Below, piece after piece: positions 1 through 64,000 of a DNA stretch of 64,000 bases. The stretch comes from an uncultured Erysipelotrichaceae bacterium (GTDB lineage Bacteria > Bacillota_I > Bacilli_A > RFN20 > CAG-826), in NCBI GenBank assembly GCA_902791935.1, contig CADAXQ010000001.1, positions 105,561 to 169,560 of the forward strand. The letters run 5' to 3'. The number at the start of each line of letters is the position of its first letter. The first letter of the stretch is position 1. The position numbers and the translations under genes are program-made. Under the pieces are notes generated by a model. The model was not told where the DNA came from. It did not search any database and saw only the letters and a program-made list of their open reading frames with translations.

Positions 1-143
1 AAGACCGCGTTGAGTAATAACGCCCCAGCTGGTCCAATTAAATAGCCAAGCCACTTCTCTTTTCCCGTGACGTTCCGACTTTGAATGGCACTTCGGAGCG
101 GTTTTTTACTCCAAAGGCGGCCTTTTGCTTTTTCTTCTGCCAT
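1..143 (-). CDS. N-terminal fragment (cut by the window edge) of a GPH/MFS-type sugar:cation symporter
   Basis: Minus-strand ATG at 141-143 is preceded by GGAGGT (rc of 151-156). The translation [47 protein letters not shown] looks like the N-terminus and TM1 of glycoside-pentoside-hexuronide transporters. It is absent from the ORF track because it runs off the edge. Confidence 0.5.
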
Positions 144-167
144 CGTCGTGACCTCCTAAATCCGTTA

Positions 168-181
168 TGAAAGCGCTAACA
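168..181. promoter_or_regulatory. Candidate catabolite-responsive element (cre, CcpA operator)
   Basis: TGAAAGCGCTAACA fits every constrained position of the Firmicute cre consensus WTGNAANCGNWNNCW. It lies in the divergent region between the transporter fragment and the AraC-type regulator. Confidence 0.5.
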
Positions 182-249
182 ACTATAGAATATCGACTAT
201 TTTTCAAGCATGCTTTAATATTTGTCTCACTTTTATTAAAATTATCTCA

Positions 250-1428
250 ATGCAAGAATTAGACTTATCCGTACTTGCTCAGTCGTTGTCGCGTTTGACG
301 GGACTTCCAGTTCGGATCTTAAGAAAAGATAAAGAACCGCAGTTCTTCTCAAAGTCGCTTTTTCCTTTTGATCCCTTTATGCGGGACTATTCTGCCCAAG
401 CGCGGATGGATCAGGCCGAAGGCTATCTTTCGACGTATTCGGAACCTTCTTATTTCTTTTATGTCGGAATTAAAGTAAAAGGACAGCTTTTAGTCATTGG
501 GCCCGACCGGCTTTCCTTGCCGAGCGATGGGGACCGCCTGACGTTTGCTTTATCCGTATCAAAGAGTGAAAAAGAAACGAAGGACCTATTGCTCGCGTTA
601 AAGACGTTACCATCGATGCCTGTCGATGTCTTAATCGAAAGTTTATCGTTAATCGCCTATACCGTTACGGGTAGCAAACCTTCAGCAGAACTGGAACTAT
701 CCGCCTTAACGCCACCGGAACCCGCGGCTTCTGCTTCAGAAGGCAAAACGCCAGCCCAAGAAGAGACCATGTTCATTGAAAGACGCATCCACGACTTCAT
801 TCGTGGTGGCAACGAATCCGGGTTAAAAGAATTTATGAGCCATATTCCCTTCGTTCAGGGCGGCACTTTAGCCCCTAGCTTATCAAGACAAGCGAAGAAT
901 ATGTTCGTGGTGACCGCTACTTTAGCGTCCCGAGCGGCCATTGAAGGTGGGTTAGATATCGGCCAAGCCTTATCCTTAAGCGATACCTACATCAGCCAAT
1001 CCGAAGCGATGCTAAGTCAAAAAGACATCTTATCGTTGCAATATCAAATGTTATTAGACTATGCCCGTCGCGTTGCTTTATTGCATTCGGAAGGTAAGAT
1101 GACAAAGCTTGTCCAAGACGTGGAGAATCTCTTATTGATACATCTAGAAGACCCGTTAAGCATTGAAGAAATGGCCGAATCTCTTGCCTTATCGCGGGCA
1201 ACATTAGAACGACGGTTCCGACAAGAATCGGGTACCACGATCGAAAAAGAACGGACCAGGATTCGTCTTTCGGAAACCAAGCGATTATTACGAGAGACCA
1301 ATCAAGATTTAGAAACCATCCGCCGTCAACTCGGTTATGGTTCGTTAACCGCGTTTTCTTTGCGGTTTAAAAAAGAGACGGGGATATCGCCTTCGTCATA
1401 TCGAAAACAAAATCTCCGTCTTCTGTGA
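250..1428 (+). CDS. AraC/XylS-family transcriptional regulator
   Basis: 392-aa ORF. The C-terminal ~100 aa (LSIEEMAESLALSRATLERRFRQESG...LGYGSLTAFSLRFKKETGISPSSYR) is a typical double-HTH AraC domain. It is divergent from a sugar transporter. Confidence 0.85.
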   Translation: MQELDLSVLAQSLSRLTGLPVRILRKDKEPQFFSKSLFPFDPFMRDYSAQARMDQAEGYLSTYSEPSYFFYVGIKVKGQLLVIGPDRLSLPSDGDRLTFALSVSKSEKETKDLLLALKTLPSMPVDVLIESLSLIAYTVTGSKPSAELELSALTPPEPAASASEGKTPAQEETMFIERRIHDFIRGGNESGLKEFMSHIPFVQGGTLAPSLSRQAKNMFVVTATLASRAAIEGGLDIGQALSLSDTYISQSEAMLSQKDILSLQYQMLLDYARRVALLHSEGKMTKLVQDVENLLLIHLEDPLSIEEMAESLALSRATLERRFRQESGTTIEKERTRIRLSETKRLLRETNQDLETIRRQLGYGSLTAFSLRFKKETGISPSSYRKQNLRLL

Positions 1429-1451
1429 GAAAGGAAATAAAACAGGCTTGC

Positions 1452-2168
1452 TTACAGGTGTTGCCAGTCAAGGCTGATACGAAACTCGTAAGCGCCGTTT
1501 TCTTTCGGGTCGATATGGATATCAAAGACTGGGTCGATCTTTTTTAGTTCATGGTCCACTTTCGCTTCGACCCATAACGTCTTTTGCCGCCAAGCGTCCC
1601 AATCCCCATCCACAATGTAGGCTTCTAATTTTGTTTTAAAGGCCTCGTCTTGCAAGAAAAGGTCCCAAGAGCCGGCAGTGCGGTAGAACGCAACGCCTTG
1701 GCGGTAACCATTGCAGGTAATCGTTTCGGCATCTTTAAAGGTTTGCCGGACGAACGGTAAGAACTCATTTTCTGCAATCACAACTTTGGCGTTGTATTGT
1801 TTGGCCAACAAATAGCGAGAAAATTCGTCTAATGAAGCAAAAGGCTTTTCAATGGGGATAATCTCAGGGTCTGATGGCTTTCCTGATTCGTCGTAGCATT
1901 CGCGATACAGTGTTTTATGCGCCGTGCTGTAATCATACGACCCAGCATGATAGACGCCGTTCTGCGTGCTGCTATAAAGCATATTGCCTAATACTTCTTC
2001 ATTGTTTTTACGCCAAAAATAAAAACGATTTTCGGTCGCATCCGGCATATGAATAATGTAATTTCTTGCCTGCTCATCCGTTGGTTTAGAAAACGTGAGG
2101 CAGGAGGAAAGCATTAAGGAAAGAAGAATAGCATTTGACAACAACTTAGCAAGTCGTATTCTATTCAT
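1452..2168 (-). CDS. Hypothetical lipoprotein
   Basis: 238-aa ORF. The N-terminus MNRIRLAKLLSNAILLSLMLSSC has a basic n-region, a hydrophobic core and an LSSC lipobox. No recognisable domain. Confidence 0.7.
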   Translation of the reverse strand: MNRIRLAKLLSNAILLSLMLSSCLTFSKPTDEQARNYIIHMPDATENRFYFWRKNNEEVLGNMLYSSTQNGVYHAGSYDYSTAHKTLYRECYDESGKPSDPEIIPIEKPFASLDEFSRYLLAKQYNAKVVIAENEFLPFVRQTFKDAETITCNGYRQGVAFYRTAGSWDLFLQDEAFKTKLEAYIVDGDWDAWRQKTLWVEAKVDHELKKIDPVFDIHIDPKENGAYEFRISLDWQHL

Positions 2169-2183
2169 AATTTTACCCCCACT

Positions 2184-3329
2184 CTATTTAGTTAAAACAT
2201 AACTGTAAAGAACATACTGTTCGTCAACAAGATAGAAACATTGTAAATATTTATACCACCACGACCATGGCACATCATCTTTACTGTTGTAATTACGTTT
2301 CCAACTGACGATGATTCGCCAATAGGTATTGAAAAACCAAAAGGCCTTGGATTTTGCTCTTCCAACAGTCATTGCATAATGAGCAGTCCCAGCAACATTG
2401 ACGTTTGAATAGAGGCCAATAAACGGATCCGTGAAGTTCAAACCGCTTTGCGACAGTTTAATACGATAAGGGCTATCTGATATCCAATCATTCATTCCCG
2501 TCACAAAATCAGACGGCAACGTCCCTTCGTGCGCAATGTTTTGCTGCCATTTCTGTAAACCTTCCAACTTTTCGCGCAATTTTGTAACGGTTAAACCTTT
2601 TGTCAAATCACATTTGCCAGAAAGTTTGTAAGTAAAAAGCAAATCAACGCTGGCGCAGGTAGCGCAATCGGTTTTTTGACCCTGCTCAATACAAATTGGC
2701 ATATATTCATTCCAATGTGAACTATCAATGTCAGAAGACTCAGACAATAAAGGAATCTGCACAGCGGAGTCGATGACAGTAAAATTATTGTCACGATACG
2801 TATTAACATAGTCCCTTTGAAAATTTTTCGCCTCGCCATCGGAATCTTTATGATCTTTGCTTTGCGCGATATTAGGGAACGGATAATAAATGTTGTCATC
2901 AAAATGGCCGTTGGCAATAACTGCGTTTTCGTCAATCAAATTTCCACGATCGTCATAAAAAGAGTCGCCTATCCATACTCCGATTCGTCCTTTTGCGTAC
3001 GACATTGCGTTAAGATATGAATAAGGCTTTCCTTCTGAATTAATGCAAAGAAGCTTGTATTCGGAATCGTATCCTAAATATCCCTGCCGAAAAACAACTA
3101 AATAAGCGTTCTCATTTCGTTCTTCATCCATCAAAGCGTCAACACGGACAACTGCTTCAGGGTTCCACCGAGATCCGTAAGATTGATAAAAATGGTCGGA
3201 TAAATCTTTGATGTGTTGTGAAAAGAACTGTTGAATTTGGCTCTCCTCAACAGTTTTGTGGTCGCGGTAATCGGCGTTGCCAGATTGGATACTAAGCAAG
3301 GCAACAGCGCATAAATTAAGCCCTACCAT
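2184..3329 (-). CDS. Hypothetical secreted protein (possible papain-fold cysteine peptidase; weak)
   Basis: 381-aa ORF with a short hydrophobic N-terminus (MVGLNLCAVALLSIQS). It contains QGQKTDCATCAS and a later GTAHYAMTVG. These resemble the Gln/Cys ... His arrangement of C10/C39/C47-type peptidases, judged by eye only. Confidence 0.6.
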   Translation of the reverse strand: MVGLNLCAVALLSIQSGNADYRDHKTVEESQIQQFFSQHIKDLSDHFYQSYGSRWNPEAVVRVDALMDEERNENAYLVVFRQGYLGYDSEYKLLCINSEGKPYSYLNAMSYAKGRIGVWIGDSFYDDRGNLIDENAVIANGHFDDNIYYPFPNIAQSKDHKDSDGEAKNFQRDYVNTYRDNNFTVIDSAVQIPLLSESSDIDSSHWNEYMPICIEQGQKTDCATCASVDLLFTYKLSGKCDLTKGLTVTKLREKLEGLQKWQQNIAHEGTLPSDFVTGMNDWISDSPYRIKLSQSGLNFTDPFIGLYSNVNVAGTAHYAMTVGRAKSKAFWFFNTYWRIIVSWKRNYNSKDDVPWSWWYKYLQCFYLVDEQYVLYSYVLTK

Positions 3330-3472
3330 TTCGGTTTTCTCCTTTTGCTTATGCTTGTCTAAATACCATTATTACACTCTATATCAGATAGTGCAACAAT
3401 GAAGATAAAAACGAGAACAAGTACAATCTTCCACGTTTTGACGCGCTACACCAAATTTAAAGGCAACGATTA

Positions 3473-4678
3473 TCAATTCTTTGCGTCACTTCCGTCCAGC
3501 CATTCACCGATATCCACAATCCGAATGCCTTCATATTGGCTTTCGGGGTGCTTTGTTCTAGCAATTAACATCTTGGGATAAGCATCGCGAATCTTTAATA
3601 AAGGATCAACTTCGCGATGAAATGTATCTTCTCGCGAAATATCATCGCTGACTTGGATGTAATACTTATAGCCGTCTTTCATCGCGACAAAATCGACTTC
3701 TTTTTCAAAAAGAACACCGACATAAACTTCATACCCTCGGCGTAAAAGCTCGATTGCTACCAGGTTTTCGTAGAGCCTTCCATAGTCCATATTCTTCGTA
3801 CCAAGATTGGCAAAACGGAACGATAGGTCAGCCAAATAATACTTTTTATCTGACTCTAAGAATCTCCCACCTTTGATGTCATATCTTGTGAATGGATAAA
3901 AAAGGAAAGACCGGCATAGATAATCAACATAGGTACCAACTGTTTTATCGTTTGTTTGATAGGTATTCGACGTTAATCGGCTTGCGATTCTTCGAATCGA
4001 GGTTTTGCTTCCTATGTTGTCCATCAAAAAGTCCGCGATCATGATGAGTAACGGCTCATTATCAATTTTGAATCTTTGCACGATGTCTCTGGCGATGGTT
4101 TTCTTATAAATCCCATCAACATATTGATAGGCGTCTTGTTGGGTGCGATATAAATAAGAACCCGCCATTCCGCCTTTGATCACATAGTCATCAAAAGATG
4201 CAATAGGGTCTTTATTGCCATAATAAATATTGAATTCGCGGAATGAAAACGGATACATCCTTAAGTCAAAATAACGGCCCCCGAATAATGTGGCTAAATC
4301 ACTGGATAACATGAACGCATTCGATCCTGAGAGATAGATATCGAATTTTTCCTCTTCATACAAACTATTGATGACACTTTCAAATCCGCGACATTCTTGC
4401 ACTTCGTCGATAATCAAATAATTGGGAACGACTGCTTGATAAGACCGTTCGATGAAACGATAGAGTTCATTCGAATCCAAAAGTTTCTCGTTCTCTTTGA
4501 GATTTAATTTGATACGAATGACGTTCTTCTTTTGCGTATCGGCCATCAAATAATCATAAAAAGCATCCAGCAATTTTGACTTGCCGCTTCTCCGCACGCC
4601 CGTCACGATTTTGATGTCCGGGATATCTTTCACACGAATTAGACTATCTAAATAATAAGGACGTTTGATCAGTTTCAT
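3473..4678 (-). CDS. AAA-family ATPase with C-terminal DUF4143 / restriction-endonuclease-like domain (COG1373-type)
   Basis: 401-aa ORF with Walker A GVRRSGKS, Walker B-like LIIDEVQ, and a C-terminal EVDFV...YYIQV motif resembling PD-(D/E)xK. Confidence 0.85.
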   Translation of the reverse strand: MKLIKRPYYLDSLIRVKDIPDIKIVTGVRRSGKSKLLDAFYDYLMADTQKKNVIRIKLNLKENEKLLDSNELYRFIERSYQAVVPNYLIIDEVQECRGFESVINSLYEEEKFDIYLSGSNAFMLSSDLATLFGGRYFDLRMYPFSFREFNIYYGNKDPIASFDDYVIKGGMAGSYLYRTQQDAYQYVDGIYKKTIARDIVQRFKIDNEPLLIMIADFLMDNIGSKTSIRRIASRLTSNTYQTNDKTVGTYVDYLCRSFLFYPFTRYDIKGGRFLESDKKYYLADLSFRFANLGTKNMDYGRLYENLVAIELLRRGYEVYVGVLFEKEVDFVAMKDGYKYYIQVSDDISREDTFHREVDPLLKIRDAYPKMLIARTKHPESQYEGIRIVDIGEWLDGSDAKN

Positions 4679-4843
4679 TTCCGTTACCTCAACTTATTAT
4701 ATTACGTTTCGCAATTTTAATCATTTTTTAAATTTGCGAAATGAACTTTTTTTATTTATATTTTTACAAAATGCATAAAACATAAACGATAAATGAATTT
4801 TTAATTAATAAGTAATAATATTTTTTAAATGTCACAAAATTGG

Positions 4844-4995
4844 TTACGGGCAGAATGCTTTCTTTTAATTTGGTTACGAAAAGTGTGCTAAATCGTTATA
4901 CAACGAGTAAACAAAAATGTGATTTCTTACGAAAAATGTGATTTTCTATATACAGTCTCTACACAAAAATGTGTTTTTTTTACGAAAAATGTGAT
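4844..4995. repeat. Cluster of about 6 degenerate direct repeats, core TTACGAAAA(A/G)TGTG(A/C)T
   Basis: Copies begin near 4844, 4874, 4909, 4927, 4959 and 4979. Two are identical (TTACGAAAAATGTGAT at 4927 and 4979). They lie in the AT-rich 340-bp spacer upstream of the ATPase gene. Confidence 0.6.
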
Positions 4996-5022
4996 ATTCA
5001 ACGTTTTTGAATGTTCGAGAAC

Positions 5023-5051
5023 AAAAAAAGACGAACCCCATTGGATTCGTC
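5023..5051 (-). terminator. Rho-independent terminator downstream of tRNA-Arg
   Basis: On the minus strand, GACGAA-N10-TTCGTC is followed by TTTTTTT. Confidence 0.6.
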
Positions 5052-5062
5052 ACTCTTTTTGC

Positions 5063-5139
5063 TGGCGCGCCCGAGGCGATTCGAACGCCTGACCCACAGC
5101 TTAGAAGGCTGTTGCTCTATCCAGCTGAGCTACGGGCGC
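5063..5139 (-). tRNA. tRNA-Arg (anticodon UCU), CCA encoded
   Basis: The reverse complement is GCGCCCGTAGCTCAGCTGGATAGAGCAACAGCCTTCTAAGCTGTGGGTCAGGCGTTCGAATCGCCTCGGGCGCGCCA. It folds as a cloverleaf with acceptor GCGCCCG/CGGGCGC, D stem GCTC/GAGC, anticodon stem ACAGC/GCTGT with loop CTTCTAA, and T stem AGGCG/CGCCT with TTCGAAT. Confidence 0.92.
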
Positions 5140-5179
5140 AGCGGATTTACTATAAACCACTTCCCCTTGAGGAACAAGT

Positions 5180-6946
5180 TTAGAGTGTATCGATTTTCTG
5201 TTTTAATGCTTCGGCAGAGGCAGCTGGCAAGATTTGTTTTAGCTCTTCTAACGACGCATTCTTTAACGCATCCAAGGTTGGATAGTTCTTCCGTAATAGC
5301 TCTTTCCGTTTCTCGCCAATGCCAGGAACGCCGTCAAAAATCGAGGCATGCATCGATTTAATCCGTTCGGAACGATGGAAGGAAATCGCAAAACGATGCA
5401 CTTCATCCTGCATTCGCATCAAATAAAAGAACAACGGGGATTGTCGGTCTAACGGATAGGTTTTCTCATCTTTATCGATGATGCCTTCCGTTTCGTGACG
5501 GTCGTTCTTATATAAGCCAAACACAGGGATATTCACGCCGACTGCCGCTAACGCCTCTAACGTGGCATGCACTTGGGGTAATCCCCCATCGGTTAAGATT
5601 AAATCCGGATAAGATAAGTTTTCTTCTTTTAAGCGCCGATAACGCCTGGTGACGACTTCGACCATCGAATGATAATCATCCCCGGCATTTTTGGGATCCA
5701 AATGGAATTTCCGGTACATGCCTTTCACCGGCTCTCCGTTGATATAGCAAACCATGGCCCCGACGGGGTTAGAACCTTGTAAATGAGAGTTATCAAATAA
5801 CTCAATCCGATAAGGTGTATCGATGCCGAGCAACTTTCCAAGCGATTCTAAAATGGCTTCATTGTCATCGGTCAACCTTGCCGATTGGAAGTGATTGTCT
5901 AATCCTTGTCTGGCATTTAAGGCTGCCATATCGATTTGGGACAATAACCGACCTTCTTTCGGGGAAAATACCTTCGCGGAAGGATAGACCGACGTAAATT
6001 CTTCGGCCATGCCTTCGATGTTACAAAGGATTTCAGAAGGTAAATCGTTATTTTGATAATATTCTTCAATGAGTTCCGTAGCTTGGGAAGCACCGCCTTC
6101 AAACGAAGGCACCACCCGAACTTTTTTGCCGAGCAATAAACCATTCCGGAACGTTAAAATGCTTAACGCAAGGTAACCATCGCGTTCCGCATAGGCAAAC
6201 ACATCACGGTTCGTGCGGTCGCTTTGTAATTCTACCGCCTGCTTGGCCGTCACCCGTTTAATCGCATCGATCGTTTCTTTATAGGACTCGGCATCTTCAT
6301 AACGCATCGCTTCGGAGGCTTGTTCCATCTTTTCGGCGTATTCCTTGATGACGGGGGCCGTATTGCCATCTAGGAACGCCTTGATCTTGTTATATAAATC
6401 TTGATAGGTTTCAGGTGAGATTTCGTTGACGCAAGGCGCAAGGCATTGCCCGAGGTGGGCATATAAACATGGTTTCTTCCCTAACGTTTTGCATTTTCTA
6501 GTCGGGTAAATGCGGTTCAATAAATCAATGATGGTAAACGCATCCCTAGAATTCGGGAATGGCCCGAAATAGAAATAATGTTTGTCATCTGCCCGCCTGG
6601 CAATCTTTAAGAAAGCATCGGATTTTCGAATCGCGATATAAGGATAATGCGAGTCGTCCATCAACATGATGTTGTAACGGGGATGTAACGACTGGATCAG
6701 GTTCATTTCAAGAATGAACGCTTCTTGATCGGTATGGACTTGGATAAAGTCAAAATGGTCGACGTGGTTGACCATCGCGAGCACTTTGCCCGTTTGGGGG
6801 CGCAAAAAATACTGCGACACGCGTCGTTTGAGGTTCTTGGCCTTGCCCACATAGATAATCCGGTCATTGACGTCTTTCATTTGATAGACGCCTGGCCGGT
6901 CTGGCAGCAAGGCGATTTGGCGTTTTAACGATTCGGTTAACACCAT
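5180..6946 (-). CDS. uvrC: Excinuclease ABC subunit C
   Basis: 588-aa ORF with an N-terminal GIY-YIG (PGVYQMKD...IIYVGKAKNLKRRVSQYF), a UVR domain and a C-terminal HhH. Confidence 0.95.
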   Translation of the reverse strand: MVLTESLKRQIALLPDRPGVYQMKDVNDRIIYVGKAKNLKRRVSQYFLRPQTGKVLAMVNHVDHFDFIQVHTDQEAFILEMNLIQSLHPRYNIMLMDDSHYPYIAIRKSDAFLKIARRADDKHYFYFGPFPNSRDAFTIIDLLNRIYPTRKCKTLGKKPCLYAHLGQCLAPCVNEISPETYQDLYNKIKAFLDGNTAPVIKEYAEKMEQASEAMRYEDAESYKETIDAIKRVTAKQAVELQSDRTNRDVFAYAERDGYLALSILTFRNGLLLGKKVRVVPSFEGGASQATELIEEYYQNNDLPSEILCNIEGMAEEFTSVYPSAKVFSPKEGRLLSQIDMAALNARQGLDNHFQSARLTDDNEAILESLGKLLGIDTPYRIELFDNSHLQGSNPVGAMVCYINGEPVKGMYRKFHLDPKNAGDDYHSMVEVVTRRYRRLKEENLSYPDLILTDGGLPQVHATLEALAAVGVNIPVFGLYKNDRHETEGIIDKDEKTYPLDRQSPLFFYLMRMQDEVHRFAISFHRSERIKSMHASIFDGVPGIGEKRKELLRKNYPTLDALKNASLEELKQILPAASAEALKQKIDTL

Positions 6947-6948
6947 AA

Positions 6949-9267
6949 CTACTTCAAATAAACGATGGTGGCGCCTCCGCCGCCTTCGTTCCCATTCGCC
7001 CCCTCGTAATGATCGACGAATTCTTTGTGGGCATCGAGATAATCACGGACGACTTTTCGTAATACCCCACTGCCCCAACCATGGATGATCCGAACGCGTT
7101 TAAAGTGGCGAATCCGGCAATCATCAAGGTATTTTTCTAAGTCTAACTTCGCTTCTTCCGCCCGTTCTCCGATCAAATTGAGTTCTAAAGGAACGGACTT
7201 CACGAAAGCCAAGTCATCTAACGATACGGTGGAAGAAACCGTCTTCGTCTTTTGTTTTGGCTCTTCGACCCGGATGGCTTTTTCTACTCTTGTTTTAAAG
7301 ACAATGCCTTCGGGAGACGTCACTTCAATGCGGTTCCCATCTTTCTTCGTGATTCGGCCTGTCGTATATAACGAAGGCAAATTCACATAATCGCCGACCG
7401 ATAAGTCTTCGTGATGGTCTTCTTCCGCAGGTTTGTCGGGTTCTAAGTTTTCTAGTTTCTTCTTGGCTTGGATGACTTCATGTAACTTGGCGTTACCCCC
7501 TTCGACCGAATGAAGGATGTCTTCCATCTGGGATTCATAATCGGCCAACATCCGTTTCTTTTTCGTCTCGACGTCAGATAAGAAATGTTCTTCGCGTAGC
7601 GCAAGGGCGGCTTGTTTGGAATCGAGACTCGCTTGTTGCTTGGCCAAGGCGATTTTTTCTTTTTCTAAGCTTGCTTTCAAATCTTCCGTTTCTTTCGTGA
7701 CGGCGGAAAGTTTCGCGATTGTTTCGGCCACAGATTGATCCTCGCCTTGTTCTAAAATGGATTTGGCATCTTGTAACACATCCTCGGGCACCCCGAAACG
7801 TTTCGCGACGACTAAGCCATACGATTCGCCAGGCAATCCCATTTTGAGACGATAAGTGGGCAACAAGTTCTTTTCATCAAACATCATCGAAGCGTTCGTG
7901 ACTTCGGGGTGAGACATCGCGTAGGCTTTTAAGCCCTCAAAGTGAGAAGAAATCATCGATAAGGCATGTTTCCGGAGTAAGGCGCGGACAACGGCTAACG
8001 CAATCGCTTCCCCTTCTTTCGGAGACGTTCCTGTCCCGACTTCATCGAGTAACACCAAGTCTTTGCCTTTCACGACCTCTAAAATCTCCGCCACGTTCTT
8101 CATATGTCCAGAGAATGTCGAAAGATTATCGGAGATAGACTGGGAATCCCCGATATCCACGAAGATATGGGGGAAATACGATAAAGAAGAACCCTGCTCT
8201 GCGGGGATTGGTAATCCTGCTTGGTTCATCAAAACCAGTAAACCCAATGTTTTTAGCGCGACGGTTTTACCCCCGGCATTCGGGCCAGAAATCACCACCA
8301 ACGAAGTTTTTTCATCTAAATGAAAATCGTTCGCGACGACTTTTTTTGGATCAAGCAACGGATGTCTTGCCCCATATAAGTCAATTAACGGTTTTTCGGA
8401 AGGAACGGCCAAATGGCCATGAATGAGTTCCGCATAACGGGCTTTTGCCATCCATAAGTCGAGCTGGGCAATTTTGCCATTCGTTTCGAGCAAAGCATCG
8501 CCACTGCCCGCCACTTCTTGGGATAACACCAGTAACAACCGATGAATTTCTTCGCGTTCATCGTTGGCCAACTCTGCTAACTTGTTATTCATCTCCACGA
8601 GTAATTCCGGTTCGATGAACGTTGTTTCGCCGGTGTTCGAAATATCTTGCACGATGCCTTTGACCTTGTTCTTGTAGGCATTTTTGACGGGCAAAACATA
8701 ATGACCGTTCTTTAAGGTCATATTCGTATCGGAAAGATAGAGCTTGTTGCTTTCTAAGACGAACCCTAGCTTTTTCTTCATGGTGGATTCTAACCGGCGG
8801 ATGGCAATCCGAATGGATTTCAGCTTCGGCGAGGCATCGTCATAAATCGATAAATCGGGGGCGATGATATGATGGATATCTTTCTCTAAGAATGCCAAAC
8901 GCGGGAGCGTTGAGACATAGTCTAGCAATTCGTCTTCTTCCGTGACGTTAGAAAAGAAGGCACGAATCCCTTCGGCATTCGTGACATCCAAAGCGATGCG
9001 TTCAAAATCTTCGGGAGACAAGACCCCACCTTTTTTCGCGGCGGAAACAAGCGGTGTTAAATCGGAGGATACGTCGATTGGAATCGCCCCATGACGGGCC
9101 ACTAAATCGATGGTCTCTTCGACGTAATTCCGTTCGCGGGCTAAACTTTTGGGATCGGGGAACATCATGAGTTCCTCGGCCATCCTTGCCCCTCGTTCTG
9201 TCTTGGTTTTGCTTTTTAACGTTTCCCGAATGCGGGCAAATTCAAATTTCTCGTAGGCATCTTGCAT
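6949..9267 (-). CDS. mutS2: Endonuclease MutS2 (MutS domain V plus C-terminal Smr)
   Basis: Walker A GPNAGGKT and a C-terminal Smr domain (LNLIGERAEEA...IIHGWGSGVLR). I trimmed the start to MQDAYEKFEF at 9267. The track ORF extends 52 codons further and would overlap the rnhC promoter and start. Confidence 0.93.
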   Translation of the reverse strand: MQDAYEKFEFARIRETLKSKTKTERGARMAEELMMFPDPKSLARERNYVEETIDLVARHGAIPIDVSSDLTPLVSAAKKGGVLSPEDFERIALDVTNAEGIRAFFSNVTEEDELLDYVSTLPRLAFLEKDIHHIIAPDLSIYDDASPKLKSIRIAIRRLESTMKKKLGFVLESNKLYLSDTNMTLKNGHYVLPVKNAYKNKVKGIVQDISNTGETTFIEPELLVEMNNKLAELANDEREEIHRLLLVLSQEVAGSGDALLETNGKIAQLDLWMAKARYAELIHGHLAVPSEKPLIDLYGARHPLLDPKKVVANDFHLDEKTSLVVISGPNAGGKTVALKTLGLLVLMNQAGLPIPAEQGSSLSYFPHIFVDIGDSQSISDNLSTFSGHMKNVAEILEVVKGKDLVLLDEVGTGTSPKEGEAIALAVVRALLRKHALSMISSHFEGLKAYAMSHPEVTNASMMFDEKNLLPTYRLKMGLPGESYGLVVAKRFGVPEDVLQDAKSILEQGEDQSVAETIAKLSAVTKETEDLKASLEKEKIALAKQQASLDSKQAALALREEHFLSDVETKKKRMLADYESQMEDILHSVEGGNAKLHEVIQAKKKLENLEPDKPAEEDHHEDLSVGDYVNLPSLYTTGRITKKDGNRIEVTSPEGIVFKTRVEKAIRVEEPKQKTKTVSSTVSLDDLAFVKSVPLELNLIGERAEEAKLDLEKYLDDCRIRHFKRVRIIHGWGSGVLRKVVRDYLDAHKEFVDHYEGANGNEGGGGATIVYLK

Positions 9268-9339
9268 AACGTCGATATTATAGCATTCCTTCTTTCGTCT
9301 CCGTGTGAGAACGCCTAGGAACATGCTAAAATCTAAACC

Positions 9340-10239
9340 ATGGAAAAAGCCCCGACGACGTATCGATTCGTTCCTGATGTTGCCACCTTGGAGAAGATGA
9401 AGGATTTTTATCGGCCGTTCCAAGGGGCAAACGCCAATCCCTATATCGAGATATTTGTGACGTCTCCCACTGTTTCAGTTTCGATTTATAAGCCAAACAA
9501 AAAAGGTGTGGTATCCGTGGTGTTTCAAGGAAAAGACGCCTTAAAAGAAGCGAAGATCTGGGATCCTAGTGCCAAAATAGAGGTCAAAAAAGAATCCGCG
9601 CCCATCAATCGTTATCCCCAAATCGGGAGCGATGAAGTCGGAACGGGCGATTTCTTTGGCCCAGTCGTTGTGGCTGCCGCCTATGTACGGAAAGAAGACT
9701 TGCCGTTATTGACCGAATTAGGGGTCACGGATTCCAAAAAAATGAGTGACGAGAAAATCTTAGAAGTCGGCAAAGTCTTGATCCATAAGCTCGATTATTC
9801 CGAATTAGCGCTTCCTAACGCGAAATACAACACGCTTTATCCGGCTTACAACATGAACGCGATAAAAGCAAAGATGCATAACCGTTGCTTATCGAATCTT
9901 GCCGCTCGCCATCCCGAGGCCTACCGTTATCAAGACCAGTTTGCCGAACCGCGTCTTTATTATTCCTATCTCAAAGACGAGCCAAACCCCTTACGTAACA
10001 TCGTGTTCCATGTGCGTGGCGAAATCCACTTCCCTTCCGTTGCCGCAGGAAGTGTCATTGCCCGTTACGCGTTTTTAAAGAAAATGGAAGCCATGAATGA
10101 AACTTATGGCATGGATTTTCCCTTGGGGGCCGGACAACCGGTTGACGACTTCTTACCGAAGTTCATCGCCAAATATGGAAAAGAAAAGCTCCGCGAAGTC
10201 GCGAAGCTAAACTGGGCAAACGGGAAGAAATTTAACTAG
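9340..10239 (+). CDS. rnhC: Ribonuclease HIII
   Basis: 299-aa ORF with an N-terminal DUF3378-like domain and an RNase HII/HIII core including the DEVGTGDFFGP motif. Confidence 0.88.
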   Translation: MEKAPTTYRFVPDVATLEKMKDFYRPFQGANANPYIEIFVTSPTVSVSIYKPNKKGVVSVVFQGKDALKEAKIWDPSAKIEVKKESAPINRYPQIGSDEVGTGDFFGPVVVAAAYVRKEDLPLLTELGVTDSKKMSDEKILEVGKVLIHKLDYSELALPNAKYNTLYPAYNMNAIKAKMHNRCLSNLAARHPEAYRYQDQFAEPRLYYSYLKDEPNPLRNIVFHVRGEIHFPSVAAGSVIARYAFLKKMEAMNETYGMDFPLGAGQPVDDFLPKFIAKYGKEKLREVAKLNWANGKKFN

Positions 10240-11149
10240 CAAGCGGATGTAACGAATCCAAGACATGTTGGAAATCTTCGGGAATCGGTGCTTCAAACTG
10301 CACCGGTTTTTTCGTTAAGGGGTGGATGAAGCTTAAGCGATACGCATGTAGCAATTGGCCTTTCGTATAAATCGCGCAATTCCCAACGCCATAAAGCGGG
10401 TCTCCGACCACAGGATGGCCAATCGCGTTTAAATGCACGCGGATTTGGTGGGTTCTACCCGTTAATAACCGGCAAGAAATCAAGGTATAACCCTCATGAT
10501 AACGGGTTATCACGTGAAAGAAGGTGATGGCTTCTTTGCCAGAATGAAGATTCACCGCGAACTTCACGGGACTTTTGGGATCCCGGCCAATCGGTGCATC
10601 GATTTTGCCATCGTTTTCTTCGATGATGCCTTTGACTAACGCGTAATATTCGCGGTGCATCGTATGATCTTGGAGTTGGTCTTTTAAGAAAGCTGCGGCT
10701 TCATCGGTTTTCGCGATGCATAAAAGCCCAGAAGTGTCTTTGTCAATCCGATGGATAATGCCAGGCCGTAACGGATCCCCATCATCGGCCAATTCTTTTT
10801 CGTGGTAGACCAAAGCGTTCGCCAACGTGCCGTCACGATGCCCATTCCCGGGATGAACCACCATGCCTGCCGGTTTATTCACGATTAAAAGGCAAGAATC
10901 CTCGTAAACGATATTTAACGGGATATCTTCTCCTTTGACGTCCCAAGTCTCGGCTTCATAGGGCTCATACGCGATGACGTCCCCTGGCGTTAAAAGAAGA
11001 TGGGGTTTTGCTTTCTTCCCGTTCCAAAGTACTTTCCCCTCATGAATCCACGATTGGACTTTGCTTCGGGAAGGGGCAATGCCTTGTTCTAGCAAAAAGA
11101 CATCGAGGCGTTTTCCTCTCGCTTCTTCTCCGACTTTGAGCTTTTCCAT
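10232..11149 (-). CDS. rluD: RluA/RluD-family 23S rRNA pseudouridine synthase
   Basis: S4 domain (GKRLDVFLLEQG) and the catalytic HRIDKDTSGLL motif. Start set at MEKLKVGEE (11149), just after the lspA stop. Confidence 0.9.
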   Translation of the reverse strand: MEKLKVGEEARGKRLDVFLLEQGIAPSRSKVQSWIHEGKVLWNGKKAKPHLLLTPGDVIAYEPYEAETWDVKGEDIPLNIVYEDSCLLIVNKPAGMVVHPGNGHRDGTLANALVYHEKELADDGDPLRPGIIHRIDKDTSGLLCIAKTDEAAAFLKDQLQDHTMHREYYALVKGIIEENDGKIDAPIGRDPKSPVKFAVNLHSGKEAITFFHVITRYHEGYTLISCRLLTGRTHQIRVHLNAIGHPVVGDPLYGVGNCAIYTKGQLLHAYRLSFIHPLTKKPVQFEAPIPEDFQHVLDSLHPLAS

Positions 11150-11153
11150 TCGC

Positions 11154-11891
11154 TTAACCCTTCCTTCTCGCGTCACGAATGGCCCGCACAATCGTTAAAA
11201 CGATTAACGTAGCAACCGCCACCACCAAAGCAGAATCCGCCACATTGAAGATGGCAAAACTGTCGTGGTTAAAGCCAAAGATATAGAACTGGAAGAAATC
11301 GACAACGCCAGAGAAACCGACCACCGGTTCCCAATAGAACGTGCGGTCAATCGCGTTTCCAATCGCCCCGGCGAACGCCAACATGACAATCGCGTTCATC
11401 CAGCGGTCATTCTTCGGAAGGCTCTTCCACCAATACCACACGAGTGCCGCACTCGCGGCCCACGAAATCACAATAAAGACATAACGCGCCCAAACGACAT
11501 TGTCACCCATGCCGAAAGACGAGCCCTTGTTATAGCTTAACGTGATATAAAAGAAATGCGGGATCACTTCTTTCGATAATGCCCCTGAAAGGTGGGGATT
11601 TTCATAGACGGGGTGCGCTTTAAAAGCATTTACCACGCCCCATTTGCTGGCCAAATCCATCGCGAACAAAACGATAGCAAGCCACGCAAAGCTAAAGAAG
11701 AACGATTTCCAAGTCCATACGAACTTTTCTTTCTTCTCTATAGGCTTTTTGATTAGCTCGGCTTGCTTTGACATATCCATCACCTCGCCTTTCAAAGAAG
11801 GTTCCGGTTGTTTGGCATCCGCAAAGTTTGTTTCAACCTTTTCGTCCTGATTTGGTTTTATTGCTCCGTTTTTCGGGGTTTCTTCGTTCAT
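11154..11891 (-). CDS. lspA: Lipoprotein signal peptidase (signal peptidase II) with a long N-terminal extension
   Basis: Core motifs NKGSSFG, IGNAIDR and FNVADS. Start chosen at MNEETPKNG, whose ATG (11889-11891) overlaps the ileS TGA as ATGA. A later start (MDMSKQ) is possible. Confidence 0.85.
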   Translation of the reverse strand: MNEETPKNGAIKPNQDEKVETNFADAKQPEPSLKGEVMDMSKQAELIKKPIEKKEKFVWTWKSFFFSFAWLAIVLFAMDLASKWGVVNAFKAHPVYENPHLSGALSKEVIPHFFYITLSYNKGSSFGMGDNVVWARYVFIVISWAASAALVWYWWKSLPKNDRWMNAIVMLAFAGAIGNAIDRTFYWEPVVGFSGVVDFFQFYIFGFNHDSFAIFNVADSALVVAVATLIVLTIVRAIRDARRKG

Positions 11892-14623
11892 TGTTTTTCC
11901 TCGATGGCGTCTTCGCATCTCGTGCAAAGCACTGCCCCATTCTCCCGTTTGACCGCGTCTTTCTTATGGAGACGGCAGCGTTCACATACTGGGTCGTCAT
12001 CCACTTCAATCGTAATGGATTTCTCCCCTAAGGTCACGTTGGCTTCACTGACGCCGAATAACCGTGCCCGTTCTGCGCCATCTAAATGGGCAAACAAGGC
12101 CACTAATTTTTCGTCGGGGGTATGAATCTCGGCCTTCGCATCGGTCGAAGATCCAATCTTGCCAGCCGCGCGCTCTTCTTCTAACGCTTTTAAGACGCCG
12201 TTCCGTAACGCCAAGAAGCTTTGATATTCCGCTAAGTCATCCGCGGAATACGCGTGGCTTTCTTGCACCATGCGCTCTAATTGCGGTGATGCCTTCTTCG
12301 CGCCGGGGAGATAAGAATACACCTCGTCCATCGTGAAGGAAAGAATTGGGTTCCAAAGCAAGCAAAGCTCGTAGGTTAACGTATAAAGCACGTATTGGAC
12401 GGCTTTCCGGCGTGGTGCATCCGCAGCTTCGCAATACAAAATGTCTTTGGCAAAGTCGAGATAGAACGAAGACAATTCGACCATGAAGTTCGTCAACATC
12501 ATGGAGACGCTTGAGAAAGCGTAGGAATCATAGGCTTTTAAGACTTTGTTCTTCGTGTCTTCCCATTCGGCTAAGACATAACGGTCGAGTGGCCAAAGTT
12601 CTGGGGCCGTCTCGGGTTGAAGGTAAGGTTTGCCTTCGCCATCTTGCAAGCTTCCGAGTAAGAAACGGAACGTATTCCGAATCTTCCGATAAGAATCGGC
12701 GATGGTTTTGATGATGCTTTCGGAGATACGGACATCCGCCACATAGTTCACGCTGGCGGCCCAAAGCCGTAATAAGTCGGCACCATATTGGTTGGCAACT
12801 TTGGAAGGATCAATGCCATTCCCGGCGGATTTCGACATCTTTTGCCAGTTTTCGTCCATGACCCAACCATGGGTTAAGGTCGCGCGGTATGGTGCTTGCC
12901 CTGTGGCTGCCACTGACAAAATAAGCGAGCTATTGAACCAGCCACGATATTGGTCGTTGCCTTCTAAATAAAGATCGGCTGGGAACTTTAAGCCACGTTC
13001 TTTTAAGACCCCCGCCCAAGACGAACCAGAATCGAACCAAACATCCATGATGTCAGTTTCTTTCTTATATTCGTCATGTGGTGAATGTGGGTTGTGGTAG
13101 CCTTCTGGCAATAGTTCTTGTGCCGTGTGGTTCCACCAGGCATTCGAGCCTTCTTTGCGAACGAGTTCGGCAATATGATGGAAAACAGCTTCTTCAAGAA
13201 TCGGCGTGCCATCTTCCGCATAAAGCACCGGGACAGGAACGCCCCAAGCCCGTTGTCTTGAAATGCACCAGTCACCACGGTCTTTGATCATGTTGACCAT
13301 CTTCTCTTCGCCCCAGGATGGGTTCCAATGCACTTGATGCACGGCTTCTAAGAGTTGTGGGCGAATCTTATCGATGGAGAAGAACCATTGCGGCGTGGCC
13401 CGGAAGATAATCGGCTTATGAGTCCGCCAGTCATGCGGATAAGAGTGCACGATATCGACTTCTTTTAATAACGAGCCATTTTCTTTTAGTAAATCGACGA
13501 CTTTATCGTTCGCGTCAGCATAGAATAACCCGTTGCACGGATCATTCTCTTCCAAATGGTAATAACCGCGGTCATCAATCGGGCAAGTCGGACGGATGCC
13601 ATACTTCGCGCAGACATTGAAGTCATCGACGCCGAAGTCGGGGGCGGTATGGACGCAACCCGTACCATCGCTATCGGTGACAAACGAAGCCATCAATATC
13701 GGGGAAGCGCGGTCATATAACGGATGTTTGACGGTGGCGTTCTCTAACGCTTGGCCAGGGAAGCTCTTTAATAATGCGCAACGTTCAAAACCAAGCTCGG
13801 CTTGTAATTTTTCAGCTAATGAAGCCAAGAAGACGAACTTGCCTTTCTCCGTCTCAAATAAACCATAGGTATAACCAGGATTTAAAGTAACGGCCCGGTT
13901 TCCAGGGATGGTCCAAGGCGTCGTTGTCCAGATGATGATCGAGGCGTCACTCGGAACCACGCCTTTGCCATCGATAAAGCGGAAGGCCACGTACATCGTT
14001 CTTGCTGGCACGTCGGCATATTCCACTTCGGCTTCGGCCAACGCGCTTTCGCTCGATGGGGACCAATAAACGGGTTTCAATCCTTTGTAAATCAAACCCT
14101 TCTTCACCATCTCGGCAAACACTTCGATTTGCTGCGCTTCATATTCTGGACGTAACGTTAAATACGGGTTTTGATAATCGCCTAAGACGCCAAGACGATG
14201 CACTTGGACTTTTTGATGCTCCACTTGCTTTAAGGCATAGTCACGACATAAATTCCGGAAATCAAGAATCGGGGTGGTTTTCCGGTTCACGCCGCTTTTG
14301 GTGACTTTGACTTCAATGGGAAGGCCATGGGTATCCCAACCAAAAATGAAAGGGGTCTTATAGCCTTGCATATTCTTATAACGAACGATGAAGTCCTTTA
14401 AAAGACGGTTCAACATATGGCCGCAATGGATGTCGCCATTCGCGTACGGCGGGCCATCATGTAACATGAACTCATTGACGTCAGGACGATCTTCATTCAT
14501 TTTGCCATAAAGATCCATCGCATCCCATTTTTCAAGAATCTTCGGCTCTTTTTGCGTTAAATTGCCGCGCATTTCAAACGCGGTGCGTGGCATCAATAGA
14601 CTCTTTTTGATTTCTTCTCCCAT
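11888..14623 (-). CDS. ileS: Isoleucine--tRNA ligase
   Basis: 911-aa ORF with the HIGH-type motif (PYANGDIHCGH), KMSKS, and C-terminal zinc-binding Cys pairs (CERC...CTRC). Confidence 0.97.
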   Translation of the reverse strand: MGEEIKKSLLMPRTAFEMRGNLTQKEPKILEKWDAMDLYGKMNEDRPDVNEFMLHDGPPYANGDIHCGHMLNRLLKDFIVRYKNMQGYKTPFIFGWDTHGLPIEVKVTKSGVNRKTTPILDFRNLCRDYALKQVEHQKVQVHRLGVLGDYQNPYLTLRPEYEAQQIEVFAEMVKKGLIYKGLKPVYWSPSSESALAEAEVEYADVPARTMYVAFRFIDGKGVVPSDASIIIWTTTPWTIPGNRAVTLNPGYTYGLFETEKGKFVFLASLAEKLQAELGFERCALLKSFPGQALENATVKHPLYDRASPILMASFVTDSDGTGCVHTAPDFGVDDFNVCAKYGIRPTCPIDDRGYYHLEENDPCNGLFYADANDKVVDLLKENGSLLKEVDIVHSYPHDWRTHKPIIFRATPQWFFSIDKIRPQLLEAVHQVHWNPSWGEEKMVNMIKDRGDWCISRQRAWGVPVPVLYAEDGTPILEEAVFHHIAELVRKEGSNAWWNHTAQELLPEGYHNPHSPHDEYKKETDIMDVWFDSGSSWAGVLKERGLKFPADLYLEGNDQYRGWFNSSLILSVAATGQAPYRATLTHGWVMDENWQKMSKSAGNGIDPSKVANQYGADLLRLWAASVNYVADVRISESIIKTIADSYRKIRNTFRFLLGSLQDGEGKPYLQPETAPELWPLDRYVLAEWEDTKNKVLKAYDSYAFSSVSMMLTNFMVELSSFYLDFAKDILYCEAADAPRRKAVQYVLYTLTYELCLLWNPILSFTMDEVYSYLPGAKKASPQLERMVQESHAYSADDLAEYQSFLALRNGVLKALEEERAAGKIGSSTDAKAEIHTPDEKLVALFAHLDGAERARLFGVSEANVTLGEKSITIEVDDDPVCERCRLHKKDAVKRENGAVLCTRCEDAIEEKQ

Positions 14624-14640
14624 CGGGAAACCTCCTCTCG

Positions 14641-14885
14641 GGCAAAAATAAAACGCCCCACTCTAAGGGCGCTAAACGCGTGGTACCACCTTAGTTCGGA
14701 CGTGACAAACATCCGCGCTTCCTTCGCCTGGTAACGTCAGGTGACGGCCCCTTACATCTCTTCAGAGGGCTGGCTCCTGTAGTGATGGATCGTTGGCGTG
14801 CCTCGTTCTCATCCAAGAGGCTCTCTGTGATTTGCCATTGACCGCTCTACGATCTTAGCCGAAACGATAATACGAGGTTTTCGCT
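14641..14885 (-). promoter_or_regulatory. T-box leader (Ile) with terminator/antiterminator
   Basis: The minus strand carries the T-box sequence AAGGTGGTACCACGCG (rc of 14677-14692). This is followed by a CGCCC...GGGCG hairpin and TTTTATTTTT. An AGAGAG box lies upstream. ATC triplets sit at 14784-14790 in the expected specifier region; the second is followed by A. Confidence 0.85.
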
Positions 14886-14895
14886 TTCGTTTCAA

Positions 14896-14921
14896 CGAAA
14901 AACGGCACCAAATGATGCCGT
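14896..14921 (-). terminator. Rho-independent terminator after ftsZ
   Basis: Minus strand: ACGGCA-loop-TGCCGT followed by TTTTTC. Confidence 0.6.
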
Positions 14922-14934
14922 TATCTTCGTTTTT

Positions 14935-16077
14935 TTACAAGTTTCCGTCGTTCCCGTCTTTCCCAAAGTCAGGACGGAGGATATCAGAAAGGTTGATGTC
15001 ATCGGCACGTGGGGCATCGCCGCCATTCGTGGCTTGTTCCATGGCTGGCGCAGATTGCGCAGGCATAATCGGCTTCGTTTGCGAGATTTGCGTTGGAGCT
15101 GCGATAAAGTCATCGCCGTTTTCAAAATCTGAAGCAATGACGCTCACGACTAAGTCATCCGTTAACGATTGGTTAATGGAGACACCAAGCTTCACATCAA
15201 CGGAACCACCGGCTTCTTCCACGATTTTTTGCACACAGCGCTGCGCTTCGTACATCGTGACGGCCGTACCACACGTAATGGAGCAAATCGCTCTTCTTGC
15301 CCCACGGATATTTGCTTCGAGTAACGGAGAGTTAATCGCATTTAAGGCGGCTTGTTCCGCTTTGTTTGGGCCTTTGCCTTGGCCGAAGCCAATTAAGGCA
15401 ACGCCCGAATCTTTTAATGTGCTACGGACATCGGCAAAATCCAAGTTGATTTGAGCAGGGATTAAGATTAAGTCCGCGACGGTCTTTACGGATTGGGCCA
15501 AGATACGGTCCGATTCTTGGAACGCTTTATCGACGGATACGCCGCCTGAATTCGTTAATAGTTTATCATTCGAAACAATGATGACGGAGTCGACGGCATC
15601 TTTGAGTTTTCTTAAACCTTGCACGGCGTTTTCCGTCCGTTTTGTGCCTTCAAAAGAGAAAGGACGAGTCACGATGGCTACCGTTAAAGCACCCGATTCT
15701 TTCGCGATTTTCGCGATGACCGGGGCAGCACCCGTGCCAGTGCCTTTTCCCATGCCAGCGGCAATAAAGACCATGTCTGCACCTTTAACGATCTCTTTGA
15801 TTTCGTCTTTCGATTCGAGCGCGGCTTTTTCGCCGACGGCCGGATCCGCACCAGCGCCAAGACCATGCGTCGTTTCACTGCCTAAACAAATCCGATGCGG
15901 AGCTTTGGAAGAGGCCAAAGCCTGTTTATCGGTGTTCATGACATAAAATTGCACGTTTTGAATATTTTCATCGATCATGCGGTTCACGGCGTTATTGCCA
16001 GCGCCGCCGACACCGATGACGACAATACGCGCTACGGGCTCAAATGAGTCCAAATCATTTTCGAAATCGTCGCTCAT
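14935..16077 (-). CDS. ftsZ: Cell division GTPase FtsZ
   Basis: Tubulin signature GGGTGTGAAPVIA and an NTD...GAGNNAV start. 380 aa. Confidence 0.97.
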   Translation of the reverse strand: MSDDFENDLDSFEPVARIVVIGVGGAGNNAVNRMIDENIQNVQFYVMNTDKQALASSKAPHRICLGSETTHGLGAGADPAVGEKAALESKDEIKEIVKGADMVFIAAGMGKGTGTGAAPVIAKIAKESGALTVAIVTRPFSFEGTKRTENAVQGLRKLKDAVDSVIIVSNDKLLTNSGGVSVDKAFQESDRILAQSVKTVADLILIPAQINLDFADVRSTLKDSGVALIGFGQGKGPNKAEQAALNAINSPLLEANIRGARRAICSITCGTAVTMYEAQRCVQKIVEEAGGSVDVKLGVSINQSLTDDLVVSVIASDFENGDDFIAAPTQISQTKPIMPAQSAPAMEQATNGGDAPRADDINLSDILRPDFGKDGNDGNL

Positions 16078-16079
16078 GG

Positions 16080-17306
16080 TTATCTTCCTCCTCTACCGGA
16101 CGCGGATTCGCGGGATAAGGTCGACACGCCACGGTAAATATCACTTTCTGAAGTTTTATGTTTTCCTTCGGCCACAATCATGCCAAGGACATTCGTTGCT
16201 TTCGGGGTTCTTGCGCCTAATACGGAAGGCAAAACGCCATATAAGGTCCGTTGTTGCAATACGGGGGCCAGTAAGGAACCAATACCCCGTAATTCCGCAC
16301 CACCCCCTGTAATTAAGATGGGGCAATCGCGGAACGCTGTTTCTTTGTTTGTCGCCACTTCTCCGATGGCGGGCACAAGATTCGGGTTATATTGTTGTTC
16401 GAAGTAATGCAAAATCGCCGCATTTAATTCTTTTTGACTGACTTTCTTCGATAACGGTGCACCATTCGGGCCAAGAAGCGACATCGTATAACGATGCTCG
16501 GCTAAATCATAGCCATACCGCTCTTTGAGCCAGTTGGCTTCCGTGAAAGGTAAGTCCAGTTCTTCAGCGATTTGGCGCGATAGATTCGCGCTCCCTTTCG
16601 CGAAGAAGCGGGAACGGATGACCGAATTCTGCCCGATGGCGGATAAGCTTGTGAACTCCGCTCCGAAATCGAGTAAGAAATACGTATCGGGGTAGCCATG
16701 CATCGTGGCAAGAAGCTCCGAAGCGCAATACGGCGCCACAGCAGTCCGATAAACCCGGAATCCTGCGCTTTCCACTACGGCACGGAATGTCGCTAACGTC
16801 TCTTTCGGCAACGTATGTAACTTCGCGGTAATCGTGAGTTGCGTTCCTTTTTGGCCAAGCGGCGGATAAGCATATTTCGCATTGCCCGCCACAAAGAAGT
16901 CAGGAACGATATCGACGATCGTACTTTCGGTTTCGGGTAACTTTTCTTGGCGAATCAAGGAAAGGCAATTCGTCACATCGACGGAACCGACGGTGTCGCC
17001 ACCGACTAATGTCGTCGCTTTTTGCACTTGATAAATCAAAAAGCCTCGGGGTGGCAAAACCACACATAAATTCTGCGGCGTGATATGAAGCCCCGTGCTT
17101 TCGTCTTGAATATCATGGAAGCTTTGTAACGCCGTGACTAAGGCATCTTGATCTAAGATGGCCCAATTACTCACCACACCTGGCGCTAATGGAACTTCGC
17201 GGTAGCAAATGAGGCAAGGCGTTCCATCCTTCGATAAAAAGCCTACGGCCAAGCGAAGGCAGGAATTGGTAATTTCAAGTGCGCTGATGTAATTCGGGTT
17301 TTCCAT
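16080..17306 (-). CDS. ftsA: Cell division protein FtsA (actin-like ATPase)
   Basis: 408 aa, immediately upstream of ftsZ. Actin-fold motifs are present (LEITNSCLRLAVG, LDFGAEFTSLS, ILITGGGAELRG). Confidence 0.88.
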   Translation of the reverse strand: MENPNYISALEITNSCLRLAVGFLSKDGTPCLICYREVPLAPGVVSNWAILDQDALVTALQSFHDIQDESTGLHITPQNLCVVLPPRGFLIYQVQKATTLVGGDTVGSVDVTNCLSLIRQEKLPETESTIVDIVPDFFVAGNAKYAYPPLGQKGTQLTITAKLHTLPKETLATFRAVVESAGFRVYRTAVAPYCASELLATMHGYPDTYFLLDFGAEFTSLSAIGQNSVIRSRFFAKGSANLSRQIAEELDLPFTEANWLKERYGYDLAEHRYTMSLLGPNGAPLSKKVSQKELNAAILHYFEQQYNPNLVPAIGEVATNKETAFRDCPILITGGGAELRGIGSLLAPVLQQRTLYGVLPSVLGARTPKATNVLGMIVAEGKHKTSESDIYRGVSTLSRESASGRGGR

Positions 17307-17316
17307 AACTTGTATT

Positions 17317-17330
17317 CTATTCTAGAATAG
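17317..17330. repeat. Perfect 14-bp palindrome CTATTCTAGAATAG, 11 nt upstream of the ftsA ATG
   Basis: Read directly from the sequence; the reverse complement is identical. No Shine-Dalgarno lies between it and the start codon. Confidence 0.9.
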
Positions 17331-17504
17331 ACAGGTTTATTTGACAAGAAAATTAGAAGTTTGTTAGAGGTGTTTTAGTAGTTTTTTAGGAATTATAAAA
17401 CCAAGGATAAAATCACAGTAAAGTATCGATAGAATCAAAGGTTTTAACATTCTTTTACAAAGGGAATAGGCAAGAAAGATACGAAGAAAATCTTTTTAGA
17501 AATA

Positions 17505-17534
17505 ACAAGAAAAGCCCTAAGGTTTTTAGGGCTT
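17505..17534 (-). terminator. Rho-independent terminator after the small membrane ORF
   Basis: Minus strand: AAGCCCTAA-AAACC-TTAGGGCTT followed by TTCTTGTT. Confidence 0.6.
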
Positions 17535-17543
17535 TGACGGGGC

Positions 17544-17777
17544 TTAGGCTAAGACGATGTCTTCATCAAGGGAAGAACTCGTCTCTTCTTCGGAAGATAC
17601 AACACTGCTACTTTCCGTGTTTTCTTCGGCTTTGGCGGTCTCCGCAATCTTGTAGGATACCCCGACCGGAATGGCCGCAAGGAGGAATGTCGCAAGCGTA
17701 ATCAAAGTGGCTTTTGTGGCAAAGCGTAACCGGTAATAAGCCTTGGTTTTACCCGTTTTTTCGAGCTTGTCTTTCAT
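17544..17777 (-). CDS. Small single-pass membrane protein in the FtsL position of the dcw cluster
   Basis: 77 aa with a basic N-terminus, one TM (ATLITLATFLLAAIPVGVSY) and an acidic Ser-rich tail. It lies between rsmH and ftsA. Confidence 0.55.
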   Translation of the reverse strand: MKDKLEKTGKTKAYYRLRFATKATLITLATFLLAAIPVGVSYKIAETAKAEENTESSSVVSSEEETSSSLDEDIVLA

Positions 17778-17815
17778 GGGCGTCCTCCTTTCTTTGCTAT
17801 CGCAATAGTTTCCCT

Positions 17816-18748
17816 TTACTTCTTTTGAATGGCGCGTAATTTCGCGCTTTTGGAACGATGGTTTTCAGCCAGCTCTTCTTCGCTTGCTGTGATAGGCTTC
17901 CGCGTTAAGGCGACATAAGGTGCCTCGGGCAATTCGCTAGGCAAGAGATCTGGTCCTTCGCGACTTCCTTCCACGACTGTCAAGGAACGGAATTTGTCTT
18001 TCACCATTCGGTCCTCCAAACTTTGGAAGGTCAAAATGGCAATCCGTCCACCCGGTTTTAAGATGGAATCGAAGGAATCTAGCATGATTCTTAAGTTATC
18101 CATCTCTTGGTTCACTTCAATCCGTAACGCCTGGAAGATTTGTTTGGCTGGATGGCCTTTCTTCTTAAGTTCCCTTGCTGGTTTCACACGTTTAATGAGC
18201 GCAACCAGCTCTCCGGTCGTATGAATGGGGCTTGTTTCTCTTTGCTTCACAATCGCTGCCGCAATGGCTTTCGCATACGGATCTTCGCCATAACGTTCGA
18301 AGATATCACGTAATTGTTCGTACGAATATCCGTTCACGATGGAATCGGCACTCACAGGGCTTTCTTGATTCATCCGCATATCGAGCGGAGCGTCTTCGCG
18401 GTAAGAGAAACCGCGTTCTGCTTCGTCAAATTGGGGAGAAGAGACCCCTAAATCAGCCGTAATGCCATCGACTTCATGAACTCCAATTTCTTGTAAACGA
18501 GGCACGAAATCGCGGAAATTCGAATGGATGATGGTGAAATTGTTTCCGACTTTAGCAAGTCGTTCTTGGCTCTCCTCAATGGCTTCTTCATCTAGATCGA
18601 AGCTATAAAGATGGCCAAAGGGGATGTGAGAGAGGATGGCGCTTGAAGTACCGCCTCTTCCTAAGGTCAAATCGACGTAGACGCCATCTTTCTTTAGATC
18701 TAACAAAGCGATGGTTTCGGGTAGCATGACGCTGTAATGAAAGCCCAT
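17816..18748 (-). CDS. rsmH: 16S rRNA (cytosine1402-N4)-methyltransferase
   Basis: 310 aa with conserved H(Y)SVML start, DLTLGRGG, DLGVSSPQFD and FQSLEDR motifs. Confidence 0.95.
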   Translation of the reverse strand: MGFHYSVMLPETIALLDLKKDGVYVDLTLGRGGTSSAILSHIPFGHLYSFDLDEEAIEESQERLAKVGNNFTIIHSNFRDFVPRLQEIGVHEVDGITADLGVSSPQFDEAERGFSYREDAPLDMRMNQESPVSADSIVNGYSYEQLRDIFERYGEDPYAKAIAAAIVKQRETSPIHTTGELVALIKRVKPARELKKKGHPAKQIFQALRIEVNQEMDNLRIMLDSFDSILKPGGRIAILTFQSLEDRMVKDKFRSLTVVEGSREGPDLLPSELPEAPYVALTRKPITASEEELAENHRSKSAKLRAIQKK

Positions 18749-18750
18749 AA

Positions 18751-19212
18751 CTACTCCTTCGCTTCGCCAAGATGGCTTAAATTTTCGGCGATTTCCTCAA
18801 ACGTGGATGAATGTTCCGTTAAGTAAGCGTCATACGTGGCTTTATCCCATAATTCCATATGGTCTAGAACCCCGATCAGAACCACGTCACTTCCTAAGGA
18901 ATAACGGGTTAAGATGGCACTACCTAACGTAATGCGGCCATGGGAATCTACTTCCATCCGTTCCACGCTCGATGTGGCAAGCCTTAAATAAGCACGGGCT
19001 TCTTTTTCGAGATACGGAAGTTTGGACAAGGAAGCTAAGTAGGTTTGGAACGTGTCTTCGTCATAGAGCGAGACCGCTCCTTCGAAGCCGCGTAGCAAAT
19101 AGAGGCATGACGGCATTTCCTTCACGAGTTTGCTCGGAAGTTGTAAGCGGCCTTTGGCATCTAAAGTACGTTCATAGGTTCCAAAATAATTTCCCACTTT
19201 TTCCCACTCCAA
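18751..19212 (-). CDS. mraZ: Transcriptional regulator MraZ
   Basis: Two SpoVT/AbrB-like repeats each with a DxxGR motif (LDAKGRLQLP, VDSHGRITLG). The track start is a TTG at 19212. A GTG at 19197 with GGAG 9 nt upstream is an equally good start. Confidence 0.9.
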   Translation of the reverse strand: MEWEKVGNYFGTYERTLDAKGRLQLPSKLVKEMPSCLYLLRGFEGAVSLYDEDTFQTYLASLSKLPYLEKEARAYLRLATSSVERMEVDSHGRITLGSAILTRYSLGSDVVLIGVLDHMELWDKATYDAYLTEHSSTFEEIAENLSHLGEAKE

Positions 19213-19260
19213 GGATAAATTAGCACGCTCCCAAAGAAAAGGAAAGCAAAACTGAAGAAA

Positions 19261-19298
19261 AAGAAAAAAGTCTTGTCATGGATTCGCATGGCAAGACT
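19261..19298 (-). terminator. Rho-independent terminator after the yceD-like gene
   Basis: Minus strand: AGTCTTGCCATG-loop-CATGACAAGACT (one mismatch) followed by TTTTTTCTT. Confidence 0.7.
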
Positions 19299-19311
19299 TC
19301 GTTCTTTATGA

Positions 19312-19824
19312 CTAGGAATCTTTCTTCGGAGCATCCGGAAATTCAGGAAGGCCATCCAAGGAGAAGTTACCTTTTTCCTCTTTCCGTTCGTCTTCGCTCA
19401 TCAAATGCACTGATGGATCCTTGCTTTTTGGTAAAGGCTCATCGGGATTCTTTAAAAGCTGTAACGGCAAGGAAGACTCTAATATTCGAAGAACCAAACC
19501 ATCTAAATCAATATTCGGTCCTGAGACGATGTAACCTTCTCCTTCGCCATCTTCATCATCGAGAATTTGGGCTTTCTCTTGAATTTTAGTCGGGTAAAGG
19601 AAAGGAATGCCTGTTCTCGTGTCGTAGACTTCGAGTTCTGCTTTTCCTTTGACGCGGATCCAAAGTTGTCCCTCATCCTCATTCTCACGGATTAATTCCC
19701 CTTCGTAATGACAAGATTTCACCGCGATCAAAGGATAATGCGTTTCATATCCTTCTAACGGCCCATCCGAAGAGAATGTGTAATCCCGTCCAGAAGTAAC
19801 GGCACTTTTCGCGACGTTCTTCAT
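19312..19824 (-). CDS. YceD/DUF177-family protein (acidic; lacks the usual Cys motif)
   Basis: 170 aa and acidic. The segment IDLDGLVLRILESSLPLQLL resembles the conserved DUF177 C-terminal region. It overlaps the pheT start region by 4 nt. Confidence 0.5.
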   Translation of the reverse strand: MKNVAKSAVTSGRDYTFSSDGPLEGYETHYPLIAVKSCHYEGELIRENEDEGQLWIRVKGKAELEVYDTRTGIPFLYPTKIQEKAQILDDEDGEGEGYIVSGPNIDLDGLVLRILESSLPLQLLKNPDEPLPKSKDPSVHLMSEDERKEEKGNFSLDGLPEFPDAPKKDS

Positions 19825-22220
19825 GCGGCACGAACCTCCGCTAAAAACTTCGTGGATAACGTGTCTTGGATGTTTTTCATCAACGTCGCCACTTCACCAT
19901 CGGTTAAGGTTTTCTCTTCATCTAAGAACGTAATCGAAATGGCCATGGACTTCTTCCCAGAAGGGATATTCTCGCCTTGATAGACATCGAAGACTTCAAC
20001 GGAATGGATCTTTTTATTCAAGGTCACAATCGAACGACGGATGTCATCAAACGTAACCTTTTGATCGACCACGAATGCCAAATCGCGCGTTACTGAAGGG
20101 AAACGAGGTGGCAACGATGCCTTTGGCGCACCGGTCCGTAACGAAAGTAATGTGTCTAAGTCCAGTTCCATCACGGCAACGGGGGCTTTGCCTAAACCAT
20201 ACCGTTTCTTGGCATTTGGATGTAACTCGCCTAACACGGCAATCTTTTGTTTGCCCATCGTTAAAATAGCAGTCCTTGCGGGGTGGAATTCCTCTTTCGT
20301 ATCGACATACGGATGGAGTTGGAACCGGCTCATGGTAAAACCGAGTAAGTTCAAGATGCCTTCTAAGACGCCTTTGACGCTATAGAAGTCATAAGGAACT
20401 TTCTTCCAGCTTCCTTGTAACGATTCTTCTCCGACTTCCACCATGGCTAAATGTCTGCCTTTCGTGGACGGAGTATCGACGTCACTTACTTCGAAGAATG
20501 CTAAGTTTTTCTCTTGGTGCGCCACGTTATAGGATGCCACATCCAATAAAGATGCCAATAAGTTCTTCCGTAAGTATTCGTGGTCTTCGGTCAAAGGGTT
20601 AATGACTTGATAGTTCTCCCCCTCCGTTAACACGGCAAACGCATCTTTTTGTGCTTGGTTCACCAAAGAATAGGTGATGACTTCACTCAAACCAATATCC
20701 CGTAAGTAACGACGGACCGCCAGTTGATTCTTCTGTTTCTCGTTAAAACCACCATGGGCAGTTTCTACAATCGGTAACTTCGAATGGATACGGTCATAAC
20801 CAAGTAGCCGGATGACTTCTTCTGAGACATCCGCGGCCCCATCCATATCGATACGATAAGACGGAACGGCTACCGTAAACGTATCGCCATCCCCTTTCGT
20901 AATGCCCATATGGTCGCGACGAAGTACCGATAGCACCTCATCTTCTGCTAAATTCGTGCCCAAACGGCCGTTAAGATACGATAACGAGGTCGCAATGACT
21001 TTCGTTTCGTGTTTTGCCGCATCATACGTGGGGATGGATAACACTTCTTTTGCTTGGCAAAGCTCTTTCATCAAGGCGGAGCAAATCGTTAACACTTTTG
21101 CCGTTTGATCGGGATTGATACCTTTCACAAAACGGGCGCTGGATTCACTGGCTAAGCCCAAACGTCTCGACGTATGACGGATGGAAGCGCCAGCAAACGT
21201 TGCCGCTTCAATGATGACGTTCTTAGTATTTTCGGTGACGGCACAGGAAGCGCTCGTCATAATGCCTGCTAAGCAACCGACCTCTTTGCCCGAGCAAACG
21301 ACTAAATCTTTTGCTTGTAATGCATAAGTCTTCTCGTCCATCGCCACAAAGTCGCCTTGGTAATCATCACGGACTTCTAGCGAACGGGTTTCTAACTTAT
21401 CGGCATCGTACATATTGATCGGTTGCCCGGTCAATAACATCACAAAATTGCCGATATCCACGACATTATTGATGCTACGAACGCCTCCACTTTCGAGAAT
21501 TTGCTTTAACCATAACGGAGATGGGGCAGTCGTAATGCCACGGATTTCTCTTGCCCCGAACGTCGGGCAAGCTGCGACTTTCGAAGAGACGCGGAAATCG
21601 CTTTCGCCATTCACGGGATCTTCATAGTGCGGTAACGTCACTGGTTTATCCAGTAAACAACCGACTTCTTGGGCCACATTCTCCATCGCGTTTAAATCGG
21701 GACGATTCGCGAGTAAATCAGGCTCTAGGATGACATCATCTAATCCTAAATAGCCTAAAACATTCGTTTCGCCTACGGGCGCATCAGAAGGCAATTCTTC
21801 AATGCCACTCAATTGCTTTTCATTTAACCGTTTCTTATCGACGCCGAGCTCATATAAAGCGCAGCACATCCCATCGCTTTCCACGCCGCGGATCGTGGAT
21901 TTCTCAATGGTGACTTCTGGTAATTTCGCCCCTTCTCTTGCCACAATGACTTTTAAGCCGGTTCTGGCATTAGGGGCGCCACATACGATTTGGTGAATGC
22001 CAAATTCTTTGCCTTCATCGACTTGTAAAATATGAAGATGGTTGCTGTCAGGATGAGGCACGCAAGAAAGAATCTCGCCAATCACCAAGTGATCGGCTTT
22101 GGAAAGTGGAGTGATCGCATCAACTTCTACACCAGCAAACGTGAGGCGCGATGCCACTTCTTCTGGGGTGACGTCCGATAAATCAACAAACGTCTTTAAC
22201 CAATTCCATGAAATTTTCAT
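19821..22220 (-). CDS. pheT: Phenylalanine--tRNA ligase beta subunit
   Basis: 799 aa. N-terminal MKISWNWLK with tRNA-binding domain, then B3/4, B5 and FDX-ACB domains by similarity. Confidence 0.97.
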   Translation of the reverse strand: MKISWNWLKTFVDLSDVTPEEVASRLTFAGVEVDAITPLSKADHLVIGEILSCVPHPDSNHLHILQVDEGKEFGIHQIVCGAPNARTGLKVIVAREGAKLPEVTIEKSTIRGVESDGMCCALYELGVDKKRLNEKQLSGIEELPSDAPVGETNVLGYLGLDDVILEPDLLANRPDLNAMENVAQEVGCLLDKPVTLPHYEDPVNGESDFRVSSKVAACPTFGAREIRGITTAPSPLWLKQILESGGVRSINNVVDIGNFVMLLTGQPINMYDADKLETRSLEVRDDYQGDFVAMDEKTYALQAKDLVVCSGKEVGCLAGIMTSASCAVTENTKNVIIEAATFAGASIRHTSRRLGLASESSARFVKGINPDQTAKVLTICSALMKELCQAKEVLSIPTYDAAKHETKVIATSLSYLNGRLGTNLAEDEVLSVLRRDHMGITKGDGDTFTVAVPSYRIDMDGAADVSEEVIRLLGYDRIHSKLPIVETAHGGFNEKQKNQLAVRRYLRDIGLSEVITYSLVNQAQKDAFAVLTEGENYQVINPLTEDHEYLRKNLLASLLDVASYNVAHQEKNLAFFEVSDVDTPSTKGRHLAMVEVGEESLQGSWKKVPYDFYSVKGVLEGILNLLGFTMSRFQLHPYVDTKEEFHPARTAILTMGKQKIAVLGELHPNAKKRYGLGKAPVAVMELDLDTLLSLRTGAPKASLPPRFPSVTRDLAFVVDQKVTFDDIRRSIVTLNKKIHSVEVFDVYQGENIPSGKKSMAISITFLDEEKTLTDGEVATLMKNIQDTLSTKFLAEVRAA

Positions 22221-22235
22221 TTTTCGCTTCCTCCC

Positions 22236-23279
22236 TTACTTCTCTTGGAAGTCCTTCAAAAACCGGACGTCGTTTGTGTAGATACGGCGAATATCATCGA
22301 TGCCATAACGAAGCATGGCGATCCGTTCGATGCCCACGCCGAAAGCAAAGCCGCTATAGACCTCAGGGTCATAGCCGCACATCCGTAAGACATTCGGATG
22401 CACTTCGCCAGCGCCTAAGATTTCAATCCAGCCGGTGCCTTTGCAAATGTTGCAACCCTTTCCACCGCATTTGGCGCAAGAGACATCGACTTCGACGGAA
22501 GGTTCCGTGAATGGGAAGTAAGAAGAACGCAACCGAATTTGCCGTTTTTCGCCAAAGAGTTGATGCACAAAGCGTTCTAACGTGCCTTTTAGATCAGCCA
22601 TAGAGATGCCTTTATCAACCACAAGTCCTTCGATTTGGCCGAATTGATGCGAATGGGTCGCGTCATCGTCATCTCTCCGGTAGCACTTGCCAGGGCAAAT
22701 CATCTTAATCGGTGCTTTGTCTTTCGAATCTAACATCGTATGGGCTTGCGCTGCCGAGGTTTGGGTCCGTAGTAACAACTGGTCCCCTAAATAGAACGTA
22801 TCTTGCATATCCCGGGCAGGGTGGTCCTTAGGAACATTCAGTAATTCAAAGTTATAGTGATCGGTTTCGACATCCCGTCCTTCGACGATGGAGAATCCCA
22901 TAGAGGCAAAGATGGCAGACATTTCATCGACAACCAACCAATAAGGATTTGTCTTGCCCACATCATAATGACGGCCAGGCAAAGTAAGGTCGATGCTTTC
23001 CGCCTTCAGTTTCGCTTCCAAGGCTGCCTTATCCGCTTGTTCTTTTTTGGCTTCAAAGGCGGTTTCGACCTCTTGTCTTGCATCGTTCACCGTTTTCCCA
23101 AATGCCGCTTTTTCTTCGGCCGGGATTTGGCGCATTAACCCCATTAATTGCGATAACGGGCTCTTTTTCGCTAAGTAAGTGTTCTTCCAAGCGGTCAACT
23201 CTTCAACGGTGTTGGCGCTTGCTAACGCGCTTAACGCCTCTTCTTTTGCCTTTGCCACTTGTGCTTTTGGATCGTCCAT
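22236..23279 (-). CDS. pheS: Phenylalanine--tRNA ligase alpha subunit
   Basis: Class II core motifs (HPARDMQDTFY, FRxxYFPFTEPS, GFAFGVGIERIAM). Start trimmed to MDDPKAQV (23279) because the longer track ORF runs into the T-box terminator. Confidence 0.95.
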   Translation of the reverse strand: MDDPKAQVAKAKEEALSALASANTVEELTAWKNTYLAKKSPLSQLMGLMRQIPAEEKAAFGKTVNDARQEVETAFEAKKEQADKAALEAKLKAESIDLTLPGRHYDVGKTNPYWLVVDEMSAIFASMGFSIVEGRDVETDHYNFELLNVPKDHPARDMQDTFYLGDQLLLRTQTSAAQAHTMLDSKDKAPIKMICPGKCYRRDDDDATHSHQFGQIEGLVVDKGISMADLKGTLERFVHQLFGEKRQIRLRSSYFPFTEPSVEVDVSCAKCGGKGCNICKGTGWIEILGAGEVHPNVLRMCGYDPEVYSGFAFGVGIERIAMLRYGIDDIRRIYTNDVRFLKDFQEK

Positions 23280-23284
23280 ATGTG

Positions 23285-23520
23285 TTCTCCTTTTCAATAA
23301 AAAAGGGATTGCAGGGAGAGGGGTTAACCCTCGGTGCCATCCCAATTCGTTTCGTGTTTGTGTTTATTAGAAACGCACTTTATTGGCTATAACCCACGAC
23401 GGGGAGAATCTCTTCTCCGTTCTCCGAGACGAACTTCGGCCCGTTTCTTAGAAGACTGTCACTCTAGCGGTCTCTCCCACGACTAAGAAGCTCGGACGTA
23501 CTCTTTCTCTTCACCGAACG
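23285..23520 (-). promoter_or_regulatory. T-box leader (Phe)
   Basis: On the minus strand, Stem I closes CGTTC...GAACG with TTC (23431-23433) in the 3' specifier position, and AGAGA boxes are present. A T-box-like AATTGGGATGGCACCGAGGG follows. A long hairpin GGGAT...ATCCC plus TTTTTT spans 23299-23343. Confidence 0.82.
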
Positions 23521-23551
23521 AAATAATTCTAATACAAAAATAACGGAATGG

Positions 23552-24289
23552 TTAGGAATCATGACGCGTTTGACAAAGCTCATATAACAAGATGCCCCCT
23601 GCTACCCCGACATTTAAGGAATCGATACCACTCATTTCGATACGGACTCTTGCATCCGTCAAGGCTAAAACATCAGAATCCACCCCTTGTCCTTCGTTCC
23701 CAAGGATCAAGACAAACTTATGAGGAACCAATAGTTCTTTTAACGGCAACGATGACTTTAAATCCGTGCCTAAAAGATAGTAACCATCGTCCTTTAGTTG
23801 TTGGATGTCTTCCACTGGATCAGCCTTAGATTCATAGAGATTAAGACGAAAGACGGCGCCTTGTGATGCCATGATGGTTTTGGGGGCAAAGACTTCGGCA
23901 GTGCCTTTCGATAAGACGACGTCATGGCAGTCAAATGCCAAGGCACTTCGAAGCAATGTACCAACATTGCCTGGGTCTTGCACGCGATCTAAATAAAGCA
24001 CCACGTCTCCTTGCGGTTTCTTCGTGGATGGCTTATGGCATAATGCCACAATGCCTTCAGGATTCTTACTGAAAGCAAGGCGGTGCAATAAAGCATCGTT
24101 AATGAGAATGGTCTCTACGCCAGGGTAAGAATAAGGTTTGACACTAAAAAGACGGACAACATACCCTGCTTCTAAGGCCATCTCTACGAGGTGATAACCT
24201 TCGACTAAGAACAAGTCGTCTTTCGCGGAGGCAGCTTTTAAGGCCTCTTTAATCTTCGGATTTTCTTTCGAGGTGATGCGTTCCGTCAT
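23552..24289 (-). CDS. TrmH/SpoU-family RNA 2'-O-methyltransferase (YsgA-like)
   Basis: 245 aa with SPOUT motifs (DRVQDPGNVGTLLRSA, LILGNEGQG, IEMSGIDSLNVGVAGGILLYE). It sits upstream of pheST, as ysgA does in Bacillus. Confidence 0.85.
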   Translation of the reverse strand: MTERITSKENPKIKEALKAASAKDDLFLVEGYHLVEMALEAGYVVRLFSVKPYSYPGVETILINDALLHRLAFSKNPEGIVALCHKPSTKKPQGDVVLYLDRVQDPGNVGTLLRSALAFDCHDVVLSKGTAEVFAPKTIMASQGAVFRLNLYESKADPVEDIQQLKDDGYYLLGTDLKSSLPLKELLVPHKFVLILGNEGQGVDSDVLALTDARVRIEMSGIDSLNVGVAGGILLYELCQTRHDS

Positions 24290-24911
24290 AATCTCCCTCC
24301 CCTAATGCTTTGTGAAGAACCCAGTAATCGGGGCAATATTTTAATAGCACACGATAGAAATATTTGCCATGTCCCCGATAGAAATCATGGGCAAGTTCGT
24401 GATAAACCACAGATTCAATGATGTCTTTCCGGTAATGGACCAAAGATAACGCAAACGTGATGTCCCCTTTTTGAATATGGTTCACGCCCCATAAGCTTTT
24501 CATCTTTCTCACTTTGATACTATGCTCCATGGCAATCCCCATCTTTTTAGCGTCTTCTTGGGCGGTAGGAACTAAGAAATCAAGTAACTGCTTCTTTAGA
24601 TATTTCTCTTGCTTCGCTTGACTCCAAGAAGAAAACCCTTCGATGGTGACTGGACTTCCAAAGAGATAAACCATATCGCCTTGAATCGGGGCAATCGGAT
24701 GCCGGCTTTCGACTCGTTTCCGAAGCTTTGACGCATGTTTTTGTAAGAACTTAATGATTTCTTGCTTCGGATAACGATAAGGAACATTGCAAATATAATC
24801 TCGCTTCTCTTCGCGGTAACGAAGCCCTAAGCTCCGTCTTCTTCGGTAATTGATGGTGACAGGGTAATCATGGCCCTCATCACGGAATATCCACTGCTCT
24901 AATTGCTTCAT
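24249..24911 (-). CDS. M48/DUF45 (YgjP-like) zinc metallopeptidase
   Basis: 220 aa with HELAH zinc motif (VVYHELAHDF). The 3' end overlaps the next gene by 41 nt. Confidence 0.8.
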   Translation of the reverse strand: MKQLEQWIFRDEGHDYPVTINYRRRRSLGLRYREEKRDYICNVPYRYPKQEIIKFLQKHASKLRKRVESRHPIAPIQGDMVYLFGSPVTIEGFSSWSQAKQEKYLKKQLLDFLVPTAQEDAKKMGIAMEHSIKVRKMKSLWGVNHIQKGDITFALSLVHYRKDIIESVVYHELAHDFYRGHGKYFYRVLLKYCPDYWVLHKALGEGDYDGTHHLERKSED

Positions 24912-24957
24912 CCCTAGAATTATAACGAGTTCGGTGGATCTCCTTGAATAAGAAGAT

Positions 24958-24990
24958 AAGAAAAAGAGACGGAATCAAGTATCCGTCTCT
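24958..24990 (-). terminator. Rho-independent terminator after the lipoprotein gene
   Basis: Minus strand: AGAGACGGA-loop-TCCGTCTCT followed by TTTTCTT. Confidence 0.75.
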
Positions 24991-25011
24991 AGAAGCTATT
25001 GAATTAGTCGC

Positions 25012-25554
25012 TTAGTCGGACCATTGGTAATGCAGATTAAGATGGGCCTCTGAATTGTCGGTCGCGGTAGTATCATCCACGAGATGGGCCATATATCCAT
25101 ATTGGTCAAAGGTAGCCGTCATTTTCGTGGTGGTCGTTGTTCCGTCTGATAATTCGGTCGATTCACCTTCGACCTTAAAACCGTCACCCACATAATATTT
25201 CACGTTTCCGTCAGTAGCGTTCAAATCGCCAGCTTTCACATTGGCGAAGGTAACGACCATCAAATCCATCACATAATTCGCGCTGGTGATATCCGCGGTT
25301 GCTGAATCGTACATCTCACTCGTGGCGTCATAGGTTAAGACAAAGTCTTCGTACTTCTTTTCGACTTGGGTGCCGCTCACAGACATCTTGATACTGCCAT
25401 TCACCTTACAAGACCGATAGGTATGCGCTTCTATCTTCGTGGTTGCTCCATGAAATTCGTCATAACTGACTTGATGAAAATTGCCGCCTCCACAAGAAGT
25501 GATGAGCAAAGCGCTCATGCCCAAAAGCGCCAACTTATGAAATGTGGTTTGCAT
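25012..25554 (-). CDS. Hypothetical lipoprotein
   Basis: 180 aa. Signal peptide MQTTFHKLALLGMSALLITSC with a lipobox. GGAGG lies upstream of the ATG. Confidence 0.7.
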   Translation of the reverse strand: MQTTFHKLALLGMSALLITSCGGGNFHQVSYDEFHGATTKIEAHTYRSCKVNGSIKMSVSGTQVEKKYEDFVLTYDATSEMYDSATADITSANYVMDLMVVTFANVKAGDLNATDGNVKYYVGDGFKVEGESTELSDGTTTTTKMTATFDQYGYMAHLVDDTTATDNSEAHLNLHYQWSD

Positions 25555-25835
25555 CGTATTACCTCCGTGGTATAGACATCTATTAAATATGGATGCCTTT
25601 TTGTTATTTACATTCTAAATAAGGTAATAGATTGGCTCAATACGATTTTCTAGAATCGCAACAATTTAGCAACATATTCAACTTTTATCAAAACAAAACA
25701 TAGTGTAGATGATGAAACATTGCAAATACAGTCATGTTTCAAGAGGTTCTAAGCTTTATTTTATTTAGAGGCCGAGAGCGAGAGCGATACAAAGTCCTTA
25801 TCTGCTGCATCGCCCGCTTTCTCAAAAAAAATAAT

Positions 25836-26612
25836 ATGCACTCGGCATATCCTTTGGATCCCGACACCTACAAAAACGCTTCTGATGCCATCGGGAAACG
25901 CTTCTATTTCCGTAATCTTCACACGTTACGGAACGCCATCGCCTATCAAAACACCTTTGATGCCAGTATTGTCATTGACTCGGTCGAGATTACCGGCGTC
26001 ACTTCAGACAGTGGTTTTTCGACGATTTATTGTTCTTCCACTCTTTGGTCCAGCCTCGTTAACTTGAAAACTTGTTATGGAGATTCTATCCGGGTGCAAA
26101 CGGGAAAAGAAGAGATCGCTTCGATTACGAAGCAAGGTTTCCAATTCGAAACAAATGAAGCAAACACTGTTTGTTTCTATCACGACCTTTTCTCCGATTC
26201 TTTCCTTCCGGTGGCCATCGGCATCGAAGTTCTTTTCGGTTCCTTATCGTTATTCTTATTTGCCAATATGCTTCGACAAATCCTGAAATCCAAGGAAAAG
26301 GAATACTGTGTCTTATCGATCGTCGGGGTTCCAAGACGGCAGATCATCGGGAATATTGTCTCTTATTCCGCCACATTACTCGGTCTTGCCTTCTTGCTCT
26401 CCTGGGGCGGTGGATCATTATTCCTTTACTTGCTAAATCTTTTGTTCCGTTCCCCACAATCGTTCCAGTTGTCCTTCTCTTTGCTTTCATTAAACGGTTG
26501 GTCATTACTGATTGTCTTTGGACTCGTGCTGCTTGACATCGGCATCATCGTGCTTCGTGGATTAAAAAATCACCAACGCAAAGAATCTTTCTGCGAAGTT
26601 ACGTACCTTTGA
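25836..26612 (+). CDS. FtsX-like permease domain protein lacking TM1 (probably truncated or decayed)
   Basis: The C-terminal half has three TM segments and the FtsX-type loop KEKEYCVLSIVGVPRRQIIGNIV. There is no N-terminal TM and no partner ABC ATPase nearby. The start is uncertain (track ORF begins 25734; first plausible ATG 25836). Confidence 0.4.
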   Translation: MHSAYPLDPDTYKNASDAIGKRFYFRNLHTLRNAIAYQNTFDASIVIDSVEITGVTSDSGFSTIYCSSTLWSSLVNLKTCYGDSIRVQTGKEEIASITKQGFQFETNEANTVCFYHDLFSDSFLPVAIGIEVLFGSLSLFLFANMLRQILKSKEKEYCVLSIVGVPRRQIIGNIVSYSATLLGLAFLLSWGGGSLFLYLLNLLFRSPQSFQLSFSLLSLNGWSLLIVFGLVLLDIGIIVLRGLKNHQRKESFCEVTYL

Positions 26613-26701
26613 TTGATACTCATCAGAAAAGAAAAAGAATTCGCCTGTTTTCGTGGTTTCTCTAGTAAATTCCCCAAAAACAAGGTAAACTTCACACCCG
26701 T

Positions 26702-27439
26702 ATGGAAAAGATTTTGATCAGTGCCTGCTTAGTTGGAGAGAAAACCCGTTATGACGGCGGCGATAACTACGCCCCCTTCGTGGAAAAACTCCGGGAAAAA
26801 TATGAATTAGTCCCTTTCTGCCCTGAAGTGGCAGGAGGTTTATCGATTCCCCGAGAGCCTTGCGAAATCCGGGGTGCCGATGTCGTGACGAAAGATGGTG
26901 CTTCTAAAGCCAGCGAATATCAACTCGGCGCCAAGAAAGCTTTAGAGGCGTGCCGCCTCTTTGGCATCTCTATCGCCGTCTTAAAAGAAAGCTCTCCTTC
27001 TTGCGGAGTCAGAAATGTCTATGATGGCAGATTCCGGCAAACGAAGGTAGAAGGCAAAGGAATCACGACCCGTCTCCTCGAGGCAAACGGAATCCACGTC
27101 TACTCCTCACTAGATGACTTAAGCTTCTTATGGGAAGAAGAACCAAAACCAGCAAGAACCCGTCGTTCTCATTACGGTTCGAAGTCAAATTCCGTCAAAG
27201 AACGGAATATCACTTCCGAAAAACCGGTTGCAAGTCAGTCCGAAGAAAAGCCATTCTCCGCGAAGAAGAAACCGTTCCATGGTAAGAAATCATTCCATGG
27301 CAAGAAGTCCTTCGGAGATAAGAAGCCATATGGTTCGAAGAAATCCTTTGGAGAGAAAAAATCCTATGGGCACAAGAAACCCTACTTCTCCAAACCAGGA
27401 CATCATTCGTTCCACAAATCTGCATCAAAAGAAAAATAA
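26702..27439 (+). CDS. DUF523 (YbbK/TudS-like) protein with a lysine-rich hexapeptide-repeat tail
   Basis: The N-terminal ~145 aa (ILISACLVGEKTRYDGG...CPEVAGGLSIPREPCEI...SPSCG) match the DUF523 Cys pattern. The C-terminus has seven KKxFxG-type repeats encoded at 27266-27391. Confidence 0.8.
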   Translation: MEKILISACLVGEKTRYDGGDNYAPFVEKLREKYELVPFCPEVAGGLSIPREPCEIRGADVVTKDGASKASEYQLGAKKALEACRLFGISIAVLKESSPSCGVRNVYDGRFRQTKVEGKGITTRLLEANGIHVYSSLDDLSFLWEEEPKPARTRRSHYGSKSNSVKERNITSEKPVASQSEEKPFSAKKKPFHGKKSFHGKKSFGDKKPYGSKKSFGEKKSYGHKKPYFSKPGHHSFHKSASKEK

Positions 27440-27640
27440 AATAGATGCCGGGGTAATTCTCGACATCTTTTTTGTTCGGTCAATCATTGTCTGATGCAGT
27501 CATTAAAACAACATTTTGTTAAAAAAATACTTGAACCACAGATTTGTTTATTTTAACAATTTGTCGACGGAGGTTTATTATGTCTCCGTTTCCGTCAGCG
27601 TTAGCCTGCCATTTCGTTGAAGGTAGAAAGGCAAACAACG

Positions 27641-27697
27641 ATGCGAGATTTAATTATCTTGCTTCTTGCGCTTGCAATTCTCCTCCTACTCTTGTAG
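27641..27697 (+). CDS. Candidate 18-aa hydrophobic mini-ORF MRDLIILLLALAILLLLL (speculative)
   Basis: ATG at 27641 with AAAGG 9 nt upstream. It ends in CTCTTG TAG TAG, inside a sequence block duplicated 270 bp downstream. Confidence 0.3.
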   Translation: MRDLIILLLALAILLLLL

Positions 27698-27766
27698 TAG
27701 GAAACGAAAAAGTGTTCAAGCCAAGTGATTGGTTTGAACACCCAACGCAAAAATAGGTTAACACCT
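27689..27766. repeat. Repeat copy 1 (CTCTTGTAGTAGGAAAC ... CCAACGCAAAAATAGGTTAACACCT)
   Basis: It shares both end blocks with 27957-27998. Copy 1 carries about 36 extra nt between the blocks. Confidence 0.85.
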
Positions 27767-27911
27767 TTCCGAGGCAACTGCAAGATGGCAGGATACTGGT
27801 TGTCTCGGTTTGTGACGGACATATATTCTATCCCGGATTAAATTTTTGTAGATCATTAAAATCGATCTCGTTGTCGTTTCACAATTCATAAAAGATAAAA
27901 AGGTGGAAACG

Positions 27912-27965
27912 ATGAAGGGAAAACGTCTTTCACCCGTTCTTCCATTTTTCCTTCTGCTCTTGTAG
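27912..27965 (+). CDS. Candidate 17-aa hydrophobic mini-ORF MKGKRLSPVLPFFLLLL (speculative)
   Basis: ATG at 27912 with AAAGGTGG ending 5 nt upstream. It has the same CTCTTG TAG TAG ending as the first mini-ORF. Confidence 0.3.
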   Translation: MKGKRLSPVLPFFLLLL

Positions 27966-27998
27966 TAGGAAACCCCTAACGCAAATAGGTTAAGACCT
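27957..27998. repeat. Repeat copy 2 (CTCTTGTAGTAGGAAAC CCCTAACGCAAATAGGTTAAGACCT)
   Basis: Direct comparison with 27689-27766. Confidence 0.85.
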
Positions 27999-28061
27999 CT
28001 TATCGTTATTCTTAAGAAGGGCACGTTGTACCCTTTATCAATAAAAGCACATACCTATGAT

Positions 28062-28095
28062 AAAAAAGGCCCATGTCCCAAAAGGAACATAGGCC
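28062..28095 (-). terminator. Rho-independent terminator after the ABC ATPase gene
   Basis: Minus strand: GGCCTATGT-loop-ACATGGGCC followed by TTTTTTAT. Confidence 0.65.
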
Positions 28096-28118
28096 ATTTA
28101 TAATCGCAGAGAATTCGA

Positions 28119-29663
28119 TTAGGCAATGCGTTTTTCGCTGCCAGCATCGAAGAGGTGCGCTTTCTTGACGTCGAAGAGAATATCCATCTCATCGCCGAGC
28201 TTAATCTCATGAACCATCGGGATCTTGCAGACTAAGTCATCGATGCCACCGAACTTCGTATGGACATAGTATTCATGACCAAGAAGTTCTGCGACAGAAA
28301 CACTGATATGGAACTTCACACCACCATACTTCTCCATATGGGCTTCATCCCCTTCATGGATGTCTTCCGGACGGAGACCGAAGATAATATCGCTTTCGCC
28401 TTTAAGCGCGTCTTGGCAACGGGCGATTTCTTTCTCATAATGTTCGGCTTTTGCCTTGGCGTAGGCATCGGCTGCCAATGCGATCTGATAGGGATCAGAC
28501 GCATACTGGGCTTCGGTTGCTTTCACTTCATCAAGTTTGGCTTGCGCTTCGGCTCTTGCCACATCGTCTTTCGCGACTTTCACCGCATGTTCGGCTTGTT
28601 GGACGCTCTTGGCAAGCGGATTTCCACCCTTGTCTAAGATTTCTTGTCCACGTGCCGTCATCTTCGTCATAAAGGCCGCTTGTTCTTTCTTTAACGATTC
28701 GACTTCTGCCGCATAGAAACGGGCATAGGATTGCTTGAAGGCGTCATCCAAGGTAATGGTTTCGCCAGACGGGAACGCTAAGACGCCGTCTTTGTAATGG
28801 GCCCGCATGAGGTTCATGGCTGGCGAGCCGATGAAGCTTGCGACGAACACGTTTGCCGGCTTGTTATAAATTTCAAGCGGCGTGCCAATTTGTTGGATGT
28901 GGCCGAGTTTCATGACGACGATACGAGTGGCCATCGTCATGGCTTCGGTCTGGTCGTGTGTGACATAGATCGTGGTCGCATGGAGCGATTCATGAAGTTT
29001 GATGATTTCGGAACGCATCTGAACCCGGAGTTTTGCGTCCAAGTTGGACAAAGGTTCATCCATCAAGAAGACTTTGGCATTACGGACAATGGCACGGCCT
29101 AACGCGACACGCTGTCTTTGACCACCCGAGAGAGCTTTTGGCTTCCGGTCGAGATATTCTTCGATTTGAAGAATCTTCGCGGCATCGTGGACCCGTTTGT
29201 CGATTTCGGCTTTCGGCATGTGACGAATCTTTAAGCCGAACGCCATGTTGTTATAAACGGTCATATGCGGATAAAGCGCATAAGACTGGAAGACCATCGC
29301 GATATCGCGGTCTTTCGGGGATTTGTCGTTCGCATATTCGCCATCGATGTAGAGTTCGCCGTTTGTGATGTCTTCCAAACCGGCGATCATCCGAAGCGTC
29401 GTGGATTTGCCGCATCCCGAAGGACCGACAAACACGATGAATTCGTGCTTCTTGATGTCGATGGAGAAGTCATAGACGGCTTGAATGCCATTGTCATAGA
29501 CTTTGTCGACATGGCGCAGGATGACGTAGCCATTCGGATCCAATGGTTCATTGGCTTCCATGGCTTCGATTTCTTTGGCACGCTCTTCCACTTCTTTTTT
29601 CGTGACGAGCGGCTGGCCGTTCAGAATTTGTTCTTCTGTGGCCGCTTTCTTATTTTTCTTCAT
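28119..29663 (-). CDS. Sugar ABC transporter ATP-binding protein (MsmK/MsmX/MalK-like) with N-terminal extension and a ~106-aa helical insertion
   Basis: Walker [10 protein letters not shown], signature LSGGQRQR, Walker [10 protein letters not shown]-loop YVTHD, and a C-terminal MalK-type regulatory domain. Start set at MKKNKKAAT (29663). No permease or binding-protein gene is adjacent. Confidence 0.9.
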
Positions 29664-29757
29664 AAGGTGATGTTTGGTCTCCCTTTCTTTTATGGCTATT
29701 ATAGCATGGCTTCCAAATTCATGTTGTGCATTGTGCATAAATTAAATAAAAAGCAGA

Positions 29758-30327
29758 TCATTTGCCACTTCCGAGTTGGAAATAAAGCTCTAATAACAAG
29801 GCATTATGATAGTCCCGGATATCGAGCTGCGTTTGGGCAATAAAGGCAGCTAAGCGGTAATTGAACGTATTGCGGTGGATAAAGAGGCTTTGGGCCGTTT
29901 CAGAGGCATCCATGCCGCATCTAAGATACGTCCCTGCCGTTAACAACAAGTCGTGTGGTACGTTTCGAAATTCATTGGATAACAATGGGAAAGAGGAATA
30001 ATCCCCAAATGAAAGTTCCTTCATTAACATATCCGTGAGATAAAGGCATTGGTTCGGGAAATACGATAACGCCTCGCGAAGGAGTTTCTCTTCTAAGGCG
30101 CCATCGCGGTGGGCAATCACCACCGTCACCGTAATCCCTAAGTCTTCATGGATGTTATAAAGGCAATCTTGTAACCGGATGCCTAGCTTCTCGGAAGCGA
30201 GAATATAGCCCTTACGGTCCGACTCATACGTAAAAGACAACGGTTCTTTAATTAAGGAAGATAACGATTCTTCCCACAAGTCCCGATCTAACGGATTGGA
30301 GGCAAGAAAGAGGTAATACTTGGTCAT
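29758..30327 (-). CDS. PucR/CdaR-like HTH protein
   Basis: 189 aa. The C-terminus ETAQSLFIHRNTFNYRLAAFIAQTQLDIRD matches the PucR C-terminal HTH pattern. It overlaps the GH13 stop by 4 nt. Confidence 0.6.
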   Translation of the reverse strand: MTKYYLFLASNPLDRDLWEESLSSLIKEPLSFTYESDRKGYILASEKLGIRLQDCLYNIHEDLGITVTVVIAHRDGALEEKLLREALSYFPNQCLYLTDMLMKELSFGDYSSFPLLSNEFRNVPHDLLLTAGTYLRCGMDASETAQSLFIHRNTFNYRLAAFIAQTQLDIRDYHNALLLELYFQLGSGK

Positions 30328-32039
30328 TGGAGAATTAATAAGAACACTTCAAAGGGGCGTAACGTGAAGACATGGTCTTGGAACAAGACGTCCCCATAGT
30401 TATGCAGTTTGATGTCTTTGATGTCGGAATAAAATGAGAAATAGGTGGTATAAGGCCGCATATTCGCGATGACGGCAAGGCGCATTGGCCCATCATGGCG
30501 GTAGGCGAACACATCGGGATGTTTCGGATCGATGATCGATAACGGCCCGTTCATCACCGTATCGTTCACCAATGCCTGACGACGATAAAGAATCGCGTAT
30601 TGATAGAAATTTAAAATGGAATAAGGATCCGCCATTTGCGAGGCGATATCGACGCCTTCGGTGTAGTTATGGTTAAGCGGCATATAAGGCGGTCTGGAAG
30701 AGAAACCGGCATAGGCTTGTTTTGACCACTGCATGACCGAACGGGAAGAAAGGCGGGCGGTGCGGTTAAGGTAACGCAAAATTTTGTCATCACTGATACC
30801 TGCTTTACGCCAAGACGCCACTTCACTTCGTTTCGAATCATCGATGTAGAAGTCATCAATGCGGTCAAAATGCAAGTTCGACATCCCGATTTCTTCGCCG
30901 TATTGAAGGAATGGCGTGCCATAAAGGAATAACAAGATGGTGAGCAACATCTTCGCCGATTCATCGCGGTATTTCGTCGAACCATATTGCGACAACAAAC
31001 GCGGTCCATCGTGGTTGCACCAATAAAGCGGCAAATCAGCTTTGCCATATAATCCGTCATACCAACGCATGAAGTTGCGTTTTAACGATAAGACGTCCGT
31101 TTTGATTTCATCATCGGCTTTGTCAAACGAATCGACGGAATCATTGTCAAACGCCGTATCAAAGTTAAAAACCATCCGTAACGGACCATCTTTGTAATTC
31201 ACGAGAGATAACGCTTGTGTAGGCGTCATGAAGTCCCCGACTTCTCCGATGGTCAAGACATCTCTTCCTTTCGTGACGTGTTCATCGAATTCACGGAGAT
31301 AATCTAACATCTCGGGACGATTAGAGAACCGGTCATAATCATCGACGGTGCCGTCGGGATTCGCCGGTTTTGAAGAATCTTCAAATGACAAATCCTTCGC
31401 CAAATGGGATACGGCATCCAGCCGGAACCCATCGACGCCTAAATCTAAGTAGTAATTCGCGATGCGGTAGATTTCTTGCCGTAAAGCAGGGTTTGACCAA
31501 TTAAGGTCAGGCATCGTTTTGCCAAAGACATGGAGATAATAGAGATTCGTATTCGGCACTCTTTCCCAACACGAACCGCCAAAGAACGAAGCCCAGTTGT
31601 TCGGGGGAAGGATTTCATTTCCTACCACTTTCCCTTCACGGATATAGTAATAGTCGCGTTTCGGGGAATAAGGATCCGCTAACGCTTCTTGGAACCACAC
31701 ATGTTGATTGGACGTGTGATTGAGCGGCAAATCAAGAATCAGACGGATGCCACGTTCATGGCAACCGGCAATTAAGGCTTTTAAATCATAGATGGTGCCG
31801 AAATGCGGATTGATCTTCATGTAATCCGAGACATCGTAACCGCAATCGAAAAACGGCGAATCAAAGATGGGCATCAGATAAATCAAATTGATGCCGAGCT
31901 CTTGCAAATAAGGAAGACGCGAGAGGATCCCTTCTAAATCCCCGTAACCATCGTGGTTAGAATCCTGATACGATACCGGACAAATCATGTAGCCGATCGC
32001 ATGGTCCCACCAATGGGAAATATTGTCGTTCATAGCCAA
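30324..32039 (-). CDS. GH13 alpha-glucosidase / oligo-1,6-glucosidase-like enzyme
   Basis: 571 aa with GH13 regions (DLGVDGFRLDAVSHL, EVGD) and the YQDSNHDGYGDLEG N-terminal signature of the oligo-1,6-glucosidase subfamily. Confidence 0.9.
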   Translation of the reverse strand: MAMNDNISHWWDHAIGYMICPVSYQDSNHDGYGDLEGILSRLPYLQELGINLIYLMPIFDSPFFDCGYDVSDYMKINPHFGTIYDLKALIAGCHERGIRLILDLPLNHTSNQHVWFQEALADPYSPKRDYYYIREGKVVGNEILPPNNWASFFGGSCWERVPNTNLYYLHVFGKTMPDLNWSNPALRQEIYRIANYYLDLGVDGFRLDAVSHLAKDLSFEDSSKPANPDGTVDDYDRFSNRPEMLDYLREFDEHVTKGRDVLTIGEVGDFMTPTQALSLVNYKDGPLRMVFNFDTAFDNDSVDSFDKADDEIKTDVLSLKRNFMRWYDGLYGKADLPLYWCNHDGPRLLSQYGSTKYRDESAKMLLTILLFLYGTPFLQYGEEIGMSNLHFDRIDDFYIDDSKRSEVASWRKAGISDDKILRYLNRTARLSSRSVMQWSKQAYAGFSSRPPYMPLNHNYTEGVDIASQMADPYSILNFYQYAILYRRQALVNDTVMNGPLSIIDPKHPDVFAYRHDGPMRLAVIANMRPYTTYFSFYSDIKDIKLHNYGDVLFQDHVFTLRPFEVFLLILQ

Positions 32040-32123
32040 GTCCTTTTTCTAGACGTGCGTAGCACGATATTCATTATGTCTTTATTATAGGCAATCGCCT
32101 GTTTTTTACTAGGGAATCACACC

Positions 32124-32178
32124 AAGAAAAAGAATGTTACCTTTTTACCTATTCATCAGGTAATCTAGTAACATTCTT
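32124..32178 (-). terminator. Strong rho-independent terminator after the glgB-glgP-dUTPase operon
   Basis: An 11-bp perfect inverted repeat AAGAATGTTAC / GTAACATTCTT (32130-32140 and 32168-32178) encloses an inner TTACCT/AGGTAA pairing. It is followed on the minus strand by TTTTTCTT. Confidence 0.7.
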
Positions 32179-32235
32179 AATAGAAACTGTTATTTTATCA
32201 GTTAATATTTTTACCTAAATCGAAGGTAAAATGAA

Positions 32236-32721
32236 TTAATAATGCGTTTCTTGACGATGATAATTCACGGCCAATTTTGCTTTGTAGGCAGCGAACATAT
32301 CGTCTTCGTTATAGCCTAAAGACGGCAAGAGATTTAAGAAGGCATGGAATGCGGTGCCATACGTCTCGGCATTCGCGTTTCTCGTAAAGTCCACCACGTC
32401 TTGATAGACACCGAGGATTTGATCGGTGAGTTTTCCTTCGTACGGCGTGAATTCATGTTGGAAATGGTCGATTCCAATCGCGATGCCAAGCGACAAGAAG
32501 AAATGCACGGCGTCGGCATATTCATCCAAAATCCGTTCTTTCGGGGACGGGCCTTTTAACGACCAAAATTTAAAGGTTCTGGTTTCGTTGGCGAATTCCC
32601 CGAGTTCCACGAGCAACGCGAGCATCCGTTCATGAAACGTGCTTTCATACGTCACGTGATGGAGTTCTTGAATTTCGGCATCGAGCCCTTTTTGAGCGGT
32701 ATAGAGTTCTGCTAATTCCAT
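32236..32721 (-). CDS. Dimeric (all-alpha, dUTPase_2-type) dUTP diphosphatase
   Basis: 161 aa starting MELAELYTAQKGLDAEI. It contains LALLVELGEFANETRTFKFWS and DEYADAVHFFLSLG, typical of the Firmicute/phage dimeric dUTPase family. The track ORF start is trimmed by 64 codons because it overlaps glgP. Confidence 0.72.
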   Translation of the reverse strand: MELAELYTAQKGLDAEIQELHHVTYESTFHERMLALLVELGEFANETRTFKFWSLKGPSPKERILDEYADAVHFFLSLGIAIGIDHFQHEFTPYEGKLTDQILGVYQDVVDFTRNANAETYGTAFHAFLNLLPSLGYNEDDMFAAYKAKLAVNYHRQETHY

Positions 32722-32725
32722 AAGA

Positions 32726-35155
32726 TTATTCTTCAAAATTTCCTTTCCGAAGCGAATAGGGTTCCAAATGCCAAATGTCGCGATTGTATTCGGCGATGGT
32801 ACGATCACTAGAGAAGACGCCAGACATCGCGATATTGTCGATGACAGCTTTGGCCCAACGTGGCTTGTCTTCATAGAATTTTTCCGCTTCTTCGCACGCT
32901 TTGACGTAAGCATCGAAGTCCGCTAACACAAAGAAGGGATCACCACGATTCATTAACTCATCAAATATGAGTTGGAACCGTCCTTCAGCGGAGACGGCCC
33001 AAGGACCGTTGAACAAGGAATCCACCACGCCTTTAATCACGGGATTTTGATTGTAGATATCCCAAGGATTATAGGAATGTTCGCGTTCTTTTTGCTCGAC
33101 TTCTTCGACGCTCATCCCGAAGATGATCGCGTTTTCTTTGCCAGCGCGTTGCACGATTTCAATGTTCGCGCCATCCATGGTACCTAACGTTAAAGCCCCA
33201 TTCATCATGAGTTTCATGTTCGAGGTGCCTGAAGCTTCGCGGCCTGCCGTCGAGATTTGTTCTGAGATGTCCGCGGCGGGGATAATCCGTTCCGCTAAGC
33301 TCACGCCATAATTTTCGACGAAGACAATCTTCATGTAAGGCGCGGCTTCTGGGTCATTGTTAATGACGTCTTGCACCGCTAAGATTAGTTCGATAATCCG
33401 TTTCGCATATTCGTAGCTCGGAGCGGCTTTCGCACCAAAGACATACAAATGCGGATGCATGGAGAAATGTTTCGGGTCGGCTTTTAACTTTTGATATAAC
33501 GCCATGATATGGAACAAGTTCAATAACTGACGTTTATAGGCATGAAGCCGCTTGATTTGGACGTCGATGATGACGTCTTTTGGCAAGGTGATGCCGTAAT
33601 GCTCTTCTAAATAATCCGCAAAGTCGGCTTTGTTCTGAGCTTTGATGTCCATGACGGCTTTTTGCGTCGCAGGATCAGAGTCAAATGCTTTGAACTTCTC
33701 CAGTTCATTCGGATGGATTTTCCAATCTTCTCCGATTTTGTCGCAAAGTAACTTCGTTAAGCGCGGGTTCGCGTACATTAACCAACGACGATGTGTGACG
33801 CCGTTGGTTTTGTTTGAGAACTTCTCGGGATAAAGTTCATAGAATTCTTTGAACGTATAGTGTTCCAAAATCTCCGTGTGGATTTTGGCCACGCCATTCA
33901 CGCTAAAGACGGCATGGATGGCCATGTTCGTCATGAGGATTTGACCATCTTTGATGATTTGCATCGCTTGAATCTTCGCTGGGTCGACTTTTTCTTCGGC
34001 TAATTCCGCTAAGAAACGGCGGTTGATTTCTTCGATGATCATGTAGATGCGTGGTAGCGTCTTTTGGACATAGGTGACAGGCCAACGTTCTAAGGCTTCT
34101 GGCATGACGGTATGATTCGTATAGGCAAAGCAGTGTCTTACTTGATCCCAGGCTTCGTCCCAGCCCATGCCGTAGACATCCATCAGTAGACGCATCATTT
34201 CAGGAATGGCCAAAATCGGGTGGGTATCGTTAAGTTGGAAGACATAATGGTCTTTTAACTGAGTCAAATCGCCATAACGTCTTGCTTCGGCGCGCATGAC
34301 GGATTGTAATCCCGCCGAGACCAAGAAATATTGTTGCCGTAACCGTAATAATCGACCATGTTCTGTGGAATCGTCGGGATAAAGACCAAATGACAATTCT
34401 TTTAAGGTCGATAAATAATCGTTAAAAGAAACATCGGTTGGTAAGTTTTCTTCACTTGGTTCGGCACTCCAAAGTCGCAAGGTATTCGCGACGCCGTTAC
34501 GATATCCGGGAATAGAGACGTCATAAGGGACGGCACGAACATGGGTGGCGTTCACCGTGCGAAGCGCGTATTCGCCATTCGGTTTCAAATACGTTTCGGC
34601 ATTGCCACCGAATTCCACCTCGACCGCGTGTTTGGGTTTCCGGACTTCGAAAACGAAGCCATTTGAAAGCCATTCATCCGGCAATTCCATTTGACGGCCA
34701 TTCACGAATTTCTGGCGGAAGAAGCCATATTCATAACGGATGGTATTGCCGTGCATCGGTAAGCCAAGCGAGGCAGCGCTATCTAAGAAACAGGCCGCCA
34801 AACGGCCTAAACCACCATTGCCTAAACCGGCATCGGGTTCTTGTTCTTCTAAATCTTCTAGACGGATGCCATAATCGGCTAGCCCATCTTTCACCAAATC
34901 GCGAACCCCGAGGTTTTCGAGGTTGCTTTTCATCAAGCGGCCAATCAAAAATTCCATCGAGAAATAGATGCACTGCTTCTTGCCGCTGATGACATCATCG
35001 CGGCAATTGCGCCAGCCAATGCCAGCGTAGTCGCGGATCATTTCGCCTAATACTTCGTAACGTTCGGTGATATGGCTATCGGGGACCGAGCGGCCATAAC
35101 GTTCAATGAGTCGTTTTTCAAATTCCTTCTTAAATGCTTCTTTATTTTCAAACAT
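32726..35155 (-). CDS. glgP: Glycogen/maltodextrin phosphorylase
   Basis: 809 aa with the PLP-site region EASGTSNMKLMMNGALTLGTMDGANIEI. Confidence 0.96.
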   Translation of the reverse strand: MFENKEAFKKEFEKRLIERYGRSVPDSHITERYEVLGEMIRDYAGIGWRNCRDDVISGKKQCIYFSMEFLIGRLMKSNLENLGVRDLVKDGLADYGIRLEDLEEQEPDAGLGNGGLGRLAACFLDSAASLGLPMHGNTIRYEYGFFRQKFVNGRQMELPDEWLSNGFVFEVRKPKHAVEVEFGGNAETYLKPNGEYALRTVNATHVRAVPYDVSIPGYRNGVANTLRLWSAEPSEENLPTDVSFNDYLSTLKELSFGLYPDDSTEHGRLLRLRQQYFLVSAGLQSVMRAEARRYGDLTQLKDHYVFQLNDTHPILAIPEMMRLLMDVYGMGWDEAWDQVRHCFAYTNHTVMPEALERWPVTYVQKTLPRIYMIIEEINRRFLAELAEEKVDPAKIQAMQIIKDGQILMTNMAIHAVFSVNGVAKIHTEILEHYTFKEFYELYPEKFSNKTNGVTHRRWLMYANPRLTKLLCDKIGEDWKIHPNELEKFKAFDSDPATQKAVMDIKAQNKADFADYLEEHYGITLPKDVIIDVQIKRLHAYKRQLLNLFHIMALYQKLKADPKHFSMHPHLYVFGAKAAPSYEYAKRIIELILAVQDVINNDPEAAPYMKIVFVENYGVSLAERIIPAADISEQISTAGREASGTSNMKLMMNGALTLGTMDGANIEIVQRAGKENAIIFGMSVEEVEQKEREHSYNPWDIYNQNPVIKGVVDSLFNGPWAVSAEGRFQLIFDELMNRGDPFFVLADFDAYVKACEEAEKFYEDKPRWAKAVIDNIAMSGVFSSDRTIAEYNRDIWHLEPYSLRKGNFEE

Positions 35156-35160
35156 GGATG

Positions 35161-37110
35161 TTATTTTGCCTTTCTTTTGCGGGCGGAGGTTTTTCGTTTC
35201 GAAGACTTCGTTTTCGTCTTCTTTTCCTTCGTCGGCGTTCCGATTATAGGGGTTTTTGGCTTCGTAATCACGCGTTTTAGGATTAAAGCGGCGAAAGAGC
35301 CTAACTTAATTGTCACGTGATAGGGTCTTCCTTCTGGGGCGCCAGGCATGGTTTGGCAAGGCAATCCATTATATTGGTTATTGCCCCCATAGACGTCCTT
35401 GTCAGAATTAAAGAGTTCGCGCCATTCTCCTTCATGATAGACGCCGACATCGTATGTTTCGTAATAATTCGGCGTCATGTTAAAGACGAATAACAAGTCG
35501 CTGTCACCCACGGTCCGTTCAAACGCGAACACCGATTGATCGGCGTTGTCAACCAACGTCCATTGATAATGTTCAGGGTTATATTCCTCGACTTTCATCG
35601 CATCTTCGCTTCGATAAATGAGATTGAGGTCACGGACTAACCGTTTGATGGAATCATGCTTGGGATACGTCAACAAGTTCCAAGGCAACGAACGGTTCTC
35701 ATTCCATTCGTCAAAACTGCCGAGTTCATTGCCCATGAAGTTCAGTTTCTTGCCAGGATGGCCGAATTGATAGGTGAATAAGTTCCGGAGCAATGCGAAT
35801 TTTGTGTCATAGTCGCCCCATAACTTATTGATGATGGTGCCTTTGCCATGCGTAACTTCATCGTGGCTTAATGGCAGTAAGAAGTTCTCACTATAGAAAT
35901 AGGCCATGGAGAACGTGATTTTGTGGTGTTCGTATTTTTTATAGATGGGATCTAACGAATAATACTTTAACGTATCATTCATCCAGCCTAAATCCCACTT
36001 GTAGTCAAAGCCTAAGCCTCCATATTCCAAGGGCTTGGTCACGCCTTGGAAGTCAGTGGAATCTTCGGCAATCATCATCAAAGCAGGATGGGCGAGATGC
36101 AATTTGCCATTTAAGCGCTTGATGAATTCGGTCGCACCATGGTTTTCGCCTTGGGATTTATCCCCTTCCCAATAGACAATGTTTGACACGGCATCGACCC
36201 GGATGCCATCGAAATGGAAATACGTGACAAAATAGTCCATCGCGCTGATTAAGAATGAGCGGACCGGATCTTTGCCTAAGTCAAAGTAACAAGAGCCCCA
36301 AGGGCTAAACGTATGATGCGGATCGGCATATTCGTATAAGCACGTGCCATCAAATTCTCTTAAGGCCCAGGGATCATTCGCGAAATGCACGGGGGCAAAA
36401 TCCAAGATGACGCCGAATCCGGCTTGATGGAGGCGGTCCACAAAACTCATGAGTTGGAAGGGATTCCCATAACGGGCATCGACGGAATAGAATCCTGTCG
36501 CTTGATAACCCCAAGAACCATCGAAGGGATATTGGGTAATCGGCATGATTTCGACATGGGTGAAGCCATTTTCTTTTAAATAAGGAATCAAATCATCCGC
36601 CACTTCTTCATAAGACGGGAATCTTCCGTCTTTTAATCCGCGCCACGAGCCAAGGTGAATTTCATAAATCGACATGGCTTCGTCGAACGAGCGCGTACGT
36701 TTTGCTAAGAAATCGGCATCATGCCAGGCAAAGTTCTCAATGTCGAACAAGCGAGAACAAGTCCCCGGCCGTAATTCCGAATAAAACGCGAATGGATCCG
36801 CATGGTCGACATATTCTCCGCGCGCATTCCGGAAATGGAACTTGTAGGAATCATAATTATGAAGTCCTTCCACAAATCCTTCCCACACGCCTGAAGCGTC
36901 GACTTTGCTTAAGGGATTCACTTCCGGATTCCAGCCATTCCAGGAACCAATGACGGAAACGTTGTCCGCACAGGGCGCATAAAGACGGAACGTCACGCCG
37001 GAATGAAGCTTTCCTGCTTCATCGGTGTACGACCCAAAATGCGCGCCGAAATAACGATAGGCTTCTTGAGACTGGCCCATCAAATAGTCGTAAAGGATAC
37101 CATATGCCAT
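35161..37110 (-). CDS. glgB: 1,4-alpha-glucan branching enzyme with a lysine-rich C-terminal tail
   Basis: 649 aa with a CBM48 N-terminus and a GH13 core (DGIRVDAVSN, IAEDST). The last 38 aa are KRVITKPKTPIIGTPTKEKKTKTKSSKRKTSARKRKAK. Confidence 0.95.
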   Translation of the reverse strand: MAYGILYDYLMGQSQEAYRYFGAHFGSYTDEAGKLHSGVTFRLYAPCADNVSVIGSWNGWNPEVNPLSKVDASGVWEGFVEGLHNYDSYKFHFRNARGEYVDHADPFAFYSELRPGTCSRLFDIENFAWHDADFLAKRTRSFDEAMSIYEIHLGSWRGLKDGRFPSYEEVADDLIPYLKENGFTHVEIMPITQYPFDGSWGYQATGFYSVDARYGNPFQLMSFVDRLHQAGFGVILDFAPVHFANDPWALREFDGTCLYEYADPHHTFSPWGSCYFDLGKDPVRSFLISAMDYFVTYFHFDGIRVDAVSNIVYWEGDKSQGENHGATEFIKRLNGKLHLAHPALMMIAEDSTDFQGVTKPLEYGGLGFDYKWDLGWMNDTLKYYSLDPIYKKYEHHKITFSMAYFYSENFLLPLSHDEVTHGKGTIINKLWGDYDTKFALLRNLFTYQFGHPGKKLNFMGNELGSFDEWNENRSLPWNLLTYPKHDSIKRLVRDLNLIYRSEDAMKVEEYNPEHYQWTLVDNADQSVFAFERTVGDSDLLFVFNMTPNYYETYDVGVYHEGEWRELFNSDKDVYGGNNQYNGLPCQTMPGAPEGRPYHVTIKLGSFAALILKRVITKPKTPIIGTPTKEKKTKTKSSKRKTSARKRKAK

Positions 37111-37188
37111 AACATACCCCGTATTTTTCTGGCTCTATTATAAACGATACGCGCGAGCATAGGAAAGCAGTTCTTGTTGTTTATCTCT

Positions 37189-37217
37189 TTGCCTAAATGC
37201 CCGAAGCAGTCTACAAT
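37189..37217 (+). promoter_or_regulatory. Sigma-A type promoter for ackA
   Basis: TTGCCT - 17 nt - TACAAT. AAAGAGG lies 8 nt upstream of the ATG at 37247. Confidence 0.6.
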
Positions 37218-37246
37218 CATGACGATATCAAAAAGAGGTTTCTATT

Positions 37247-38449
37247 ATGGCAAAATGCATGGCGGTCAATGCCGGTTCGTCTTCCATTAAGTACAAGCTT
37301 TACGAAATGCCCGAAGAAAAGGTCATTTGTTCGGGTCTTGTAGAACGGATCGGGCACGAAGACGCCCACTTCAACATCAAGTTCGACGGACAACGTCACG
37401 ATGATTATTTACCGATCGAAAATCATGCGGTCGGTGTCAAACTCATTCTCGATGCGTTAAAGAAATTCCACATTGTCGAAGACTTTGACGAAATCAAAGC
37501 CGTAGGCCACCGTGTGGTCCAAGGGGGCAAATACTTCGCAAAATCCGCGTATTTCAACGAAGACACCGAAGCAAAGATCAAGTCGTTAATCCCGCTTGAC
37601 CCCTTACACGCCCCAGCTCACTTAGTCGGTTTCCACGCCTTCCATGACGCGTTACCAAACGCCGTCACGATTGCCGTATTCGATACGGCTTATCACCAAA
37701 CGATGCAAGAAGAGGATTATCTGTTCCCGATTCCGTATGAAATGACGGAAAAATATGACTGCCGTCGTTATGGTGCGCATGGCACTTCGCACCACTACTT
37801 GGCCGATAAGACCATTCACGATTATGCGAATGGCGATGCCTCGAAACGCATCATCACCTGCCATTTAGGATCCGGCGCTTCCCTTTGCGCCATCAAAGAT
37901 GGCAAATGCGTTGCCACTTCCATGGGCCTTACCCCATTAGGTGGCGTCATGATGGGCACCCGTTCGGGTGACTTAGACCCATCGGTTGTTTATTACCTTT
38001 GCCAATGCACGGGCAAAAACGTCGAAGAAATGTACGATATTTTGAATAAGAAGTCTGGTTTCTTAGGCGTTTCTGGCATTTCCAACGATACGCGTGACGT
38101 CTTGGCTGCCGCCAAAAAAGGCGACAGACGCGCCATAACGGCCATTCATTTATGGGCGAGACGCGTCGCCGACTATATCGGTTCATATGTCATTCGTCTT
38201 GGTGGCGTCGATATCATCGTGTTCTCGGCTGGCGTCGGCGAAAATGCGCCGGATTATCGGAAGTTCGTCTTGGAAGATATCCAAGAAGCACTCGGTTTAT
38301 CGATTGACTGGGATATGAATGAGAAATTGTCGGGCGTTCAAGGCGTGATTTCGAAGCCGGATAGCAAAGTCCAAGTCGTTGTGATCCCAACCGACGAAGA
38401 AGTCATGATCGCCCGCGATTGCTATCGTGCCTTAAAAGGAGAACTTTGA
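37247..38449 (+). CDS. ackA: Acetate kinase
   Basis: 400 aa with AVNAGSSSIKYKLY, HRVVQGG and VFSAGVGENA motifs. Confidence 0.97.
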   Translation: MAKCMAVNAGSSSIKYKLYEMPEEKVICSGLVERIGHEDAHFNIKFDGQRHDDYLPIENHAVGVKLILDALKKFHIVEDFDEIKAVGHRVVQGGKYFAKSAYFNEDTEAKIKSLIPLDPLHAPAHLVGFHAFHDALPNAVTIAVFDTAYHQTMQEEDYLFPIPYEMTEKYDCRRYGAHGTSHHYLADKTIHDYANGDASKRIITCHLGSGASLCAIKDGKCVATSMGLTPLGGVMMGTRSGDLDPSVVYYLCQCTGKNVEEMYDILNKKSGFLGVSGISNDTRDVLAAAKKGDRRAITAIHLWARRVADYIGSYVIRLGGVDIIVFSAGVGENAPDYRKFVLEDIQEALGLSIDWDMNEKLSGVQGVISKPDSKVQVVVIPTDEEVMIARDCYRALKGEL

Positions 38450-39450
38450 TGTCGCTTGACCCCATCGTCCGTGCGTACGGAAAAGAATTAAAATCCGCGT
38501 ACCGCTACTTCTACGATTCCGTTAAGAAGTACGACCGCATCGTGGTGTTCCGTCATATTAAGCCCGATTTCGATGCTTTAGGCACCCAAATGGGGCTAGC
38601 CACATTTTTGAAGGATAACTTCCCGAATAAGGAAATCCATGTGGTCGGTGATAATCACGTCACCTTCACCCCACGCTTATTCCCCGAAATGGAACGGTTG
38701 AACGATGATTGGTTCAATACGCCATTTTTAGCCATCGTGGTCGACGTAGGTGACCATGAACGGATTGCCGATCCCCGTTACACCAAAGCGGAACGCATCT
38801 GCAAAATTGACCACCACCCTTGCAAAAAAGAAATCGCACCCCATCCGATTGTCGACTTAGAAAGTGCCGCTGCTGCTGAGTTAATGAGCGATGTCTTGCT
38901 CAAATTCAAAGGCATGACCTTATCAAAAGAAGCCGCCCATTACCTTTATATTGGGATCGTCGGAGATTCAGGCCGCTTCCTCTATTCTTCGACCTCTTCT
39001 CATACCTTTGCGATCGCACAGTCGCTTTTGTCGACCGGCATCGACATCAACTCCATTTATCTTGCGATGTACGAAAAGAAGGTTGATGACTTACGTGTCA
39101 TGGCCTATGTGCTAAATCACTTCTCGGTTACCCCGGGTGGCGTTGCGTACTACTTAATGCCGCAAAGCGTCCAAGACGAATTCAAACTCACTTCGGAGCA
39201 AGGTAAAAACAACGTGAATCTCTTCGCGAATATCGAAGGGATCAATGCTTGGTGCTCCATTACTGAGGATTCTGATCCCAAAGACCCTTGTTGGCGAATT
39301 TCGTTACGGAGCAAGGCCAAAGATATTTCGGGCGTTGCCACTAAGTGGCATGGCGGAGGCCACGCGCAAGCGTCGGGTGCCAAGATCAAAACCTTGGACG
39401 AACTGCCGGCATTCTTGTTTGACATGGACGCCTTGTTCCTTACAAAATAA
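38449..39450 (+). CDS. nrnA: DHH/DHHA1 phosphoesterase (NrnA-like oligoribonuclease / pAp phosphatase)
   Basis: DHH motifs (VVFRHIKPDFDALGT, DVGD, KIDHH) and DHHA1 GGGHAQASG. The start ATG at 38449 overlaps the ackA TGA (TGATG). Confidence 0.85.
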   Translation: MSLDPIVRAYGKELKSAYRYFYDSVKKYDRIVVFRHIKPDFDALGTQMGLATFLKDNFPNKEIHVVGDNHVTFTPRLFPEMERLNDDWFNTPFLAIVVDVGDHERIADPRYTKAERICKIDHHPCKKEIAPHPIVDLESAAAAELMSDVLLKFKGMTLSKEAAHYLYIGIVGDSGRFLYSSTSSHTFAIAQSLLSTGIDINSIYLAMYEKKVDDLRVMAYVLNHFSVTPGGVAYYLMPQSVQDEFKLTSEQGKNNVNLFANIEGINAWCSITEDSDPKDPCWRISLRSKAKDISGVATKWHGGGHAQASGAKIKTLDELPAFLFDMDALFLTK

Positions 39451-39471
39451 GCACCTTCGGGTGCTTTTTTG
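39450..39471. terminator. Bidirectional rho-independent terminator
   Basis: AGCACC-TTCG-GGTGCT is flanked by A-run and T-run, between convergent genes. Confidence 0.75.
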
Positions 39472-39479
39472 TTTGACCG

Positions 39480-39866
39480 TTAATCGATGCTACAAATCCG
39501 CGTCTCTTCAGAGGTGATAATCTCGCGCAGGGTCTTTCCGTCGATGACACAATGATCGAGAAGGTCATTGACGTCGTCATAGAGCCCTAGATAAATATCC
39601 GGGGTCAGTTCATAACGACCGCCGTGGTCCTCACAAGGGAGGCGATACACCTCAATATAATATCCATCTGGTTTGCCAAATTTCTTTCGAATTTGAGCAT
39701 AAGTCGCATCATCGGCGCTTTGATCGCGGGTCAGGCGATAAAAACGGCCATGATAAGTGAACTCCATGCCCCAGATGATGCCGTCATAAAGACTCGGAGC
39801 ATAAGCGTTTGTCTTGGTGAAGCCATCGATGAATTCTTCGATGTTGTTAAAATCTGCGTTTGCCAT
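39480..39866 (-). CDS. Hypothetical cytosolic protein (last gene of the PadR operon)
   Basis: 128-aa ORF with a 2-nt gap to the upstream membrane-protein gene. No recognisable motif. Confidence 0.55.
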   Translation of the reverse strand: MANADFNNIEEFIDGFTKTNAYAPSLYDGIIWGMEFTYHGRFYRLTRDQSADDATYAQIRKKFGKPDGYYIEVYRLPCEDHGGRYELTPDIYLGLYDDVNDLLDHCVIDGKTLREIITSEETRICSID

Positions 39867-39868
39867 AT

Positions 39869-40546
39869 CTATATTTTACCTTCTTTTTTCACTCGTCGTT
39901 TGTTTCGTAGGTATAATGCGAAGAAGACAATCATAGACGCCCATTCGTAGAAAACGTGTGGCAAAACCCGAACCATGGTCATGTAAACCACGCTGGGATC
40001 CTCACGCGATACCCGTTTAATAAAGTAAATGCCGGGGTAGTAATATTCATTCAAAGGAGCGATGTCAGCAGTCTCTCCATAAAACATAGAAAGACCGACT
40101 TCAACGAAGGAAATCGCTAAGGATAGTAAGAGCACAATCGTGCAAAGATAGTCTTCAAAAAACCGGCGTCTATTCGTAGCAAATAAATAAATTAACAAGG
40201 CACCAGAAAGTAAGAATTCCGCGAATAAATAAATGCTGAGGTTATCTGCAAACCCACCAAATGCATAGAAGACAAGCGGCTCAAGAAGGCTAAGAATCCA
40301 AAACACTCCGCAAGCAATTACTGGGAACAAATAGCGATTGCTAAAGCGTTGATAATTTTCTTCTATGGCTTTCCTTGCCGATTCTTTTGCCAGTTGTTTC
40401 GCTTCTTTTGGCGTGTTCCCATCAGCTAAAAATTGGGCGTACTCTTCTTGACAAGACTGGTTCAACTCATTCACCAAAGAGAGTCGATTTTGATTGCGTG
40501 TGGCTAATTCTTGATGAAAGAAAAAGCGAAAAACTGGGCATTGCAC
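39869..40546 (-). CDS. PadR-associated multi-pass membrane protein (DUF1700/HAAS-like architecture)
   Basis: 225 aa with a soluble helical N-terminal ~70 aa followed by 4-5 TM segments, directly downstream of padR. The start is a GTG. A GGAGG-supported ATG 4 nt upstream is out of frame (see findings). Confidence 0.6.
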   Translation of the reverse strand: MQCPVFRFFFHQELATRNQNRLSLVNELNQSCQEEYAQFLADGNTPKEAKQLAKESARKAIEENYQRFSNRYLFPVIACGVFWILSLLEPLVFYAFGGFADNLSIYLFAEFLLSGALLIYLFATNRRRFFEDYLCTIVLLLSLAISFVEVGLSMFYGETADIAPLNEYYYPGIYFIKRVSREDPSVVYMTMVRVLPHVFYEWASMIVFFALYLRNKRRVKKEGKI

Positions 40547-40585
40547 TCATGGTTTGTCCTCCTGAATAAAGAGCTGCAAATCATG

Positions 40586-40885
40586 TCAGGCCTCTAAGGC
40601 ATGGGGCCGTTCTTGTGCTAACCACTGCTTTCCTTCTAATGTTAAGGAATAGCGTTTCCGTTTGACGCCGTTGACGTTCTTTTCGTTATGATGGAAGATG
40701 AAACCTCTTTGCTCTAAGTTATCCATCAGCAATAATAGAGAGGGATGAGATAAGGAAAAGCAGCCATTGCTTCTTTCTTTGATGGTTTTGCAAATCTGAT
40801 AAACGTAGTCATCGTGCTCTTCGAGTAACGAAAGCACGATCACTGCGCTAAAACCGCGAAACATCTCTGAGCGATTGCTTTCCAT
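40586..40885 (-). CDS. PadR-family transcriptional regulator
   Basis: wHTH pattern FSAVIVLSLLEEHDDYVYQICKTIKE...SLSHPSLLLLMDNLEQRGFI...KRKRYSLTLEGKQWL. Start set at MESNRSEMF (40885). Confidence 0.8.
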   Translation of the reverse strand: MESNRSEMFRGFSAVIVLSLLEEHDDYVYQICKTIKERSNGCFSLSHPSLLLLMDNLEQRGFIFHHNEKNVNGVKRKRYSLTLEGKQWLAQERPHALEA

Positions 40886-41095
40886 ATGTAGGCTACCTTT
40901 ATATCGTAACAATTTCATGCCTTGCTGATGGCTGCAACCTTAACGTTTATTTTTTGTTTCTTTTTACCACGCAAAATATGGGGCAAAACGCCAATGTAGC
41001 GATATTTTTCGTTGCTTCTTTTGCTTTTTTCATCCCGTTCGCAATCACCCTCTTCCTTTGGAAAGCGTGTCTTAACGCCTATAATAAAGAATCGT

Positions 41096-42553
41096 ATGAG
41101 CACTTTTGAAATTTCTGATCAATATTTATTCGATTTAGCCGCCATCCAAAGCGATATTGGGGAGTTCACATTATTATTAGAGGCTTCCCAAAACTTGCTA
41201 TTCCAGCTTTATGAAGGAAGACGGAAACTACACGTCAAAGGTTATCAAACCATCGCGATCACCCCTTCTTATGAAGCCCGTTATTTCGTCGATGGGACAA
41301 GATTTCGTTTAGATGCCTTAAATGCCTACCATGAAGGGTTTCACTCCGAAGCCATCCCTAATCCACCCATCGCCGACACCCATGGTTCCTTGCTAGAACT
41401 TGCGAATGCCGACTACGCCTACCACTACCACGACGCCTTAACGAAATTCTTCGATGATACGCCGACGATTCCCGCTTTCTTAAAACGACTCTTTGACCAT
41501 ATGCCGTCCGCGTTACGGGCCAAATTCACGTTACAAAACGAAATGAAGCCAAAACGTTACGAAGAAGCATTGCAAAGTGAGAAACGGAAGCTTGAAAAAG
41601 AAGAGAAGATCAAGGCATCTGAGCAACCGACGGCAAAACCGCTAGAGAAGGTCACCCCTGCAAAACCCGTTATCAAACGAGTGCCGAAACCTATCACTAA
41701 ACCTGTTGTCAAGAAGGTAGCGCCGATTTCTTATGACGCCCAAGAAGAGCAAGGGTTAGAGACGTTACGGCAAGAAAAAGCCCGTAGTGAAGAATTAGCC
41801 CGCCGTATGAAAGCCCGGATTGGGGTGCACTATGGCTGGGAAGAATGCCAAATCCAAGGAGAGAATGCCGACGAGATGTTAACGGCACTTGACCGTAAGA
41901 TTCGGAAGAAAGGGCTAAAAGACGAAGATCATTCTTGGATTGTGGTTGCCACCTATGAAGTAAGCGATGAGGACTTTGCCACCCTTTATGCGCATTATCC
42001 ACATCACACGTTCCGTAGCGATGATATCGCGCATAAACCAAATCCTCTTTATGTCGAAACGGCCATGGTTGTTTCGCCTTTACTAAGGCGAGCCTCTGCC
42101 CCCGAAACAAAACGGGTGCAAAGCAAGACGGCCGTCTTCCAAAGCCATGCCCCAACGCCATTAGAACATCTTGTTGACACGGAAGATTGGGATGAAGACG
42201 AGCCCGAAGAATCCGATGAATGGGGCGAAAGAACCGGCGATAGCACCTTTCACCCCTTTGTTCAAAAACATAAGCAGGCATCGGTAAATCTTGCCGCCAT
42301 GGAATCCACTTCTCTCCGGATTAATAACGATGCTTTGTTGCCAGAAGAAGAAACCGGCGATGAAACAAGTACGATGCCAAGCGATCCTTTGGCTCCCGAA
42401 GTACAAGAAGAACCGATTCCGAAACGCTGGAAATGTCCATTCTGCCCGTCAAGAAATCCCTGGCATACGGAAACCCCGGCCAAAATCATTACAAAAGACG
42501 ATGGAGAACGAGTCTATCTCTGCGCCAAACATAAAAACGCGTATCGAGGCTGA
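41096..42553 (+). CDS. Hypothetical protein, largely low-complexity, with a C-terminal zinc ribbon
   Basis: The long ORF has an ATG at 41096, 10 nt after TATAAT (41080-41085); TTGGAA lies 16 nt upstream of that. The middle is K/P/E-rich and the C-terminus is acidic. It ends WKCPFCPSRNPWH...YLCAKHKNAY. The track start at 41012 is a TTG with no support. Confidence 0.6.
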   Translation: MSTFEISDQYLFDLAAIQSDIGEFTLLLEASQNLLFQLYEGRRKLHVKGYQTIAITPSYEARYFVDGTRFRLDALNAYHEGFHSEAIPNPPIADTHGSLLELANADYAYHYHDALTKFFDDTPTIPAFLKRLFDHMPSALRAKFTLQNEMKPKRYEEALQSEKRKLEKEEKIKASEQPTAKPLEKVTPAKPVIKRVPKPITKPVVKKVAPISYDAQEEQGLETLRQEKARSEELARRMKARIGVHYGWEECQIQGENADEMLTALDRKIRKKGLKDEDHSWIVVATYEVSDEDFATLYAHYPHHTFRSDDIAHKPNPLYVETAMVVSPLLRRASAPETKRVQSKTAVFQSHAPTPLEHLVDTEDWDEDEPEESDEWGERTGDSTFHPFVQKHKQASVNLAAMESTSLRINNDALLPEEETGDETSTMPSDPLAPEVQEEPIPKRWKCPFCPSRNPWHTETPAKIITKDDGERVYLCAKHKNAYRG

Positions 42554-42569
42554 TACGCGTTTCTTTTTG
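42535..42569. terminator. Bidirectional terminator between convergent genes
   Basis: An 11-bp perfect inverted repeat AAACGCGTATC / GATACGCGTTT is flanked by an A-run and CTTTTT. Confidence 0.75.
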
Positions 42570-42575
42570 ATTAGA

Positions 42576-43250
42576 TTAATTGACTTTATAACGAATTAAG
42601 TCGGCGGGCGTAATGACGCCGAGTAATGCTTCGTCGCGTTTGCCATTTTCCGTGACAAGAATTAAGCCAACACGATGCTTTGATTCCGATAATGTGGCAA
42701 AGATTTCACTGGCTTCATAGGCTGGTTCTTTTCTAGATAAGAACACATAACCGTGCGAATGTTCTTTGTCTAAAGCAAAATGGGATGACAAGAAATCATC
42801 GACGAGGAGTTCTCGTGGGAACTTCGTGCGGATAACGAGCAAATCGAGGATATCATTCGCCGAAATGACGCCGAGCACGGATTTGTCGTTTTCTAAGATG
42901 GGAAGATAAGTGAGGTCATTCTCGCTCATGAGTTCCAAGGCATCATGAAACGGCATGGAAGGTCGACCCGCGATGATTTTCTTGGAAGTGATGTCATAAA
43001 CAGAACGACCCATCTCTTTTTGAATGCGGATGATATCTTCCACGACCGCGCTAGAGACGGCCACGCAGTCTTTGGCCTTATAGGCTTCGTGGGACAAGAA
43101 GTTACGAATTTGCCGGAATCCTTCGAATTCGCGGGAGTATTTACGTTGATAGAACGCATACTCTTCAGGAGCCATATCGCGAATCGATTCCAATTCGCGG
43201 TAATAGCGAAGAAACGTTTCAGTTAACGCTTCGTTGTATTCAATCTTCAT
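42576..43250 (-). CDS. CBS-pair protein with an N-terminal helical domain carrying an Rx4H (HEPN-like) motif
   Basis: 224 aa. Residues ~90-224 form two CBS motifs (VLGVISANDILDLL, LLGVITPADLIRY). Residues 1-85 are helical, with FRQIRNFLSHEAY (R49-H54, encoded at 43089-43106). Confidence 0.75.
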   Translation of the reverse strand: MKIEYNEALTETFLRYYRELESIRDMAPEEYAFYQRKYSREFEGFRQIRNFLSHEAYKAKDCVAVSSAVVEDIIRIQKEMGRSVYDITSKKIIAGRPSMPFHDALELMSENDLTYLPILENDKSVLGVISANDILDLLVIRTKFPRELLVDDFLSSHFALDKEHSHGYVFLSRKEPAYEASEIFATLSESKHRVGLILVTENGKRDEALLGVITPADLIRYKVN

Positions 43251-43305
43251 ATTCTTAGCATAGCGCTTCTTGCATTAAAGCGCATTTTCTTTTAGGCTTA
43301 AAGCC

Positions 43306-43803
43306 ATGAAATTACCGACTTATAACAAAGAAGAAAAGAAAGCAATCGGCATTTATTGCGGTGAGCTTTTGGTCTTCGCGATTGTCTTTGGGGTCTTAGG
43401 CATTCTGTTCTTGCTTTCCGTCATTGGCGTAAGCGATTGGAAACGTTATGCGTTTACCTATGTCACCTTGATTGGGGGATTATGGCCGATTGCCGACTTC
43501 TTCTGGACGTTATTCTCTAAGAAGCATCGGGCCGCGAACTCCTTGGTGGATAAAGTCTTGGCCTTACCGGCACCATTCGTCACCATCCCATTTGATATCT
43601 GGATGTTAATCCAAGGCATTCCGAACGTCGATGTCAATGTCTATCGTTACTTGATTGGTTCCATCTTCTGCTACTTCGCATTGGTGTACCTCTTTGAATG
43701 CGTCTACCACTACTTCGTTCCGATTCCGGGATTATTAGAAGCCGACGAAAAAGAAGAAAAGCCAGCAGAACCGACGGACAACACGCCGAAAGATCAACAA
43801 TAA
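43306..43803 (+). CDS. Hypothetical 4-TM membrane protein
   Basis: 165 aa with four hydrophobic segments and an acidic C-terminal tail. It is divergent from the CBS protein. Confidence 0.6.
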   Translation: MKLPTYNKEEKKAIGIYCGELLVFAIVFGVLGILFLLSVIGVSDWKRYAFTYVTLIGGLWPIADFFWTLFSKKHRAANSLVDKVLALPAPFVTIPFDIWMLIQGIPNVDVNVYRYLIGSIFCYFALVYLFECVYHYFVPIPGLLEADEKEEKPAEPTDNTPKDQQ

Positions 43804-43810
43804 AACAGAA

Positions 43811-43838
43811 AACGCGCCCCAAATGAGACGCGTTTTTT
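43811..43838 (+). terminator. Rho-independent terminator
   Basis: AACGCG-loop-CGCGTT followed by TTTTTT. Confidence 0.65.
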
Positions 43839-43940
43839 GATATTACCCCCAGCGTTTCTTTTTTTCTAGACAGTCAGAGGTTTTGCCGATTGCTTTTTTT
43901 CACAAACCAACATCCACCGTTTTCAAAAAATAATGCTGAC

Positions 43941-44909
43941 TCATTTTGTGAGATTGCGATTGCGGATGTTGTTACATTTCCAAATCGCCATCGGATGATT
44001 ACCGATGCGAGAAAGTATATTTTCATCTTGGAAAAGTAATTCTGGATGGTACTCACCTTGACGAAATGATGTCCAGAAAGAAAGTTCCCGTACGTCAGGC
44101 GTCAAAATTTTTTGCAGGTAGGACGTGGCTTGCTCTTGTGCTTTCTCGGCGTCAAACCAAGTACCACTTTTCAACACGGGAACTAAATCGGTTTTGACTT
44201 GATATTGGGTAACGGAAGAAATCCGTTCGAAATCAAAACGCTCTGGAATGGTGTCAGAACCGATTGCGCTATAAAACATGACGCACTTTTTTAGCATCGG
44301 TTCTTGAGATTTATCAAATAACTCGTTCTTTATCATGGTCTGTATATCATAGAGGTCTCTCGGAGCTGCCCGATTTAAGAGAGCAACGATTTTTGAACCG
44401 TATATTTCTAGTGGATCAACGCACAACACACTGATTTCCTGCTTCAGCCAAGGCAGTTTGATTGCCCTTCGCTTCGGTTTCAAGACGTGACAGCGAAGCA
44501 TGTAATTGATTTCAATTTTAAGGTTATCTTTCACGCCGCCACTATTCTGATAATCATAGACGAAAGAATCCAAAGCATAATAATTTTTGGATTTATCGCT
44601 TATGAGGTATCCTTGGGCATTCATGTATTTATGGATCCGTTCGGTGATTAGTTTTCGCGTCGCCAACATTTCTTCCCGCGAAACGTTATTTGAAAAATCC
44701 AGATCAATATCGACTGACAAACGAGGTAAATCAAAGATTGTCAGGTTGATCGCAGTTCCGCCTTTTAATGCCAGCGAATCAGCAAGCAAAGGATCTTTTT
44801 GTATGAAGCCCAGGATAGAAACTAAACGACATACTTTTTCGAAAGTATCTCGCACAAATCCTAATTCCTTGGCTTGTCTTCCTAAAATGATTCGTTCAAA
44901 TTGCGTCAT
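43941..44909 (-). CDS. abiEii: AbiEii/AbiGii-family nucleotidyltransferase toxin (DUF1814)
   Basis: 322 aa with N-terminal NTase motifs LALKGGTAINL and RLSVDIDLDF. It overlaps the upstream antitoxin gene by 14 nt. Confidence 0.85.
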   Translation of the reverse strand: MTQFERIILGRQAKELGFVRDTFEKVCRLVSILGFIQKDPLLADSLALKGGTAINLTIFDLPRLSVDIDLDFSNNVSREEMLATRKLITERIHKYMNAQGYLISDKSKNYYALDSFVYDYQNSGGVKDNLKIEINYMLRCHVLKPKRRAIKLPWLKQEISVLCVDPLEIYGSKIVALLNRAAPRDLYDIQTMIKNELFDKSQEPMLKKCVMFYSAIGSDTIPERFDFERISSVTQYQVKTDLVPVLKSGTWFDAEKAQEQATSYLQKILTPDVRELSFWTSFRQGEYHPELLFQDENILSRIGNHPMAIWKCNNIRNRNLTK

Positions 44910-45657
44910 TGTATTCCACTCCTTTGTGAATCAGATTCATCAGGTTTTCCGGCGCATAGAGTCTCCAATCTGGCTGCCAAAATAACCCCTTTCTTTGCTT
45001 TAGCAAATAAGATTTCCCTTTCGGAAGATGCTGTTTGCAAAGTTTGAAAAAATTCTTCGAAAGACCGAGGCTACTGGCAAAATAAGAGAGGATATAACCG
45101 GTTTTCTGATAAAGAAACCCGTTGTCGTATTCGGCAAGGAAACGAGAAAGAGCAGTTTCATCTAAAGTCGGGATTAAAGCAAGGCACCGTAATAGTTCCT
45201 CTAACCCACCGATTTTCTCGAACTGATCCACGGAATCAATGACCGTTCGTTCCAGTGTAGTGACCCGGGTTCCGTTTATGATAGTGACACCATCTTTGAT
45301 TTTCGGAGTCACCCGTCGGTAGGTTACTCCTCCATAGCGAAAATCGCGGAACCGACTTTCGCTAATTACCTGCATCTCATAAAAAACCTGGTTACTGAAG
45401 CCATAGAATTCGAAGGCACTATGATACGAAACAGTAGCATCGGGAAAAATATGGGAAGCAATGACGTACCGATTCGGAATCGGTTGATGGGTCTCCAAGC
45501 TGATCGTCACATAGAGATTGTGCTTGACCCGTTCAATATAGCCTTTCTTTAGATATTCTTGGCAAACCCATTTGGCGGCTGTTTCATGACCCGTTAATTT
45601 GACCAAATCCTTGATTGCGAAACAGCCTAAGTCCACTAATTCTTGATAGTATTTCAT
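44896..45657 (-). CDS. abiEi: AbiEi-family type IV antitoxin / transcriptional regulator
   Basis: N-terminal wHTH (FAIKDLVKLTGHETAAKWVCQEYLKKGYIERVKHNLYV) and C-terminal AbiEi domain. Start taken at ATG 45657; the track uses a TTG at 45699. Confidence 0.78.
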   Translation of the reverse strand: MKYYQELVDLGCFAIKDLVKLTGHETAAKWVCQEYLKKGYIERVKHNLYVTISLETHQPIPNRYVIASHIFPDATVSYHSAFEFYGFSNQVFYEMQVISESRFRDFRYGGVTYRRVTPKIKDGVTIINGTRVTTLERTVIDSVDQFEKIGGLEELLRCLALIPTLDETALSRFLAEYDNGFLYQKTGYILSYFASSLGLSKNFFKLCKQHLPKGKSYLLKQRKGLFWQPDWRLYAPENLMNLIHKGVEYNDAI

Positions 45658-45858
45658 ATGTTCTGTATATAGATTTGCACAAAACGATAGTTTTTTCAAT
45701 CCTATTGTGTAATTTTAACTACGAATCAGCGTTTTGTGAAAATACGCGATGAGCTCATTCGATCCCGCCATTTTTTTATCCGTGGCGTTCATCAGACCGC
45801 AAATGACGCAAAGTGAGAGAATAAATATTCTTAAAGCAGTAAGAACGTCATCTCGGCC

Positions 45859-46170
45859 ATGAAGTTTTTCCGGATGCCCTGCCCCGCCCTCACTGGCGTT
45901 TATTACCAGGAAGCCATGGCGAACTGGCTATCGATAACGTTCGTGAATTGGTCCGCCAATCCAATGAATGAGAATTTCAATTTCTATCTGAAGAAAAGGG
46001 AAGGGAGCTACCGTGAGGTAACAAGAATGGTGATTCCTAACGGCACCACGGAAATCAAAAACTGTGCTTTCTGGTATTTCCATAACGTCACTTCGCTCAC
46101 CATGCCCACTTCCGTCACAAGCATCGGAGCAAAGTTACGAGGGATGCCACTTTGTTTCGATAGACGATAA
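45859..46170 (+). pseudogene. Fragment of a BspA-type leucine-rich-repeat surface protein
   Basis: 103-aa ORF containing YYQEAMANWLSITFVNW and IPNGTTEIKNCAFWYFHNVTSLTMPTSVTSIG, about 1.5 LRR units. There is no signal peptide and no further repeats, so it is probably a remnant. Confidence 0.4.
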
Positions 46171-46221
46171 AGCTTATGTTCACTTGCTTTATTCGCCATT
46201 TATCGATTGAGAAATAAGTGC

Positions 46222-46250
46222 AAAAAAGAAAAAAGGCGATGTAACGCCTT
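46222..46250 (-). terminator. Rho-independent terminator after xth
   Basis: Minus strand: AAGGCG-TTACAT-CGCCTT followed by TTTTTCTTTTTT. Confidence 0.75.
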
Positions 46251-46269
46251 TCTTCCAAGCAGACGAAGA

Positions 46270-47031
46270 TTAATCCGCTAAATCTAACTCAATCGGGCAA
46301 TGATCGGAACCGGTGATGTCCGTTAAGATCTTGCTGTCTTTGACTTTCGGCATCAAGCGGTTAGAAACGACAAAGTAGTCGATGCGCCAGCCGATGTTCT
46401 TTTCCCTCGCGTGGAAGCGGTAACTCCACCACGAATAGGTCACGTCATTTGGATGTAACGCCCGGAACGTATCGGTGAAACCATGCGACAAAAGATTCGT
46501 GAACATCGACCGTTCTTGGTCAGTAAAGCCAGCTGACATATGGTTGCTGTCAGGATTTTTAATATCGATTTCTTCGTGGGCTACGTTTAAATCCCCTGTA
46601 TAGATGACCGGTTTCTTGACGTCTAGTTCCGTCAAATAATCTAATAAATCTTTTTCATATTCCGTCCGGAAGTCGAGTCGTTTTAACCCTTCCCCCGAAT
46701 TTGGCACATAGGCACCCACGTAATAGAAGTCCGGAAACTCTAACGTAATCACACGGCCTTCGTTGTCGTACTTGCCATCTTTTAAGCCATAATGCACAGA
46801 CAATGGCTTATGCTTGCTAAAGACAGCGACGCCGGAATAGCCTTTTCGTTCTTTTGAAGACGTCCGGAACGCTTCATAGCCATCTTTCCAAAACGGGAAG
46901 GGGTCTTTTCCTTCCGTGAACTTCGTCTCCTCCGCCAAAAAGACATCGGCATCGAGACGAGAAAAAGTCTCGTCGAAGCCTTTTTGTAAGACAGCACGAA
47001 TGCCATTGACATTGAATGAGACGAATTTCAT
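46270..47031 (-). CDS. xth: Exodeoxyribonuclease III
   Basis: 253 aa from MKFVSFNVNGIRA, with EEP-fold motifs (LAEETK, TGDLNVAH, SDHCPIELD). GGAGG lies upstream of ATG 47031. The track ORF is trimmed by 28 codons. Confidence 0.92.
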   Translation of the reverse strand: MKFVSFNVNGIRAVLQKGFDETFSRLDADVFLAEETKFTEGKDPFPFWKDGYEAFRTSSKERKGYSGVAVFSKHKPLSVHYGLKDGKYDNEGRVITLEFPDFYYVGAYVPNSGEGLKRLDFRTEYEKDLLDYLTELDVKKPVIYTGDLNVAHEEIDIKNPDSNHMSAGFTDQERSMFTNLLSHGFTDTFRALHPNDVTYSWWSYRFHAREKNIGWRIDYFVVSNRLMPKVKDSKILTDITGSDHCPIELDLAD

Positions 47032-47094
47032 AAGGTTCCTCCGTGTGCTTCTCCTATAGGAGAACGGCACGCTTTTCGCTATAATCATTGTAGT

Positions 47095-50000
47095 ATGTCC
47101 TTTGTTCCCTTGCACGTCTATAGCGGTTTCTCTTATCTTGAGAGCGCTTTGTCCGCGAAGTTATTGCCCGCTTATGCGAAGAAATACCATTACCAGGCCA
47201 TTGCGATCTGCGATGACGGAACACTTTCCGGTTATGCGCCTTTTACTCATAGTGCCCTCGATGGTGGCATCCATCCCGTCTACGGCATGGACGTCCGCTT
47301 TGGTGACGAAATCTATTCGTTATTCGTCCAAAACGAAACGGGGTATCGGAACTTACTTCCTTTGACGTTACTTTGCTCCGAGCAAAAGATGACGAAAGAA
47401 CAGCTTATCTCACATGCCTCGGGGCTTACGCTAGTCTATTCGCCAGATCCCTTCTATTTCGGACGACTTTCAGAGACGGAAGAAAAAACATTCGCCGAAA
47501 ATCTTTCTCGTGTGACGCGTGCCTTCCCTTCATGCTATCTCGGCATCCCCTATTACCCGAATAATGCCGCTTATATCGCAAGATTACGGGGCTTTGCCGC
47601 CAAATATTCCTATTCGACTATCGCTTTCCCCTTCCTCCGTTATGAAAAGAAGGCCGATGCGATTGCCCTAGAGATTCTTCAAGCCATTCAAAAACAAGAG
47701 AACCTGACCCAAAAAGAGAAAAGCGGCAATGAATGCTTCTTAACCCCCGAAGAACTCGCGGCCTTCTATTCGTTAGAAGAATTGAATCGAACGGGCCAAA
47801 TTGCCGATGAGACGGATTTTAAGCTGTTACAAAAACGCGGTGGCTTGTTGCATTACCCAAACGATTTAGGACTCACGAGTGAAGAACTCCTTCGTAAGAT
47901 GACCCTAGAAGGACTACAAAAGCACGTTCCTAACGCCTCACAAGAATACCTTGACCGCATTGATTACGAGTTGTCCGTCATTAACAAGATGGGCTATGCC
48001 GACTACTTCTTAATCGTGCAAGATTACGTGAACTGGGCCAAAACCCATGGGGTATCCGTGGGGCCGGGTCGTGGCTCTGGCGCCGGTTCTTTGGTTTCTT
48101 ATTGCTTAGACATTGTGACCTTAGACCCGGTCCGTTATCATTTGATTTTCGAACGGTTTTTGAACCCCGAAAGACGGTCAATGCCCGATATTGACGTCGA
48201 TTTTGCCGATGTTTCGCGTGACCGCGTGGTCCGTTATTTGCAAGACAAATACGGCATCGAACGGGTCGGGCACGTTTTAACGACGCAGAATATCTTGGCC
48301 AAACAAGCGTTACGCGATGTCGGACGCGTCTATGGGTATGATGACAGCAAGGAAGTATCTCCCCTTATCAGCACCTTGATGTATCCGATGCATTCGTTGC
48401 GTTTTAACTATCGAAACTCCCCGAAATTCAAAGAAAAGGTCGATAGCGATCGTTATTACCTGACTTTAGTAGGCCTGGCCGCCAAGATTGAAGGCTTGCC
48501 CCGTCAGGCGGGTCTCCATGCCGCCGGTATCGTATTGAATGACACCCCATTACCTACGGCCATCCCTACCTCGGATAACCCCGAAGTTGGTTATGTGGCG
48601 TGTCTTGAGAAAGACTATCTCGAAGAACAAGGCTTCTTAAAAATGGACTTGCTCGGTTTAAGAAACCTCACGATCATCGATGAATGCTTGACGCTAATTG
48701 CCAAAGACAAAGGGGTCAAACTCGATGCTGAAAAGATTCCTTACGATGATCCCGATTCCATCGCCATCATCCGTCAAGGCAAGGTCATGGGCTTATTCCA
48801 GCTTGAAAGTGGCGGTATGAAACGGGCGATTCAAACGGTGCAACCGACTTCGTTCGAAGACGTGGCTGCCTTATTGGCCTTATTCCGTCCAGGTCCAATG
48901 GAATCGATTCCTTCGTTTGCAAGGCGGAAACATGGACAAGAAAAAATCGAATATCTATCGCCTGAACTAGAACCGATCTTAAAAGATACCTATGGTATCA
49001 TTGTCTATCAGGAGCAAATCATGCAGATTGTGCGTGCCATGGCGGGTTTTAGCTATGGCCAAGCCGATTTGTTCCGTCGCGCCATCTCGAAAAAGAAAGT
49101 CGAGCAATTAAACGAATTGAAGTCTTCGTTCCTAGAAGGTTGTGCCAAAAATGGCAAAGACCCGGTGGTTGCTGAGAAAGTCTATGACTTGATTTACCGT
49201 TTCGCGAACTATGGTTTCAATAAGTCGCACGCCTATTCTTATGCCGTCATCACGTGCCAAATGGCTTATCTCAAGAAGCACTACCCCGCCGAATTCTACT
49301 GCGCCATCTTGGATTTCTTGTCGCCGTCTGATCCGAAGTTCGCGAGTACTTTGCAAGAACTAAAAGCCCTCCAGATCCGTTTGGTGGTGCCAGACGTCAA
49401 CCGAAGCGGCCTCTCCTTCCAAGTCGAAGGACAAAGCATCCGCTTTCCATTAACCCCAATTAAGGATTTGCAAGGCAAACTGGCTTCTTCTATCGTGGAC
49501 GAACGGAATCTTCATGGCCCTTATACCGATTTCTTTGATTTTGCTTCGCGCCTTAAATCCGCCGGACTTAATCTTCGTATCTTGGTGCGATTAGTCGATG
49601 CCGGGGCTTTTGATTCCCTTTGCTCTTCTAGACAAACGTTACGGGCTTCTGCCGCGAGCGCCATGCAGTATGCCGACTTAACGGGTGGCGAAGAAAATGG
49701 GCAACAATTCTTGACTGATATTGGGATTGCCAAACCGCTTCTCGAACGTGAACCCGATGATTTACGCGCGAACTTAGAGGCAGAATATAATGCGCTTGGC
49801 ATGATGGTTTCGGGATCCCCGTTATCGTTATATCAAGAGGAAATTAAGAAGTTGCCGCATTATTGCCCGCTTCATGAATTAGGGAATGCCCCTTACCACA
49901 CCATGACGGCCGGGGTACTTCGTGGTGCCCGCGCCATCACGACCAAAAGTGGCAAAAAGATGGCCTTCTTAGAACTCTATGACGAAGTATCCGTCAAAGA

Positions 50001-50148
50001 GTTTACGGTGTTCCCCAGCGTTTATGAAGCTTGTTATGCCGTATTAACCACTGGTGCCGTATTGGCCGTGGAATGTCATAAAGACGATCGAAAAGACGGA
50101 ACCTATATCATCGATTCCGCCCGTGCCTTAGGAGAGAATGAACCATGA
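47095..50148 (+). CDS. dnaE: DNA polymerase III alpha subunit, DnaE type
   Basis: 1017 aa with an N-terminal PHP domain (VPLHVYSGFSYLES), polymerase core (PDIDVDF, GLLKMDLLGLRNL), HhH and OB-fold. Confidence 0.95.
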   Translation: MSFVPLHVYSGFSYLESALSAKLLPAYAKKYHYQAIAICDDGTLSGYAPFTHSALDGGIHPVYGMDVRFGDEIYSLFVQNETGYRNLLPLTLLCSEQKMTKEQLISHASGLTLVYSPDPFYFGRLSETEEKTFAENLSRVTRAFPSCYLGIPYYPNNAAYIARLRGFAAKYSYSTIAFPFLRYEKKADAIALEILQAIQKQENLTQKEKSGNECFLTPEELAAFYSLEELNRTGQIADETDFKLLQKRGGLLHYPNDLGLTSEELLRKMTLEGLQKHVPNASQEYLDRIDYELSVINKMGYADYFLIVQDYVNWAKTHGVSVGPGRGSGAGSLVSYCLDIVTLDPVRYHLIFERFLNPERRSMPDIDVDFADVSRDRVVRYLQDKYGIERVGHVLTTQNILAKQALRDVGRVYGYDDSKEVSPLISTLMYPMHSLRFNYRNSPKFKEKVDSDRYYLTLVGLAAKIEGLPRQAGLHAAGIVLNDTPLPTAIPTSDNPEVGYVACLEKDYLEEQGFLKMDLLGLRNLTIIDECLTLIAKDKGVKLDAEKIPYDDPDSIAIIRQGKVMGLFQLESGGMKRAIQTVQPTSFEDVAALLALFRPGPMESIPSFARRKHGQEKIEYLSPELEPILKDTYGIIVYQEQIMQIVRAMAGFSYGQADLFRRAISKKKVEQLNELKSSFLEGCAKNGKDPVVAEKVYDLIYRFANYGFNKSHAYSYAVITCQMAYLKKHYPAEFYCAILDFLSPSDPKFASTLQELKALQIRLVVPDVNRSGLSFQVEGQSIRFPLTPIKDLQGKLASSIVDERNLHGPYTDFFDFASRLKSAGLNLRILVRLVDAGAFDSLCSSRQTLRASAASAMQYADLTGGEENGQQFLTDIGIAKPLLEREPDDLRANLEAEYNALGMMVSGSPLSLYQEEIKKLPHYCPLHELGNAPYHTMTAGVLRGARAITTKSGKKMAFLELYDEVSVKEFTVFPSVYEACYAVLTTGAVLAVECHKDDRKDGTYIIDSARALGENEP

Positions 50149-52742
50149 AAAAGTTATTGGTGATCGATGGGAACAGTTTATTGTTCCGTGCTTACTATGC
50201 GACGAGTTATTCGGGCGCCATCATGACGACGAAAGACGGCGTTCCTACGAATGCCATCTTTGCCTTCGCGAATATGCTTACAAAGCTACTTTCTTCGTTC
50301 CATGGCGACGAATCGATTTTCATTGGCTTTGATGCCGATTCCCATACGTTCCGGAAGGACGAATATGCCGAATACAAAGCCAATCGGAAGCCCTGCCCCG
50401 AAGAATTAAAGAAACAATTCCCGATCTCACGGGAACTTTGTCACGCCTTAGGAATCCTTTGCTACGAAGAACATGGCGTGGAAGCGGATGATTTGTGTGG
50501 CACGGTAGCAAAGCTTGCTTCCCAACAAGGTTACGAAGTCATGATTTACACTTCCGACCGCGACTACTTGCAGTTGATTGATTCTCAGATTTCGGTGTCT
50601 TTGTTAAAGACTGGTCTCTCGAATATGGACCTTATCACCGAAGGTAATATGGTCGAGAAGTTTGGCTTCACTCCGAAACAAATCATCGACTACAAAGGTT
50701 TGCGGGGTGATGATTCCGATAATTTGCCAGGCATTCCGGGCATTGGGGACAAGACTGCCATTAAGCTCATTCATGAATATGGCAGCTTAGATGCCATCTT
50801 TGCCGCCGCCCCAAACCAAAAAGGCAAAGTCTGGGAGAACATCCGAAACAACGAAGCACAAGGACGAGCTTGTTACCACTTGGCCACCATCTTGACCGAT
50901 GTGAAGCTCCCCTTCACGCTAGAAGATCTGGTTTATCATGGGTATTCGTTCGAAGACGTCTCACGTTTTGCGAATCGTTACGAACTACATCAGCTCTTAT
51001 CGCGTCTTCCCGCCCGTTTAAAACAAGGCGGATCTAACGATAACGGACCTTCTTTAGAAATGGTGAAATCCATGCCGCTTCGCACATTCACTGGACCTTG
51101 TGGCTTGGCACTAGATCTTGATTTTTCTGAATATCATGATGAGGTTCCTTGTGGCGTTGCCATTGCCAATGGAGAAAAATCCTACTACGAAACCTGGGAT
51201 GATTTCTTACAAGATAAACCATTCCAAGCTTGGTTAGCTGACGCTTCGAAAGAAAAAGAGGTATATGACGGAAAAGCCACCATCTATGCGCTAGGAAAAG
51301 CAGGTTTTCCGATTGCTGGCATTCAAAACGACATCTTATTGATGGCCTACTTATTAGATAGTTCCATCACGGATGACCCAACTTTGGTGTATACGTCTTT
51401 TGGTGTTGATGTCTCCGATACAAACGAAAGCCAAGGTGGATTATTGGCCCAAGGGAAACCCAAAACCACGATGAAGATGGCTTACTACGCCTTGCATTTG
51501 TTAGGAAAAGCCGAAACCAGCTTAAAAGCCGTCGATGCGTATCGCCTCTACCATGAAGTCGAGTTCCCTTTGATGTTCGTGTTAGCCAAGATGGAGCAAG
51601 AAGGATTCCCGCTTCACCCCGAAGTCTTAAAAGGATTTGGCGAAGAATTCCAAAAACAACGCGATGCCGCCCAAGCGAAAGTCTATGAGCTAGCGAAACA
51701 TCCGTTTAATTTGAATTCACCCAAGCAAATCGCGACGGTACTTTATACCGAAATGGGCATTCCCGATACGAAACATGGCTCAACTTCAAGCGATGTCTTA
51801 GAAGAAGAACGGCTGCGTTATCCGATTATCGATGCTTTGTTGACGTACCGAAAGTATGCGAAACTCATGAGCACCTATGTCGAAGGCCTGTTACCTTGCA
51901 TCAAAAGCGATGGCAAGATCCACTCCTACTTTAACCAAGCCCAAACCTCGACGGGCCGGCTTTCTTCTTCCTCGCCGAACCTTCAAAACATCAGTGTCCG
52001 TGACGAAGAAGGCCGACAAATTCGGAAGGCGTTCTATTATGACGATCCGTCTGTGGTCTTATTGTCGCTAGACTATCACCAGATTGAACTCCGTCTTTTA
52101 GCGGCCTTATCGCATTGTCAAAACTACATCGATGTCTTTAATGAAGGACGCGATGTCCATACCGAAACGGCAAAACGGATTTTCCATGTGGACGAAGTCA
52201 CGCCAGAACTTAGACGGAAAGCCAAAGCCGTGAACTTCGCGATTATCTATGGCACTTCCGTCTTTGGCTTGGCCCAGCAAATCGGGGGAAGTCGTGCGGA
52301 AGCGCAAGAGATCATCCGGAGTTTCTATCTCACCTACCCTGAAGTGGGCACGTATTTGAATTCGTTGCTCCAAGAGGTGAATCAAAAAGGTTATGTGACC
52401 ACGATGTTTGGCAGACGCCGTTACTTCCGTGATTTAAAGAGTTCGAATTACCAACAAAAAGCCGCGGCGGAACGGGCGGCCTTAAATGCGCCGGTGCAAG
52501 GCTCGGCAGCTGACTTAATTAAGCTCGCCATGGTCAAAGTCGATGAATTCTTGACGAAAGAACATCTTCAAACGAAGATGGTGCTTCAAATCCATGACGA
52601 ATTGATATTCCGCGTTCCGCAGAATGAACTCGAATACGTGAAAACAAAGATCAGCGATATCATGACCCACGCGGTGGATTTGCCAGTTTCGTTAACGGTC
52701 GAAGCTGGCATTGGCCATACCTGGTATGACGCGAAGGACTAA
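50145..52742 (+). CDS. polA: DNA polymerase I
   Basis: 865 aa with a 5'-3' exonuclease N-terminus (LLVIDGNSLLFRAYYA), and Pol A motifs DYHQIELR, RRKAKAVNFAIIYG and QIHDELIF. The start overlaps the dnaE stop (ATGA). Confidence 0.97.
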   Translation: MKKLLVIDGNSLLFRAYYATSYSGAIMTTKDGVPTNAIFAFANMLTKLLSSFHGDESIFIGFDADSHTFRKDEYAEYKANRKPCPEELKKQFPISRELCHALGILCYEEHGVEADDLCGTVAKLASQQGYEVMIYTSDRDYLQLIDSQISVSLLKTGLSNMDLITEGNMVEKFGFTPKQIIDYKGLRGDDSDNLPGIPGIGDKTAIKLIHEYGSLDAIFAAAPNQKGKVWENIRNNEAQGRACYHLATILTDVKLPFTLEDLVYHGYSFEDVSRFANRYELHQLLSRLPARLKQGGSNDNGPSLEMVKSMPLRTFTGPCGLALDLDFSEYHDEVPCGVAIANGEKSYYETWDDFLQDKPFQAWLADASKEKEVYDGKATIYALGKAGFPIAGIQNDILLMAYLLDSSITDDPTLVYTSFGVDVSDTNESQGGLLAQGKPKTTMKMAYYALHLLGKAETSLKAVDAYRLYHEVEFPLMFVLAKMEQEGFPLHPEVLKGFGEEFQKQRDAAQAKVYELAKHPFNLNSPKQIATVLYTEMGIPDTKHGSTSSDVLEEERLRYPIIDALLTYRKYAKLMSTYVEGLLPCIKSDGKIHSYFNQAQTSTGRLSSSSPNLQNISVRDEEGRQIRKAFYYDDPSVVLLSLDYHQIELRLLAALSHCQNYIDVFNEGRDVHTETAKRIFHVDEVTPELRRKAKAVNFAIIYGTSVFGLAQQIGGSRAEAQEIIRSFYLTYPEVGTYLNSLLQEVNQKGYVTTMFGRRRYFRDLKSSNYQQKAAAERAALNAPVQGSAADLIKLAMVKVDEFLTKEHLQTKMVLQIHDELIFRVPQNELEYVKTKISDIMTHAVDLPVSLTVEAGIGHTWYDAKD

Positions 52743-52747
52743 TTTCT

Positions 52748-54139
52748 ATGCCTGAACTCCCAGAAGTCGAAACCATTGCCCGCATTCTCAATACTTTTTT
52801 GCCGGGGAAAACCATCCAAGCAGTACGGATTATCCGGGCCAAAAACATTGAAAATGATCCCGCCTTTTTTACGCATACGTTAAAAGGTAAGACTTTCTTG
52901 CATGTTTCTCGTCGTGGCAAGTATCTTTTATTTCATTTAACCGATGGTTGGGTCGTCTTGTCGCACTTAAGAATGGAAGGCAAGTACTTCGAAGGCAAGG
53001 CAGGACAAGCCCCGAATCCTTACGACATCGTGTTTTATGACTTTACGGATGGAAGTTCATTACGTTATGAAGATGTCCGAAAATTCGGGCGGTTACGATT
53101 AAATCGCGAAGATGAGGTTGAAAACATTCCTCCTCTTTCGGAATTAGGACCTGAGCCATGGGAGGCAAAACCCGATGTGTTTTTGATGGATTTGCATCGT
53201 CACGCATCTTTGCCAATCAAAAGTGCTTTAATGGATCAACACATCATCGCCGGCATTGGAAACATCTATGCGGATGAAACGTTATTTGCCGCGAAGATAT
53301 CGCCGAAAGAAGCGGCCAAAGATGTCGACGAAAAACAGGCAATTACCTTGCTTCAATCCGCGAATGCCGTCTTAAAAGAAGCCGTTTTAGAAGGGGGATC
53401 GACCATTCGCTCCTATCACCCAAAACAAGGGATGAGTGGCCAAATGCAGAATCATCTTGAAGTCTATGGCAAAGGCAATACGCCGTGTCCTCGTTGTGGC
53501 GCACCATTACGTTCGATTCGTATCGGGCAAAGAAGTTCGGTTTATTGCCCCGTTTGCCAACACGAAGAAGGAAAACCGTTTATTGTCGGGATTTCTGGCC
53601 CAATCGCCTCGGGAAAATCCACGGTCTCCGCTTATTTAGCCAAGAAGGGTTACCGCATTTTAGATGCTGATGAGCTTTCCCATGAAGCGTATACGGTTCC
53701 TTCGATTCGAAAGAAAATCGCAAGATCGTTTGGAGAAGATGTGTTAACGCCGACCGGCATTGACCGCGCAAAGATGTTAAACATTGTTTCGGAAGACTCG
53801 AAGAAACGGAAGCGCTTAGAACGCATCATTCACCCCTATGTTTATCAAAAGACCCAAGAGGTCATCGACGCCGGCAAAGATTTAATAATCGCGATTGATA
53901 TGCCGCTTCTTTTGACTTCGCCTTTCTTGAATCAATGCGATTTGGTAATTGGGATTGCTGCTCCTGAAGAAATCCGTTATCAAAGATTAATTGCCCGTGG
54001 CGTCGATCCGAAACGGGCTTTAGAGCTCAACCGCTCCTTCCCGATGGCAAAATGTAAAAAAGCCGCCGGCATCTTGCTCGATGGCAGCGGTTCTTTGTCC
54101 GACTTAGAACAACAATTAGACGCTTATCCTTTTCTATGA
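52748..54139 (+). CDS. mutM-coaE: Fused formamidopyrimidine-DNA glycosylase (Fpg/MutM) and dephospho-CoA kinase (CoaE)
   Basis: Residues 1-~275 are Fpg: MPELPEVE, H2TH, and zinc finger CPRCGAPL...YCPVCQ. After a 7-aa linker (HEEGKPF) comes the CoaE P-loop IVGISGPIASGKST, followed by a ~190-aa CoaE-like body. Confidence 0.88.
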   Translation: MPELPEVETIARILNTFLPGKTIQAVRIIRAKNIENDPAFFTHTLKGKTFLHVSRRGKYLLFHLTDGWVVLSHLRMEGKYFEGKAGQAPNPYDIVFYDFTDGSSLRYEDVRKFGRLRLNREDEVENIPPLSELGPEPWEAKPDVFLMDLHRHASLPIKSALMDQHIIAGIGNIYADETLFAAKISPKEAAKDVDEKQAITLLQSANAVLKEAVLEGGSTIRSYHPKQGMSGQMQNHLEVYGKGNTPCPRCGAPLRSIRIGQRSSVYCPVCQHEEGKPFIVGISGPIASGKSTVSAYLAKKGYRILDADELSHEAYTVPSIRKKIARSFGEDVLTPTGIDRAKMLNIVSEDSKKRKRLERIIHPYVYQKTQEVIDAGKDLIIAIDMPLLLTSPFLNQCDLVIGIAAPEEIRYQRLIARGVDPKRALELNRSFPMAKCKKAAGILLDGSGSLSDLEQQLDAYPFL

Positions 54140-55071
54140 GGGATTAAATTCTCAAGTCCTTTTTCAACTTTGAATTCTCCCTCGGGATTTAAGCCTTCTT
54201 GCATGGCTAATTTGTTACGAATCAAATTCGTTAAGCGCTTCGCGATGACATAAGATGCTTTCGAAGTCTGGTATAACGATTGAATCTCATTGAGGGAATA
54301 GTTCGAGGAGAAGAATAACGGGGTGCCACGCTTTGACCGTTCATTGAGTAGCGGCATGACGATTTGGTCGCGGACATAATCCGATTTAAATTCATCCCCG
54401 AAACCATCAAGCACCAATAAATCTGAAGAAAGAATACGTTCCATCGTCTCTTCAAAATTCGGGCGATCCTTAATCGCAAGGTTTTTGAGTTCATCGAATT
54501 CTTGGTTGCAGTTTAAGAATGCGATGTGTTTCCCCGCTTTCGCAATGTCGTTACAAAGGGCCGCCAAAGCATAACTTTTGCCCGTGCCTTCTTCGCCATA
54601 GAAATAAGCCCAGTTCTTCCCGATTTTGTTTTTTAAAGCGAGCAAGGCCACTTGACGGATTTTCCGACTCTTTAAGTCACGCATGCTTTGGGCGGTCGCG
54701 GAAAGCCATTCATCGGAGAAATCCCGGAAGAGATAGTTTTCGGTCAAACGATGTTTTTCTTGCGCGAACGGGCATTCGACCCAGTGATAGGCAAGTTTGC
54801 CAGAATCGCTGATTTCTAAGACCATTTGATAGGATTCTGACGAGGATTTGCATTCGTCTAACCCATGACAAGCGGCACAAGCCGCGTGATTTTCTTGGAA
54901 TTCTAATAAAGTCGGAAGATAAAAAGACATCTCTTCTTTGGCGATCCCAAGCCGTTTTAATTCCGCTTGAATCACTGGATCGTTTTCTAACGAAGCAAGT
55001 AACGAGTCTTTGACGCTTGGCTCAGGTTGTTGGACGGGACTCGATACCGTTAATTTTTTCATGTCGGCCAT
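54124..55071 (-). CDS. dnaI: Primosomal helicase loader DnaI
   Basis: 315 aa with an N-terminal Cys/His cluster (CAACHGLDEC ... ECPF), an AAA+ Walker A GEEGTGKSY and Walker B LLVLDGFGDE. It follows the dnaB-like gene. Confidence 0.82.
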   Translation of the reverse strand: MADMKKLTVSSPVQQPEPSVKDSLLASLENDPVIQAELKRLGIAKEEMSFYLPTLLEFQENHAACAACHGLDECKSSSESYQMVLEISDSGKLAYHWVECPFAQEKHRLTENYLFRDFSDEWLSATAQSMRDLKSRKIRQVALLALKNKIGKNWAYFYGEEGTGKSYALAALCNDIAKAGKHIAFLNCNQEFDELKNLAIKDRPNFEETMERILSSDLLVLDGFGDEFKSDYVRDQIVMPLLNERSKRGTPLFFSSNYSLNEIQSLYQTSKASYVIAKRLTNLIRNKLAMQEGLNPEGEFKVEKGLENLIPHRKG

Positions 55072-55083
55072 CGTTTTCCCTCC

Positions 55084-56361
55084 TTATAGATCCTTCAAGA
55101 AGGCGGCGTAATCTTCGTCGCTCACTTCCATCTCTTCTTCCGCCGTTTTTTCTTTGACCGGGGTGGTTGGTTTTTGTTCTTGTTTTGACGGAACGGGTTT
55201 CGTCTTTGCTTGTGGCTTCTCGCTCTTTCGTTTTTCAGGCGCCGTTTGAATCAAATAGTTAAACGCGTCTAAGGCGGTTTTGCCGCCGCTACGTAGTACT
55301 GCCGCGGCTAAATTGGTCGCCCACGTTGCCGTTAACGTCGGATTCTCTTTCACTTTTAATAAATAGAAAACCACCGCGTTGGCTTGCCCGTTCGTTAAGC
55401 CCATGTCGGTTACTAAAGAATTCGCGATTTCCACTTCTTTCGGGGCAGGTTTACCGCCTCCTTGGAGCGAAGACAAGAATTCCGAACAAGAAGAGCGTTC
55501 CATGGCGCGGACAACTTCCGCAATCGCGCTGTCCCCATTTACGTGGCTCGTTTCCGTCATTTCTTTCTCGCGATGGAAATACGGTCGTTCCTCGTTTTGA
55601 GCGCAAAGATAGCGTAATCGTTCGCGGTCAAGCTTTGATCCCCAGGGGCGATCATTTTGAAACGAACGAATGACGAGCGATGCCATGCTTTCTTCGTCAT
55701 AGGCATAAAGCCCTGCCAAATCACGGATCAGGTTCTTCTCTTCCGAATTAAAACTGTTCTCGTGAATATAAGGTTCTTCTTGATTGACGGCCACAAAGAA
55801 CTTCGTAAAGTCAAACTGAACGCGTAAGGCCAACGAACTTTCTCCCAGCACGTTTTTCACCGGGGTGTAATACGCGGCATTGTCATTATCTTGGAAGTAT
55901 TCGAAGAACTTGGTGGAGACGTTCTCGAATCCTTCTTTCGGCAAAGGATCGAGCTTATATTTCGCGACTAAACGATCGAATTCTTGGGCCGAAACGTAAC
56001 GCCGTAACGTACCTGCCATTAATTCTTGCCCTAAAAAACTCTTCGGGCTTCTTGGGCAATATAGGGCATAAACGTAAGAATTGCCTTGCTCTCCTTTTTG
56101 AAGATACGTAGCAATTAAACCCATGGCTTCTAACCCCGATAAGGCATTCGCGAATTCCCCTTCCGTGACTTGGTAACGCAAGAAGAAATCACCATGCGGT
56201 TTCCAGGTTTGTCTTGGCTCATTCCGTAACGCCAAATAAATTGAAATGGCCCTTAAGCCGAGAATCGGCGCATAAAAATCAAGCAACCACTCTTCTTGGG
56301 CAGAAGAGGGGATGCCTTCGAAACAAACTTCATAACGATCATGACTTTGGGGCAAATTCAT
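55084..56361 (-). CDS. dnaB: Replication initiation/membrane attachment protein (Firmicute DnaB/DnaD-like)
   Basis: 425 aa, immediately upstream of dnaI as in Bacillus. DnaB_2/DnaD-like C-terminal repeats and a basic/acidic tail. The call rests mainly on synteny and general similarity. Confidence 0.7.
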   Translation of the reverse strand: MNLPQSHDRYEVCFEGIPSSAQEEWLLDFYAPILGLRAISIYLALRNEPRQTWKPHGDFFLRYQVTEGEFANALSGLEAMGLIATYLQKGEQGNSYVYALYCPRSPKSFLGQELMAGTLRRYVSAQEFDRLVAKYKLDPLPKEGFENVSTKFFEYFQDNDNAAYYTPVKNVLGESSLALRVQFDFTKFFVAVNQEEPYIHENSFNSEEKNLIRDLAGLYAYDEESMASLVIRSFQNDRPWGSKLDRERLRYLCAQNEERPYFHREKEMTETSHVNGDSAIAEVVRAMERSSCSEFLSSLQGGGKPAPKEVEIANSLVTDMGLTNGQANAVVFYLLKVKENPTLTATWATNLAAAVLRSGGKTALDAFNYLIQTAPEKRKSEKPQAKTKPVPSKQEQKPTTPVKEKTAEEEMEVSDEDYAAFLKDL

Positions 56362-56531
56362 ATCCTATGCATTGTAACATGGAACGGGGTTCCACGCACG
56401 GAGGGACGACAAGAAAGTGAATTCTCTACGGAAGATTTTATTTCGTTCACGAAAACAAGCGATTTTCTATACCCCTAAACACGCTAGGAAGTTTATAATC
56501 TAACGGGTTAGAGTTAACCCGAGGATGACGC

Positions 56532-57497
56532 ATGAAACGAATCGGTATCTTAACATCTGGTGGTGATGCGCCTGGCATGAACGCGGCCATTCGCGCCGTA
56601 GTCCGTGCCGGCTTGTCCTACGGACTAGAAGTCTACGGTATCTATAATGGGTACCGCGGTTTAATCGAAGAAGACTTTGTGGCGATGAATCGTCACTCTG
56701 TTTCGGATATCGTGGCCCGGGGTGGCACGATTTTAAGAACGGCGCGATTGCCAGAATTCAAGGAACTATCCGTGCAACAAAAAGCCATTGCGAATTTAAA
56801 GAAACACGGCATCGAAGCTTTGGTCGTCATCGGAGGCGATGGCACGTATCGTGGCGCCTTAGATTTAACGAATCAAGGCGTGAACTGCATTGCGTTACCT
56901 GGCACCATCGATAACGACGTGGCCTCGACTGATTTCACGATCGGCTTCGATACGGCACTCAATACAATCATCGATGCCGTCGATAAAATCAGAGATACGA
57001 CCGAATCGCATTCGCGTTGCTCCATCGTGGAAGTCATGGGGAACCACTGCGGCGATTTGGCGTTATATGCCGGCATCGCTTCGGGCGCGGAAATCATTAT
57101 CACGCCCGAAATTCATCCAGATGATCAAGAAGTCATCGATTATTTAAAGAAATTACGGGCACAAGATGCAGATCGTCGCGCCATCATGGTGGTTTCGGAG
57201 AAGCTTTATCCGAGCATTCATGATTTCGCGAAGAAAATCGAAGAGAATACGGGTTTTGTGACCCGAGCAACCGTCCTTGGCTACATCCAACGTGGCGGTG
57301 CGCCAAGCGCGAACGACCGAATCTTAGGTGGCCGAATGGGTGCATATGCCGTCGATTTGCTGATGGAAGGCAAAGGTGGCGAAGCCGTAGGAATCCGTGG
57401 CACTACCCTAGTCGCTACCCCAATTCCTGAAGCACTCAAAATGAAGAAAGTTTGGGATGAATCCATCCGTAACGTGGTGCATCAAATCAATAACTAA
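56532..57497 (+). CDS. pfkA: ATP-dependent 6-phosphofructokinase
   Basis: 321 aa with MKRIGILTSGGDAPGMNAAIR, GGDGT(Y)RGA, PGTIDND and the GYIQRGG motif. Confidence 0.96.
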   Translation: MKRIGILTSGGDAPGMNAAIRAVVRAGLSYGLEVYGIYNGYRGLIEEDFVAMNRHSVSDIVARGGTILRTARLPEFKELSVQQKAIANLKKHGIEALVVIGGDGTYRGALDLTNQGVNCIALPGTIDNDVASTDFTIGFDTALNTIIDAVDKIRDTTESHSRCSIVEVMGNHCGDLALYAGIASGAEIIITPEIHPDDQEVIDYLKKLRAQDADRRAIMVVSEKLYPSIHDFAKKIEENTGFVTRATVLGYIQRGGAPSANDRILGGRMGAYAVDLLMEGKGGEAVGIRGTTLVATPIPEALKMKKVWDESIRNVVHQINN

Positions 57498-57516
57498 TTC
57501 GAAGGGGGATATATTT

Positions 57517-58974
57517 ATGCCGATTTTTAAGAAGACGAAGATTGTTTGTACGATTGGACCTGCCTCGGACAGCGAGGAAATGATGTATAAGCTCTATCAA
57601 GCAGGTATGGATGTCATCCGGGTGAATTTCTCACACGGCACCCATGAAGAACAATTGCGGAAAGTCGAAATCGCTCGTTCGTTTGAAAAGAAATACGGGA
57701 TTTATATTCCGGTTGCGTTGGATACGAAAGGACCAGAAATCCGCACGGGCATGATGGAAGGTGGCAAAGTCGTGGTCAAAAAAGGCCAAATCCTTCGCAT
57801 CACGACGGAACAAGTCTTAGGAAATGCCGAACGGTTCACCTGCAGCTATAGCGGCATTTATGACGATGTGGCCGTCGGGCATACGATTTTGGTCGATGAC
57901 GGGAACTTATTACTCAAAGTCATCGATAAAGACCCCGTCAAACGGGAACTCGTCGTGGAAGCGCAGAATGACCACTTCATCAAAGATCAAAAAGGCATGA
58001 ATATTCCCGAAGATGAACTTTCGATGCCGTTTATCTCTGAACAAGATGAAAAAGACTTGGCATTCGGTTGCGAACACGACATGGACGCCATCTTTGCTTC
58101 GTTTGTCCGTCGTCCCGAAGACATCCGTGACTTAAAGGCCGTATTAGCCAAATATGGCAAGCCGAATATTCCGGTGTTTGCCAAGATCGAAAACCCAGAA
58201 GGTGTGAGAAAAATCGAAGGCATTGTGGCAGCCGCGGATGGCATCATGGTGGCCCGTGGCGATTTGGGCGATGAAATTCCGCCAGAGCAAGTTCCTCTGG
58301 TGCAACGGCGCATCATCCATCTTTGCCGCCGTTATGGAAAACCCGTCATCACCGCTACCCAGATGTTAGACTCCATGACAACCCATCCAAGACCAACGCG
58401 TGCCGAAGTGAGTGACGTCGCCACTGCCGTCGATGAATCAAGCGACTGTGTCATGCTTTCTGGCGAATCCGCATCGGGCTTATATCCGGTCGAATCTGTC
58501 CAAATGCAAGCGAAGATCGCCCACGCGATGGAAAGCGAACTTCCTTACGAACAAATGGCCAAAGAAGCCTATGACGTCTCCGATCACACGAATAACGATG
58601 CCATTGCAAACTCTATCGCAAACACGGCCTTATTGATTCACGCAGAATTGATTTTTAACTTCACACAGACTGGTCGTTCGACGAAACGTATCTCAAAAGC
58701 CCGTCCATGCTGCCCGATTATCTCAATTACCAACGACCGTAAAGTCGCGTTGGAAAGCGGCTGGGAATGGGGTGTCTATGCCCATTTGATTAAGACGCAA
58801 ATGCCAGACTTCATCGAAGAGATGGAAGCGATCGCCTTAAAGATTGCCCGTGACCTTAACGTCAAACCAGGAAGTCCGATTATTATTGCGGGCGGCACCC
58901 CAACGGGCGCTGGTAAGACGAATTTCATGCGCATTGTGAACGTTCCGGAAATCTCAGATTTCGGGGATCGTTAA
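57517..58974 (+). CDS. pyk: Pyruvate kinase
   Basis: 485 aa from MPIFKKTKIVCTIGPAS, with MVARGDLG and a TQMLDSM-type motif. AAGGGGGA lies upstream. The track ORF is trimmed by 20 codons. Confidence 0.95.
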   Translation: MPIFKKTKIVCTIGPASDSEEMMYKLYQAGMDVIRVNFSHGTHEEQLRKVEIARSFEKKYGIYIPVALDTKGPEIRTGMMEGGKVVVKKGQILRITTEQVLGNAERFTCSYSGIYDDVAVGHTILVDDGNLLLKVIDKDPVKRELVVEAQNDHFIKDQKGMNIPEDELSMPFISEQDEKDLAFGCEHDMDAIFASFVRRPEDIRDLKAVLAKYGKPNIPVFAKIENPEGVRKIEGIVAAADGIMVARGDLGDEIPPEQVPLVQRRIIHLCRRYGKPVITATQMLDSMTTHPRPTRAEVSDVATAVDESSDCVMLSGESASGLYPVESVQMQAKIAHAMESELPYEQMAKEAYDVSDHTNNDAIANSIANTALLIHAELIFNFTQTGRSTKRISKARPCCPIISITNDRKVALESGWEWGVYAHLIKTQMPDFIEEMEAIALKIARDLNVKPGSPIIIAGGTPTGAGKTNFMRIVNVPEISDFGDR

Positions 58975-58987
58975 TCTTCTTCCTTAC

Positions 58988-59022
58988 GAGCTTGGTGACT
59001 TCATCAAGCTCTTTTCTTTTTT
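58988..59022 (+). terminator. Rho-independent terminator after pyk
   Basis: GAGCTTG-loop-CAAGCTC followed by TTTTCTTTTTT. Confidence 0.7.
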
Positions 59023-59025
59023 CGC

Positions 59026-59053
59026 TTGACTTCCTTAGCACGCCTCCTACAAT
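59026..59053 (+). promoter_or_regulatory. Sigma-A type promoter for the thrS leader
   Basis: TTGACT - 16 nt - TACAAT. Confidence 0.6.
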
Positions 59054-59054
59054 G

Positions 59055-59242
59055 ATTACGGCGTTGACGGAGACAAGCTGAAGCACCGATAGATGCAAGC
59101 AGTACCACTCCTGAGCTCCGGACGATGAGCCCGGCGAACCCTAGCCCCGTTACGGCAGGAGAGTGCGTCTAAATGGTATTTTTAGGCGAAACAAGGTGGT
59201 ACCACGCGGCAGCGTCCTTCGATTTGAGGGGACGCTTTTTTC
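59055..59242 (+). promoter_or_regulatory. T-box leader (Thr)
   Basis: T-box sequence AAGGTGGTACCACGCGG (59193-59209) is followed by AGCGTCC...GGACGCT and TTTTTT. An ACC triplet sits at 59138-59140 (GCGAACCCT) in the expected specifier region. Confidence 0.82.
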
Positions 59243-59263
59243 GTCCCAGAAAGAGGAAAAGAC

Positions 59264-61165
59264 ATGAAAGTCATCTATGAAGGGAAGGAAGTCGAACTTC
59301 CCGAAGGGGCGGATGGATTTGCCGCCGCAAAAGCGCTCGATCCAGAGCAAAAGAACAAAGACGTCGGGTTAAAAATCGGCGATGTGATTTATGATATGCG
59401 AAGCCCGCTTCATGAAGGCGATGTGGTTTCGTTTGTCCGCGTCGGCTCTCCCGAAGCGTTTGAAATGTTAAATCACTCCACTTCTCACTTGATGGCCCAG
59501 GCGCTCCGTCACTTGTATCCCGGTTGCCGTTTTGGCTTTGGACCTGCCATTGAAGAAGGGTTCTATTACGATGTGGACTTTGGAGGCAAAGTCATCACGG
59601 AATCGGATTTCCCCGCCATTGAAGCCGAAATGAAGAAATGCGCGAAAGAGAATAATCCTTTCATTCGCAAAGACGTCGACGCCGCGGAAGCCAAAGAAAT
59701 CTTCAAAGACAATCCGTATAAAGAAGAACTCATTGCTGAACACGAAAACGAGAAGCTTTCGTTATATACCAATGGTGATTTCGTCGATTTCTGCCGTGGC
59801 CCGCATATTCCTAGCACCGGCATGATCAAACACTTCAAGTTATTAAGCGTCGCTGGCGCCTATTGGCGTGGCAACTCTGATAACAAGCAATTGACCCGTA
59901 TCTACGGCACTTCTTGGTGGAGCGAAGAAGACTTAAAGAACCACCTCGAAGTTTTGGAACGCCGCAAAGCGAATGACCATCGTCGTTTAGGCCGTGAACT
60001 TGGGCTGTTCTTCATCTCCGATTATGGCCCTGGCTTCCCATTCTTCTTACCGAATGGCATGATCGTCATGAATTCGTTGCTCGAATATTGGCGCGAAGTC
60101 CATCGTCGTTATGGCTATCTCGAAATCCAGACCCCAACGATGCTTTCCCGGAAGCTTTGGGAAATCTCTGGTCACTGGGATCACTATAAAGAGAACATGT
60201 ATACGACGAAGATTGACGGCAATGACTTTGCCATCAAGCCGATGAACTGCCCTGGTGCCATCTTAGCCTATCAATCCTCGATCCGTTCGTACAAAGATCT
60301 GCCTTTACGTTTCGCGGAATTAGGACACGTCCATCGTCACGAAGCCTCGGGTGCCTTAAACGGCTTGTTCCGGGTTCGCGCCTTCACGCAAGATGATGCG
60401 CATATCTTGCTCCGTCCCGACCAAATCGAAGACGAAGTCAAGAACATCATGAAACTCTTTGACGAAGTTTATGCTGTCTTTGGCTTGTCCTATAAGATTG
60501 TGCTTTCGACGCGTCCGGATTCTTATATCGGTTCCGTTGAATTCTGGGACAAGAGTGAAGCGGCCTTAGCGCAAGCGTGCAAAGATTCGGGCCACGAATA
60601 TTCGATTAACCCTGGTGACGGCGCCTTCTATGGGCCGAAACTTGACTTCAAACTCAAGGATTCGATGGGCCGTACTTGGCAATGTGGCACGATTCAGCTC
60701 GATGTCAACTTGCCACATCGTTTCGGCTGCACCTATGTCGACAAAGATGGAAGCAAGAAGGAACCAGTCATGTTACACCGTGTTGTTTTCGGTTCCATCG
60801 AACGTTTCTTAGGCATCATCATCGAAAACTATGGCGGTGCCTTCCCGACTTGGTTAGCACCAGTCCAAGTGAACGTGCTGCCCGTCAATGCCGCAGCGCA
60901 TGGCGACTACGCGAAAGAGATTTATGATCGTCTCTTTGCCGAGAATGTCCGGGTCAAAGTCGATGATTCCGATGAAAAACTCGGTTATCGTCTCCGGAAC
61001 TCCCAAGTGAACAAGGTTCCGTTTACCTTGGTCGTTGGGGACAAAGAAAAAGAGAACCGTCAAGTCACGTATCGAATCTACGGTTCGGAAAAGCAGATTA
61101 CGGTCTCCTTGGATGAGTTTGATCAGATCATCCACCACTCCATCGATTCGAAAGCCCGTTATTGA
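59264..61165 (+). CDS. thrS: Threonine--tRNA ligase
   Basis: 633 aa with TGS, editing-domain HxxxH (HSTSH) and class II core (FRVRAFTQDDAH, GAFYGPK). Confidence 0.97.
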   Translation: MKVIYEGKEVELPEGADGFAAAKALDPEQKNKDVGLKIGDVIYDMRSPLHEGDVVSFVRVGSPEAFEMLNHSTSHLMAQALRHLYPGCRFGFGPAIEEGFYYDVDFGGKVITESDFPAIEAEMKKCAKENNPFIRKDVDAAEAKEIFKDNPYKEELIAEHENEKLSLYTNGDFVDFCRGPHIPSTGMIKHFKLLSVAGAYWRGNSDNKQLTRIYGTSWWSEEDLKNHLEVLERRKANDHRRLGRELGLFFISDYGPGFPFFLPNGMIVMNSLLEYWREVHRRYGYLEIQTPTMLSRKLWEISGHWDHYKENMYTTKIDGNDFAIKPMNCPGAILAYQSSIRSYKDLPLRFAELGHVHRHEASGALNGLFRVRAFTQDDAHILLRPDQIEDEVKNIMKLFDEVYAVFGLSYKIVLSTRPDSYIGSVEFWDKSEAALAQACKDSGHEYSINPGDGAFYGPKLDFKLKDSMGRTWQCGTIQLDVNLPHRFGCTYVDKDGSKKEPVMLHRVVFGSIERFLGIIIENYGGAFPTWLAPVQVNVLPVNAAAHGDYAKEIYDRLFAENVRVKVDDSDEKLGYRLRNSQVNKVPFTLVVGDKEKENRQVTYRIYGSEKQITVSLDEFDQIIHHSIDSKARY

Positions 61166-61181
61166 TTCGAGAATCAAGAAA

Positions 61182-61211
61182 AGTCCGTCTCTTCGTGAGG
61201 CGGACTTTTTT
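61182..61211 (+). terminator. Rho-independent terminator after thrS
   Basis: AGTCCGTCTC-loop-GAGGCGGACT followed by TTTTTT. Confidence 0.7.
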
Positions 61212-61237
61212 CATTTCCAGTACCTATTATGAATAGG

Positions 61238-61705
61238 TTATATCGCGTGCGCAGCTTCTAAGGCTTGAAGCTTTGCCTTGAGTTCAACGGGTCCAGAATA
61301 AACTACCGTTTCACCATTTTCTCCGACGACACGGTGATCCGGGATAAAAATCGGGATGGGATTATGAGCCAAGGCATTCGCGACGGCTTTTGCCCCATTC
61401 GGTTCTCCGATTTCATTCGCGATTTCTTCATAGGTCTTCGTATGACCATAGGGGATTAAACGAACGCAGTCATAGACTTTCTTTTCAAAGTCCGTACCTT
61501 CGTAGGCTAAAGGAATCGTGAAACGACGAAGCTGGCCAAAGAAATATTGATTCAATTGGACGATGGCGTCGTAAAGCACCGTGTCTTCTTCATTCACGGC
61601 TCCCACGGGATCCACTGGTCCAAAGACCATGCCCGTCAAAGCATTCTCGTTAGAAAGCAAGGTCACATCATTAATGAGCGTATCGTAAACCGCGTAATGT
61701 ATCAT
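61238..61705 (-). CDS. Ogt/MGMT-family protein with the acceptor Cys replaced by Asp (alkyltransferase-like?)
   Basis: 155 aa from MIHYAVYD. It has the DNA-binding HTH region TYEEIANEIGEPNGAKAVANALAHNPIPIFIP followed by DHRVV. The codon GAT is read on the minus strand as CCG GAT CAC CGT. GAGAGGA SD lies upstream of ATG 61705. Confidence 0.8.
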   Translation of the reverse strand: MIHYAVYDTLINDVTLLSNENALTGMVFGPVDPVGAVNEEDTVLYDAIVQLNQYFFGQLRRFTIPLAYEGTDFEKKVYDCVRLIPYGHTKTYEEIANEIGEPNGAKAVANALAHNPIPIFIPDHRVVGENGETVVYSGPVELKAKLQALEAAHAI

Positions 61706-61883
61706 GATTTTCCTCTCTATAATTATTAGGATTTCTCGCAAAAAAAGCAAATTTCTCAACTGTTTTCATCGTTGTGTTGAAAGTTTTTAATTCTATTAAT
61801 TATTTATCATTCATCGAAATAATTTGTTACCTTTTTATATTGCAATTGGTCCCGCAAATTATTTTTTTTGATTTCCTTTTTCT

Positions 61884-61897
61884 CGAAAGCGCTTACA
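61884..61897. promoter_or_regulatory. cre-like element overlapping a TACAAT -10 box upstream of the GPH transporter
   Basis: CGAAAGCGCTTACA matches 13 of 14 positions of TGAAAGCGCTTACA-type cre sites. TACAAT lies at 61894-61899. Confidence 0.4.
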
Positions 61898-61930
61898 ATA
61901 CATACTTAGATTTTTTAGGAGTTTGTTCAT

Positions 61931-63430
61931 ATGGAATCCGTTTCCGAAAAACCCGCCCACGAGAAGAAAGTCAAAACATCGGCGGCGGTTTGGCTTGGTT
62001 TAGCCAACTCAATGACGGGGGTCTTAGCGGCATTTGCCGAAGGCACTGCCGTGACGTATTTTTATCAAAACGTCATGGGATTAGACAACAACTTTATCGG
62101 GGTTGCCTGGATTTTGTTTGGCATTTGGAACGCCATCAATGACCCGATATATGGCTATATTGCAGACCGTGGAAAACACCACTTAGGAAGACGGATCCCC
62201 TGGATTCGTTATGGGGCACCTGTGATGGCCCTCTTCTTCATCTTAAGTTGGATTCCTTTCCCTGCTATGGCAGGGAACAACTGGTTCTTGTTCTTCCAGA
62301 TGATCTTGATGTTGTTCCTGTTTGATACGGTGTATACGGCCGTGGCTTCTGCTATTTACGTCATGCCTTACGAAATGGCGGTCACTTCGAAAGCCCGTTC
62401 TCCGATTTTCTTATGGAATATTGCCTTCTCCGTCTTCTCTTATGGAGTTCCGATGGTCGTGAATGGCCAATTAAAGACGTTATTCGCGAATATGTCCGTC
62501 TTCCCTTGGATTATGGCTGGGGTTGGTGCGGTATGTGGCATCATTATCTTCGTTTCAACGTTCTTCTATCATGAGAATGGTTACGTGAAAGATGAGGCGC
62601 AGCCGAAGTTCTGGGACAGCATTAAAGAATGCTTCAAAAACTCTTCGTTCTTGTTATTCGAAGTCATTTCCTGGATGGTCATTTATGCGATGGCCGTCTT
62701 GATGGATGGCTTAACCCCCGCTTTTGAAATGTGGTCCAACGCGGCCGAATACGGATGGGTTGGTGCGAATTCTCAACTTTACGCCTATTTGGCGTTAGGC
62801 ACAGGATTAATCTTGTCCTTAATCGCCTTCGTCTTCTTAAAAGATAAGATTGGGGCCCGTAATTGCACGTTGATCATGACTGGTTTAATGGGCGCAGGTT
62901 GCTTCTTAGGTGCCTTTGCTGGCAAATACTTCATTGCTTTGTTAATTGCGTTCTTCTTGATTGGCGTCGGTCTTTCGGGTGGCTTGTATTTAATCCCGAT
63001 GATCAACGGTGACGTCATTGACCAAGATGAATGGAAGAATGGCGCCAGACGGGAAGGCATGTATGCCGGCACGAACTCATTAATCACGAAACCGGCTTCT
63101 GCCATCGCGAATGCCGTCTTCGTCTGGATGTTCGGTTTCTATGGCTATGATCAAAACATCACAACCACGGATGCGAACGGAAATACCGTCGTGGATTATG
63201 CCGCTCAACCGCAAAGTGCCAAAGACGGTGTGTTTATGAGCTGGATGTTAATCGTGGCAATTCTTTGTGTCTTAAGCTTCATCGCGATGATTTTCTACCC
63301 ACTACACGGCAAAGAATGGGATGAACGAAAGAACATCTTAGCCAAGCGCCATGCCGACAAAGAAGCGGCTTATGAGCAACAAATTTTAGCGAAAGAAGCC
63401 ACTTCTTCCGCTTCTACCCCTGAGAAATAA
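61931..63430 (+). CDS. GPH-family (MelB-like) glycoside/pentoside/hexuronide:cation symporter
   Basis: 499 aa with about 12 TM segments, the GPH signature region NAINDPIYGYIADR...GRRIPW, and AGGAG upstream. Confidence 0.85.
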   Translation: MESVSEKPAHEKKVKTSAAVWLGLANSMTGVLAAFAEGTAVTYFYQNVMGLDNNFIGVAWILFGIWNAINDPIYGYIADRGKHHLGRRIPWIRYGAPVMALFFILSWIPFPAMAGNNWFLFFQMILMLFLFDTVYTAVASAIYVMPYEMAVTSKARSPIFLWNIAFSVFSYGVPMVVNGQLKTLFANMSVFPWIMAGVGAVCGIIIFVSTFFYHENGYVKDEAQPKFWDSIKECFKNSSFLLFEVISWMVIYAMAVLMDGLTPAFEMWSNAAEYGWVGANSQLYAYLALGTGLILSLIAFVFLKDKIGARNCTLIMTGLMGAGCFLGAFAGKYFIALLIAFFLIGVGLSGGLYLIPMINGDVIDQDEWKNGARREGMYAGTNSLITKPASAIANAVFVWMFGFYGYDQNITTTDANGNTVVDYAAQPQSAKDGVFMSWMLIVAILCVLSFIAMIFYPLHGKEWDERKNILAKRHADKEAAYEQQILAKEATSSASTPEK

Positions 63431-63439
63431 CTTTCCCTC

Positions 63440-63467
63440 TTGCATCGGAACGAAAAACGCGGATAAT
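63440..63467 (+). promoter_or_regulatory. Candidate promoter of the infC operon leader
   Basis: TTGCAT - 16 nt - GATAAT. Confidence 0.5.
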
Positions 63468-63570
63468 ATACCCCGTTAATAAAGTAGAAAGCAGTTCTTC
63501 CACGAACTCGCCGGACTTCCCTTAGGAAATCGGCCTACGCTACTCCGAAGTGTGAACCATTGGAAAGCGT

Positions 63571-63598
63571 GCGTGGCAGAAATGCCACGCTATTTTAT
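63571..63598 (+). terminator. Leader hairpin/attenuator upstream of infC (possible L20-leader type)
   Basis: A perfect 8-bp stem GCGTGGCA-GAAA-TGCCACGC is followed by TATTTTATT. It ends 3 nt before the infC GGAGGAGG. Confidence 0.55.
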
Positions 63599-63616
63599 TC
63601 GGAGGAGGAATTTCTT

Positions 63617-64000
63617 ATACCATACTTCAACAATAGCAATCGTAGAGCCCCGGAACGGAGAAACGATCCCATCAACGAGAACGTCCGTTATCCGGAAGTG
63701 CGCGTCATCGGCCCCGAAGGGGAACAATTGGGCATCATGAGCTCACGCCAAGCCAATAGCTTAGCCATGAGCTACAATCTTGACCTCTATTGCGTCGCCC
63801 CTACCGCCAACCCGCCGGTTTGCCGGATTTGCAACTACGGAAAAGTCCGTTTTGAAAAGCAGAAGCAAGACAAGCTTCGCCGGAAAAACCAAAAGACCCA
63901 AGAGTTGAAACAAATCCAGTTAACCCCGCAAATTGGTCAACACGATTTAGAAACAAAGGCCCACAAAGCCAGAGAATGCCTTGAAGAAGGCGATCGTGTG
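63617..64000 (+). CDS. infC: Translation initiation factor IF-3 (5' part; runs off the window), non-AUG start
   Basis: The in-frame translation ...ERRNDPINENVRYPEVRVIGPEGEQLGIMSSRQANSLAMSYNLDLYCVAP...RFEKQKQ... is IF-3. The only start-like codon at proper distance (8 nt) from GGAGGAGG is ATA at 63617. The track missed this ORF because it has no ATG. Confidence 0.88.
   Translation, partial: MPYFNNSNRRAPERRNDPINENVRYPEVRVIGPEGEQLGIMSSRQANSLAMSYNLDLYCVAPTANPPVCRICNYGKVRFEKQKQDKLRRKNQKTQELKQIQLTPQIGQHDLETKAHKARECLEEGDRV

Follow-up and report, generated by a model that had tools for sequence, protein, structure and literature searches.

A species-specific tandem cassette with hydrophobic mini-ORFs between two converging genes of an uncultured Erysipelotrichaceae bacterium

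The spacer and its flanking genes

The window, a 64-kb stretch of DNA, contains a spacer (27440-28118) that forms the gap between two converging genes, encoding a DUF523 protein on the left and an MsmK-like ABC ATPase on the right (Table 1). The gene beyond the ATPase encodes a PucR-type HTH_30 regulator. The initial annotation had assigned each flanking gene its own terminator, and both terminators were located. That of the DUF523 gene is U-rich on both sides and could therefore also stop minus-strand transcripts. Between the terminators lies an insert of about 585 nt (27476-28060), which carries two paralogous units, referred to here as module 1 (27588-27815) and module 2 (approximately 27834-28060).

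The DUF523 protein of the window was identical on at least 23 contigs, and a 170-kb metagenome contig proved to be base-for-base identical to the window across the 8.7 kb compared. From the sample and MAG labels (RUG, STEW, SHIW), we infer a rumen origin for the species. Its nearest syntenic relatives, one of which is labelled as an Erysipelotrichaceae MAG, have DUF523 proteins that are 71% and 66% identical and keep the same gene order (pheT-pheS-SpoU-YgjP-DUF523, then the converging ABC-HTH_30-amylase). In these nearest relatives or sister species, the same spacer is only 100-109 nt long and consists of two back-to-back terminators, with the cassette absent; the cassette of about 585 nt is thus a species-specific insert.

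Table 1. Positions in the window of the flanking genes and of the features found in the spacer.
Feature	Position	Strand	Details
DUF523 gene (PF04463)	26702-27439	+	left neighbour
Intrinsic terminator of DUF523 gene	27446-27475	+	left boundary of insert
Inverted repeat ACATTTTGTTAAAA / TTTTAACAATTTGT	27511-27564		17-nt arms, 82% complementary
Sigma-70-like promoter match, module 1	27553-27581	+	TTAACA, 17 nt, TATTAT; 10/12; best plus-strand match
Predicted hairpin pairing the GGAGG SD, ATG 27580 in loop	27566-27590	+	-8.5 kcal/mol
58-aa ORF	27580-27756	+	GGAGG, 7 nt, ATG; window allele
Mini-ORF1 MRDLIILLLALAILLLLL	27641-27694	+	18 aa; TAG TAG at 27695-27700
Block A, copy 1	27671-27705	+	contains 7-bp hairpin 27684-27702
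Candidate antisense unit	27703-27852	-	promoter-like TCTACA, 16 nt, TAGAAT (27852-27825), 9/12
A5 run and perfect 13-bp hairpin	27706-27741		copy 1 only; -18.8 kcal/mol on plus, -15.2 kcal/mol on minus strand
Block B, copy 1 CCAACGCAAAAATAGGTTAACACCT	27742-27766	+	predicted pairing with leader 27600-27619 in module 1
Hairpin followed by UUUGUGA	27769-27808	+	weak candidate terminator, module 1
Promoter-like site, module 2	27800-27827	+	TTGTCT, 16 nt, TATATT; 9/12
Mini-ORF2 MKGKRLSPVLPFFLLLL	27912-27962	+	17 aa; SD AAAGGTGG; TAG TAG at 27963-27968
Block A, copy 2	27939-27973	+
Block B, copy 2	27975-27998	+
Small hairpin AAGGG...CCCTT	28016-28036	+	module 2 3' region
Terminator of MsmK-like ATPase gene	28068-28095	-	right boundary of insert; 12 pairs, then T6 run
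MsmK-like ABC ATPase gene	28119-29738	-	right neighbour; converging, 3' end at 28119

Anatomy of the two modules

A sequence block occurring twice in the spacer had been annotated initially; the repeat blocks were found again and all of the coordinates given for them hold. The whole 64-kb window holds exactly two copies of the 17-mer CTCTTGTAGTAGGAAAC (27689-27705 and 27957-27973), where 0.11 matches would be expected with up to three mismatches allowed. Block A is a 35-nt repeat with 86% identity between its copies (self-BLAST, E = 2e-7), and block B forms a further repeat (E = 4e-4). Relative to copy 2, copy 1 carries a 36-nt insertion made up of an A5 run and a perfect hairpin. The homology was wider than first described, as it also includes the SD-to-ATG stretch A[G/A]AAAGG...AACGATG. 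By pairwise alignment, identity between the copies was 44% in the leader, 75% from the SD to the ATG, 30% in the 5' half of the ORF, 86% in the 3' half of the ORF together with the TAG TAG stops and GGAAAC, and 84% in block B. The two mini-ORFs differ in length by exactly 3 nt, and conservation was as strong downstream of the stop codons as upstream. Judged from their sequences, the two copies are diverged tandem duplicates of one small plus-strand unit, and the conservation of SD, start, frame and stop alike between these paralogues suggests translation.

With a strict filter (SD and ATG, 14-25 aa, at least 70% hydrophobic), a single ORF was retained in the window, namely mini-ORF1. Markov shuffles passed through the same filter yielded 0.27 ORFs per window, so a lone ORF of this kind is unremarkable genome-wide; it is the pairing of two mini-ORF units that lifts the case above chance.

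In the window allele, mini-ORF1 was found where the initial annotation had placed it, with its SD-like site (AGAAAGG, 27625-27631), its ATG and its double TAG stop; the SD and the AUG are predicted to be paired. The 58-aa ORF, with its GGAGG-7nt-ATG start, was also located as claimed. The best plus-strand promoter match has a predicted transcription start at about 27588, downstream of ATG 27580, which would exclude the 27580 start; a weaker match (TTGAAC, 18 nt, AACAAT) would include it. The right arm of the inverted repeat covers the -35 hexamer of the best match and might thus represent an operator. Further downstream, the block A hairpin (UCCUACU / AGUAGGA; -7.2 kcal/mol) encloses the last Leu codons and both stops. 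The predicted pairing between the leader and block B reached -17 kcal/mol, a value equalled by 1% of shuffles, and module 1 as a whole folded far better than shuffled sequence (z = -6.7).

Mini-ORF2 likewise lies where it was claimed to lie, with its SD, ATG and double TAG stop, and its SD and AUG are also in a predicted-paired state. The long-range pairing of leader and block B was not significant in module 2, and a 5'-3' pairing shared by both modules was therefore rejected. Of the predicted structures, the two copies have in common only the small hairpins of blocks A and B; the two inter-copy differences in the block A hairpin arm are both wobble-compatible. In three hairpins, G-U pairs of the plus strand would become A-C mismatches on the minus strand, which favours the plus strand.

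The initial annotation had suggested the conserved 3' block as a possible pairing site for an antisense RNA. Neither ORF has a predicted antisense gene opposite it, and neither a minus-strand promoter-like site right of mini-ORF2 nor any other antisense promoter for module 2 was predicted. The minus strand holds one consensus-level candidate unit, covering the 3' region of copy 1 only, ending before mini-ORF1 and without a counterpart in module 2. It would give an RNA of about 115 nt (27817 to 27703) with a 5' hairpin, a linker and a terminator hairpin. Read on the minus strand, the copy-1-only insertion takes a terminator-like form, with UUUUUCGUUU after the hairpin, and this hairpin with its U5 run is the predicted 3' end. 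Most of the linker is predicted to be single-stranded, and its sequence is complementary to block B in both copies. If an RNA partner exists, the modelled unit 27817-27703 appears to be the best candidate.

We tentatively interpret the two modules as translationally masked mRNAs that would encode tiny hydrophobic membrane peptides akin to type I toxins, any antitoxin being putative. The promoter-like site of each unit would drive a short plus-strand transcript, in whose structured leader the SD-like purine run and the AUG would pair with a CU-rich tract, masking the start. A Leu-rich ORF of 17-18 codons would follow, its last codons and UAG UAG lying inside the conserved hairpin, and then the conserved 3' block; the peptides may act on membranes or be toxic. 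The two copies would be kept redundantly, copy number would shift by recombination across the repeat, and an antisense partner, if any, would pair through its linker with block B of both copies. The layout of conservation, which resembles that of a translated unit (75/30/86%), speaks for such micropeptides, as do the 3-nt difference in ORF length, the predicted pairing of SD and AUG, the z-score of module 1 and the G-U pairs favouring the plus strand. Conservation past the stops and the lack of an antisense promoter in module 2 speak against them.

The modules may instead be plus-strand sibling non-coding sRNAs, whose ORFs would be by-products of a CU-rich, anti-SD-like tract pairing with a purine-rich arm and whose conserved blocks would act by base pairing or protein binding; we see this as possible, if on the unlikely side. 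Such sRNAs would accommodate the conservation past the stops, the folding of module 1 and the wobble-compatible differences in block A. They would leave unexplained the AAAGG...AACGATG stretch, the double stop common to both copies and the fact that the ORF lengths differ by a whole codon, and it also counts against them that the long-range pairing is significant only in module 1 and that structures are largely unshared.

Variation among strains and constraint on the spacer

We compared 13 distinct spacer sequences, in a sample picked by identical flanking proteins. Within the species, the spacer contains one or two modules. Two sequences (L005 and L006) have lost 268 nt between the two copies of block A by recombination across the repeat, at the 17-mer; the result is a hybrid unit with the promoter, leader and ORF of module 1 and the 3' part of module 2. 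The deletion removes the candidate antisense unit and leaves mini-ORF1 intact. That mini-ORF1 persists where the sole antisense candidate is gone speaks against toxin-antitoxin dependency of the classical type and weighs against our preferred interpretation.

Moreover, three different mobile-element insertions were observed among the strains: a MITE-like element of 242 nt inside hairpin 27769-27808, flanked by a target duplication of 18 nt (L003); an IS1595-like element located 6 nt upstream of the TTAACA -35 hexamer, which is left intact (L169); and a DDE_Tnp_1 IS beside the ATPase terminator (L008 and L176).

Base 27644, which directly follows the mini-ORF1 ATG, exists in three states (C, T or deleted). 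C27644 gives the 18-aa mini-ORF1 and is the state of the window sequence and of five further distinct ones, and T27644, found in L003, gives ATG TGA. The base is deleted in L002, L008, L169, L170, L172 and L173. In the deletion allele, ATG 27641 opens a 28-aa polar frame and mini-ORF1 is gone; the hydrophobic tail is then the C-terminus of a 38-aa ORF (MSPFPSALACHFVEGRKANNDGDFIILLLALAILLLLL) that starts from the GGAGG-7nt-ATG at 27580. An ATPase allele linked to the deletion was found on 24 contigs, which makes this probably the commonest haplotype. Mini-ORF1 as initially described is therefore one of three alleles, and the apparently commonest allele lacks it. The 58-aa ORF was frameshifted or truncated in many strains.

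Overall, mini-ORF2 was intact in all of the sequences with module 2 (10 out of 10, including one S7L variant), and the hydrophobic tail of module 1 was in frame with an SD and an ATG in 12 out of 13 sequences, as part of either the 18-aa or the 38-aa ORF. Every whole-spacer sequence has at least one translatable hydrophobic ORF. The intact state of mini-ORF2 and the maintained frame of the module 1 tail favour masked mRNAs for membrane peptides; the absence of mini-ORF1 from the commonest haplotype, together with a 38-aa start that lies upstream of the predicted transcription start, does not. A bolder version, in which the cassette represents a new type I-toxin-like micropeptide family, confined to a single Erysipelotrichaceae lineage, whose 27644 indel switches a hydrophobic helix between 18-aa and 38-aa forms with different translation starts, buffered by the paralogue and by an antisense RNA complementary to the shared 3' block, seems to us distinctly unlikely.

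To describe constraint on the spacer, we compared its polymorphism with that of fourfold-degenerate sites in four neighbouring genes. There were 11 segregating sites in 585 nt (27476-28060) versus 35 in 525 fourfold-degenerate sites (Fisher p = 6e-5), a polymorphism 3.5-fold lower, so that the spacer evolves about as slowly as an average coding position; these values come from few sequences in a flank-selected sample in which recombination is present (all four gametes, 27652 x 27753). None of the five SNPs of module 1 disturbs the minimum-energy fold predicted for the plus strand: three lie at unpaired bases, while C27644U and A27776G leave wobble pairs in place, the latter retaining a G-U pair in hairpin 27769-27808 on the plus strand only. 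In module 2, two SNPs at the 28016-28036 hairpin sit in the loop region. Within the mini-ORFs there are four polymorphisms, none of them synonymous: L4F, S7L, one frameshift and one nonsense change. The mini-ORFs had a CAI-like score of 0.47, compared with 0.66-0.75 in the neighbouring genes, and their Leu codons are mostly rare CUN codons, as would be expected if a CU-rich RNA tract matters.

The within-species data thus suggest RNA-level rather than peptide-level constraint. Low polymorphism relative to fourfold-degenerate sites supports the masked mRNAs that we prefer; poor codon usage is not in their favour, nor is the fact that four out of four mini-ORF polymorphisms alter or destroy the peptide. 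Non-coding sRNAs would fit the nucleotide-level constraint over the whole spacer and the rare CUN codons, as well as five out of five module 1 SNPs that are structure-neutral yet disruptive or non-synonymous in every frame.

A spacer that merely permits the decay of an old insertion or gene-fragment remnant, with no present function, would be in keeping with the common start-proximal null alleles and with the tolerance shown for the loss of 268 nt, for a MITE-like insert and for insertions of two different IS elements. We nevertheless regard such debris as unlikely, given the 3.5-fold reduction in polymorphism (p = 6e-5) and a mosaic of conservation, from 30% to 86%, that would not readily arise unless constraint or gene conversion were at work. 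In support of debris, the cassette is found in one species only and has no homologue among the sequences described below.

Homologue searches and comparison with known systems

Searches of Rfam on both strands of the window and of L003, at gathering and permissive (E up to 10) thresholds, returned only noise, namely STnc430, rli28, SurC and ylbH at 13-26 bits; best scores of 13-23 bits compare with gathering thresholds of 42-80. All candidate peptides and minus-strand ORFs were searched against Pfam-A and NCBIfam by hmmscan (E up to 10), the mini-ORFs as N-terminally extended forms of 20 and 26 aa, and no match was found. Against 5.8 billion proteins, the 58-aa ORF matched the same species only, and the 38-aa allele had no true relative outside the species among 1.8 billion representative proteins; its matches to repeat-rich giant proteins were discarded as spurious, since their scores sum weak matches. 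The lack of a peptide homologue in these 1.8-5.8 billion proteins tells against micropeptides, just as the lack of an Rfam match and of a homologue for covariation does against sRNAs.

When metagenome contigs were scanned for the exact 17-mer, 48 loci came up, and apart from the species itself these were chance matches; three look-alikes (L094, L110 and L136) belong to an unrelated 225-nt satellite. Viral-contig pattern scans and distant blastn searches against phages and plasmids revealed nothing related. Scanning genome contigs with the ATPase yielded 80 distant Bacillota loci without synteny or motif, and a core profile built from the two copies, run by nhmmer against 1.16 Mb of collected loci, recovered only the matches selected by the 17-mer. 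An origin from an FtsX-like gene was dropped because the identity spans only 16 nt (E = 0.008). The initial annotation had allowed for the blocks belonging to a known Rfam family, or being pseudogene debris from the 5' end of an intact longer gene in relatives; no Rfam family matched and no such gene was found in the relatives. A dif or terminus site was also considered and dropped, as no skew switch was found; by eye, there was no match to the Bacillus subtilis dif site. The core sites did not fit, by eye, the GTTRRRY consensus of integron attC sites, and this reading was likewise dropped. The cassette is a real, non-random and apparently constrained orphan.

The initial annotation had likened the mini-ORFs to Ibs toxins. 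Its duplicated unit with hydrophobic mini-ORFs in an otherwise unexplained spacer stands, with SD, ATG and double stop; the Ibs-like identity finds no match in Pfam, NCBIfam or Rfam. Like the mini-ORFs, Ibs peptides are almost wholly hydrophobic, are 17-19 aa long, occur in several copies per spacer and are missed by gene callers. In contrast to Ibs/Sib loci, the cassette belongs to a different phylum, has one mini-ORF that is polymorphic at its start, and lacks an antisense promoter/terminator pair opposite the ORFs. Membership of the Ibs/Sib family was rejected, there being no match to the Ibs model, no Sib-like RNA and no antisense opposite the ORFs.

Among hydrophobic signalling peptides, those of the SHP, PrgQ and iAD1 kind begin with a basic segment and remain hydrophobic from there to the C-terminal residue encoded before the stop. 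Mini-ORF2 fits this class in composition and length, and the mini-ORFs could in principle encode precursors of such peptides. This is very improbable, as mini-ORF1 has no basic N-terminus, no family match was found and no RRNPP- or Rgg-type receptor is adjacent, the neighbours being DUF523 and the ABC ATPase, with HTH_30 next. Even less credence can be given to Leu-codon leader peptides of ribosome-mediated attenuators. In their favour, runs of 4-5 mostly rare Leu codons lie directly before the stops and overlap a hairpin, with further hairpins after it; the gene layout contradicts them, since no plus-strand gene lies downstream and the converging ATPase gene, with its terminator, comes next.

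Sibling CU-rich sRNAs are found in Firmicutes, namely LhrC1-5 of Listeria and the csRNAs of streptococci. As in the cassette, they are encoded by tandem paralogous short units within one spacer and have CU tracts complementary to the SD (CUCCUCC, CCUUCU). Unlike theirs, the CU tracts of the cassette are buried in base pairs in the predicted folds, and no family match was obtained.

Masked mRNAs for membrane peptides, the interpretation we prefer, invite comparison with other type I loci. With the 3'-overlapping Firmicute systems TxpA/RatA, BsrG/SR4 and Fst/RNAII, the cassette would share an overlap of the minus-strand candidate with the 3' untranslated part of module 1, and the candidate has the predicted hairpin-linker-terminator shape of such sRNAs. 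In these systems, however, the toxins are 33-59 aa long with charged tails, and the candidate of the cassette is dispensable in L005 and L006. To our knowledge, no type I systems have been characterised in Erysipelotrichaceae. Should the peptides be real, Erysipelotrichaceae would gain an orphan family of very small membrane peptides that may be toxins, together with a natural example, from wild gut bacteria, of copy-number and frame polymorphism in genes of this sort. Non-coding units would instead caution that SD-preceded tandem hydrophobic mini-ORFs can arise from CU-rich RNA arms. General importance is limited by the confinement of the locus to one uncultured species.

A small (<60 aa) hydrophobic ORF with a ribosome-binding site, a general criterion for type I toxins, was found in both mini-ORFs and in the 38-aa allele. 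For the complementary regulatory RNA gene of such loci, the minus-strand unit from 27817 to 27703 is a consensus-level candidate, missing from module 2 and deleted in L005 and L006. Tandem duplication with presence/absence polymorphism, which is typical of type I loci rather than defining, was found as well. Fozo et al. (2010) described chromosomal type I loci that are tandem or single across strains, with similarity extending beyond the ORF, and close relatives that have a short spacer in place of the locus (PMC2887945). ZorO-OrzO/ZorP-OrzP of E. coli O157 resembles the cassette in its tandem paralogous hydrophobic ORFs, its similarity beyond the coding region and its two, one or zero copies (PMC2887945). 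ZorO differs in being 29 aa long and in having a proven sRNA, encoded divergently and pairing with its 5' UTR, whereas the sole candidate RNA of the cassette overlaps the 3' region of copy 1. The tandem, single or absent state of the cassette, like that of the zorO, ibs and ldr loci (PMC2887945), favours the micropeptide interpretation and, by analogy, matches type I loci in population behaviour as a general likeness.

Insertions in and beside the spacer

Three mobile-type insertions were observed at the spacer between the converging DUF523 and MsmK-like ABC ATPase genes (see table). In L003, one of the same-species contigs compared, a 242-nt MITE-like element interrupts module 1, the first of the two mini-ORF units, with terminal inverted repeats GTAGTTATTGGGT...TTTGTTTCTA / TAGAAACAAGTTACCCAATAATGAC, a GC-rich, structured core and, on both sides, an 18-nt duplication of window 27783-27800. 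This element had no match in Rfam, and no further copies were found in the window.

In a single strain, L169, the insertion point of a gene encoding a 346-aa transposase, which we take to be IS1595-like from its sequence, lies 6 nt upstream of the -35 hexamer predicted for module 1. Several strains carried a DDE_Tnp_1 / DUF772 IS element, encoding a 550-aa transposase, beside the ATPase terminator; in this haplotype, contig ends were frequent at the IS site.

Positions of the features described in this section
Feature	Window position	Strand	Position in strain contig
MITE-like element	after 27800		L003 5101-5342
346-aa transposase gene	27546/27547		L169 218-1258
DDE_Tnp_1 / DUF772 IS element	~28069		L008 1896-3548; L176 3286-4745
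Extended -10-like site	27550-27558	-	
Possible divergent RNA	27434-27543	-	
Lipoprotein and FtsX-like genes	25012-26612		
Lys-rich tail of DUF523 protein	27230-27439	+	
MsmK-like ABC ATPase gene	28119-29738	-	
16-nt identity, module 2 3' region	27999-28014		
16-nt identity, FtsX-like coding sequence	26243-26258		

Flanking genes and a second variable island

The DUF523 (PF04463) protein has a C-terminal tail of Lys-rich repeats (KKPFHGKKSFHGKKSFGDKKPYGSKKSFGEKKSYGHKKPY), and its size ranges from 225 to about 420 aa among relatives. The ATPase measures 514-539 aa versus 413 aa in the relative L143, and an Ala/Lys/Glu-rich segment preceding the C-terminal TOBE-like region appears to account for the added length. 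The interval between the YgjP-like and DUF523 genes holds two genes, one for a lipoprotein and one FtsX-like. In strains L002-L006 they are truncated or missing, and the sister species do not have them; they thus make up a second island that varies between strains, on the flank of the DUF523 gene.

Possible minus-strand RNAs

An extended -10-like site (TGnTAAAAT) is directed left, facing the DUF523 terminator on its U-rich minus-strand side, and could give rise to a divergent RNA of ~105 nt. A weak Rfam match to STnc430 (23 bits) falls within the same region.

Finally, the 3' region of module 2, the second mini-ORF unit, shares a 16-nt exact identity, CTTATCGTTATTCTTA, with the FtsX-like coding sequence (E = 0.008), probably by chance; a minus-strand RNA from the spacer, if made, would be complementary to the FtsX-like mRNA over this stretch.

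Follow-up and report, generated by a model that had tools for sequence, protein, structure and literature searches.

A minus-strand gene of an uncultured Erysipelotrichaceae bacterium encodes a 224-residue protein in which a short helical domain with an Rx4H motif precedes a tandem CBS module, and it lies close to an AbiE module. Is this product a nucleotide-gated RNase and, if so, does it act in defence, as the original prediction proposed, or elsewhere in the life of the cell? We considered this question in the whole 64,000-nucleotide stretch of DNA analysed here (the window; features in Table 1) and across the homologues of the gene. The answer that we favour, to which we give about an even chance, is a dimeric HEPN RNase gated by an adenine nucleotide and serving in stress or housekeeping; the RNase activity, the dimerisation, the ligand, the direction of regulation and the role are all predicted.

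Table 1. Coordinates of the HEPN-CBS gene, its sub-features and its neighbours in the window
Feature	Position	Strand	Details and basis
Hairpin, G+C-rich	42535..42562	.	12 pairs, flanking A-runs/T-runs; terminator scan, + strand
HEPN-like + CBS-pair gene	42576..43250	-	ATG to TAA, 224 aa, complete; ORF list and sequence
Stop codon of HEPN-CBS gene	42576-42578	-	
Tandem CBS (Bateman) module	42579..42995	-	Residues 86-224; Pfam PF00571 and Foldseek
CBS2 ribose-binding signature	42600..42620	-	G211-V-I-T-P-A-D217, G-h-h-[ST]-x-x-D; sequence and alignment
N-terminal helical domain	42996..43250	-	Residues 1-85, minimal HEPN-like four-helix; AlphaFold2 models
Rx4H motif	43089..43106	-	R49-N50-F51-L52-S53-H54; putative catalytic R49 and H54, polar N50
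E21 codon	43188..43190	-	Acidic residue upstream of motif, helix 1; homologue alignment
Divergent intergenic region	43251..43305	.	55 bp, HEPN-CBS gene / 165-aa membrane-protein gene; gene layout
Terminator-like hairpin	43809-43836		Between HEPN-CBS gene and AbiE
AbiEii	43941-44909	Same as HEPN-CBS gene	PADLOC E 8e-120
AbiEi	44896-45699	Same as HEPN-CBS gene	PADLOC E 3e-101

The reading frame, the position of the motif and the peptide FEGFRQIRNFLSHEAY given in the original prediction proved correct when codons were counted from position 43250, which places R49 at 43106-43104 and H54 at 43091-43089. Many metagenome contigs carry the identical protein or variants at 99% identity, and the codon differences from a 96.6%-identical strain comprise 20 synonymous and 3 non-synonymous changes, demonstrating that the gene is real, conserved and under strong purifying selection. 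Its GC content (45.0%) compares with 46.1% across the window. On its 3' side, a hairpin separates its stop codon from that of a convergent 513-aa ORF; in the minus-strand reading, TTTTTATGTTT follows the stem, suggesting that this element probably works as a bidirectional intrinsic terminator. On its 5' side, the divergent intergenic region must hold the promoters of both flanking genes, and we therefore regard the HEPN-CBS gene as a monocistronic unit. A sigma-70 consensus scan of this region returned no match, and the promoter is placed there by inference only. The best explanation is that the product is a stand-alone, two-domain cytoplasmic protein.

The C-terminal part of the protein is the most readily assigned. 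Pfam PF00571 recognizes it at 59.8 bits (cut-off 24), in two stretches starting from residue 84, and a Foldseek search with the full-length model returned CBS-pair structures only, with a probability of 1.00 and target TM-scores up to 0.80. Nucleotide-bound pairs among the matches (E 1e-10 to 1e-8) included MJ0922, CBSX2 with AMP, AcuB with AMP/ADP, and AMPK gamma. The CBS pair is thus canonical, as originally described, and most resembles nucleotide-bound CBS structures. CBS domains contact the ribose of adenosine ligands through their G-h-h-[ST]-x-x-D signature. A signature can be read in each repeat: in CBS1 (G127-V-I-S-A-N-D133), D133 is not conserved in the family, and in CBS2, D217 is invariant among the sequences that cover it and G211 nearly so. 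The CBS2 site is therefore likely to be the functional ligand site, as predicted from the alignment.

The N-terminal domain required closer scrutiny. HEPN domains are defined by a strongly conserved Rx4-6H motif in which the R is directly followed by a polar residue (N, D or H in most cases); HEPN families also typically have a further conserved acid located before the motif, as a rule within Ex3[KR] (PMC3710099). Their usual length is 100-120 residues (PMC3710099), and in the published topology, made up of four helices, helix 3 ends in the motif and leads into a loop. Among 26 aligned homologues (24-85% identity), five columns, and no others, are represented in every sequence without any variation: F13, Y17, R49, N50 and H54. 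P117 and D217 are invariant too, but among 24 and 22 covering sequences, respectively, while R46 and L52 are kept in 25 of the 26. The original prediction had named conservation of R49 and H54 as a check, and both residues, as well as the polar residue after R49, passed it throughout the family. By our own estimate, an Rx4H pair occurs by chance in about one in five proteins of 224 residues; the invariance of R49, N50 and H54 in every homologue indicates that here the motif is more than chance. Position 21 is acidic throughout (E in 24 homologues, D in two), although the next basic residue follows one position earlier than is typical (Ex2[KR], not Ex3[KR]). The AlphaFold2 models, with a pLDDT of 91.5 for the full-length protein and 82.7 for the N-domain alone, contain helices at residues 7-26, 28-37, 39-54 and 67-81, in agreement with the helical character first proposed for residues 1-85. 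In these models, the motif occupies the C-terminal end of helix 3 and runs into the loop before helix 4, as in the published topology. With its 85 residues, the domain falls below the usual HEPN length.

Profile searches pointed in the same direction at lower stringency. No curated HEPN-clan profile scored above threshold for any family member, and the window protein had no match among these profiles even at E up to 10; accordingly, Pfam yields no above-threshold match to residues 1-85. Among divergent members, the sub-threshold matches fell on several independent HEPN models, including the Pfam HepT-like model, the best-matching curated HEPN profile, on the motif-bearing C-terminal half of the domain (E 0.0019, 18.4 vs 23.5 bits), HEPN_RiboL-PSP (E 0.016), HEPN_Apea (E 0.017) and DUF4145 (E 0.019), while the NCBIfam HepT_toxin model reached E 0.016 in the family, also below threshold. 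The best sub-threshold Pfam match, DUF6548 (E 2e-4), was set aside: a literature search on it found nothing and it adds nothing to the assignment. With PADLOC, divergent members gave sub-threshold matches to Cas13b (E 1.5e-4), CARF_HEPN (E 8e-4) and Cas13a, and 7 of the 12 weak matches were to Cas13b, Cas13a, four CARF_HEPN models and PD-T4-5. Structure-based and PDB-based searches were less informative. Foldseek with the isolated 86-residue N-domain found no HEPN entry (best E 2.9 in PDB and 1.4 in BFVD, with best TM-scores below 0.5 in both), a result that constitutes weak evidence against HEPN, the method discriminating short helical domains poorly. A sequence-profile search of PDB with the N-domain alignment gave chance matches only (dextranase, spermidine synthase), and PDB profile matches of the protein covered the CBS part, with none upstream of residue ~71, at the C-terminal end of the last N-domain helix, so that the motif was never reached. 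Taken together, the N-domain is probably of HEPN type: the invariant R-N-x3-H, the upstream acid and the predicted helix-3 topology uphold that part of the original assignment, the profile support tends repeatedly toward HEPN families while staying below threshold, and the Foldseek search for a HEPN match came back empty.

An alternative is that this domain does not cleave RNA at all. The protein would then be a non-catalytic nucleotide sensor, its N-domain binding a protein or a nucleic acid with R, N and H serving as contacts, in the manner of a CbpB/DarB-like regulator of a partner such as a transporter. Such a role fits several observations: ABC-transporter genes begin 2-3 bp downstream of the HEPN-CBS gene in two lineages, the diadenylate cyclase gene cdaA lies 52 bp upstream in one lineage, partner-binding stand-alone CBS proteins are well known (CbpB; Lmo0553, which binds c-di-AMP), and the HEPN fold of the N-domain is proven by neither structure nor curated profile match. 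Moreover, inactive HEPN domains that serve as binding modules have been described (PMC3710099). Such binding-only domains, however, lose the catalytic signature that is complete in active RNases (PMC3710099), whereas R, the polar N, H and the upstream acid are all kept here, and the neighbours vary by lineage, leaving no constant partner. We consequently judge a purely sensory role to be unlikely. Were the N-domain not an RNase, all that would be left is an uncharacterised CBS protein whose helical domain is conserved.

The original prediction held that no HEPN-CBS fusion had been described. This does not stand: fusions of HEPN and CBS were predicted in 2013 by Anantharaman et al. (PMC3710099), and DS-11, found with DefensePredictor, is a validated anti-phage CBS+HEPN protein in which the CBS ligand-site substitution Y157A and the HEPN substitutions R330A/H335A each abolish function (PMC13092281). 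DS-11 (WP_000257686.1, from E. coli) corresponds to the NCBIfam model NF053863, 'CBS domain-containing anti-phage protein', and its validated HEPN domain itself has no Pfam match. In both proteins, a single chain unites a CBS pair with a HEPN-type domain bearing R-N-x3-H. The two catalytic helices are similar, VRIIRNDVMH in DS-11 and FRQIRNFLSH here, and after each come a loop and then the last helix, which opens with [IV]-S. By analogy, the logic may be the same, an adenine ligand gating a dimeric HEPN RNase. By contrast, DS-11 has 365 residues, arranged as an extra N-terminal region, the CBS pair and a C-terminal HEPN domain of ~120 residues, whereas the window protein, with 224 residues, places its 85-residue HEPN-like domain first and its CBS pair last, with no C-terminal extension. 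It scored 23.5 bits against NF053863, far below the cut-off of 260 bits and over residues 88-160, in the CBS part only; the best family member reached 34.5 bits. The HEPN-CBS fusion is thus already known, and the version described here differs by its reversed domain order and falls short of the DS-11 model.

How far does the resemblance between the two HEPN-type domains extend? Aligned with hhalign to the DS-11 HEPN family, the N-domain placed R49-H54 onto the catalytic R330-H335 with a score of 21.7, against 10.8 +/- 2.1 (maximum 15.9) for 100 column shuffles (P 0.0023, z ~5). The signal depends on the motif: once the motif was taken out, the similarity was gone, and we therefore claim no homology beyond the motif region, to which the likeness is confined and which may owe its similarity to motif-level convergence. 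The search with DS-11 also returned ~213-aa 'CBS+HEPN' matches, which look like N-terminally truncated gene calls of DS-11 type and not like members of a mirror-image short family.

Other known systems are likewise related in part. Bacterial HEPN domains of the Swt1-like/Abi2 clade are fused to CBS (and HD), as in alr3009 and Pelobacter propionicus gi 118580987 (PMC3710099). Compared by description, as a functional analogy, these fusions would resemble the window protein in their predicted nucleotide sensing and control of RNA stability and in an active Rx4H with a polar residue after R; they come from cyanobacteria and proteobacteria, and some carry the extra HD domain. The HepT (DUF86) toxins of the MNT-HepT type VII toxin-antitoxin systems are also small HEPN proteins with an R-N-x3-H type motif, but the score of the present family against them is sub-threshold and no MNT antitoxin gene adjoins the HEPN-CBS gene; HepT is controlled through AMPylation by its partner, while a fused CBS sensor would control the protein studied here. 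The stand-alone CBS-pair sensors CbpB/DarB, AcuB, Lmo0553/CbpA, MJ0922 and CBSX share the Bateman fold and the ribose signature with the C-terminal 140 residues, but all lack an N-terminal RNxxxH helical domain. Lmo0553 and AcuB have a C-terminal ACT domain instead, and we rejected a link to Listeria CbpA/Lmo0553 because that protein joins its CBS pair to ACT and lacks the helical domain at the N-terminus.

We then asked what the AbiE neighbourhood signifies. The AbiEi/AbiEii pair noted in the original prediction is real, and it lies 691 bp from the HEPN-CBS gene, with the divergent membrane-protein gene in between. That the HEPN-CBS protein might belong to the AbiE toxin-antitoxin/abortive-infection module next to it, as its third component, is suggested by this proximity and the shared strand only. 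The membrane-protein gene and a hairpin intervene, and in two related strains (L013 and L023; ~96-99% nucleotide identity) AbiEii is cleanly deleted and the HEPN-CBS gene is kept. The orthologue in L016/L017 has no AbiE neighbour, nor has any other family member in the contexts examined, and the GC content of AbiE, 41.3% against 46.1% for the window, is consistent with a separate insertion. Membership in the AbiE module is effectively refuted, and we hold it to be extremely improbable.

The orthologue in L016/L017 (45.9% identity) lies beside the same xth-dnaE-polA-fpg/coaE block as in the window, and its divergence falls within the range of the core genes that flank it (41-62% identity). Some dozen further contexts are of housekeeping type, with rplQ, clpB-lgt, a hydrogenase, cdaA, transporters or peptidases as neighbours, and among these contexts, a small sample of a rare family, no defence gene recurs near the homologues, a defence module being adjacent in the window only. 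The family is indeed rare in databases: a metagenome scan yielded 3 loci, a genome scan 2 loci, one of them with a match in the CBS region only, a scan of viral contigs none, and a second search with the N-domain profile added fragments and nothing else. We conclude that the HEPN-CBS gene behaves as a core chromosomal gene, vertically inherited and syntenic in Erysipelotrichaceae relatives.

These neighbourhoods also bear on whether the protein is an anti-phage abortive-infection effector like DS-11, in which an adenine nucleotide derived from infection would act through the CBS pair to unleash the RNase and stop the infected cell, with the proximity of AbiE marking a defence hotspot. DS-11 itself sets the precedent of a one-protein CBS+HEPN defence system needing both domains, a bona fide AbiE pair lies nearby, an MrcB_N/NOV_C gene is found ~4 kb upstream of one distant homologue and hipA ~7 kb from another, and the CBS part of some members weakly matches the DS11_antiphage model. 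The DefensePredictor work also emphasises that systems of this sort may occur outside defence islands. Defence genes are typically patchy in distribution. Here, on the other hand, the position by xth-dnaE-polA has been held across core-gene-level divergence, the gene persists in the strains that lost AbiEii, the contexts are of housekeeping type, the whole HEPN-CBS protein has no PADLOC match, the viral contigs scanned hold no relatives, and the protein departs from DS-11, an accessory E. coli defence gene product, in model score and domain order, the present family occupying conserved housekeeping contexts in Bacillota. An anti-phage role is accordingly doubtful. Of the original proposal, the ligand-gated RNase survives as the best mechanistic reading of the sequence and the models, and the association with AbiE or a defence island does not. 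The original prediction had itself named housekeeping contexts of the homologues as grounds for rejection, and for its defence part these grounds apply. Given a monocistronic gene that is passed on vertically and keeps its synteny, a role in stress- or energy-responsive RNA turnover, independent of AbiE, is more likely than mobile defence.

How could such an RNase be switched? A published prediction holds that HEPN+CBS proteins link RNA stability to the sensing of nucleotides (PMC3710099). In the model that we favour, the R49/N50/H54 triad and the acidic E21 would enable the N-domain to cleave RNA independently of metal. The Bateman module would bind an adenine nucleotide, foremost at the CBS2 site (G211-x5-D217), and its dimerisation would draw two HEPN domains together. 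Binding or release of the ligand would then shift the geometry of the dimer, so that the composite Rx4H active site is assembled or disrupted, and the nucleotide state of the cell would thereby switch the RNase activity. A constitutively active RNase would be toxic and no toxin-neutralising partner of the HEPN-CBS protein is evident, and the model therefore needs an assumed autoinhibition. If it is correct, the CBS-gated HEPN RNase design has a second, independently assembled form, with an 85-residue HEPN domain first, carried by a stably inherited chromosomal gene and not by a mobile defence gene. The protein would offer a compact and tractable model in which to study the switching of a HEPN active site by a Bateman module and to learn which nucleotide is sensed. 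It would also bear on the direction of descent between housekeeping regulators of RNA turnover and defence HEPN-CBS proteins, either of which could have been recruited from the other, and in gut Erysipelotrichaceae, whose RNA metabolism has been little studied, it would count as a further candidate RNase.

Candidate ligands are AMP, ADP and ATP, but also second messengers, for instance c-di-AMP. The cdaA-linked family member hints at the latter, as for CbpB and Lmo0553; a search for cdaA in the window and all fetched loci found it in that lineage (L021) only, and the link to c-di-AMP thus rests on one case. The position of cdaA in this member, the conserved CBS2 site and the syntenic vertical inheritance together raise a more specific reading, a long shot in our estimation: a minimal HEPN RNase, gated by c-di-AMP (or by adenylate charge) and belonging to the core genome of Erysipelotrichia and other Bacillota, would switch RNA decay as the housekeeping counterpart or evolutionary source of DS-11-type proteins, and would represent an output of c-di-AMP signalling not recognised before.

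Counting codons from the start codon placed R49 and H54 of the 224-residue HEPN-CBS protein, and the peptide FEGFRQIRNFLSHEAY with its Rx4H motif, exactly where the original prediction had them. A tandem CBS module was recognized by Pfam from residue 84 on (59.8 bits, cut-off 24), while residues 1-85 matched no family in Pfam, NCBIfam or PADLOC. The gene is monocistronic; a gene encoding a 165-aa membrane protein is divergently oriented, with a 55-bp spacer between the two, and a 513-aa ORF converges on it, with a hairpin between this ORF and the HEPN-CBS gene. This ORF, with a Lys/Pro/Glu-rich middle and a zinc-ribbon-like C-terminus (CxxC...C-x-x-H), had no family match in Pfam or PADLOC and is kept in related strains, where it is called as a 485-aa gene. 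The gene call of an 85%-identical orthologue, P0002, begins 19 codons upstream, MALSLKENAFYCKTRYAKN-MKVEY; in the window an in-frame TAA blocks this extension, which makes the MKIEY start consistent with most of the family. Upstream of that start, no obvious Shine-Dalgarno sequence was found. A stand-alone DHH/DHHA1 protein is encoded ~3 kb away from the HEPN-CBS gene; such proteins include NrnA nanoRNases and Pde2/DhhP-type c-di-AMP/pApA phosphodiesterases. The acetate kinase encoded in the window shares a cluster at >=90% identity with a MAG protein assigned to an uncultured Erysipelotrichaceae bacterium, in line with the origin of the window.

Coordinates of the HEPN-CBS gene and of neighbouring features in the window
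Feature	Position	Strand	Remark
HEPN-CBS gene	42576-43250	minus	ORF, 224 residues
R49 codon	43106-43104	minus	counted from start codon
H54 codon	43091-43089	minus	counted from start codon
Upstream region with in-frame TAA	43251-43310	minus	closes P0002-like extension
Hairpin	42535-42562		12-bp stem, A-runs and T-runs on flanks; between stop codons of HEPN-CBS gene and 513-aa ORF
513-aa ORF	41012-42553	plus	
DHH/DHHA1 protein	38419-39450	plus	343 aa; overlaps ackA end
AbiEii	43941-44909		PADLOC E 8e-120
AbiEi	44896-45699		PADLOC E 3e-101
Segment deleted in L013 and L023	43838-44870		1033 bp
Apparent Fpg/MutM-CoaE fusion	52748-54139	plus	single ~463-aa ORF downstream of polA

The HEPN-CBS family is rare: 6 matches were found among 5.8 billion clustered proteins, and an exhaustive HMMER search, run with only the N-domain, returned 23 among 1.84 billion representatives. 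The members found by HMMER comprise 214-229 aa and share the two-domain layout, except for a few fragments (84-194 aa). One family member lies in a named genome, that of Salirhabdus euzebyi (Bacillaceae), where the motif reads RNALVH. When 26 sequences with 24-85% identity to the window protein were aligned, F13, Y17, R49, N50 and H54 were the columns both invariant and covered in all 26. R46, L52, L14 and S66 were conserved in 25 of the 26, position 21 was E in 24 and D in 2, and P117 and D217 were invariant among the sequences covering them (24 and 22, respectively). Mean column entropy was 1.98 bits in the N-domain versus 2.16 bits in the CBS pair. Conservation in the protein is therefore highest in the N-domain, above all in its R-N-x3-H block, and lower in the CBS pair. 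Relative to a strain of 96.6% nucleotide identity, codon changes were 20 synonymous and 3 non-synonymous, and the gene is under purifying selection. The pattern [FY]Rx[LI]RN[YF]LSH occurs in 571 stretches of the metagenome collection, three of them in relatives of the window protein.

HEPN domains are four-helix up-down bundles of ~100-120 residues. They share a highly conserved Rx4-6H motif, in which the arginine is directly followed by a polar residue (N, D or H), and a conserved acidic residue upstream, and their families are otherwise poorly conserved among each other (PMC3710099). The N-domain displays all the sequence hallmarks, apart from its short length (85 residues) and the Ex2[KR] spacing of its acidic residue. 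A confident AlphaFold2 model from the 26-sequence alignment (pLDDT 91.5, pTM 0.84) predicted helices 7-26, 28-37, 39-54 and 67-81, with the CBS pair after them, and the N-domain modelled alone yielded the same helices. With these boundaries, R49-H54 would close helix 3 and precede a 12-residue loop, as HEPN domains require. Sequence profiles lend weaker, yet consistent, support. The three most divergent members, P0004-P0006, whose first hairpin is longer, gave sub-threshold Pfam matches to HepT-like (E 0.0019), HEPN_RiboL-PSP, HEPN_Apea and DUF4145, each over the motif-bearing part, and also to DUF6548. Among family members, HEPN-bearing models accounted for 7 of 12 weak PADLOC matches (Cas13b at 1.5e-4, Cas13a, four CARF_HEPN models and PD-T4-5), and the NCBIfam HepT_toxin model matched at 0.016. 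We also built a profile from 120 sequences of the HEPN domain of DS-11, an E. coli anti-phage protein. In hhalign, window residues 26-81 aligned to it with R49-H54 on the catalytic R330-H335, scoring 21.7 (P 0.0023) versus 10.8 +/- 2.1 (maximum 15.9) in 100 column-shuffled controls, and this signal was gone once the motif was deleted. Foldseek returned no significant match for the isolated N-domain model in PDB or BFVD. Pfam also misses the HEPN domain of DS-11, which has been validated by experiment, so lacking a curated match is not strong negative evidence. The N-domain is probably a HEPN domain.

Foldseek matches of the full model were nucleotide-bound Bateman modules, namely MJ0922, CBSX2 with AMP, AcuB with AMP/ADP/Ap4A, and AMPK gamma. 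The G-h-h-[ST]-x-x-D signature, which in CBS domains contacts the ligand ribose, is present in each of the two CBS motifs (G127-D133 and G211-D217); across the family, the Asp is invariant in the second motif only, suggesting one functional ligand site per module. We propose that the Bateman modules would form a homodimer bringing two minimal HEPN domains together, and that an adenine nucleotide at CBS2 would alter the dimer geometry and so turn a composite active site, R49/N50/H54 (+E21), on or off, coupling RNA cleavage to energy charge or a second messenger. The gene, its conservation, its domain layout, the invariance of the motif and the synteny are demonstrated by the analysis; RNase activity, dimerization, ligand and biological role are inferred. 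We give this nucleotide-switched dimeric HEPN RNase an even chance; with the motif invariant throughout the family, a non-catalytic sensor or regulator seems rather unlikely.

The original prediction knew of no described HEPN-CBS fusion acting as a defence or stress effector, but such fusions are on record: Swt1-like HEPN domains fused to CBS, sometimes with an additional HD domain, were described in 2013 (PMC3710099), and DefensePredictor validated DS-11 (bioRxiv 2025; Science author manuscript April 2026, PMC13092281). DS-11 is a single 365-aa protein in which a CBS pair precedes a C-terminal HEPN domain, and its defence is abolished by Y157A in the CBS part, R330A or H335A (PMC13092281). 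Against NF053863, the NCBI family model for DS-11, the window protein scored 23.5 bits, over its CBS part only, with a cut-off of 260 bits, and its domain order is opposite, the HEPN-like domain coming first. We conclude that it is not a DS-11 family member, but it plausibly works like DS-11. New in the window protein are the reversed domain order, the minimal HEPN domain and the core-like inheritance.

The AbiEi/AbiEii pair reported beside the gene is genuine and begins 691 bp from it. In L013 and L023, same-species metagenome contigs with ~96-99% nucleotide identity to the window, a clean deletion removes AbiEii except for its first seven codons (MTQFERI...); the genes for AbiEi, the membrane protein and HEPN-CBS are spared. 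About 25 bp replace the deleted segment (L013:2048-2072, L023:1271-1295), and AbiEi is left intact but orphaned; the species is thus polymorphic for the AbiEii toxin gene. In GC content, the HEPN-CBS gene (45.0%) is like the window (46.1%), and AbiE is lower (41.3%). The orthologue from a related genus (L016/L017) directly adjoins xth, dnaE, polA and a fused fpg-coaE gene. This block also flanks the gene in the window, but the L016/L017 locus has neither AbiE nor the membrane-protein gene; the orthologue is 45.9% identical to the window protein, and the flanking core proteins 41-62%. The strain deletions and the AbiE-less contexts of homologues show that AbiE is an independent, polymorphic insertion, and a function as AbiE accessory is highly improbable. 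The fused gene apparently joins Fpg/MutM (formamidopyrimidine-DNA glycosylase) to CoaE (dephospho-CoA kinase): Pfam found Fapy_DNA_glyco, H2TH, zf-FPG and CoaE in the single product of L016:6-1406, which aligns over its full length with the window ORF at 41% identity.

Other homologues adjoin NuoE-like hydrogenase genes (in one case also heliorhodopsin, with ABC-transporter genes downstream) or rplQ, precede two ABC transporters, follow clpB-lgt-Rce1, lie near an iron repressor gene or, in Salirhabdus, have an MFS transporter on one side and a CAP-domain protein on the other. No relatives of the window protein were found in viral contigs. The gene, motif, CBS pair and nearby AbiE of the original prediction are confirmed and its interpretation is supported in part, but the defence association failed: AbiEii is lost while the gene is kept, and homologues occupy housekeeping contexts in other lineages, an observation that the original prediction had named as refuting. 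We conclude that the HEPN-CBS gene is not a defence-island gene; a DS-11-like defence role, despite the shared CBS and HEPN-like parts, is doubtful.

The membrane diadenylate cyclase gene cdaA was found in L021, from a low-GC relative (27% GC), and neither in the window nor in the other loci examined. There, the HEPN-CBS homologue P0021 (7001-7681) follows the CdaA-type gene (6136-6948) in the same direction after 52 bp, one isolated hint at c-di-AMP as a possible CBS ligand. In eight contigs (L001-L008), the most divergent homologues, P0004 and P0005, begin 2-3 bp past the stop codon of a ~598-aa gene encoding a secreted endonuclease I-type protein (aBig_2 + Endonuclease_1; e.g. L001:6203-7999, homologue 8001-8726), and an M20 peptidase gene comes next.
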